The notes below the pieces were generated by a model that saw only the letters and a list, made by a program, of their open reading frames with translations, searched no databases and was not told the DNA's origin. A program made the position numbers and the translations under genes. This document shows positions 1 to 64,000 of a stretch of 64,000 nucleotides of DNA, piece by piece. Source of the DNA: Utricularia gibba (taxonomy: Eukaryota; Plantae; Magnoliophyta); NCBI GenBank assembly GCA_002189035.1, contig NEEC01000016.1, positions 1,116,001-1,180,000 of the forward strand. Direction: 5' to 3'. How positions within the stretch are numbered: the stretch's first letter is position 1; every line of letters begins with the position of its first letter.

Positions 1-1114
1 AGAGGTGCGCAGACTTCTTGGTGCAGGTTCATCCATGTCCTTGGCTTCGATTGCCCGAGCAGCGGCGGAAGACCGTGGAGGAGCCTCAGGAGGTCCAAAA
101 ATATCACTGCCACAGAGCTCTTTAGATTTTGCATCCGAGTGATATTTATGAGTTCTGCTATCAGAATCACTCTCTTGAGTTCCACTCAGTTCCCGCTGCT
201 TCGCCACCTCGGCAATTGAGGTTGCTTTCCTAGGAGAGATTCTTTCCTCGCTGCCGAATGAAATCTGACTAATCCCATTTGCGACTTGCTGACAATAAAT
301 CAGTGAAGATGAGCTTGCTGATCAGTTTGTCACCCAAATACTCTCACCAGCATACTTGGAATTCATTTACAACGAAGTGCGAAGATACCTGCACGATACG
401 CACAGAAGTTCGGTTTTCAGAATTCCCAGGTTTGGTTGATTCGTCTCCACCATCAGCTGAAAATATCCTGCTCCCTGTCATCTCCTTCATCTTATACCCT
501 GAACAGGGTTTCCTGAAGGAGGAAACAGATCATTAAACCGTCTAATGATTATTGTCATTATGAGTGCACAGACGAGTGATGTCAGCGATTAGCAACCAAA
601 TCCACGTCGTTGAAAACAAAAAGCGAGCCGGCAATTAACGCTAGGGCTCTTCAATTTGGGGGATAAAGTAATCGCAGTTATGAATTTGTGGCTCAACCAC
701 CAGCATTGTAGTCATTGAGAGCTTCCTTGAGTTCCAAAAAGCAATGCAGCACGATGAAAACATCAACCAGAAAGCAGATCTACACGTGAAAAAGAGCAAG
801 CCAAGCACGAAAATCGAATTCCACTGTTTACCTCTTATTAAGGCTCTCGGCTTCCTCATCCGTGATCTGTCCTCCGAAGAGTACCTTATCAATTCCATTG
901 GACGGCTACAGCCAAACCGAAAAGAATGAGAGTGAAAGAAAAGCAGCAGTACAACGCTGGACGAGCGCCGAAAGCGTACCTGAGATGAACGGACGGCGAG
1001 ACGAGAAACATCTTCCACGGAGGAGGAGTCTCCAGCAACCGGCGGATCCTCAGACCACGTGAGTAGATCTGACGTACAAGCGTGCGACCTCCGAATAGCC
1101 GTAGACCCCTCCAT
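1..1114 (-). CDS. DUF4057 / HN1-like plant protein, 5' part (runs off the left edge)
   Basis: Spliced GT-AG exons 1114-980, 905-832, 512-389, 288-<1 give MEGSTAIRRSHACTSDLLTWSE..PSNGIDKVLFGGQITDEEAESLNKRKPCSGYKMKEMTGSRIF..QVANGISQISFG..EVAKQRELSG..GSDIFGPP. These are the repeated KEMTG/RELSG-xIF motifs of this family. Confidence 0.85.
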
Positions 1115-1419
1115 TGTAACCTCCGCCCGCAGCTCCCTCCAAGGTGTTTCAGTTCCCCGTTTCAAAATGCTCCCTTTGTCTTTGTCGCAGTATCTTTTAA
1201 AATTACCTTGTGACCCCCCAGAATACCATAATTCTACTTTGACCTACCAAAAAATGAAATACTCGAATTTTTTCATTAACATGCTATTTTACAATTTTCA
1301 GAAGGTTTTTCCACTTGTTTTTACAAATTTCAGTTCAAATCCTATTTGGTTTTACTTTTTGAATATTAATTTTTTATAATAAAACTGTTTTTAAGTAATT
1401 TTTTAGAAACAGAAGTTAT

Positions 1420-1965
1420 TCCACACTAAAATAATAATTATTAATACCTTCCAATTTTTTTAAAATAAAAAAAATGATTCTACTTTTTTTTAATCATAAA
1501 TTTCTCGTACTTGACAACAAAACTATTTTTAAAACGTTTTTCTATAAACCTACACTGTTCCAAATATACACTAAAATAATAATTATTAAAACCTCCACCC
1601 AAATCATAACCCTAATTAATATTTTGTTTAGTTATGCTTATAGAAATTCAGAGACATTCTTCTAATAAAACATAAGCTATATCCCTCTAATTTTTTTTAA
1701 TCATAAATTGCTCGTATTTGACAACAAAATTATTTTTAAAACATTTTTCTATAAGCACAAACGGTTCTAAATTTACTCTAAAATAATAATTATTAAAACC
1801 CCCACCCAAATCGTATCCCTAATTAATATTTGTTTGGTTTTATTTCTAAACATTTAGAGAATTTCTTCTAGAAAAACCATTTCAAAAATGTTTTTTAATA
1901 AGCAAAAGGTGTCCTAAAATAATGATTATTAATCCCCCCCCCAAATCATAACCCTAATTAATAAG
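1420..1965. repeat. Degenerate AT-rich tandem repeat (two ~207-bp units plus partial copies)
   Basis: TAATCATAAAT..GACAACAAAA..CTAAAATAATAATTATTAAAACC..CACCCAAATC..CCCTAATTAATA occurs at ~1491-1670 and ~1698-1875. The CTAAAATAAT(A/G)ATTATTAA core also occurs at 1426 and 1914. Confidence 0.75.
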
Positions 1966-3056
1966 CATGGCCTGGGCTGGCCTCTAATCCTGTTGTGGTT
2001 AACCTAAGTTGCACCTTGTAGGTACAGCCACCACTTTAGGTTTGCCAACCCTCTCTATACCTAGTTACTCTCCTCCATTTTTCGTTTTAAAAAAAATCAT
2101 ATTAATTTGAATAATGCTTCTCCATTTGAGCCCTATGCTCCTCTATAGTTCATGCTCATTTTGCACCCTTGTAATCTTGATAACATGTTTTCGACATACG
2201 AAAATACGATTCGAGGGCGCTCTATAGATTGGGTTTGTTATAAGGGTGATTCAGAGGGATTGGAGCTAAGATTTGCTTTAAAGTCATTGTTAACTTGTAA
2301 TTTATTTGGAGATCAAGATTCCTTGTGGTCTCTTGTGCTAGGTGTTTAATTTGTTTGAAATTTGTGAAGGATATCACCCCTTTGTCAAGATCCCTAGCCC
2401 CCCCCAATCACCACTGGTTCCTTTGTCATAAAGTAATGCACTATCTGCACTTATCACCTAACTAATGCACTCAAATGGGCACTGAACCTGCTCCCAACTA
2501 TTCCATCCATGTTACTGGCTTTAACAAGTGCTGTTGTTGCAGTTTGAGGGGGAGGTGATCTAGGGTTTGATCTGTTGGATAATTATAATTGATGTGAGAT
2601 TGAAAAGGACTTCTGCAAGTTGAGAAGCTAGATTTTTAGGGTTTTGGGAGCTGCATGTTGCTGTCATAAGTTAGCCAGAAGCAGGAGGAGTGAAATAAAG
2701 AAGCAACCAGACAGACACAAAGAGTGGGGCTTGTTTTCCTCAAAACCTAGATCTGAAAGTGGGAACTTGATGAGAAAGACCTTTTGATGCTCATACTGGG
2801 AGCGCAGCAGAATAACAGGAGTTATACAATGTATTATATGATGGGAAAAGGGGGATGATTCCTCTGAAATTTGCAATACACAGAACTCAAAGATCCAAAG
2901 ATGATGTGTTCTCATCTTTTGGAAAGCTGAGTTTTTTAGCATGATGAAGATCTGATAAATAATTCCCTTGTCAAGATTCAGCTCTCTTTTGTGTTTTTTT
3001 CAATTGCTTTAATCATATCCCTCATCATACTTTCACAACTACAATCATTTCATTGC

Positions 3057-3955
3057 TCATCTCCACTGCGATGAGCATATCCATGATGCACCGTAGGCTG
3101 CTGCACTTTCACGGCCATTTGCTGCAGCGTTCTCCGGGGGTTTTCCGCCGGGATAGTTCGACGTCGATGTTCCCACTAATCCTCTGCCACTGGTATCTCT
3201 CAAGCTTAGACCGTATCCCCCATTAAAGGCGGTATCCTTATCGCCTCCGTTCTGAAGTTGTAGTTGATCGGTGAAGATGAGATTGTGGGGTTCTTCTGAG
3301 AACCCCATCTTGGGTTGTTGAGTGAAAACCAAATCTGATTTTGTGCCGAGAATTGGAGAGACGGAAAAGGGGAATCTTGGGTTTGATTGGCTGTTCAAGT
3401 TGGATGTGTAAAAGGAAGATGGATCCGTGGAGGGAGAAACGAAGCTGTTTCTCGCCGGCGGCGGAGGGTGGAATTGCATTTTTTCGGCAAAAGGGAATCG
3501 AAGGTATTGCGGCGGCGGTGTCGGAGAAGTCGTGTCAGATGATCTGAGACTACTACCGAACAGATCGAGCCTTCTTCGAGTGAAAGGGGAGTTGGTGAAG
3601 GATAGAGACGGTATACCTGTGAATTCCTGAACCATTGCTCGGAAATTAGTGGTATCCGTCGTCAACACGGTCGTCGGCGCTCGCCTGGAAGCACGTGATC
3701 TCTTTTTCGAGTTACGCACCGCCGTAGACGCCGCGGGTTCCTCCCCAAGGATGAGAGGTGGCGGTGCCCCGGAAACCGGGGAGGAGGGGGGCCGGCTGTA
3801 ACGATCATGCCGGGATTCCTGCTCTGATTGATATACTCATCGAACAGCTGCTGGTCCGAGACGCGGGCATCGTTTATGAAGGCCACCGCAGCACGTGAGT
3901 CGTACTCGTCGTCTCCGCCGCTGGACGACTGCAAACTCCCACTACCAGAATCCAT
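3057..3955 (-). CDS. VQ motif-containing protein, intronless, with an apparent 1-bp frameshift
   Basis: N-terminus MDSGSGSLQSSSGGDDEYDSR (ATG 3955) lies in one frame. KKRSRASRRAPTTVLTTDTTNFRAMVQEFTG (VQ motif) and the rest to stop 3057 lie in the -1 frame. Adding one base (e.g. in the G6 run 3786-3791) joins them. Confidence 0.85.
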
Positions 3956-4971
3956 TCCTCTAACCCAGAAACACAAAAAACACGCAAAAAGCTTCTCCCT
4001 TTTCACCGAAATTCAGATCCCAGATACAAAAGACCAAGCAAGGTGGAGTAAAAGCAGAGTTAGAGCAGAAAACAACATACTAGGTAGGGTTGAGGGAAGA
4101 AGACGAAGAAGCAGAGGGCTCATCCACCAATTATTTTCATATGTAAAGACACGACGATCGTATCATGATATCATTTCAAATTATTTAATTATTTTTGTAA
4201 ATTCATTTTCTCCCCCTCGATTATTATATAATTTTTTTTACATCCCGAAACAGTATATTACCCTTTTGCCCTTCACGTGGACTGAAATTAATATGATTAA
4301 ATATAGACAGAGAAGACATTTGATAAGATGTCGGTAGGAACATTTTTTAAAATCATTTTATAATTTTGGAAATAATGGTTTCCTGGGCACCACACAATAT
4401 ATTATAATATTTTATTATATTAAAGTACTATTTTCTTCACTTTTATTATAAAATATTACTCGTCAGGATTATCCGGAATTTCGTCGTACAAAAAGGTAGA
4501 GAAAAGTCTTCATGAACCGGACCGGAAACGGCCCGGGCCCCTAGCTAGGGGCTCGCGTCCACCCAGTCTACGCCCCAAGCTATAAATGCAATCGGATCGA
4601 CTCCGGCCACATACCACACACTTCGGATGTGGGAGTGGTAAATTTTCGTTTTTAACCGCGGTTAAATTTCATTTACGCGGGTCAGATTAGAAATGGGAAA
4701 ATTGGTCTTAATTAACAGTGATTTAATTCTTAATGTTTCGTAATCATTTCCAATTAGTTAATAATATTTGAAAATTGAGTTAAAACAATCTCTATTATTT
4801 ATATTAATGATACAATTGATCAATTATAATTAGTATATTAAAAATTGGGGATCAATGATCATCAAATATATTTGATTTTTAAATACTGAAAATCAATTAT
4901 AATTAGTATGTAAATAGTGAAATAAAAAAATAATTGAATTAAAAAAATTATAAAGTAAATATGTTAAATAT

Positions 4972-5500
4972 TGTTATGGGTGAAATTGGTATCCGATGAG
5001 AGCCCGATTTTAGGTGTTAGGCGCGGTCAGGAATGCCACACTTAGTCACCTTCTTCACGGTTGGTACGATTAAAATAAGAGTGAGCAAGGATTTTTTACG
5101 TGGAAACCGCCGGAGAGTGGGAAAAACCACAGAGCTACCGGAACTCGCCGGAAAATAGTTTCACTAGATAGAGGTCGCGAAAAGTAGAATACAACTTGAA
5201 GAAATCTTTTGAGTCCAACCCATTTCTTGTCATAATTCCGTCTATTTATAGGAGAGCTTACTCTGACCGAATTCTGGTGTCTGCAAATATCGGTTGCTTT
5301 CTGCTCCTGTTATACGATCTCGCTTTTCAGATATCGGCCGCCTGTTATGCCATAATTCGACCGCTTTTCAAACTATGTCATATGGCCATACCTATCAGAT
5401 TTCTGACAGACGTCGATCTGTCGTCTGGCGTTATTACTTCGGGATCTCTTTTGGCAGCCTTTTAGGAACCGATTACCCTTGGCCGATTTTTACTTTGTCA
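4972..5500 (-). mobile_element. Solo LTR (529 bp), probably Copia-type
   Basis: Starts TGTTA (4972) and ends TGTCA (5500), flanked by identical 5-bp AATAT (4967-4971, 5501-5505). It is GC-richer than the flanks, has a minus-strand TATAAATAGA at 5241-5250 and an LTR-typical TTTTACGTGGAAAC..GGGAAAAACCAC motif at ~5094-5130. There is no internal coding domain. Superfamily is inferred. Confidence 0.7.
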
Positions 5501-6980
5501 AATATATCAAAATATAGAAACTAAATATATAGGATAGGCTAAAATTTTAGAATTAATAGTGACGATTTAAAAAAAATAAAAGGTTAGTTTGTATACCTCC
5601 TACGCCCTTGGACGAAGTAGGAGAAGTTGCGATTTTTTTTGGGATTTAATTAAATTGATAAAATAAAATCTATAAAAATATTCAAACCAAGTAGGCCCTA
5701 GGGAGTGGGTGGGGTGGACCCCTGCGCCACCCAGGGCCCACCGGAGAAGATATGGTTTTAGGTGTGCTGCCCTGACCGGCTGACCCCTCCCATGTTTTGA
5801 AAAAAACAAATTTTAAAATTATGATAATATTTGAATTAAATTAGATTAAAATACTCTTGAATTACTTTAGATCGCAAACCACTCATGAAATTGATTTACG
5901 ATTTTTTTGATCATTTAAAATACGAACCTTCATAATGAGCAATTGTACGTCTTATATTTTTATTTAGGGAGTGTTTGTATCATTATGTTTTAATTTTTTT
6001 AATAAAATAGAACTTAATTTGAAAAGTGAGATTTAGGAATATTTAATTATATAGTTTTAATTAATGATACATATAAATTAACTATATTTAGATAAATATG
6101 CATAATATAATTTAAATTAAAAACATGTTTGGTATATATATTTTGTAGATATATATTTAAAATTTTAAACATATTATTTCGAAACTATTTTGGAACTCAT
6201 CACATTGAGGCATTAAAACCTGACAGTTCAATGAACCATAGGTGCTGTAAAGATGGTTATATATTAGATTTCAAGAGAATACTTTAAGGACGTAATGATT
6301 AAAATATTACGATATCTTTTAAACCGTAATGATTTTTATTGTTCGTAATATATCGTTTTGAATCTTATTATGAACCTGTTGTGTTGAGGCATGACAGTGT
6401 GGTGGTCTTATTAAACATGGATGCTTAAAAGATCATCTTATGTTAATCTTAAGGAAAGGTCCTTATTAACGGGACTTCAAAATATTACAAAATCTTTCAA
6501 AGCATAATAATTCTCATCATCTACAGTATTTCATTTTGAAACTTATTTCAAACTCATAGCATTGAGTTATGAGAGACCAATGGTCTGATGAACCATGGGA
6601 AAATAATTTTGAAAAATATTAGATAGGTTATAGTGTAATGCAAATATTTTACATATTGGAATCCAGCCCTAATGTAGGCCCATAGAGCAGTGGGTGAGTT
6701 TGATGCATGTTGAACTCTGGGGCTCAATATGGTAAGCCCAAAAAATAATGGGCCGATTCGCAGCATCTGGCGAGCCCAATATTTATATGACAAAGCGTTT
6801 TCCATGGGTCTTGTTTCCTGTGCTCAAATTCTGGTCAGACAAACAGCAGCAAGCCTTTCAGACAGTGGAACAACGGGAGGGGCAACACTGCGTCAAAAGG
6901 AAGAAGAGTAGCACGACAAGGATACAATAGTGCATGAAACGAGAGAAAGAGAACCGACATCTTTGTCGTCTTCAGTTCAT

Positions 6981-7821
6981 TCAAACATCTTCCTGGTACT
7001 TCTGGAGGACCTGGGGGCAGCTTGCTAAGGGCGTGTTCTTAAGGAATCCCATGGCATTGGCAAACCTGTGGTTCGATGTCATGCCGTTGTATCCGGTGAG
7101 GATGACGCGGGACCGATCGCGCCCTGCGTCCGGTGTGCTGCATTCGGGGTCGGAACTCCTCAGTAGCACGGCATCGCAGATGTCGTCGCCCCGGTCGCTC
7201 GTCACCGGGATCATGTAGTGTCCGGTGGAGTCAGTCACACCGTCTTGAATGAAGGTGATCTGTGAAGTGCGAATGTCTCTGCATTCGATTCTTACAGTCG
7301 CACCTGACAGAGTAGTAGCACTGTAAACATGTAGGAGCAAACAACAACAGCAACAACAAAGCCTCGTTCTTTGCAGCTTGAGCGTAACAAGAAGAACGAG
7401 GCTTTATCGTGCAAGAGGGTGGCATTGAACAAATCACAGCAGAACCGGTAACGCGATCTTGAAATCCAAGGAGCCACCCACAGTTATCTCAAAAGAACTA
7501 ATCCAATCAAGTGAACAGAACGGTGGCCCAGATTCCAAGATACACTGAATGAAGAAAGCGTTAAAACTTCCCAACAATTGTTCAAATCCAGGTTCAGATC
7601 CGTTGAAAATGTGCCAAAATACGGAAACCCACACACAATCCAATGAACAAGCAGCTTGCATACATACCAGTCATGTACTTGGTGACCTCCGTTTCAAAGC
7701 CGCAGCGACAAGTATCGCAGTAGACGGCGCCCTTCACTACAAACGGGTGGGTAACAGAGCTGGCGCTTGCAATTGCAGGGACGAAGCAAATCAGGAACAG
7801 CACGAAAGAAAGCTTCGCCAT
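6981..7821 (-). CDS. Pollen Ole e 1 allergen/extensin family secreted protein
   Basis: Exons 7821-7668 and 7303-6981 (GT-AG). Signal peptide MAKLSFVLFLICFVPAIASA, then VKGAVYCDTCRCGFET (Ole e 1 signature), GATVRIEC, TDSTGHY, C..VLLRSSDPEC, RFANAMGF. Confidence 0.92.
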
Positions 7822-8096
7822 TTCCGCTGAGGAGAAGCAATCTGAGCAACCGCGCAACCGAAGGGAAAGGGAAAGAGACCACACTGGACCAGCTGGGCCG
7901 TCACATGGGCTGTTGCAAATGATTAGGTAGAAACCTCTTTTTCAACCGCCACTCAACGCTCTTTATTATATTCAAAATACTCGTTTTAATTAATGGATTT
8001 TCAATTTTTTTTTTTAGGAAAATTTGAACCTTCTCTTAAACAGCACGACACCATGGTAGCATTCTTCTTCGTTCCTCCGACCAGGCGCACCTTATC

Positions 8097-8347
8097 TTAA
8101 AACTTGGATCATCGATCGGTGCTCCTCCCACCTCCGCCCTGTCTCCGGCACCGACTTGTTGCCGGTGCTCAGCCCGCCCTTGCGTCCCATTTCCCAGTTT
8201 CTGCCTCCTGGTTTGCCCTCTACGGCTCCTTCCTTCAGCTAGATGTTCTTGGGCCTCCGAGCTTTTGCCGCCGGTACCGCCCGGCACCACTGTCTTCTCA
8301 TGCTTCTCCCTCGCGTCCAGCTCGCGCCTCTCCTGCTCCGAAGACAT
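8097..8347 (-). pseudogene. Em-like LEA group 1 (LEA_5) pseudogene, intronless
   Basis: MSSEQERRELDAREKHEKTVVPGGTGGKSSEAQEHLAEGRSRRGQTRRQKL matches Em proteins. The expected G-T-E-G-Y-Q segment is deleted, EMGRKGGLSTGNKS follows in another frame, and further frameshifts precede the IDE-SKF end. Confidence 0.85.
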
Positions 8348-8997
8348 CGTGTGTCTTGTCAGGTAAGGGAATGCGAATGTGTCTCCAAACATCCGGCTCC
8401 TGTGCACTGCTTTATAGCACAAAAAACCCACAGGAGTTGGAGATGCGTGGGGTACTATGTGCAAAAGGACAGCAAAAGTGCTTAGAGGCACCATTCCAGA
8501 CATTGCCTGATCAAAATCTCGGCCATCTTCATATTTATTGCATTCTTATGTTGCAAAACATGGAAAAGTCATTCATTAGTTTCCACATAATTTCGATTGC
8601 CACTAGAAATATTTGGGCCATCTCGTGTCTAGGGTGTATCTGTGGTCAAGAACGCCCTTTTGTTTCTTCAATCATTCCATGGGCACATCCCTGGGGCTAC
8701 AACTTGCATGCACAGTGGAAAGGCATAACAACAGACAGTGAAAAAACTCAGAGTAGGCATCACAAATGATTCAACACAGAGGAAGAAGGTAACTGGAGGT
8801 ACAGAGGAATGAATACACACCCAGTTTTGGGGACAATGCTCTAGTCGAACTTGCTTCTGTAGACAATACAATGGTACTATACACAAAAACAGCACATAAA
8901 TTAAGTAATTAAATGGAGACGAGATGAACAAAAACCTGTAAATTCTTTAGTTTTCATGTAGGATGGAAGCTGGCGGTGTTCTCTTATGGACATGTCG

Positions 8998-11900
8998 CTA
9001 CTTGTTTGACCACTGGATTTCGATTTCGAGGTTTCTTGAAGGCCCACTTTTGCTTTCAGGCAGCAGAGGGTACTCTCCGGCAACTGCCCCGACCATCACC
9101 ACACGGTCAATTTGGATTGTCACCTTCCCGAATGAGCTCTGGTTTGTCAAATCGATCAATGGGTGAGAAGTGAGAATGAGCACAAAGAGGAAACTTGTCT
9201 GGTTTGGCATATATTGTATGTGTACCTTTCCCATTTTGCTCTTGTTCTTGCATGAAATGTGAAGCTTCTGGCCTTTAGGTGGGCTTTCGAAGGACCAGGC
9301 GAAGCTCTCGTCCCACTCCGGGTTGGGGCCAGTGGACACGACCTGTTAAGCAGAAACATGTTCAGGCATTTCTTTTTTAACACGTGACCATGACGATGTA
9401 ACTGTAATCAACCTTTGTTTGTCTAGGGGGCGTGTTTCCAAGTGTAAGCTTGCAGTAAACACTGGGATTTCCAACAGACTGCCTCATGTTGTTTCCTCGC
9501 TTGATTATGACAACAAGAGTCCCTGGTAAGCATTGTAGCAAGAATTCAGCTTTCTCCTGGAAGCGTGGAGGTGCGGATTGTATCAAGTACTGTAAAGTTG
9601 GAATAGCATCAGCAGCAGCAATGGATTGGGCCCGAGAAACTTCAGCAGGACAAGCCGTCCATGCTTGCCTGAGAAGGAATAGAGCATCCAGCGCAGCTTC
9701 TTGGGTTGCTTCCGTACCCGTCTTGAGAGAAGTCACTAGATGAGGAATGCTTAAAATTGCAGGTTCGGATGCCCTGAGGCGGGGGAAGTTGCCATATAGC
9801 GCATTCAGAGCCTTCAGATACTCTTCGTTTACAGTGCCAGTAGCCCACAAGTCCTTCTCGATTGCAGCTGCAAGAGAACAAGATTCACCAACGCATTTAT
9901 AATCCACAACGTGATGCATAAATCATCCATTTCAATTAACCGGACATTCAAGCAGGAAAATGAAACCTTATTGGGGAGTTACCTGTGATTGCTCTCACAG
10001 TTTCGCTGGAAGCATATTCCTGAATAGTACTGCTCGAGAAAAGGAGCTTGATAAACATTGCTGCCTGGATTGATGTTTCAGGTTCACTAGAACTAATCAG
10101 GTCCAGTATAACCTGCACCCCACCTCCTTCTGCAACCGCCCTTTTATTTGACCGGCTGTACATCACCAGGTTCTGAAGAGCACATATAGCAACTACTTTC
10201 ATTTCCTCAGTTGGTTGATCTTCGAGCAAATTTACTAGTGCTCGGCATGCTGAAACAGCATCAGCAGTTCGAGCAAGAGCCTCGTTTTGGAATAAGTCGC
10301 CCAGTGCAAGTGTTGCCAGCAGCCTTGCTTGCTGGCCTTGTGTTTGAGGATCCAGAAGATACTGGGAGAGTGGCAAAATAGCAGATTTTGTAGCCTTAGA
10401 TTCTCTGATCTTTACATTGTTAAGTAGCACCTCAAGCAATCTTGCAGCTGTTTCCTCGCACTGATGACTCCTGAGAAGATCAAGGAGGGCCTCAATAGCG
10501 CCACTTTCAGCCATTGCTTGGGCACTTGTAGAGTCATCACTCTCCAAAACTAGAAGCGCATTGAGTGCACCAACCACAGTACTCTCTGAACCTGATCTGA
10601 GCAACCTAACCAGTACTGCAATGGGCACTTCCAGATAAAATTCAGAGCTGAACTTCAGAATGCTAGATAGTACGGAAGCAGCCGGCTCCCACAAGGCATG
10701 AGGGGTTAGGGGATCAGCTTGAAGTATGACTTTCGACAATTCATTCACACCACCTTCTTTTGCAATATCATTTGGCCAAGTAACTTCTAGACAGACAAGA
10801 GCTCTCACAGCTCTCTGTTGCAAAGCACTAATTCCAGAGCTAAGCATCCGCACAAGTGGGCCAATTGCCTGCTGTGCAAGTGGATCTTTCCGAAGATGTT
10901 CCTCCAAAAGCAGGTGAGATAGAAGCTCAGCAGCCAACTGCTGAACTGCTGTTGACGGTGAGTCAAGTAAAGGCAAGAGGGGTTCCAAAGCTTGATGAGG
11001 TGTTAGGCTGTAATCTGCACGACATTGTGGATGCTCTAAAATATTCACAAGTACTTGCAATGAGCTGTGCTGTCCATCTGGACCAAACTCAGATCTTGCA
11101 AGCAAATGGAGGAGAGGCTCAACAACTTTTGCTGCTGATGGACCTTTAGCAATGGAAGCATTATTAGTGAGTATTCTAAGTAATTCAGCAAAAGCAGCAC
11201 ACAAGAAATCTGGAGCTTCTTCAAGGATCTCGAGGACAGACTCTATAACGCCAGCTTTCACCATTTCAATCTTGCATACAGGCCTATCTCTACCTAACTT
11301 AACAAGAGCTCTTGACACAGCTTCATGGAGCAAATAACTTCGACCATGAAGAAGGCCTACAAGTGGGATCACAGCACTATGAGCAGCAACAAGCTCGGTG
11401 AGCTGCTCATCATCTAAAAGTTTATCCAGTGCACGAACAACAGAAAGCTGTGCTGGACTGTTCTCTATGACTAGGAGAGAAACCAACGGCTCAACACACC
11501 TAGCAGCTGCCACGGTAGATCTTATTCTCGTGTTGCCAAAAAGCACACAGCATAACTCAGCTGCATCGCCCTTCAGCTCCAATGAATAATTTGAAGAAAG
11601 AATCCTGCATAAGACATCAATAACATTCATCTCAATATCAACCACTACAAGAGCCTTTGATGGGTTTTCATTAAGGAGCCTAATCAGTGCAGCAATGGCT
11701 GCATGTTGCTCTTTCTCTAGACCTGTATTTAGAATCTCAACCAAAGGCTGAGCAGCTTGTCTTGCTGATTCAGTATTCCTCACATGATCAGCAGAAAATA
11801 AATTTTCCAAGGCTTTTGCAGCACTATATCTCGCTGCTCTTCCACCTAATCGAAGAACTGCTATAAGTTGACTGACAGCCCCAAATGCTGAGTCATGTCT

Positions 11901-25900: not shown

Positions 25901-28088
25901 ATTTTTATTCATACTTATTAATAATAATATTTTACATAAGTTAAATTCTTACTGTAATCTTTAAAATTAATGATTATTATATTGCTAATTAAAAATTTAT
26001 AAATTTACAAATTTGATCATTCTTTTTTTTTTATCTCACACATATTATATTAAAATTAACCAAAAAAATTTTTCACACCGGTTTATTATCTTATTAAATA
26101 ACTCATATTTAACCGCGACAGCCACTCTTAACCGAAACCAGTGCTTTTGACCGCCCGACTATCCCTTTTGCCAGTCACTTGTAATGGTAACTTTTTTTTT
26201 TACTATGGTTGGTTCACTTTATGGTAAAAAAATTATCATAACAGTTTTAACTGCAGCAACCACCCAACCCATTACATGTGGTACCAAATATGGTTTTTTT
26301 TTAATATTATATATCTTTTTTGTCTTATTATTATTTGATTAAATTTAGTAAATGCCTTAGAAAAGCAACGTGCAACGGCGCCGTTTTAGATAGAAGAAGC
26401 AAGTCAAATAGAATCCAGAGCTGTCCCATCAAATGGGCTTTAAATCAGTAAGGCCCATGGAGCAAAGTGCAAGGTTTTGGATGGCGGCCCATTAATTATT
26501 GGGCCTCAGTGATCACATTGGATTTGTGCTTTATGTGGGGTTATTATGGGAATTTATTTTTTTATGATTTAAAAATACATTAATTGATAAAAATAAAAAG
26601 TAGCTACTACATATATGGAAACTTTTGGGGATTTCTGGTGGCATGAACGTGATCTGTTTTGGGAAAGCATCTGAAAAGAGGTATCTTTTAATAAGTTCGG
26701 TTGAGCGAAGCATTTGCGCCTTGTGGAAGGGCGGGTGAAATTTCATGTTAAAGGCATAAACTTGGATAAGATACAGTAAATCCGTTTTGAGACAAGTGAA
26801 ATTTCATGTTAGGACATAAGAGAGGAGTTGGGTTGTTTTTTTTTTTTTCAAAGGCAAGAGATTTAAGACAGGAGTTAGGTGTGGGTGCTTGGGACCGTGT
26901 GTAATGTTAGTTGGCATGATTTGTAGGGGACTGAGTTTCAGAAAACTGCTTGTCTTCAGTGGAAAAATCATTGCTTTGTATATGGTACAGGTGATAAGCG
27001 GATTATTTTTACATGCATGTGATTATGGGGATTTTTTAGTTTTTTAATGGAGGAAGAACATGGGAGATGTCTGAGTAGTCAGACTTTTACCATCAAGGCT
27101 GGTGATAGAGAAGTGAAGATAGAGAAAGGAGAAGAATCTTGATATCTGGGTGAAATCAGCGGCGAATCCAGACAAAGAGGTATACGAAATTGGTTGAGTC
27201 TTTATTCAATCCTCGGTTGTTTTTCCCCCAGCTTTTTTACCTTCCATTCACCCCCCGCCCCTCCTCTCTCTCCCCCGCTCTCTCTCTCTCTGTCTCCCTC
27301 TCTCCTTGACGATGCAGCTGTAGAAAGAGATCCACGATGGTATTCTGAAATCTGTTGCTTCTGCGCCTTTCACTTCGGGCGGAAAGGCGGTGTCTTTTTT
27401 CAGATCCAAGGGACCTGAATTGGTCGAGGTGTTTCTCTTCTGCAACAACACCCTCCCCCCTCCCCCGTTTTATGCTTCATCATTTCTTCTCCTGTTTCCC
27501 ATTACCCCGCCCCCGAGAAGAACCCCAGCTTTTAAAGATCAGTTTTTCCGTGTCTTGAGTCTCATTTTGTTCTTAAATGAAGTGGGTTAGGCTATGTAAA
27601 CATAATAATTTTAAGAGGGGTTAGGTGGATGGTTCTGTTCTGATATTATTGCCTTGACTCCTGAGTGTCAAGGTGGAGGAGATCATCAGGATTTTCATTT
27701 TTGTTCGCCTTTCTTTCACCAGGATTGGCTTATAGCTGTCTCTGTTGTTTCCTGGTTATGGCTAATCTGAACTTTTCTGAGAAACTCTTGGTTCTGCAAT
27801 GGTGGGTGGGCCAATCCATCTCATTCACCGCTATTTTACCCTCTTGCTTATTCAGTCCTCAGATTTACCCCAGAATTTATACTGTTTCCTGATATTTCTT
27901 CACTTGTTTCTCCAGGATATGCAATTCACCAGGCCATGTCTTCATGTAGTTTTTCAGCTAGTTGTGTAATGATCTGTTATTGTACCCGAACCAGAATTCG
28001 GTTAACTCTCTGCGCATTTGGAGATGTTGAAATAGTATAGTAATTGAACGTGTTTCTTTCACTTTACAGGGGAGGAATCTCAAGATAA

Positions 28089-29402
28089 ATGGAGAGTGAA
28101 TCTGGGGATTTTCGTAAATGGGATGAGTTGCTTCCTGATGCATTAGGACTAATATTTAAACATCTTTCTCTCCATGAGGTTCTTACAATTGTTCCAACCG
28201 TGTGCAAGTCATGGGGTAGAGCAGTGAATGGCCCGTACTGCTGGCAAGAAATCGACATAGAAGAATGGAGCAAGAATTGCGAGCCTGAACTTGTTGATAG
28301 AATGCTTCGCTTGTTGGTGAAAAGAAGCTGTGGTTCAATAAGAAAACTTGCAGTTTCTGGGATTTCTAGCGAGCAGAGCATCATGTTCATAGCAAACCAG
28401 TGAGTAAATGTTACCAACATTAGCTCTTAGTCTTGCTTGATATTCCACTCCCTCTAGTTCATGATCCTTTTGATGGATTGATTCAAATGAATTGTTTGCT
28501 CCTGAATTCCTGGTTTATGATTCAGTTATCAGATGGATGTTGCTTATCTTGTTCTCATGCCTTTTTGTGTATTCTTCCCTGCTAGTGCTCAATCTCTACA
28601 AACATTGCGATTCATGGCCATTGAACCCTCTGTTTCACTTGATGGGAATCGCAATGTTTGTGAAAGATGGTTGCCATTTATCTTGTTCTCATGCCTTTTG
28701 TGTACTCTTCCCTGCTAGTGCTCAATCTCTACAAACATTGCGACTCCCACGAAGTGAAATAGACGATTCAATGGTGATGAAAGCTGTTTCCAGGCTGTCA
28801 AGCATAACTCATCTAGATCTGAGCTACTGCATCAACATCGGAGCTGAAGGGCTCGAGATGATCGGAAAGCACTGCAAGTCTCTCACAAGTTTGAGGCGTG
28901 TAATGCACCCTTTGGAGGTGATGGATAAGCTTTCTCAGGACGATGAGGCTCTGGCCATCGCCAAAACAATGCCTCTTCTAAAGCACCTCGAGATCGCCTA
29001 TTTGCTTGTGGAAACGCTGAGCATCCTCCAGATTCTCAACAACTGCAAGAAGCTGGAGCTGCTGGATGTCCGAGGATGCTGGAGTGTGAATCTGGATGAC
29101 AAGCTTTTGAACCAGTTCCCCAAGGTGAAGGTTGTTGGCCCCTGGTGGTTGATTGCTATGACATCATGAGTGGCTGGGACAACTGCTCCGACTACTCCGG
29201 CTCCTCCGGTTATCTGGCTTGGGACTTTGTTGCCGGCGATTTCGACGACGAATACGAAGACGAAGACGAAGACTACTACGATTACGACCCAGAGATGATG
29301 GACGAGTTCTGGGAAGACCAGCAGGCTGTTGAGGAAGTTGAAATGTGGTTTTATGATGATTTCAATGCTGATCCTGGACACGATTGGCCTCAGTCACCTT
29401 GA
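28089..29402 (+). CDS. F-box/LRR protein, FBW2-like, with an apparent 1-bp frameshift at 29139-29142
   Basis: Exon 1 28089-28399 (RKWDELLPDALGLIF..VPTVCKSW..GPYCWQEIDIEEW). Exon 2 from 28719 (AQSLQTLRLPRSEI..LDLSYC..LKHLEIAY..LDVRGCW). The acidic C-terminal tail VVDCYD..WDNCSDYS..WPQSP* is in the -1 frame. Confidence 0.88.
28531..28745 (+). repeat. Tandem duplication of an intron end plus exon start (~70-80 bp, offset ~133 bp)
   Basis: TTATCTTGTTCTCATGCCTTTT(T)GTGTA(T/C)TCTTCCCTGCTAG|TGCTCAATCTCTACAAACATTGCGA occurs at 28544-28610 and 28678-28743. Confidence 0.92.
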
Positions 29403-31179
29403 GTCTTCTCCTTGCACACCATCCTCCTCCTCCATGTTGTATTATGATATCTACCAGTTGAATAAGACAGACATTTTGGAGAATCCTGCTGCGTTGTCTC
29501 CAACCTCTTGTTGAGTGATGAGAATGGCCTCCGTGAAGCATAGATGTAGGAGAAACTTGGATAATTCAAAAATGGCGGAAAATTTTACAGTAACCAGCTT
29601 TGAATCTTCGAAAGGCTCTTCCTTTTCTACAAAAACGTTCTTCTTCCAGAAGTTGCACAAAAGAATGAAACTTTCTATCTCCGTCTTCTCAACTTCAGAG
29701 TCTGCTGCTGCATCCATGGACGAACATGGGGTTACTTCGTTAACCGCTTTCTCATATCTCCCCACAGTTTACTGTTTTTCCCAGTAGCAAGAATGAGATC
29801 TAGCTGATTTATTTTGATGCTCCTGCACAGCGAAATAATAACAACTTGAAATCAGAGCAGAAAGAAATCCATCAGGGAAGTTGGCGCAGAGCACAACTAG
29901 GAATCCTTCTGGGAAAGTTAAAACATTGTAAACCATGGGGGTATGGCTTGAAGCTGAAGAACCAATCTGCCTACGTGGGCGAGAAGAACCTTTTGAATTT
30001 CAACAAGATACCCTCCAAAGGTATCATCTTGGGAGCTAATGCATGAGTAGCATCCGAAGCTTTCTGCAGTCTGAACAAGAAAAGAAGTCATCTTTGTTTT
30101 CTGAAAAACTCCCCTTGATCATCACAACATTTGCTTCCAAAATCAAATAATGCATTTGTTTTCTTTCTACCAAGGGCATACACAGCTTTGCGTTTCCAGG
30201 AACAGGGAATGAAACTGGAGATTACCTCGAGGGTTGCTTGTTTGAGAGTCATCCTCGATTGCTGAAACCGAATCCCAATCTTTTTCAAGGCGCGTCAATC
30301 AGGCATGAATAACAGCCGTGCAGTGCAGCTACACAGTTCCTGATCACTACAGAAAATTAGTCCCATGCACACTATTTTGTCATGCAAATCCAGCACCGCA
30401 AATTCTCCTCCAGTGCCGCATCCTGATAAGCACACCGCCATCAGCCCAAAGACCAGAATCACACCCTGGCAAGCTGAAACATTGCTCCCAAGAATCCGAA
30501 TTTTCCCTCCGCAACGGAAACAACATTTCGCAGCGACGCAAACACAAACCGCCGAAGAAACGGCTAAACTGAGGAACCCAAACCCAGAAAGAAAAACATC
30601 AAAGCTTTCCTTTCTACTTTCTACGCGCTTACCGGAGGCCTCCAATTGTTCATCGGGGTATGCAGCGGCTCCCCCAGCACCTAAAAGGCCATGTCCAGAC
30701 AATGTGTCATTGGTTCCACATTCTGACAGAAGAGAATTGTGGGAATAGTTTCTAAAGGAAAGGGACACTCAGTATCGATGTCGATTGCAACCGCCATTGG
30801 TACGTCTCAGTGACCTCAGGCTCTGCCACTGCAAACTGATGTTCTACGCGCGGTCGTCGAGATCCTCCCGCCGGATATTTTTAATGGGTCGGACAAGATG
30901 ACCTTAAACATAGGCCGGATAATGGGTCAGGCCCAATATTGCCCAATTAATAATGAAAAATTATTAAATAAAATATTGGTGGGTGACAGTTGTGATTGAC
31001 AGGACAAGCATTACACGGGGATTATTACAGGGTTTGAATGAACTTCGAATTCGAAGAAGAAATAAAAACTCGTTGAGAACTTTTTGACTGTCTAAACGTA
31101 GGGGTCTGGATTTTGGTCATCTGCTGCTACTGTTTCTTCCTAGCGATTGTTTGCTGATTCGAACGGAATTTAGTGAAGA

Positions 31180-32253
31180 ATGGGGAGCGGCGGAGGATAT
31201 GGCGATGCAACCCAGAAAATAGACTACGTTTTCAAGGTGGTGTTGATTGGGGATTCCGCCGTCGGGAAGTCTCAGATTCTTTCGCGTTTCGCTAGAAATG
31301 AGTTTACCCTGGATTCCAAGGCTACTATCGGCGTCGAGTTCCAAACTCGAACTATGGTTATCCAGCACAAGACTGTTAAAGCCCAGATCTGGGATACTGC
31401 TGGCCAAGAAAGGTATTAACTTTGCTGCTCTTGTGCATTTGTCCGTCTCGGTGTTGATTTGGGGATCCATAGTTCCTGTTTTTGCTTGGGTTTCTACTGC
31501 GAATATTGCGTTCAGATTCTTTTTTGGCTTCAATCACATGTGATCCGGCATAGATTTACTTTTTGTCTGGTTGCTGCCTCATCCTTGTTGCTTGATCAAT
31601 GACGCGTGACCCCTTTCTTTGATTCCTCTCTTTCTTGTGAAGTCTTTTATGTCGTCTGCGCCTCATAGCCTCAAGAGATACTGATTAACAGTATTCATGC
31701 TCTAGATTTGATGATGATGCCTCTGTATTTCTTTGGCATTCACCCTGCATTGGATGCCCTCTTGTTCCTTTAGGATTTGTTGCTCATCTCTCAGCGCGTT
31801 GCAATGATGAACAGATACCGAGCTGTGACGAGCGCCTACTACAGAGGTGCGGTTGGTGCAATGCTGGTTTACGACATTACCAAACGCCAAACCTTCGACC
31901 ACATCCCCAGATGGCTTGAAGAACTGCGTGCTCACGCAGACAAAAACATTGTGATAATCCTGATTGGGAACAAGACCGACTTAGAGGATCAAAGAGCTGT
32001 TTCTATTGAAGACGCAAAGGAGTTTGCTCAAGCGCAAGGCTTGTTCTTCCTAGAGACTTCAGCGCTGCAAGCAACAAACGTGGAAGAAGCTTTCTTAACC
32101 GTTTTGACCGAGATTTTCAACATCATGAACAAGAAAACGCTTGCCGCTGGTGAAGATCAGACTGGAAATCCTGCTTCTTTGTCCGGGAAGACGATCCTTG
32201 TGCCCGGTCCTGGACAGGTAATCCCAGCAAAGAAGGCGTGCTGTACTTCGTGA
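31180..32253 (+). CDS. RABA4: Rab GTPase, RabA4 subclass
   Basis: Exons 31180-31412 and 31815-32253. Motifs: [36 protein letters not shown]-terminal CCTS prenylation site. The N-terminus [19 protein letters not shown] is typical of RabA4. Confidence 0.95.
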
Positions 32254-32610
32254 TGGCATATGAATCTCTGCTTGTTCCATGTTGCCAAGTGTTTTTCGCG
32301 TGGCTGGTTACTGATGCGGTTCGTCTATTCACCTCTACGAGTGCAGAACAGGACATAACCATCATTTTGTGTTCATGTTTATTCTTCATTTCTGCGTTGG
32401 TCTTATTTTCCACGTTGAGAAATTCAGCAAATCCAAACTCAACACAACTAATGAAAGTCGAATGGCAACAACATACTTAATCAAAACGTTGTTGTACCAC
32501 AAATGAAAGATGTCTGTAGAACAGTGAGTTCAAAAGTAGGAACAATCAACAGACATGAAGAGAAGACATAAGAACAAGGGCATCGAAAACCATTTAACAG
32601 TAGTAGAAAC

Positions 32611-33988
<1,378 letters not shown>

Positions 33989-34059
33989 CTTCAATGTCAC
34001 GCAGAGGCGCCGGTAGGCTCCGAAGGAAAGGCAGCGACAGCGGTCTCAGCGATCTCCAA

Positions 34060-34215
34060 TGAAACTAGGGTTTCCGATATATATTGCCCCGTGCTGAATC
34101 ACATGGGCTTAGAGCAGGCCTTTTACGCTCGTAGGTGGGCTTACGTTATTTTCAAAAGCCCAATAGAAAATTCCACAAAGCCCAGTCATCACGTCGTAAT
34201 CATATATAAACCACA
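34060..34215. promoter_or_regulatory. Shared bidirectional promoter of RPS6 and 14-3-3
   Basis: ATGs are 314 bp apart (33988 minus, 34302 plus). Telo-box TAGGGTTT at 34066-34073. Site II TGGGCT at 34104 and 34136, AGCCCA at 34157 and 34179. TATATAAA at ~34203. Confidence 0.7.
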
Positions 34216-34301
34216 ACCCCAACGACACTTCTCTTCCACTGTTGGTCGTGGAATTGTGCATCCTCTCTCTAGAATTTGAAATCCCTAGTTCCCAAATCGA
34301 A

Positions 34302-35539
34302 ATGGCGTCCCCAAGAGAGGAGAACGTGTACATGGCGAAGCTGGCGGAGCAGGCCGAGCGCTACGAAGAGATGGTTGAGTTTATGGAGAAGGTCGTCGGA
34401 GCAGTCGACGGCGAAGAACTCACTGTCGAAGAGCGGAATCTCCTTTCCGTCGCCTACAAGAACGTAATCGGAGCCAGACGCGCCTCCTGGAGGATAATCT
34501 CCTCCATCGAACAAAAGGAGGAGAGCCGCGGCAATGAGGGCCACGTTACAGCCATTAAAGGTTACAGATCCAAGATCGAGGCAGAGCTTTCTAGCATTTG
34601 TGATGGCATTCTCAAACTTTTGGACTCCAAACTCATTGGATCCGCGTCTAACGGTGATTCTAAGGTGTTTTATTTGAAGATGAAGGGGGATTATCATCGC
34701 TACCTGGCGGAATTTAAGACAGGAGCCGAGCGAAAGGAAGCTGCTGAGAATACACTCACGGCTTACAAATCTGCTCAGGTTGATTTACGATTTCTCCTCC
34801 ATTTTCAAAAAATATAATAATTGTTTCCAGCTCTCTCTGGTTCTCGTGCAATTATTAATTGGCTCCTGGCAACTTAAGTACCTATAGTTACTAGAACTGG
34901 TAGATAGATTCCCCCTTTTAAAAAAAGCATCATTGAGATTCCATATATTGTGGATGCTACCCAGAAGCTGCATTTAATTTTCTTCCTTGCCGCATATTTA
35001 GGGAAGAAAGAATCTTTAATCGTGTTGTTTGCAGGATCTTGCTAATGCTGAGTTGGCGCCCACGCACCCCATTCGTCTTGGACTGGCTCTCAACTTCTCG
35101 GTGTTCTACTACGAGATTTTGAACTCCCCTGACCGGGCGTGTAACCTTGCAAAACAGGTGGCTTTCAGCAAACCCTCTTTTGTGTTTTGTGAGTCAGCGA
35201 TTAGATCGGGAAACGCTAATTTACTCTGTTGTGGGATGTTGGGGTGATGGTTTTTTATGCATTTGAAATGACATAAATGTGTTGCCTCCTGCAAGGCGTT
35301 CGACGAGGCAATTGCTGAGCTTGACACTTTGGGAGAAGAATCCTACAAGGACAGCACTCTAATCATGCAGCTTCTCCGTGACAATCTTACTCTGTGGACA
35401 TCAGACATGCAGGTAAGCTGTATTTTGCTAATAGTCTGCATAATGCACGTAACTTCCAAGAAATGCATCTTGATCCTTCTCTTTTCAGGATGATTCTGTG
35501 GATGAGATCAAGGAAGCGTCGAAGCTGGACAAAGAGTAG
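34302..35539 (+). CDS. 14-3-3 protein (non-epsilon group)
   Basis: [155 protein letters not shown]. The four-exon structure fits the non-epsilon group. Confidence 0.97.
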
Positions 35540-36423
35540 TGGACTTACTGCAAGGGAGCTGTTGTGGGGGGCGTCATGCTCAGAATTCGTTGCAGTTTCT
35601 TTAAGTTGGTGTTTCATTTCCTTAGGAAAAAACAGTCGGTACCACTCGTTGGTGCGCTTCGTTTGCGTACTCCCTTCTCCTAAGAAAGCAGTAATCTGGA
35701 TGTCCGTATTCTGCACTTCAATTACGTTGCGTCGCCATTTCGTTGAAACGCCGCTTCCATCTTGGGCTGTTTCATAATTACAAAGCAAACTACTTTCTGA
35801 AATTTTACTGGGCTGTCGCTGGGCTGTCCTTCAATGGACTCTTTCTGTTCCGCTTTATTCTACATGAGGACATAGCGTAGGCTCTCAACCCGTCGGCGGT
35901 CAAAACATGGGTTGAGAGCACCCTAATCTCTTGGTCGCTGGAAAAGCAGTTTTGCCGAGATTGCCCACTTGGTGTTGTTCTTCCTTCCGGCGTCTGCCAC
36001 CCTCTTCTTCATCCTTGCATCTTCCCATTTGGTGATTTGGGTGTCGTAAAACTAGTTAGAAAACTGAAAAGGGAACTGGTGTCGGTTTGTTTGGGTGCTC
36101 ATGGTTGCGATTGTTTTCAGAAATTTCTGGGCAGAGAGCTGATTCATGTGGTTATGGGGTTCGCCTTCGGAATTTGCTCTTTGATTCCTGCTCTCTTCAA
36201 ACATCAAGGGCGTTTAATCATAATCTGAAAAGTGTCTATGAAAATGATGGGGAGTTCTTGTAAACAATGAGAAGAAGCATAAGATGCTTATGCTCTGGTT
36301 GTCGCACACCATATATTTAACCACAGTAACAAGAGATCCTAGAAACAAACAAAGCGGACGGAGCTCAACTGCACTACAGGCTACATTAACAGGCTGCTTA
36401 ACGTAGAAGAATAAGATCGGATT

Positions 36424-37103
<680 letters not shown>

Positions 37104-38628
37104 TCATAAACATCAAATTCTATCATGATTCGTGGTTTTTTCCAGGTGCAGATGAATGATAGAAGCAATACATAATCAACAGATTGCCAGATCTTGGCAA
37201 CGAAAAAAACCTAATCACGTAACAATCAAAACACGATAATTACCCAAGTAACAAAATTGATGATACACTAAAATTCATGTGAAACAAGACACTCAAAATC
37301 AGAAGAGAATCGAAGGAAGGGAGGCGAATCGCACGAAGACTCACCTGTAAGGATCGCAAACTCCGAATCTCTCTGTCTTCTTCGCGGAATCAAATATTCT
37401 AGTTTTTTGACCGACGGTTTATATTTATAGAGAAGAAGGAAGACCCAATAAGACGCCGGCCGCTATATAAATAATAGTTTTTTAATCTGTGTTTCCGTGT
37501 CCGAATCGACGGTGGAGGATGATGCAATATGTGTTTTCTCGATTCCGATGTACGGCCCCGATGAGAAAGACATGGATCGAGATGGAGCTACCTTCCAGCT
37601 TACAAAATCCATCTTCTAGAAGAAGAAGAAGAAACTCCAATGCTTCCCTGCATCAGACAGCATGACGTACGGCTTCCCCTTCTCTGCATGAACCAGGAAT
37701 TCATTTACCCGAAAGGTAACTAACTCCATTTTCTTCAACGAGCTCTTTCAATCTGTCAATCAGCCACCTTGCCCGATTCGACCATCAAATATCTGGCATC
37801 AATTCTAAGTTCCCAGAACGGAATCTCACGTTGTTAGTGGACCCACTGAAGTATTTCCGATAACCAATAGCCTGGTAGAATCCATCCGCCTCGAGAAGAA
37901 ACCTCCGGTCGCTCGTCCTCATGTACTGATTGAAATGCCTCTGCTATAACGCAGAAGCAATTTCCCATCCCTAGAGCGCAGAGTCCTCCATCTTTGCCCG
38001 ATTCTCCTGCCGATGCTTCCAGAACTGCATCAACTTTGGCTGTAAGGATGCAGCGGAGCGTCACGCAGACGCGCGAACTTCCGCCGGTATCGACAGCGAA
38101 GTGATCCAGGAGCTTCAACTGACACGACCCTTCACCACACCTCCAACAAACCCCACCCTGGTGAAAAGAAAGACGGCAACGGAGGAGAAAACAGAAACTC
38201 GGAACATTTTCAACTTCGCTCACCACGTCCATGCCCATGAAACGTGACACGTACAAGTGATCCCGTAGAATTTGTCCGTATATGATACATGATCAAAATT
38301 TATTTATTTATTAATTATTTTTATTAGACACTTCAGCATTGACAAACACAATATTTATTTATCAGAATATCCGGATCGGACATAGTTTCAAATATAAATA
38401 CTACAAATTCACCAAAATCATTATATATTCTTAATTTAACAAAGACAAAATACTACAATTTCAGATTTCCGATTTTTTTATTGAATAAAATATTCTCAAA
38501 TTTTTATTTTTTTAAAATTTAAAATACAACATTTTTCTGAAATTCGTCCGATGTAGCACCCCAAGCGAATGCAACAAGTCCCACCGACTAACCGCAAATG
38601 GAAACTTGGTCCAGAAATAGACACTGGT

Positions 38629-40606
38629 TTAAATTCGCAACCATTTCTTGACACGTCTAGTGGCTGTTTCCGCCTGCAATGACGAACCAAATTTGGACAA
38701 CCCATCAAATATGGTGTCTTTTTTTTTTTTTATCGTACTGGTTTGTTGTGCAATTACCTCTTTGTCCCAGTCGCATCTCATCGTCATCCAGATCAGCACC
38801 AGGGTCTGGAGTCCGGTTCCGCCCAAGATCATGCCAGCCCACACTCCCTGGTTGGGTAACTCAGGTAAAAAAAGGTGGATCCTTTTACCCCAAGCAGTGA
38901 AGACAGTAAAAAAGAGAAATTTTACCGCGACTCCTAAGTTTAAAGCCCATCTCAAGACCAGCCCGAGCGGGAGGCCTACCATGTAGTACGAGAAGATGTT
39001 GACATACGCCACCCGTGCTTGCCACCCAGATCCCACTGCCACGCCTGTGGAAAAGGGAAATACAGGGATTGGTGCGTTCTGATCTGGATTTTACAGTTCT
39101 GAATTTGTGGGATTACCTGAGAGAACGGGCTGGATACTGTTTAGAAGAATGGCGACGGCCAAGAGGGCGGACATGGAGGCGACGGCGTCGAGCACCGGTT
39201 TACTGGTGGAGAAGAGAAGAGCAAGCTGGTGATGGAAAACCAGGACAATCGTCATGGCGATCAGGCCGGTGATCGTGGAGGTTACGGTGGATACGATGGT
39301 CGCAAATCGAGCCGCTTTCCCGTTTCCGGCGCCGAGTTCGTTCGCCACCCGGACTCTGAGTTGAACGGCAGGAAATGAGAGAATGCCCTTGTTGGATGGC
39401 TAGAGTAAAAACAGGGTTCCATACCCGGATCCGACGAAGAAGGAGAGGGGGATACTCATTTCCCAGGCGTTTATCGCCATGCTGCCACAACATACTGGAT
39501 GTTACCATTGATATGCTGGAAATGCACTTATTCTGTTGTTAAAAATATTAACTTTGGTTACCACACAGATAAAGCATCGACGGCTATGGCGGCATCTTTC
39601 ATGTTTCCGGTCATTAGCACGAGGATTCTGTAGTACCAATTCTCCAGGCTACAGAGATGAATGTTGAGTTAGAAGGGGAGAATATCAATGAGAGTGAGTG
39701 AAGAAGTAGCATACGGACCACATCATAACTCCTGAGGAAGCTGAAAGCTTTAAAAACTCCCACAGGCCGGAAAATGCCTCCATCGAAAACCCGGTCCAGG
39801 TCTCAGTGCACCCGCCGGAAACAGTGTAAACAAACATTCCGCTGATGAAAACCCACCACGAAACATTAAGTATCGCGGTGGCACCAACGACCCCCCACCC
39901 GAAGACACTGACGACCAGCCACGTCCCTATTACGTGAAACACAAGCCCGGCGAACGCCGACCACGCATAGATGGCGTTCTTCAGCTGGCACTGAAGAAAG
40001 CGTTGCAACGGAAACAGGAATCCGAAGCTGAAATGCATTGGGATCATCCAGAGGGCTAACTTTCCGGCAAGCTCCGCTACCTCAGCAGGCTGTCCCAACG
40101 CTCTAAGTAACTCACCGGCGAAGATGTACAGCGGCAGAAGGAGGATTCCGATTCCGAATAGAACGATCCACGATCGCTGCATGTAGATTCCGAGCATGTG
40201 ATATTGCTTTGCCCCATAAGCTTGCCCACATAGCGTCTCTAATGCACTCGCCATCCCCAACTAGCAAAAAAAAAAAGGTGTTAAACCTAATATCTCTTTG
40301 TAAGCATGAATCTTATGCATATCCAAAAGAAGGGGTGATTACTAGGAGACCGAAGTCGAAGCCGGAGATGACGGAGATGAGCATCGACATGGCGGCGAGC
40401 TCCGTGTCGCCAATATGGCCGACGAATGCCTGAGTGAAAACATTGTAAGTGAAGGTGGAGATTCTGCTTATGATCGCAGGGCCCACGATTCTCCAAAGTA
40501 GCTTGGATTCCATGAAAAGCCTTGTCCCCAATCCTTCCTCTTCCTTATTACTAGTTTCCTCATTCTGCAAGTCGAGCAATGGAGTAGTAGCAGCTTCCTC
40601 CCCCAT
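38629..40606 (-). CDS. MATE/DETOXIFICATION family transporter
   Basis: Multi-exon model: ESKLLWRIVGPAI..LGMASALETLCGQAYGAKQYHMLGIYMQRSW..PLQRFLQCQLK..FLKLSASSGVMMCLENWYYRIL..RVANELGAGNGKAARF..NSIQPVLSGVAVGSGWQ..W.GMILGGTGLQTL..CDWDKE..RRVKKWLRI*. Confidence 0.95.
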
Positions 40607-42885
40607 GATGTTTCAGAGACTATAGCTTGTGGACCATTTTATACTGAGCCTAAGTGCACGGAGCATGGCACTCGTTTTTTTCATGGAGCCAACCTTTCAG
40701 AAAGAACCCTGGTCAAAACACGAGAGTATGCATTCCACCAGAACATCTTTTTTCCTTTTAAGCGGGGCGCACCCTAACAACGATCAACGCAATATCTCAA
40801 ACTATGGATTCCTTTTGGAGCTTCTGTTAATAGAAGAAGAGTTGCAGGGGTGAACCGCACACAAGAAGACCATTTAACACCACAGTGTGATGGAATCTTG
40901 ATAATCAAATTCATAAATATACAAAAAATGTGTATCACATTATATTAAAAAAACTCAAATCGATAATTCGATTGAAATGCTTAATAATCTGTTAGATTTA
41001 ATTTTTTATAATATGATATATGTTTCTTATATAATTGTGTTTCACGTGAATTTGTTTAATCCATTAGATAGTTAATTTCAATTTATGGTTTCCTGGTCCT
41101 TGGGGTCTTCTGGTGACATGATTTCCAAAAAATAGTTTTAGAATTCAGTTTGAAAACTAAAATGCCTTCTTGGTCACTCGTGGGAAATTTGTGGTTGTCC
41201 TCGCGAGCCACGCAGCCCACCGTGTCCATTTTTAGTGCTCATGCCCTTACCACGTTCATATGCATGATCGTTTTAAATACTTTATGACTATTAAAAAAAC
41301 ATTCTAAAAATATTTTTATTATAAAGTATAAAATGACTTGTCAAAAGGTATAATATTACATGAAAAGGTATATCAATTCTTTAAAAGCATAAAAAATCAA
41401 CAAAACCTAATACCACAAACGGCGTCGTACTGGATATTCGGTACGTGCGAATGTCCTAACTCTAACCATGGGGTTATTTCGTGTTGCGAGCCGGGGTTCC
41501 ACCTAATTAATCCTTGGCCGTTGGATCACATCTCAACGGTGGATCATTGAATCTTGGATGCTCGACGGCTCGGGGAACGTGACAAAAGTTGTTATAACAA
41601 CTGTACCTTCTTACCCAACATTGAAAGGAGAGTGTGAGAGCTGTCCGTGAGAGGGACGGAGGAGCAAACTCTTGCGAGTGGGCCGCTTGTTGGGCTTTCA
41701 CCAATACGGGCCTACATGAATGAAGTGGAGCCCATTAGACCCACGGTAGACACCCCTCCTGGCCCAGGAACACCCACCAACCATCCCTTTCGGTATTATT
41801 TTATTTTATTTTCTATTTCTTATTTTATTCTTGCAACGACACCCACATCATTTGCTACAAATGGATTTTTGTGTCTATTTGCATGCAATATTTTTTTCTA
41901 GTTTTTTATATTATAAATGAATATAACCCAAGTGAGGGAATTATATTCCTGAAAAAAATAATTACTTTAAATATTATTTTTTTATTTTAGTATATATTTA
42001 ATAAAAAAGTAGCTAATAAATTTTGTATAGAGAAATTATAAGAGCAACATTTCACATTTGTCAAAATCTTACAATATAGATCGAAGCAATGTTCAAAATT
42101 TTTTAAAATTGAGTTAGTTCACGGGACTATGAACCGATCATATTTTGAAACTCACCAAAATTTAGTACTACGGTTTGTCATATTCACGTTTGAAATTTGA
42201 TGAATCGAATGATATTCTTGTTAGTATTATATTGTATTTGCATCTCGTATGATTCAAAATGATAATAGGCACGTTTAATGCATCTTTATAATGACGTTAG
42301 AGTTAAAATTGATTAATTTTGATAATATTAAAGGTTAAATATATATTTTCATAAATTAGTAATTTATTACCTACCAAACTCCAACCATTTTGTAAATATG
42401 CGAAAGCTCAGGGGACCAAGGGGGGAATAAGTAGATTTAATTTTCCAAAATAAAATAATGATAGGATTTCTAAAAATTCTGCCCACTAGTATTGTCTTTA
42501 CATATAAAGTAAACCTGTGTAAGAAATGCAGTTGGGCGGGGGCGAGTCCAGTCTGGCACTTGCTGGCTGGAATCTATTTCCTGGTCCCACCAGCTCAATA
42601 CGCGTACTAATACATTTATTTATTTATTTATTTTATGCGGGTTTTTTTTTTCTAAAAATGAAGTAATTTTATCTTGTAATATCATGTGATATGAAGGAAT
42701 GATCCTGTTGCATAAATGGGATGGGATGAAATTAAATAAAAGGATAATATAAAATGAGGTTCTACAAATAAAAATCAAATACACAACAAATGGACAGGGG
42801 TACGGCGAAGTAGAAACGGTCGAATCTCATCCGTCCAAACGAAAGGAGCCAAGGTGTGCACATCCACCGTCCACGTGGGGGGCTC

Positions 42886-43308
42886 CTACATCAACGCCGC
42901 GGCTACCACCGCCACCGCCAGGGCGGCACCGCCAACGCTACCCCGTACGAGGAAGCCACCGGATGGAGTCTGATCAGCGGGGGCGCCAGGAGCGCCTGCA
43001 GGGCTGGATGTGCTGGGGGCAGGTGACGTCGTCGGGACTCCCGACGACGGCGCCGGAGCAGGGCCCGGGGTGGCGACGGGAGCCGGAGACGGAGACGGAG
43101 ACAGCACCGGAGAAGGAGAAGGAGACGGAGACGTCGGTGCAGGCGCTGGAGGCAAGACAGGCGCCGGCGTAGGCGCGGCGGTGGGCGACACCGTAGGCGT
43201 GGCTGCCGGAGAAACCGTCGGCGCTGCGGAGGGTGCCTGTGCCGCACAGGAAGCGGCGAAGACGACCAGGAAAAGAGCTACGTGAAAGGCCATTGGAGAA
43301 GACGCCAT
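42886..43308 (-). CDS. Classical arabinogalactan protein (signal peptide, PAST-rich core, GPI signal)
   Basis: MASSPMAFHVALFLVVFAASCAAQAPSAAPT.. with many AP/SP/TP dipeptides and a hydrophobic C-terminal GPI-anchor-like signal (SGGFLVRGSVGGAALAVAVVAAALM). Intronless. Confidence 0.9.
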   Translation of the reverse strand: MASSPMAFHVALFLVVFAASCAAQAPSAAPTVSPAATPTVSPTAAPTPAPVLPPAPAPTSPSPSPSPVLSPSPSPAPVATPGPAPAPSSGVPTTSPAPSTSSPAGAPGAPADQTPSGGFLVRGSVGGAALAVAVVAAALM

Positions 43309-45260
43309 TTTTGGAGCTGGAAGAAGAGATTCGGCGCAAGGAAAGCCGAGACCTTTTTTGTTGAAGACGATGAGTGAATTATGAAGCGGGGGCACCTTTT
43401 TATATCAAACACCGTAAAGAAGAAAACAGTGGGTTCTGATCTGGTGCCTGGGGCCCACCATATGCTCCTTGCCTTCCCTTATTCCATTTCGATTACACCT
43501 ATTTTTTCCCCTTAATTTCCGGATTATATTTGAATATTTAAATTATTTATCAAATATATTATAATATTTAAAATTTTTATTTTGTCTAATAAATCTATTT
43601 ACAGAAAAAACCTAAAAATTATTTGATTAAAAAATCACAAATAAATAATTAATTCGAAAACCTAAAACGATATTCCATATTGATTATGATTTATAAAAAG
43701 GTAAGAGATTTGATTAAATAATGATATACTACTAATGTTGTATCAAGCCAAGTATATAACATAAAACCATGAAAATTGAATACGAACAATATCATATATG
43801 GCGAATATTGGCTATTACATTTGACATCATAGTGTCAACTAAGGGACAAACATATGTATTGAAATATATATATATATGCAAATATAGTAAAAAAAAAGTG
43901 TCTAATCAAAATTGCAGCAATGGCATGTGTGAAGTGGTGAGCAATAGGGGGTTGATGACAACCCGAACGTGGGCCCGTTCGATATGATGACACAAGGGGC
44001 ATTGCCTAGTCAATAACGAGAAAATTATAGTTTCCATTTTTTAATCATTTTTTTGAAATGATTAATATCAAGTATTAGGGACAAACATTAATATTGCATC
44101 GTTTGTTGCACATTATTGGAGTCTTGGTCTTAATGCATAGGGTATGACGTCCTTATCCTTGTCACAGCTGTCGATGTGTTCATTTTTGACATGGTCATTG
44201 ACATTTGGCACCCCTTACTTGAGCTGGTCACCAATTTTATTAATTAATTATTTGGTAAGTTGATTGATTGGTTTTTTGGGTGTACAGAACACACCATGCG
44301 TCCAACGTGGCACAATGCTGGATCTTGGGCCGGGGAGAAGCCCAATCCTAGATTCTCTTACAAGTTACAAACTGTCTTTCCTCCCAACAGTTATTACAAG
44401 TTGCATTCTCAATTATTTGGAATCCAAGGGCAAATATTGAGCCAAAAATATTACATATAGAACGACTATTTTTTCCACATGGTTACTGATGTGTGGCCAC
44501 TTTTGTAATATAACAACAATGGTTGTGGTTTGAGAGGGGCTCATTTAGAAAAATTCACTCTTTCAGACACTAGACAAAAAATTTATATGTAAATTGATCA
44601 TTTTTTTTCATATATTTTTTGATTTATGGCCAATTTTCTAATTCATCTATTGGGAGGTGATCGAAAGTCAAAAAGTTTATAAAAATTATTTTATATGTTG
44701 TAGTTTAGTTATTCAGAATCGAAAAATACTGAATGGTGCAATATTAATTATTTGAATTATTTGAAAATATGTAATTTATAAACTATCAATAGATACCAAT
44801 ATATTTTATGATTCAAATCGTTAAAAATGTATGATTTATCTCTCCAATATTTTGAACAATGGTATGAAATAGATATTATTGAAATTTTATGTTCAAACTA
44901 GTTTTTTCTAGTTTTTTTTATCAAAAAATAAAAAAATATTTATTGATAAAAGAATATTACAAAATAAAAGTATGTTTGATAGCATAATTTAATTAATGAT
45001 ATATTTAAATTCTTTATGATGATAATTAAAAATATATAGTATTTAATATATGTATTTTTTAAAAAAAAAAAAAGAGTTATTTGTGCAATTTTCAAATTAT
45101 TTATATTTTAGAGAATAAAAATACTACAGTGCTGATTTGTTTTGCTTTCCAATTGTGTAGTCGGGAAAGGAAATTCAAGCGTGTAGGGTTCAGCATCAAG
45201 ATGGGAAGCATTAGTCTGTGGACACTCGTCTTCATCGACGCCTTTGCATTACGCAGCGTT

Positions 45261-45345
45261 TGCATGCAGCTGAACCACGCGCCGCCACGTGCTGAAGGCT
45301 AAGATCTTTCACCTCCCCAACTAAAAACCTCTTCGTCTATAAGTA
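45261..45345 (+). promoter_or_regulatory. ABRE/G-box, RY-like element and TATA box upstream of the glycine-rich protein gene
   Basis: TGCATGCA at 45261-45268, GCCACGTG at 45284-45291 (ABRE CACGTGGC on the minus strand), TATAA at 45338-45342, ATG at 45393. A further ACGTGGC lies at 44305-44311. Confidence 0.55.
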
Positions 45346-45392
45346 TCCATTCATGTACTGAATTGTAATGCACTCTGATTGTTGTAAAGGAA

Positions 45393-46208
45393 ATGGAGGC
45401 GAAAATACTACTGTTTCTCGTTTGGTTGGCTCTCGTAGCTTCCACGGTTACCGCCGTGGAAGCTCCCGCAAACGAGAAGAAGCAGGCAGCTGCCCAACGT
45501 GGAAAACCCGGTTTGTTGAATTTCATTCAATTTTGTTTTTTATTTTAACGCTTATATTGAGTGTTTGTGGATTGAAGAAACTGAGATGAAGCATGATGCC
45601 GGCGGCTGTGGTGGTTACGATGGCGGAAAAGGCGACGGCCATGGTGGTTGCGGTGTTGAAGGGAAAGGTGGTGGTTACGACGGCGGCAAAGGCTACGGTT
45701 ATGGTTACGGTGGCGGCGGCGGCGGCGGCGGAGGTGGTGGTGGTTACGATGGCGGGAAAGGGCGTTGTGGAGGAAAAGGCGACAGTTGTGGTGGTGGCGG
45801 TGATGAAGGGAAAGGTGGTGGTTACGACGGCGGCAAAGGCTACGGTTACGGTTACGGTAGCGGTGGCGGCGGCGGAGGTGGCGGTGGTTGGGGCGGATGG
45901 GGTGGGGGTGGAGGTGGAGGCGGAGGCGGTGGAGGAGGGAAAGGAGGTGGTTGCGGTGGGAAATGGCCTTGCTCTCAGAAGAAGGAACTGATCAAAGACG
46001 AAGCAGCGAATCCAGGTCTCCAACTTTTTATTTTTCTCTTGCTTTTATTTGTATTCTTCATGCAGTACTTTTCGAGCGGAATTCAGGCATCAATATACTA
46101 CAAATGCACCATTGAGAAATAGGGCTGAATGCAGGAGGAAATGAGGTCAGGGTTGATGCTTCTCCGGGCAGTAGCAACGGCCGTGGTCACGGCGGCCGGG
46201 AATGGTGA
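45393..46208 (+). CDS. Secreted glycine-rich protein (three exons)
   Basis: Exon 1 signal peptide MEAKILLFLVWLALVASTVTA. Exon 2 (from ~45578) has GGYDGGKG(Y)GYGYG and poly-Gly repeats up to donor ~46016. Exon 3 GGNEVRVDASPGSSNGRGHGGREW*. Boundaries of the last exon are predicted by hand. Confidence 0.8.
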
Positions 46209-47060
46209 GCTTGCTCATGCCAAGGGCAGTGAACCCGCAGTCAAGAACTGAACCAGCACCAAGCACCCGGAAATACCAATTTATAATATTAATATTGAAA
46301 TTCCAATTATAATACTATACATTAATCTACAAATTATGCCGTCTTTTATTTTCTAATCATAAATACAATGCTTTAAAAGTCTAAAGAAATTGCAATAGGC
46401 ATCTCCAAAATCATTACTTTCGCCAAAGTAGGTGGAAATATTTTAGGTAAATCCCATGTCAAATATAGATGTGGTAGAGTAACAATGCATATATGTAACT
46501 TTCTTAATTTATATGAGGTTTTTTTTTCAAAAAGATAAAACATCAAAATGTAAAAATTAGGTGTGCAAAGCGAATAATATTTTGTAAGAGAAAAATAAAT
46601 CATTACATTTGATATTAGAGTCAAACCCAAAATAGTAACCCATTTGATATAGCAAATTTTAGCTAGGTGTGAGTTTTCAAGGGAGGACATAATGATATAG
46701 CTTATAAAAGATGATATTATCTTAGGCAAATCTTACCTCGGTTATGAATTAGTTAGAAATACGATTTATATAAAAAGAACTTCTCTAATCTTCTTTTCCA
46801 TACAACCGAAAAACTTAAACCCCAAACGGAGAATATGGTGTTAGTATAGGTTAGTTCGTTAAATTTAAAGGACTATATTCTCAACCGAATAGGCATTCAC
46901 ACGATCAGGTTAAGGTGGCAGGGGGGAAGAAGACAAGAAAAGCCCACTCCCATGACCTGAGCAACCGTGTCCACTTGTGCCGCGACTCGTTTTTATAATG
47001 CGGTGTCCGAAGTGTCTATTTTCATAGCTATACGCGCAACAAGCAGGAGAAGAAGAAGAG

Positions 47061-47432
47061 ATGAGGCTAGTGGTTGCATTTGCTTTCTTGGCATTTTTCC
47101 TTGCTCCGGTTCTCCGTGTTACAGGTCGCGGTATCCAACTCGCCGGCGACGACTCTGAACATGGCGGCGCATCCGTTGGGAGTTCCCTTTGCGGCGATAA
47201 AGGGAAGGATGAATCTTGCGGTGGAGAGGAATCCCACCAGAAGGGCTACTTCGTCGGGTACAGTCACAAAGGGGTGAGCGGCGGAGGAGACGTTTGCAAG
47301 TGGGGATGCTGCACGGAGGCCTTCGGGTACAGCCACCTCGGCGGCGGTTACTACGGCTGCACTTGCTGCGCCACCGCCGCCGAGGCCGATGCATACAAGA
47401 AAACTCAGGCCAAAGAAGCTATCAAGACCTAA
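47061..47432 (+). CDS. Secreted glycine-rich protein with Cys-rich C-terminal domain (GRP3/nodulin-like class)
   Basis: Signal peptide MRLVVAFAFLAFFLAPVLRVTG, short Gly-rich region, then CKWGCC...GGGYYGCTCCATAAEA, the typical class II GRP Cys pattern. Intronless. Confidence 0.85.
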   Translation: MRLVVAFAFLAFFLAPVLRVTGRGIQLAGDDSEHGGASVGSSLCGDKGKDESCGGEESHQKGYFVGYSHKGVSGGGDVCKWGCCTEAFGYSHLGGGYYGCTCCATAAEADAYKKTQAKEAIKT

Positions 47433-48223
47433 ATGTTCTCCCACCAGTCCATGCATGAGTCGTGCCTGTTGCCATTGTCTTGTGAATGAATAAAATTTCG
47501 TTGTGTTGGATTTAAAAAAAAATTATACAAGAAAAAATTGTCACAAAAATAAATATAAATTCGATTTGATGGGCCCTTAGGCCCAATATAGGCATGTGGT
47601 GGGCTTGGGCGTAGCCCACGCGTTACACACCCTCCTGCTCTTTGGTTCGTGTTTTTTTTTTAATTGTATTTACCTCTCTGATCTGATTCGTTGAACAATT
47701 CATCACGAAGCCGGAGCTTTGGTTTGGGCGGCTCCAAAATTGGGTCGCCACGGCGGACCCCGATGTATCCTTTTTTTCTTTCTTGGATGGCTGATACCTC
47801 GCTTCCGAAGCGGCAGGTTGGTACCTAGTGCACATTGAAAAAAAGCGGTGTTGAATTGTTGTTCCGTGCATTGTGTGATGTTTGATGTAAATCACTTATG
47901 TTGTTCTCAAATTTTCCACTCAAAGGCCCTGTCACTAGAAGGTTCACAGGCAGGTTGCGTGGTTTTCTTCTTGTTGGAATTTGAAAGGCTTCTCTGCGAT
48001 TTAGCTCCGATCAATCCCCAGTCCTTCATGATACCGTTTTGCTGATTGGTCTGGTTTTATAAAGATTGGATTGCCTTTTTGAAATGCAGTCATTTGAAAC
48101 CAGTTTTTATCTCCATTTGAACTTACAAGGTGATCCTTTTCGTTGACTGTAGATTGGACGGTCCATCAGCTGATGATATGGTCATTCGGGTTTCACTGTT
48201 GCGGATTATTTAATTTTCGAGCA

Positions 48224-49889
48224 ATGCTGGAAATGAATTTTCAGCATCTGTTAGTGTTTTCAGCTGTCTTTCGAGTAGCTTTGATTTTTTATGGAGATTG
48301 GCAGGATTCTCGTATGGAGGTGAAATACACTGATGTCGATTACTTTGTGTTTTCTGATGCTTCAAGTTTGATGTTATCTGGTAAATCACCATACGATAGA
48401 GCAACTTATCGGTACTCACCGGTAATAGCTTTTATTCTGATTCCGAATTCATTATTTCACAAGTCGTGGGGAAAGGTTCTTTTTTCAGCGGCAGGTAAAG
48501 ACAATGGCTACTCCCCTTAAAATTTACAGCTTCTAGAACAAAGCTGCGTTTGTGATGCTATGCTGTGACATAGAATGATTATACCTGAAATTTACTCGGC
48601 AGATCTGCTCGTTGGGTTGCTCATCCACAGAATTCTAATGTTAAGAGGAGTCCCTGAGAAGCTAGGGAGTTGGTCTGCAGCTGTCTGGCTATTCAACCCG
48701 TTCACTTTCACCATCGGAACTCGTGGAAACTGTGAACCTGTTGTCTGCTCTATTATTCTTTGGATATTATTATGCCTGATGAATGGTAGAGTTTCTGCAC
48801 ATCCTTTGCTTATAAGATGCCTAGCTATATTCTGAGTTTACATTTTCTGGCTGACTTGCTGTTTGAGCATGCTTTACTTTGGAAGTAAAACTAGTTTGTA
48901 GCCTGCTCACATGCTTTTCCTGCCTTAGAGCTTAAGAATAAATCTTCCTCTTTCATTTAACTGCAGATAATTTATTACAGGCTGCGATTTGGTATGGACT
49001 TGTTGTTCACCTGAGAATATATCCAATAATCTATGCTCTTCCCATCATTTTACTCCTCGATCCAGTGTATTTTCAAAGTGGGAAGAAGCCTTTGCTGTCC
49101 AACTGGAGTTCTAGGGGATCCAAATCGATCCCAGGGAAACCAAGCAGCCCAAAGATCTCCGCCGCATCCTACATTTGGATCTTGTTCAAAAACTTGTTCA
49201 CTTGGAGAAGAGTGATGTTTGCAGTCGTTTCAGGATCCACTTTCCTCATCTTGACAGGGGTGTGCTTCGCTTTATATGGATGGGATTTCCTGCACGAAGC
49301 ACTTCTCTACCATGTTACCCGTACGGACCCCCGCCACAACTTCTCCATATATTTCTACCATATATACCTTCACTATGAGCATGAACTGTCAATCCCAGAA
49401 AAGCTCATCGCTTTTCTGCCTCAGCTCATCGTCCAGCTCGTCGTGATACTCCAGTTTGCCCGCGACTTGCCTCTCTGCCTCTTCCTCCAGACACTTGCAT
49501 TTGTTGCATTCAACAAGGTCAGTGACTTTACATTCACATGCCTTAATGATGTCTTCATTGCACCCCACATTGGCCGATGCTCGCAGGTCATAACAGCGCA
49601 GTATTTCGTGTGGTTCTTCTGCCTGCTCCCTCTGATCCTCCCGTGGAGCAAGATGAAGCTGAAATGGAGGGGATTCGCCTGCGCCGTCGCGTGGATCGGA
49701 GCCCAGATGCACTGGCTGCTGTGGGGCTACCTGCTGGAGTTCCGGGGCAAGAACGTCTTCTTCCAGCTCTGGGTTGCCAGCCTACTCTTCTTGGCGGCGA
49801 ACACCTTCGTTATCAGCAGCGTCATCCGCTACCACTCCCGGTGCCCTCTGTTCGAACCAACTTCAACTGCCCGGACAAAATATGACTAA
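48224..49889 (+). CDS. PNT1: GPI mannosyltransferase 1 (PIG-M / PEANUT1)
   Basis: [138 protein letters not shown]. Confidence 0.95.
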
Positions 49890-50613
49890 GTTGACTTGCG
49901 TTGTTCGAAGGTTTCCCCTTTTTTGAATTCTAGATGTCTTTAGTGAAGTGAATTCAATTAGTTTAACCGTAAGTCTTTGTTTTTTTAATTAATTTAGATT
50001 TTCATGAGTTTAGATTATTTGATTTTAGACGAGTTCAAATATATAATTATAAAAATATTCATATCCTCTTTAGATATACATACCAAATTGATATAATTAT
50101 ATTTAAATATCGAATAACATAATTTTATTAAATACATTATAAATCAACCTTAATACTTTTTAACAATATGATTTTATTAAATTCATTATAAACCAATTTT
50201 AATACTTTCTTATCAAATAAGGCATAAATCCTAAAACCATCCCCAAATTGAAGTCAATATTTATTTTGGGTTTGGTAATAAATTTTATGGGATTTTTTTA
50301 TAATGACTTGCATTAATTGAAATAATTATTTTAAAAATATTATTTAAATAAGTTGAAATCATTTTTTTAATTTAATAAATTAAATAGTTTAAAAAAATGG
50401 GATCCCTATTTTGAGAAAAGGGTCTACTGATTTTACTAGAAACCCCCATTTCACATCGCCCTTGAGGGCTGGGTTCATTCCAATGTTTCAACCGCCTCTC
50501 CTCTCTCTCTATCTATCTCTCTTTTCTCTGGCTTTACCCTCATCGATGTGGTTCCTCGTTAGTTCTTGATTCATGGGCACCTTCCCTACAAAAGAAAAAA
50601 CGAAAATGAAACG

Positions 50614-50760
50614 ATGGGAAGAGATGAGGAGGCTTGACAACCTGAGTGCACGCCAGGTAATGTCTTTTCAAACAGAAGACAAGGCTTGACCTCAGCAAGA
50701 AGGGTAAGGAGCTCTCAGTTCCTGGCGAATCTGGAAGCTCTCTCATTTCTCTACGTTCAG
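50614..50760 (+). pseudogene. MADS-box exon remnant (array unit A)
   Basis: ATGGGAAGAG.. followed in shifting frames by [37 protein letters not shown] and a CAG|GT donor at 50760. It has multiple indels and an early stop. Confidence 0.8.
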
Positions 50761-51289
50761 GTTCTCTGCTCCTTGCTTCTTTGTTGTTTCAACGGGAAAC
50801 CCATCTTAGATCTAATCTGATTCTCCAAGCAATGAAAACTTCATTTCTCCATCTGAGTTCTGCTTTTGAAAAGGAGGAGGGGGGTTTTCTTTTTGACACA
50901 AACAACGCTTACGACCGTACAGCCATTCCTCTGGGGAGTGTGCCTCCCCCGCTCCCGCTGTGTAAAGTGGTCTCCTTAGCCTGCTACATATCCAGACTAT
51001 GCTTCGCGCAGTGGCAACCATTGATGCGTCCGTACATCCCTTACGTGTGCTCTCAACGGTGGCAATGGACAGACTTCCTCACTCCGGTCCGGTCCGGGCC
51101 GTTTCGGTCTGGTTAAAAGGAAAAACTGATTAACAAAAAAAACCTATTTTAAAATCAGGTATTGTTTATTTTAAACTGAAGTTAGTTAGGATTCTTTTTT
51201 TCTTCCTGTCTGAAAAACGGCTTCCGCTTTTAGCAACCTCCTTCTTGTTTCATTTCAATCAGTGCAGTCTTTTTTCAAGCATTTTTGAC

Positions 51290-51438
51290 AACACAGGAAA
51301 TTTCAGCGCTCGGCAGGCAGCTTTTTCAAAGAGAAGAAAAGGGCTTATCTGGGAAGCTAAGGAGGTCTCGGTCGTGCGGTACCCAGAAACTGCTCTCGTA
51401 AGCGCACGGGGAATGCTCTTACATTTCTCCAGCTCCAG
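51290..51438 (+). pseudogene. MADS-box exon remnant (array unit B)
   Basis: [47 protein letters not shown]|GT. There is no start codon, an internal deletion, many substitutions at invariant MADS residues, and no recognisable K-box exons downstream. Confidence 0.8.
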
Positions 51439-52860
51439 GTTCTATCCTTTTCTTTAATCTGAGCTCGGTTTGCTGTTTTTTTATGCAAATGTTGACTTCA
51501 CATCACTGTGATAAAAGGGTTTTGTGGCAAGAATCTTGGACCATCATATGAAGATGTTATTTTCTCCTCACCCCTTTTGGGAAGAAATTTTAGGGATCTG
51601 AGAGTGTAGCAAATGTTCATCTGTTCCGTATAGTCGCTTCCTAGAACTAATCAGTAATTGATATTTCTGGGATTGGAGGTTTAATCAATCAAATGATTTC
51701 GTTGCTTATGCAATGGCTGCCTAATTAATCCCACCATGTTCCTTGATTACACTTGAATGCAAGCATCCACGAATTGCTGTTTACAGTAGCTTGTAACTCG
51801 TTGATGGCATTACTAAAGACTAGAAGATAAGCTACGTTGTAATGATATGATTAGAGCATAATGATGAAAAGTGGTGTCTTAATCTTAGTTTGTTTTTATC
51901 GAATCAGGCAGTACTTCGAGTAAGCTAAACTCGAGCATCTTGGATTCCTTTTTCAGAAGTCCATGCTGAAAAACTCGACCGGGCAATTACTTAGAAGGAC
52001 ATTTTGTGCTACAGCCCTTCATATCTGATAGAAAAGGATCCCATGATCCTGAACCGATCTTACCTGGGATCGCAAATCCCATGTTTGTCTATGAAGAGAG
52101 GATATGTTTTTTGTCTGAAGGATGAATGGTATGATCCTCAGAGGTATAACATGCAGTCCAAGCGCCCCAAGAAGATGGGGTCTGCTAGAAAATCCTGATT
52201 AAAGTTAGCATTATCCCAGCTTCACGTACACTGGTTGTACTCATACCCAACTTGAGCTTGAGTTAGTAGCAGCAGCATCACCATGTGCCCAAGAACGAGG
52301 AGTGGCGGCTGTTTGAAACCAGTGGACTGCCCACATCAAGTGCAGAAGTGGTGGTAGGGATGATGCATCAATGTGGTATACCTACTATCAATGAAAAAAA
52401 CAACACTCTTATTACAGTTTACAAATGTGCATGTGGTTTGTCCTGATAAACCATAGAAACATAGTGGCCGAATTCAAGGACCCTGATAGCTGTTAAATTG
52501 TAGAATGCAGAATGCCTGCACAATAAACAACAGCCTATTTTCTAAAGCTTGTTCTTCATCATTACTGTTTTGAATGACCAAAATGGTTTCTTAATCAATG
52601 AGATGCATGTCGGTGCACGGGAAATCGGGATAAAATTGGTCCAAATCGGGTAAAGCGTTGGTTAACTTGGTAACGAATGAATCGTTTTTAGATATCTGTG
52701 GAATCACACGGATGTGATCCATGGACGACAGCAGCCTGGACCACTGACAAAGCCTCTTTCTTTTCGTCTATTCTTCTCATTTTAGTTCATTTCAGCGAAA
52801 CCCCAGGTCAAATATTCGAACCCTTCTCTTCCTGTGGCTGAATTCTCTCAGTCCGTAAAA

Positions 52861-54603
52861 ATGGTGAAGGAGAGGATCAAGATCAAGAGAATTGAAAACC
52901 TGAGCGCCCGGCAGGTGACTTTTTCTAAGAGAAGAAAAGGGCTTATCAAGAAAGCCAAGGAGCTGTCTGTTCTCTGCGATGCCGAAGTTGCCCTCATAAT
53001 CTTCTCCTCCACTGGGAAGCTCTTTGAGTTCTCCAGCTCCAGGTGAGTCCAGTTTCTTTTAGTGTGTGCGTGCGGGTTGCTTCTTACTTGGATAAATCGG
53101 GGGAACACCAGATCCGTAACAGAAAATAGGGGTTCACGATCTGGAGATTCCTCTTTCTTACATGACCTTGTTTTTCTTTCAAAGATTGTTTCTGGGGATA
53201 TTTGAATCTAGTTGATGTTCATTAGTTCTACGCAGTCATTTCGGTTGTAGCAAGAAATTGGCATCTGTAGAGGATTTATGGTATTTTCTGCGAATAACGA
53301 ACCTAAGTTTCCAGTCTCAAAACATCTTAGAAACTAGAAGGAAATAGAAATACAAGGGAAGTCGAATGCAAGACAGAAGTTCTGCAAACACTACAGTAAT
53401 TAAGCTAAGATGGTTGTTGATTGGGATGTGGTAAAAATCTGACAATTGTGAAGTTCAACTTCCCTGTTAGATTGATTACTTGCTGTCGGCTACCTCTATG
53501 CATTGCTTTGTTATTACCATTAAGTCAAGCTAAACTCATGTTTGTCTTTTTTTGATGGCTGTGAAGCATGGATAGTATACTTGAAAGGTTTAATCTGGTG
53601 TCCAAGAGTCATGAGACGCAGGCACAGCAGCCCTCACTTGATCTTCAGGTACTAGCGAGATTTAGTAGTATGCACTGCCCTTGAACTGCGAATGATATCG
53701 TGGTTATGGCAGCTTCTGGTGAATGGTGATTTCCCCACATTAAGCAAAGAAGTGGCTGAGAAAACCCGTTTACTGAGGTAGTGTGTTTTCACTTGATTTC
53801 TTGAGAAAACTTGGTTATATCGATACCTGAACGGAATTTGAAGGCGAATGCGAGGCGAAGATCTCCAGGGACTGAGTCTCCAAGAGCTGCAATCTTTGCA
53901 GAAGTCACTAGCAATAGGATTGGATCGTGTCATGGCCAAGAAGGTAGTTGCAATGCATCCATGAAAGAAAAACCCTTGAGAGAATCAAGGCTGCCCTTTT
54001 GATTCTCATGGTCTTAACTTTTTCACAGAATGAGAAGATCGCTAAACAAACAATTGAATTGCGAGAGAAGGTACATTCCTCATGCTTCACTGGCGCATTT
54101 CTCATTCTTTGTCCAACACTGGTACCCGAATGTGCAGATATTGCAGCTCTCAAAGGAGAATGCCCTTCTCAGACAAGAGGTATATGTTGCAAGTTGCAAC
54201 AACGTGTGTTCCTCCAAGACAGAGCAGTAACCCACCTTCAAGCAACAAGTATTCTTCTTACCTCCACAACTCTCTTATTCAGGTGGAGGATGTGTCAAGC
54301 AGCAGCCAGAAGATGTGCACCGCAAGCTCAGAAACTATACTCTACGACGACGTCCCATCATCATCGTTTTCTAAGAGCTCGTCGGACACTTCTCTCACAC
54401 TGGGGTGAGTGGTCTTCTTCATTCCTGCAATTGCAGCTAGTCACCTTTTCCAGGAGCAGAACTTCTTCCGCAGCAACTCCTACTTTGTGAATCGTACCAG
54501 TTCCTCTTTGTACTCAACTTCACCAGGTGTTGCGCTTGTGTTTCGTTGCAGTGCCGCCTGCATCGTAGATGAAACCAGCCGAGGTACCGGTGCTTCATGG
54601 TGA
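52861..54603 (+). CDS. SVP/StMADS11-clade MIKC MADS-box protein (array unit C, apparently intact)
   Basis: Exons 52861-53042 ([60 protein letters not shown]), 53567-53648, 53713-53777, a 100-nt [10 protein letters not shown] exon, two 42-nt exons and an exon ending SSDTSLTLG (54404). The last exon and stop position are uncertain. Confidence 0.9.
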
Positions 54604-56381
54604 TGCGTGTGCATGCCACAGTTTGGAATCATTTCCACAGCATTTCCCTTGTTTGTGTTATGTTCAAACCTAATTCTAATTCATAAAAAAATCATCTTTG
54701 GGATAGTCTTTTAAACATGTGAATGCTTCTATAAAAAAATTTAATAAATATTTTTATTATTAAATATGATTGGTTTATATTATAAAAATATGATTTTTGT
54801 TAAGAAAGACTGTACATCTGAAGCGTTTTTTTATTTGTAGACTTATAATTTCTAGTTTATTAAAAATATGTTTTAAAATATTTTTTGAGAAGTAAACATA
54901 TTGTCCATCATTCAATACCCATAGTTTACTTGTATAATATTATTTCGTTTTAGATATATAATTTTTAAAGGTAATCTATTTATATAACCACATTCTGTCT
55001 TCGTCTCCTAATATATATGAGATAAAAAAAAAAGTATTATGGGAGAGAGGAGGGAGAGCTCAATTTTTTTAATATATTTTCCACATAAATTTTCAAAAAA
55101 TGAGAATTTAAAATAAATTTATGTTTTATAAATGTAAAAAGGGATTACATAATAATAAATATGCTACGTTGTAAAATGATAAATCAATTTGTAATAATAT
55201 AGAAATAACAATAAAAATTTAAAACTCTAATTTCTTGAAATTCTAAAAAAAATTTACAGAAATGAATTTAAATAAATAAAAATAAGATCATTGAATAAAA
55301 AATTATTAGAATGAGAACTAAAGTAAACTTCCATATTCTTGTATGAAAAATTTTATTCAAAAAAAAAGAATGTAAAATCGTGAGAGTTGAGTACCGTACT
55401 TGAAGAGGTTAATATACTTCAAGGAGATGATGTCTATTTGATATTAAAGTCAAACCGGAATCCTTAATTGATGGTGGGATAAGGTTCAATGAGGATACTA
55501 AATTTTCAAGGTAAGTGAAATAGACCTAGTTCAAGGAATAATATAAGTATATTAGATGAATTCTATATCAGTTATGAATGAGATAGAAAAACATTTTTTT
55601 TATAAAGTCATTCTCTAATTTTATATGATATATTTTCTCTGAAAAATAAAATAAAATCATAAAATTTGAATACTCAAAACAAATAATATTATACAATAAT
55701 AGTATGGGTCATAAAAGATCAAATGAGCAAAATCTTTGATTGACATTCATGTGTTATTTTTTAGAATAATAATTTCATATTTTTTTAAAAAATGAACAAT
55801 AATGTTTTTTCAGAATTATTAATTTTTTATTTAAAAATAAAATGTGGTAGCATTAATCAGTTCCAAGGGCTAGAGAGTGGGGCGGGCATCTTTTAATAAA
55901 TGTTGGTTCACTTTCTCTCCTCTGTCAGAGTCCATGGTTTTTGTTTCCTGCCAAAAAAACCAGAAGAGTCCATGGTTTTGGTTTTTTTTTTTTTTTTTCT
56001 TGTTCTCTCTTTCCGACGGCTCCTATTTTTAGAAGTCGACGTGCTACCCACCGGCTGTCACGTGAAGACCCGACCGGCTTCCCTTTCCTCAGCGTTCTGG
56101 AATAATTTGTTCGGAGTGGAAAATGGCAAAAAAAATCAGATGAACCCTTTGCAGGTTTTATGTGGAATGGAATGAAAAATGCTGAGGAGGAAACTCTCGC
56201 TCAAAATGTTTTTTTTTGCGATAGACAAGTAATGCACTACTCGGAATTCTCAACAGAAGCTCCACAAATCTAGGAGCAGAGGGAGAAGGAATCTTGAAAG
56301 AGTAGCCATCTGTTGGAGGATGTGGAGAAGTTTGTCGTCTCATTTTCCAACTAACATCATAGATTACAGACATTCAGTTCA

Positions 56382-57164
56382 TTTTCCAGGAGAAGAAAAG
56401 GGCTCATCAAGAAGGCTAAGGAGCATTCAGTTCTCTGCGATGCCGGAGTTCGCCTGATAGTCTTCTCCTACGCTGGGAAGCTCCGTGAGTTCTCAGGTTC
56501 GTACATTTTTTTCTTGTTTGAAGTGGTTGTTTCTTTCTGAAAAGGGCGTTTTCCAGACATTGGGGCATCAGATCTCTTGGAGAAAAGGATACTTGTGACG
56601 TTGTTGGCCATGATCTGGAAACATTTCTTTGCGTTGCCATATTCATTGTTTCCGTACCACCTAGAAACTAAGTACTGAATGGAAAAAAAAAAGAGAGAGA
56701 AAGAAAGAAAGTATGTCCAAGAATAGCTACCAGGTTTTTTTTTTTTTTTTTTGTTTGAAACAAAATCGTATTCGATTCGCATTTTCATTATCCATTTGAG
56801 AGCAAAATGTGCTTCAGTCAAGGAAGGGTTCATACTTCAAAATGTGCAAAATGTGCATTGCACATTTCTAGAATGAAAAGCATAAACTCTATCTTATGTT
56901 ATGAATGATAGCTTCTGCTTCCTACGATCCTCGCAAACTGTTGTGTTGATAGTAGATGCTTGCTGCATCTTTTGTTGCAACATTCAAGGCATATTTCACA
57001 CTTCTTGCCGTTTGTTATGATCTGAATCCCGTTTTTCCAACGCATACCATGATGCTTCAGTTATGATACACTACAATCATGAAGAATGGAGGATCTACTT
57101 CGGAGGTAGAGCTTGAAGTCTGAATCCTGAGAAGATGGGACGGCAGCCATGGCTTGATCTTGAG
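56382..57164 (+). pseudogene. SVP-like MADS pseudogene (array unit D)
   Basis: [38 protein letters not shown]|GT (56382-56496) lacks the N-terminal part of the MADS box. The exon-2 remnant 57085-57164 aligns to unit F exon 2 but has an in-frame TAG and a frameshift. No K-box exons were found. Confidence 0.85.
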
Positions 57165-58393
57165 GTAAGAAGTATGCTGCTTCAGTCATATCCTGCTTCT
57201 TGATGAGGCAGCAACTAAGCTACATGTCTCAAGCTAGTTTTTCACTCTGATGAACTACATGAGAAGGTAAGGAGATGGCTAGGCCTAGGGTTACCCTGCT
57301 GATCACAACTGTGCTTATGCTCATGCATTTCTGTATGCTCGTTTCTTCGAGCTGTCTGTGCTTGATGTCTCGTTCCGGATCCTCAGCTTCCTGGAACAGC
57401 ATGATCTACTAAGATGCGAGGCTGGTGTTGGTGAAGCTTCATGCTACATCTTCCACATTCTTCTCTAGATGTTGGATGTATCAAATGGTAGCTTAAAAAG
57501 GACTACCAGAAGCTGCTAACTAGGTGAAGTTCGATCATCTGAATCTCAGTACATGTTGTAATATTTAATTACAATGGTTTAATTATTAGAAGAGAAAATT
57601 ACGAGGAAATTAATAAATCAAAGACTTGGGTTAGTCTTTGATGGTTGTAATCGAATTTATAATCTTTCATAAGATTTGACTCGATTGAATTATCAAGTCT
57701 ATGATTTATTGATTCTTTTTTTCTTGTTCTTATTCCTTTCAATCTACACGATGGATGGACGCCATCAAGATTCCAAAAGATCATCACACAGCCACTGTCT
57801 CATTCTTCATTTGGAAGGAGTTTCCACTAATGAAGCTAATGTTGTCCTTGGTTGAAGGCACCAAAGGAGCTTCAATATGTCATCCTTAATGTTTGGAAAA
57901 CACACATTCTTGAAATCCTAGCACTTGGAACTTCAATATTTGACATGATCTGATTTTGTTAAAATCGAGTAAATTATATTTTCAAGTAATTTATCGAATA
58001 TTTTAAAAGTTTTTTTTTTTTCTAGAATGAGAAACTTGAACCCTAAATTATGAGGATAGTCATATGGAAACACATCAAAATTTTAAAATTTTCTAAAATA
58101 TATATGTATTTTTTAATTGTAATGAATAAAAAATAAAAAAAGGAGGGGTGGGTGTGGTCCCGCATGTGCACAAAACACTGTCCACTCCATTTGGAGCTCT
58201 CGCTTCTCTGTCTTCCTTTCTACGTGTGTGTTTGCAACTGGATTTATCAAGTCCTATTTTTAGAAACACCTTTTACTTTACAAGAAACCCCACTTCATAG
58301 TTTCGCCTTCTTGCTTCCTGCTGCAGTCATCTCAACCCAGTCTCATCCAAATCCAACGCCACACCCGCCACCGACCGAGACTCAGCTCAAGGT

Positions 58394-60304
58394 ATGGCTC
58401 GGGAGAAGATCAAGATCAAGAGAATCGACAACCTGAGCGCCCGGCAAGTCACTTTTTCCAAGAGAAGAAAAGGGCTCATCAAGAAGGCTAACGAGCTTGC
58501 TGTTCTCTGCGATGCTGAAGTTGGTCTCATAATCTTCTCCTCCACTGGGAAGCTCTTCGAGTATTCCAGCTCCAGGTACCCTTTTGTATGTGATTTTTAT
58601 CTCTGTGTTAACATTAGATCTTCTGGGGGAGTGTTTGAATCAATCCCAGTGGCATGATCTGAAAGTATTTCTTGTTCTTTGCCTTCCTGCCAAGTTCCAG
58701 TTCGGGATCTGGTACTGAGTCAACGTTTAATGCGTCCGTACACCCCTTTGTAGGTGTTTTCGAACTAGAAGCCATAAAGTTTAACAAGCAGGCATATGTT
58801 TATGTTGCAGAGACCTTTTTCCCATGAACCCAAGTTCCTACATGCATCAAAAAAAGATTTTTTTAAGGGGGGGATTGTGTTCTTTATACAAATATGTTTT
58901 TTCTTTGTGCTGCTTCTTTCATATGGCATCACCAAAGAAAACAATTTTATGATGCAACTTCTGCTATTTGAGCATGCAACCCTTGCTTTGGAATACTTCA
59001 TTGGCTTTAAGAGCTGATGGTGTGGAGAGCCAGGGTTCTAAATACAATTTGAAAATGGTTTTGTCTACCCAATGTAAAACGATCTGCTTCATTTTATAAG
59101 AAATTCTTGTGTGTTCTAATGAAATGATATGTGTTATAGTTCAAGGTGGATCATTTTGCCTTGTATTGAACTTGATTTCTTCCTTGGGGTATATGAGGAA
59201 CTCTATCAATTCCCTTCATCTGCATTAACCATAAAATTTCATGTGTTTTCATCTTGATCATTACTCAAAATCCTAGCAAGTTTCTCTGCATCGAAATCCC
59301 TTTATTGCGTTTTACCAAGAGGAATGCATAGTGAAGCATCATTTTCCCCTACCCTCCATGAAATCCAAGCTGATACACTCTTTCGTTTCGATGCCATAAA
59401 GCATGGACGATATTCTTGAAAGATATCGTTTGCATTGCAAGAATGCTAGCAATCTGGTGCAGCCCTCACTTGATCTTGAGGTACTTGTATATACTCGGTT
59501 CTTGATTTTCGTTTAGTTGCTTCACTAACGAGCTGCGCGGACTTTGCAGCTTGTGGTTGGCAGTGACTTACCAACACTAAGCAAAGAAGTGATAGAGAGA
59601 ACTCGCCAACTCAGGTGCTCTACTCCTTATATTTGTTATCTCAAGCTCTTCTGATACTCATTTACTGATGAAGGCGCATGAGAGGGGAGGATCTACAGGG
59701 ACTGAGTATTGACGAATTGCAATCTATGGAGAAGTCCCTCGGGGCAGGACTGAACCGTGTTTCTGCGAAGAAGGTAGGCGCTAAAGCTCGTACCCTTTGC
59801 AAAATATCATACATTGAGTCATCATCTTGGAATTTCTTGATAGAATGAGAAGATCAAGAAACGGGCTGACGAACTGCAACAGAAGGTTAGCTTCATCATC
59901 TTCTTGCTTCTTGGTACATGGCCTTCCATGGCAGACACAGTCTAGTACTCATATATTGACATGCATGTCGACGTTCAGATAATGCAGTTAGCAGACGAGA
60001 ATGAGCTACTGGCACGAGAGGTAGGTGATGATGAAGCATTCATTCCTTCATGGGCTACCTACTCCTCAAATAAAATCTGCTGCTCAGGTGGAGTATCTAT
60101 CTAATAGAAGCCACCCAGACGGCCCTCCGAGCTCGGAAACTACAGGCTTCGACGATGTACCGTCGTCGGAATCCACCACCTCCATCACAGATCCTATTCT
60201 ATCCAAGAGCTCATCGGATGCATCACTCACACTAGGGTAAACCCCTTTTGTTTTTTCACTGATTTTTCATTTTTCACTACAGACGAGCACAATTCGAGCA
60301 GTGA
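58394..60304 (+). CDS. SVP/StMADS11-clade MIKC MADS-box protein (array unit E, apparently intact)
   Basis: Eight GT-AG exons: [35 protein letters not shown].. (58394-58575), [15 protein letters not shown] (59402-59480), [57 protein letters not shown], ..[15 protein letters not shown]. Confidence 0.92.
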
Positions 60305-62116
60305 CTGAGTGAAAACTTAACAACATTCAAGGCTGGGTTGCAACGTCCCCGAGCCCGATCGAACTACTTCTTCCAAGGGTTCACTTCTGAGCGAAACGCT
60401 GTCCTGAAAGGGAGTTCTGGTTCTCGGTGGAAGATGCGAGTTACAGAGACCACAAGGTCGCCGGGGTACCTTCAGAGGTGCTTTGTTTCTACGTAGAAGC
60501 TGTTCCTGCTATACTTTGCGCCCTCTTGATTTTTTTTGTGGGATTATTAGAAATTTATGTTTTAAAATCAACCATTCGATTTAATAATTTTTTTTATAAA
60601 TGTAAAAATATTATGGAGTATAAAAATGTAAAATTTAAATAATTACTTTTATTTTGTATAAATCATGAATAAACAGGATAATGAATTGAATTGGAATTGT
60701 CCCATTTAATTATTAAGCGCACAAGTTTTACTGGTGTATATTTATTTTTGTTTTTGAAATTAACAACTTTTTATAATTTTCATATAGGTATAATTTAATT
60801 TAGGTGTTTCAAAATAAAAACATACTACATCTTGGAAACTTATGCACAATTTTATCTTGTTTATAAGAAAATTATCAACATTGTGATTTATTATGTTATT
60901 GATGATGCATTGATAAAATATTTGTTTTTAAAGGTATTAGTTTGTATGATAAATAAGTTAATAACTCTTAAATCAATATTACGAACGAAAATTTAAAAAT
61001 ATAGTAAAATGTGTAATTAAACTTAAAATTGTATCATTATTAGATATTAAAACAACACAACTAATGTCAATGAAAATAAAAAGAACTGTAAATGTCATAT
61101 CGTATATTGCAGTATTGACGATTTGAAATGAAATAAATGAAAAACATTTCAAACAAGTTAATTTTTAAACAAAATTAATATAAAGAGTATAGTTTATGAG
61201 CTATAATAGATATTAAAGAAATCAATATTTTTATAATTAAGTTGATATGAATAAAGAACTAATTTATTGAATGTTCTTTTGAATAGCTGCACTTTTTGAC
61301 GTATTTTTAGTAATTTCCTTATTGGGAGCATTGCTATTTTAATATAGAGGATGACAAAATGGAAGTCACGTGATTCGTTGGATTAATCGAATCAGGACAT
61401 TAAATGACACGTGGCATTAAGCCAGTGGTGCTTACGTTAAAGCTTCCAAATTTGAAAACTATGCTGTTGGTTAAATCTGGACACATTTTTCCAAATCTGC
61501 CCTTTGACGTAATTAGGAAGATAGGTTTTGGTTATGAGCTGGACAATTAAGGCTCTAAAACACTTCTTAATTCTGCTTTTTTACTTTTAAAATTTGTAAA
61601 ATGAATTTAAAAGAATAATGGCTGCTTTTCCCAAACTGCCCTGTCCTTTATTCTTTCCCATCTGGTGTTTGGCTTTATCGTTGTTTGTCTCAAGGGTACT
61701 TTAGTACATACACATTACTGATATAAATACAGTGGCATTCCAGGAAAATTGAAGCTCACTGTTCCTCGCATTCAAACGTCCTTGTCTGTCATCTTGGTCA
61801 GACAAATTTTTCTTCCAAAAATGCCCTCGAGAAATGGAAAAATAAACGGCATGTGGGAAACAATCTGAAATATATATTATATAGATGTATGTCAGAATCT
61901 TTCGCTGGGAGGGCCTTTTGGTCATAAATGTATTTCTCTCACTACCAGCGAGAATGAATTGGGACAGCAATACTGGTTATATTCGGAATCCTCTCTCTTG
62001 GTGTTCGGAAGCCGGCTCCTGTTTTTAGGGATTTTCTTTTATGTGGTCATTTCTGAGCAGTCTTATCTTTTTCAAGGAGATCTTGACCTGTGATCTGAGC
62101 TCTGGGATGCCCAAAA

Positions 62117-63917
62117 ATGGCACGAGAAAAGATCAAGATAAAGAGAATCGACAACTTGAGCGCTCGGCAAGTGACTTTTTCCAAGAGAAGAAAAGGGCTC
62201 ATCAAGAAGGCTAAAGAGCTCTCAGTTCTCTGCGATGCCGAAGTTGGTCTCATAATCTTCTCCTCCACTGGGAAGCTCTTCGAATTCTCCAGCTCCAGGT
62301 ACCCTTTTTCTCTTGCTTCTTCATTTGAAGTCTTTCAAGTGTGTGTTTCTTTTTTTCATCAGATCTTAGGGAGAAAAAGAGGGTTTTGGGGGTCTACACT
62401 TATTTTTCCACCATACAAGTATGTGTTGGGATCTGAGAATTTGTAACATGGTGTCAACGTGCATACACCCACTTTTGAAGAAGCGCAGAGCAATTTGGTT
62501 TGGCTCAATTTGCACCAACGCTGTAGCAGAAACTTGTTCTCTCTCTTTTGGGCGTTCCTTTTTCAGGATCAGTAGATTTAGACCATATTCTCTTCAAATA
62601 GCCATTTTTTTAATAAACTAGGGTAGTGTGTGAATGATACGATGTGTGTGCATTGTGCTTAGAACCTTAAACTCACTTGTAATAAATGACGCCAAGCTTA
62701 GTTTAATTCGATTGTAGTCTGTGTAAACTTATTACCTAAACTGGTTATTTTATCAAGTATTGTTTAACTTAATCAACTTGTGTTGTGAAGTTCAACTCTC
62801 ATACACATGTGAATAGGGCAAACCAAATTCTGTCACTTGCGTTGTACATAACAAGCCTTTTCTGTACATTGAGGAGAAGCTAACTTTGGCTCTTTTTTTG
62901 ATGGTGAGAAGCATGGATGCCATGCTTCAGAGGTACAGTCTGCAGTGCATTCATAATCCTGATAAGCTGGGGCAGCCATCGCTTGATCTTGAGGTACTAC
63001 CATGAAGTGTTATTGTTCATAACCTGACCTTTTGTATGTTTTTTCTGCGTCACAACGTTGGTTGCATTGCAGCTCGTAGTGAACAACAAGTTCCCCACGT
63101 TAAGCAAGGAAGTGATGGAGAAGAACCGGCAACTGAGGTAGGCTTCATGGACTTGTCGTATAACCCCCAGCTTCTTTGATCGTGATAAGGGAAATGTGAT
63201 GCCAAAAACAGGCAAATGAGAGGGGAGGATCTCGTGGGTCTGAGCATTGGCGAATTGGAGGCTATGGAGAAATCTCTGGAAACCGGATTGAACCGTGTCA
63301 CTGCGTTGAAGGTAGGCACAATGCAAGCACCTAGGGAAGCATCAGAGAACGAAAACTAATACTCTTATCGTACTGTTTTGCAGAATGAAAGGTTCATGAA
63401 GGAGACCAATGAACTACAGGACAAGGTCATGACTCTTAACCTCGAGTATTGCTCGGTTTCGAAAGAATGACGCCTTTCTCGACGAATATGCAGGTGATGC
63501 GCCTAACCAAAGCGAACGAGCTACTGAGAAAAGAGGTTCAAACTACACAGCTTTTAGTGCATCGCAAGGTAGGTTGGAGGATCGAAATCAGTTCAGTTAG
63601 TTACCTCTTCTTACATGTTCAGGTGACCAACATTGATTATACAAGACACAAGATGAGCGCAAGTTCAGAAGCCATGCCCTACGATGAGATACCCTTATCG
63701 GAATCCCAAGGGAACTCGGCGCGACATCCACAGGATTCCAAGAGCTCATCGGACACCTCTCTTACTCTGGGGTCACTCTTTTAGACGCTTTTTCTCCTTG
63801 GTAGTGCAAATGTACGCAGCTCGAGTCAAGTGATGATATTTATCAGATGCTCTTTGCTGCAGACTCTCCTGCAATGTGGCGGAATCCAAGAGAGCTCACT
63901 GCGGCGGCGCGCTTTGA
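62117..63917 (+). CDS. SVP/StMADS11-clade MIKC MADS-box protein (array unit F, apparently intact)
   Basis: Eight GT-AG exons: [35 protein letters not shown].. (62117-62298), [15 protein letters not shown] (62912-62993), [52 protein letters not shown], ..[26 protein letters not shown]. The last acceptor is the best guess. Confidence 0.92.
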
Positions 63918-64000
63918 AATCATTGTCGTTATGGTTGTAGTTTGGTCCGCGCTACGACTTTCGTTCCAGTGTGTGATGGTTCGTTGCAGAAATGGAGGCC

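What the first reader, a model, noticed from the sequence alone, without database searches (positions are those of the whole stretch)
50614..63917. Tandem array of six SVP/StMADS11-clade MADS units undergoing birth-and-death
There are six same-strand MADS-box exons at ~50.6, 51.3, 52.9, 56.4, 58.4 and 62.1 kb. Three have complete MIKC exon sets and three are remnants (seen). Most eudicots have only a few SVP/AGL24-like genes, and tandem expansions of this clade are linked to dormancy and phenology, e.g. Prunus DAM genes (established). The intact copies differ strongly in their I, K and C regions, suggesting sub- or neofunctionalisation of flowering or dormancy repressors. The array may continue beyond the window. 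I recall SVP-like tandem clusters being reported for Utricularia gibba, so the cluster itself may not be new, but the interleaved pseudogenes may be unannotated.
Basis: partly seen in the sequence, partly recalled or inferred. Interest (0 to 1): 0.75.

Follow-up and report, generated by a model that had tools for sequence, protein, structure and literature searches.

The report
Known bladderwort SVP flowering-gene cluster
This is a row of three working and three decayed copies of an SVP-type flowering-time gene in a very compact plant genome, probably the bladderwort Utricularia gibba; the expansion is already published, so only the decayed copies and some fine detail are new.

Summary
Six same-strand MADS-box exon-1 matches lie between 50.6 and 62.3 kb.

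- **Intact genes.** Three start intact 7-exon MIKC genes with all-GT-AG introns: A 52861-54408, B 58394-60240 and C 62117-63784.
- **Relics.** psi1 and psi2 are exon-1-only wrecks. psi3 lacks the first ~19 codons. Its exon 2 has a stop and a frameshift, and exons 3, 4, 6 and 7 are gone.
- **Age and selection.** A, B and C are old duplicates (Ks 0.85-1.14, 63-68% amino-acid identity, introns and flanks unalignable). They are under purifying selection (dN/dS 0.20-0.24), so this is no misassembly.
- **Phylogeny.** The three form one clade (100/100) inside the angiosperm SVP/StMADS11 family. They sit with SVP, INCOMPOSITA and JOINTLESS, and they carry the one-residue insertion seen in that group only. 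An AU test does not formally exclude the StMADS16/AGL24-like group (p = 0.12).
- **Literature.** Published work already reports the U. gibba SVP expansion, six SVP1-clade copies and SVP tandem duplication.
- **Earlier scan note.** The scan noted a similar seven-locus array on another piece of this genome (s1-233707). I did not check it.

New here are the pseudogene map and unexplained low synonymous divergence in the MADS exon. Species identity, expression and function were not tested. Interest is low to moderate.

The parts
50600..50765 (+). psi1: relic of MADS exon 1 only
   Evidence: blastn matches exon 1 of A, B and C at 71-73% identity, E down to 7e-11. The alignment runs from a start-codon region to a CAG|GT donor-like end and has several indels. 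tblastn needs two frames, and one has an in-frame stop. No downstream exons were found.
51299..51442 (+). psi2: relic of the 3' three-quarters of MADS exon 1, donor site kept
   Evidence: 73-80% DNA identity, E = 5e-19; Pfam SRF-TF only 26 bits. It has no start codon homology and a 6-nt deletion. Conserved MADS residues are replaced. No downstream exons were found.
52861..54408 (+). Gene A: intact 7-exon SVP-type MIKC gene, 212 aa
   Evidence: Exons 52861-53042, 53567-53648, 53713-53777, 53844-53943, 54029-54070, 54138-54179 and 54283-54408. All introns are GT-AG: 524 nt, then 64-103 nt. SRF-TF scores 95.8 bits. The C-terminus ends in the SVP-type [10 protein letters not shown] motif.
56382..56494 (+). 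psi3 exon 1: MADS exon lacking its first ~19 codons
   Evidence: 85-87% identity to exon 1 of A, B and C, E = 9e-35; SRF-TF 54.5 bits covering profile positions 11-48 only. Upstream sequence is unrelated, and the 3' end and donor region are altered.
57081..57167 (+). psi3 exon 2 (I region): in-frame TAG and a frameshift
   Evidence: 74% identity to exon 2 of C, E = 3e-11. The three-frame read shows a stop and a frame change. A weak exon-5-like tail lies at 57250-57268 (E = 0.03). Exons 3, 4, 6 and 7 were not found.
58394..60240 (+). Gene B: intact 7-exon SVP-type MIKC gene, 220 aa
   Evidence: Exons 58394-58575, 59402-59480, 59550-59614, 59674-59773, 59844-59885, 59979-60020 and 60088-60240. 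All introns are GT-AG: 826 nt, then 59-93 nt. SRF-TF 91.7 bits; exon 4 matches K-box at 27.8 bits.
62117..63784 (+). Gene C: intact 7-exon SVP-type MIKC gene, 224 aa (235 aa with the alternative exon-6 donor at 63568)
   Evidence: Exons 62117-62298, 62912-62993, 63073-63137, 63212-63311, 63384-63425, 63494-63535 (or -63568) and 63623-63784. All introns are GT-AG. SRF-TF 92.5 bits; exon 4 matches K-box at 25.9 bits.

Best explanation
The region is a head-to-tail array made by old tandem duplications of one SVP-type (StMADS11-family, most likely SVP1 subclade) MIKC MADS-box gene. The genome is very compact and belongs to the Lamiales, probably Utricularia gibba.

Three copies (A, B, C) are kept by purifying selection. 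They should encode transcription factors that bind CArG-box DNA through a nearly unchanged MADS domain. Their I, K and C regions, which choose dimer and tetramer partners, have diverged strongly. By analogy with SVP, INCOMPOSITA and JOINTLESS, they most likely act as regulators, often repressors, of the vegetative-to-floral transition and of meristem identity.

Three further copies died at different times and are being removed by deletion. psi3 died later and still has two or three recognisable exons. psi1 and psi2 are older and keep exon 1 only.

Shown here: the anatomy, the family placement, the age and the selective constraint. Inferred: DNA binding, altered partner choice and the role in flowering or phenology.
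For: - Anatomy: six MADS exons, three complete 7-exon models with GT-AG introns and three broken copies.
- Family: the best named homologues are SVP/AGL24/JOINTLESS. In the careful ML tree the SVP family separates from FUL-like outgroups at 99/95 and angiosperm SVPs group at 98/99. A+B+C form a clade at 100/100, with A sister to B+C at 96/64. The window clade lies outside the 98/98 clade holding Nelumbo, group II and the StMADS16/MPF2/AGL24-like group.
- SVP1 marker: the extra residue after the LELQ motif (QLVEN-type against QLEN-type) occurs in nearly all of the eudicot sequences that sit with SVP, INCO and JOINTLESS in that tree (one has I there, and the two OfSVP3-type rows are too rearranged to read). 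It occurs in A, B and C, and in none of the StMADS16 group, Nelumbo or group II.
- C-terminal SVP motif SSSD(T/A)SLTLG in all three copies.
- Constraint and age: Ks 0.85-1.14 and dN/dS 0.20-0.24 overall, with M 0.06-0.14. Introns and flanks show no similarity.
- Literature: five U. gibba SVP homologues in a species-specific expansion (PMC4350169); six SVP1-clade copies and SVP tandem duplication in U. gibba (PMC6251477, citing Lan 2017).
Against: - PMC4350169 reports low to null expression of the U. gibba SVP homologues in flowers.
- Subclade placement is not statistically secure. Forcing the clade onto the StMADS16/AGL24-like group costs 10.4 lnL units, p-AU = 0.117, and the backbone of the SVP1 assemblage is a polytomy.
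- No Arabidopsis AGL24 or genuine Prunus DAM sequence was in the tree.
- Species identity rests on genome style, Lamiales-type sequence signatures and the scan's own unchecked notes.
- The I region of copy A has dN/dS 0.68-0.86, which could mean relaxed constraint rather than new function.
Confidence: 0.85

Rival explanations
1. The array belongs to the AGL24/StMADS16 (SVP2) subclade, the one that holds the Prunus DAM arrays, and not to SVP proper.
For: The AU test does not reject the window clade joined to the StMADS16/MPF2/AGL24-like group (p = 0.117). In an earlier taxon set a constrained tree of that kind even scored slightly better than the free search. The window proteins are on a long stem (0.47-0.62 changes per column), so their placement is fragile.
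Against: The free careful tree puts them outside that group, which is itself supported at 98/90 inside a 98/98 clade. They carry the one-residue QLVEN-type insertion found only in the group that holds SVP, INCO and JOINTLESS. PMC6251477 assigns the six U. gibba copies to SVP1.
Confidence: 0.1
2. Only one copy is a working gene. The other 'intact' copies are young unprocessed pseudogenes whose frames are open by chance, or the array is an assembly duplication.
For: PMC4350169 notes low or null expression in flowers.
Against: The copies differ at Ks about 1, yet all keep 212-224 codon frames, all 18 introns keep GT-AG, and dN/dS is 0.2 in every pair. That cannot happen without selection on each copy. 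An assembly artefact would give near-identical copies, but introns and flanks do not align at all.
Confidence: 0.04
3. The MADS exon is kept alike by repeated gene conversion limited to exon 1 (domain-specific concerted evolution) while the rest of each gene diverges freely.
For: Four-fold degenerate sites are 73-75% identical in exon 1 in all three pairs, against 36-43% in K and 38-50% in C. Ks in exon 1 is 0.37-0.69 against 1.1-2.9 elsewhere. The pseudogene psi3 is still 84-87% identical to the live copies in exon 1.
Against: Similarity stops at the start codon and about 10 nt into intron 1. A run test on variable sites gives no tract that survives correction (best pair B-C p = 0.02 of six tests). 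The exon-1 and whole-protein topologies agree, with B and C closest. Synonymous constraint in the first exon explains the data equally well.
Confidence: 0.2

Closest known systems
Utricularia gibba SVP1-clade expansion (Carretero-Paulet 2015, PMC4350169; Lan 2017 as cited in Liu 2018, PMC6251477)
   Same: Lineage-specific expansion of SVP homologues; tandem duplication; six SVP1 copies reported. The three intact genes here fit as half of that set.
   Different: Those papers, as far as I could read them, do not describe the three interleaved pseudogene relics, the age of the copies or the exon-1 synonymous conservation. I could not read Lan 2017 itself, and I could not prove that the window is U. 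gibba.
SVP (Arabidopsis), INCOMPOSITA (Antirrhinum), JOINTLESS (tomato): the SVP1 subclade
   Same: MIKC architecture, the SVP C-terminal motif, the QLVEN-type insertion and tree position.
   Different: Only 53-60% identical to any of them. The C-terminus is shortened and ends at or just after the SLTLG motif, without the LGLPY tail. There are seven exons, tiny introns and a fast-evolving stem.
Oleaceae OfSVP3-type lineage (Osmanthus SVP3, Olea JOINTLESS-like X3), which includes MADS-RNase H fusions such as Abeliophyllum 'SVP3'
   Same: A MADS-domain signature (S15, K26, L/I29, K33, S50) is shared only by this lineage and window copies A and C; copy B has N at position 33. One tree puts the Olea protein as sister to the window clade at 88/71.
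   Different: The sister relation is lost in the larger tree. No RNase H-like sequence lies in this window.
Prunus DAM1-6 (evergrowing locus) tandem array
   Same: Tandem array of StMADS11-family genes produced by serial duplication. It is a precedent for arrays of this family controlling seasonal growth.
   Different: DAM arrays are reported in the SVP2 (AGL24) subclade (PMC6251477), whereas these copies carry the SVP1 marker. No dormancy link is known or tested here. No genuine DAM sequence was in my trees.

Membership tests
MIKC-type (type II) MADS-box transcription factors | SRF-type MADS DNA-binding domain at the N-terminus | tested here: met
   Pfam PF00319 at 92-96 bits (cut-off 26) over the full 48-position profile for A, B and C.
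MIKC-type (type II) MADS-box transcription factors | K-box coiled-coil region downstream of an I region | tested here: inconclusive
   Exon 4 alone hits PF01486 at 25.9-27.8 bits, just under the 30-bit whole-protein cut-off. Only single exons were scanned, because the joined models were not sent to the family tool. Alignment to INCO, SVP and JOINTLESS is collinear through the whole K region.
SVP/StMADS11 clade | Phylogenetic placement inside the clade, apart from other MIKC clades | tested here: met
   The family separates from the FUL-like and other outgroups at 99/95. Angiosperm SVPs group at 98/99 and include the window clade.
SVP/StMADS11 clade | C-terminal SVP motif (acidic/serine stretch followed by SDTSLxLG) | tested here: met
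   All three end in SSSD(T/A)SLTLG, aligned with the same motif in SVP, INCO, JOINTLESS and OfSVP3.
SVP1 subclade (SVP sensu stricto) | Groups with Arabidopsis-type SVP rather than with the AGL24/StMADS16 or SVP3 groups | tested here: inconclusive
   The free tree places it with Brassica and Camelina SVP, INCO and JOINTLESS, outside the 98/98 clade of the other two groups. The AU test of the alternative gives p = 0.117.
SVP1 subclade (SVP sensu stricto) | One-residue insertion after LELQ (QLVEN-type against QLEN-type); a marker found here's data set, not a published definition | tested here: met
   Present in A, B and C and in nearly all of the eudicot sequences that sit with SVP, INCO and JOINTLESS (one has I there; the two OfSVP3-type rows are too rearranged to read). 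Absent from the StMADS16/MPF2 group, Nelumbo and group II.
DAM-type dormancy arrays | Orthology with Prunus or Malus DAM genes and dormancy-linked expression | not tested
   No genuine DAM1-6 sequence was retrieved, and no expression data were available. The literature puts DAM-rich Prunus copies in SVP2 (PMC6251477).
Birth-and-death gene array | Diverged functional paralogues interleaved with pseudogenes, without array-wide homogenisation | tested here: met
   There are three constrained genes (dN/dS 0.2) and three relics of unequal decay. Non-coding parts are unalignable. Exon 1 alone shows reduced synonymous divergence, which is unexplained.

The most novel reading that the evidence does not exclude
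The DNA-binding exon of all three live copies, and of the youngest pseudogene, is held alike at silent sites. The cause would be either exon-1-limited gene conversion or a functional element embedded in the MADS exon. Meanwhile the partner-choosing I, K and C regions diverge. The array would then be a natural set of factors with the same DNA targets but different partners, co-orthologous to the little-studied Lamiales OfSVP3 lineage that also gave rise to MADS-RNase H fusions.
Probability: 0.2. Interest if true: 0.45.

Novelty: already known. Interest (0 to 1): 0.25.

Why it matters
SVP-family arrays are a recurrent way for plants to tune flowering time and seasonal growth, and U. gibba is the model for extreme genome shrinkage. 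Three old paralogues survive here under selection, while three others are caught at different stages of deletion. This gives a small, clean picture of gene birth and death in a genome with strong deletion bias. It also gives exact gene models for functional tests. It does not change what is known: the expansion is published.

Tried and rejected
- The bacterial promoter and terminator scan is meaningless for a plant locus and was ignored.
- CArG boxes (CCW6GG): 8 in the window against 6.2 expected. Only one is in the array, and it overlaps the start codon of C, so there is no signal.
- Rfam finds only a tRNA at 22.3 kb.
- I aligned single exons by reference to full-length SVPs to build a search profile. 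MAFFT scattered the fragments, so the profile was dropped.
- No protein more than 60% identical to A, B or C appeared in any list. I therefore found neither other Lentibulariaceae copies nor a public annotation of these genes. Because the word search is limited by query length, and the spliced models were not searched, this says nothing about their absence.
- Lan 2017 is not held in the paper library.
- The gene-conversion run test was not significant after correction.
- An RNase H domain like that of the Lamiales MADS fusions is absent from the window.
- The search of earlier findings by sequence returned nothing.
Full report
**Observation.** I translated the MADS exon at 62117-62296 and searched the whole window with it. 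This gives six + strand matches and no other match better than E about 1. Three are full-length and 87-95% identical to each other as protein: 52861-53040, 58394-58573 and 62117-62296. Three are partial or broken: 50624-50720, 51299-51436 and 56379-56501. Pfam SRF-TF scores are 92-96 bits for the intact exons, 54.5 bits for the 56.4 kb copy and 26 bits for the 51.3 kb copy. Self-comparison of 49-64 kb shows that only exons align between units. Exon 1 aligns at 87-92% DNA identity and other exons at 67-79%. Introns and spacers do not align.

**Gene models.** I read the three frames around each tblastn hit. Each intact copy gives a 7-exon model with GT-AG at all six introns.
- A: 52861-53042, 53567-53648, 53713-53777, 53844-53943, 54029-54070, 54138-54179, 54283-54408 (212 aa).
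- B: 58394-58575, 59402-59480, 59550-59614, 59674-59773, 59844-59885, 59979-60020, 60088-60240 (220 aa).
- C: 62117-62298, 62912-62993, 63073-63137, 63212-63311, 63384-63425, 63494-63535, 63623-63784 (224 aa). An in-phase alternative exon-6 donor at 63568 would give 235 aa.

Intron 1 is 524-826 nt. The other introns are 59-103 nt, which fits a miniature genome.

The joined protein models were never typed and never sent to any database tool. Those tools received single exons by reference. The joined models were assembled only inside scripts from window.fa, for local alignment, Ks and trees. The step of searching the public databases with the spliced proteins was therefore left out.

**Relics.**
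- psi1 (about 50600-50765) covers exon 1 from a start-codon region to a donor-like CAG|GT. It has several indels and an in-frame stop.
- psi2 (51299-51442) keeps the 3' three-quarters of exon 1 and the donor. It has no start, a 6-nt deletion and replaced core residues.
- psi3 keeps exon 1 without its first ~19 codons (56382-56494, 85-87% identity). It also keeps exon 2 (57081-57167) with a TAG and a frameshift, and perhaps an exon-5 tail (57250-57268). Exons 3, 4, 6 and 7 are gone.

Over the same 113 columns, psi3 is 84-87% identical to the live copies, which are 88-93% identical to each other. psi1 and psi2 are 65-77% identical to the live copies. The deaths therefore happened at different times.

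**Age and selection.** A, B and C are 63-68% identical as proteins. By domain, identity is 87-95% in M, 41-62% in I, 60-67% in K and 47-61% in C. NG86 gives Ks 0.85-1.14 and dN/dS 0.20-0.24 for whole genes. M is 0.06-0.14. The I region of copy A is the highest, at 0.68-0.86. Open frames and 18 canonical introns at this divergence require selection on each copy. The divergence also rules out an assembly duplication.

One oddity remains. Four-fold sites are 73-75% identical in exon 1 against 36-50% elsewhere, in all three pairs. No convincing conversion tract was found, and similarity ends at the start codon and about 10 nt into intron 1.

**Family.**
- Word searches with exon 1, and then with two retrieved full-length proteins, return proteins named SVP, AGL24 and JOINTLESS.
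- A full HMMER search with a Nelumbo SVP gave representatives across the family and beyond. These were labelled through cluster look-ups.
- In the final careful tree of 60 rows, the SVP family separates from a FUL-like outgroup at 99/95. Gymnosperm SVP-likes are basal, and angiosperm SVPs group at 98/99.
- A 98/98 clade holds Nelumbo plus two eudicot groups. One has StMADS16, MPF2-like and 'AGL24-like' proteins (98/90). The other has OfSVP5, Quercus, Nepenthes and others (100/99).
- A, B and C form a 100/100 clade, with A sister to B+C (96/64).
- That clade sits outside the 98/98 clade, in the unresolved assemblage with Brassica and Camelina SVP, INCOMPOSITA, JOINTLESS, OfSVP1 and OfSVP3.
- AU tests do not reject joining the window clade to the StMADS16 group (p = 0.117) or to the 23-row clade (p = 0.53). 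The tree alone is therefore not decisive.
- A discrete character helps. Nearly all of the eudicot sequences that sit with SVP, INCO and JOINTLESS have one extra residue after LELQ (QLVEN-type); one has I there, and the two OfSVP3-type rows are too rearranged to read. A, B and C have the extra residue. No StMADS16-group, Nelumbo or group II sequence has it.
- The MADS signature S15/K26/(L,I)29/K33/S50 is shared only with the Oleaceae OfSVP3 lineage and window copies A and C; copy B has N at position 33. One tree made that lineage sister to the window clade at 88/71.

**Context and species.** Upstream lie PIG-M (49.1-49.9 kb), a MATE transporter, a 14-3-3 gene, a very large ARM-repeat gene and a VQ gene, so the window is gene-dense. 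The array's left edge is the PIG-M gene. Gene C ends 216 nt before the window ends, so I cannot say whether the array continues. The compact introns, the Lamiales signatures and the scan's own notes all point to Utricularia gibba.

**Literature.**
- PMC4350169 reports an orthogroup of five U. gibba SVP homologues as a species-specific expansion, with low or null expression in flowers.
- PMC6251477 reports six SVP1-clade copies in U. gibba and states that tandem duplication of SVP genes occurred there, citing Lan 2017. Lan 2017 is not held in the library.
- The same paper puts the Prunus expansion in SVP2, so the DAM analogy is a parallel.

**Verdict.** The finding is real and correctly read, but the cluster is already known. 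The additions are exact models, three relics of graded decay, the old age of the copies and the exon-1 silent-site conservation. Function as a flowering or phenology regulator is inferred from family membership only.

Noticed in passing
window 52861-53042, 58394-58575, 62117-62298: Silent (four-fold) sites of the MADS exon are 73-75% identical between all three live copies, against 36-50% in the K and C regions. Flanking non-coding DNA is unalignable. Neither conversion nor constraint was demonstrated.
   Followed up: partly
window 54907-54965 and 55661-55719: Inverted repeat with 59-nt arms, 73% complementary and 695 nt apart, in the AT-rich spacer between gene A and psi3. It may be a small MITE-like element.
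   Followed up: no
window 63494-63568: Exon 6 of gene C has two in-phase donors. GAG|GTTCAA at 63535 matches the position used in A and B. A stronger AAG|GTAGGT at 63568 would add 11 residues.
   Followed up: no
protein P0442 (Abeliophyllum 'SVP3'), not in the window: This database protein is a MADS exon joined directly to an RNase H-like (PF13456) domain. Its MADS domain has S15, K33 and S50 of the Oleaceae-type signature seen in the window copies. No RNase H-like sequence occurs in the window.
   Followed up: partly
window 9377-15728, minus strand: Several long ORFs with armadillo/HEAT repeats (851, 842 and 189 aa) look like exons of one very large ARM-repeat gene. From memory, the Arabidopsis ARM-repeat gene CSI1 lies on the same chromosome arm as SVP. 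That would be a weak synteny hint, and I did not test it.
   Followed up: no
window 22285-22356, minus strand: A tRNA gene (Rfam 66 bits) is the only Rfam family hit in the window.
   Followed up: no
window 50113-50208: Two adjacent 47-nt AT-rich direct repeats, 85% identical, lie between PIG-M and psi1.
   Followed up: no
protein P0237, not in the window: A 452-aa database protein consists of two complete SVP-like units in a row. It is probably a read-through annotation of a tandem SVP pair in another plant.
   Followed up: no
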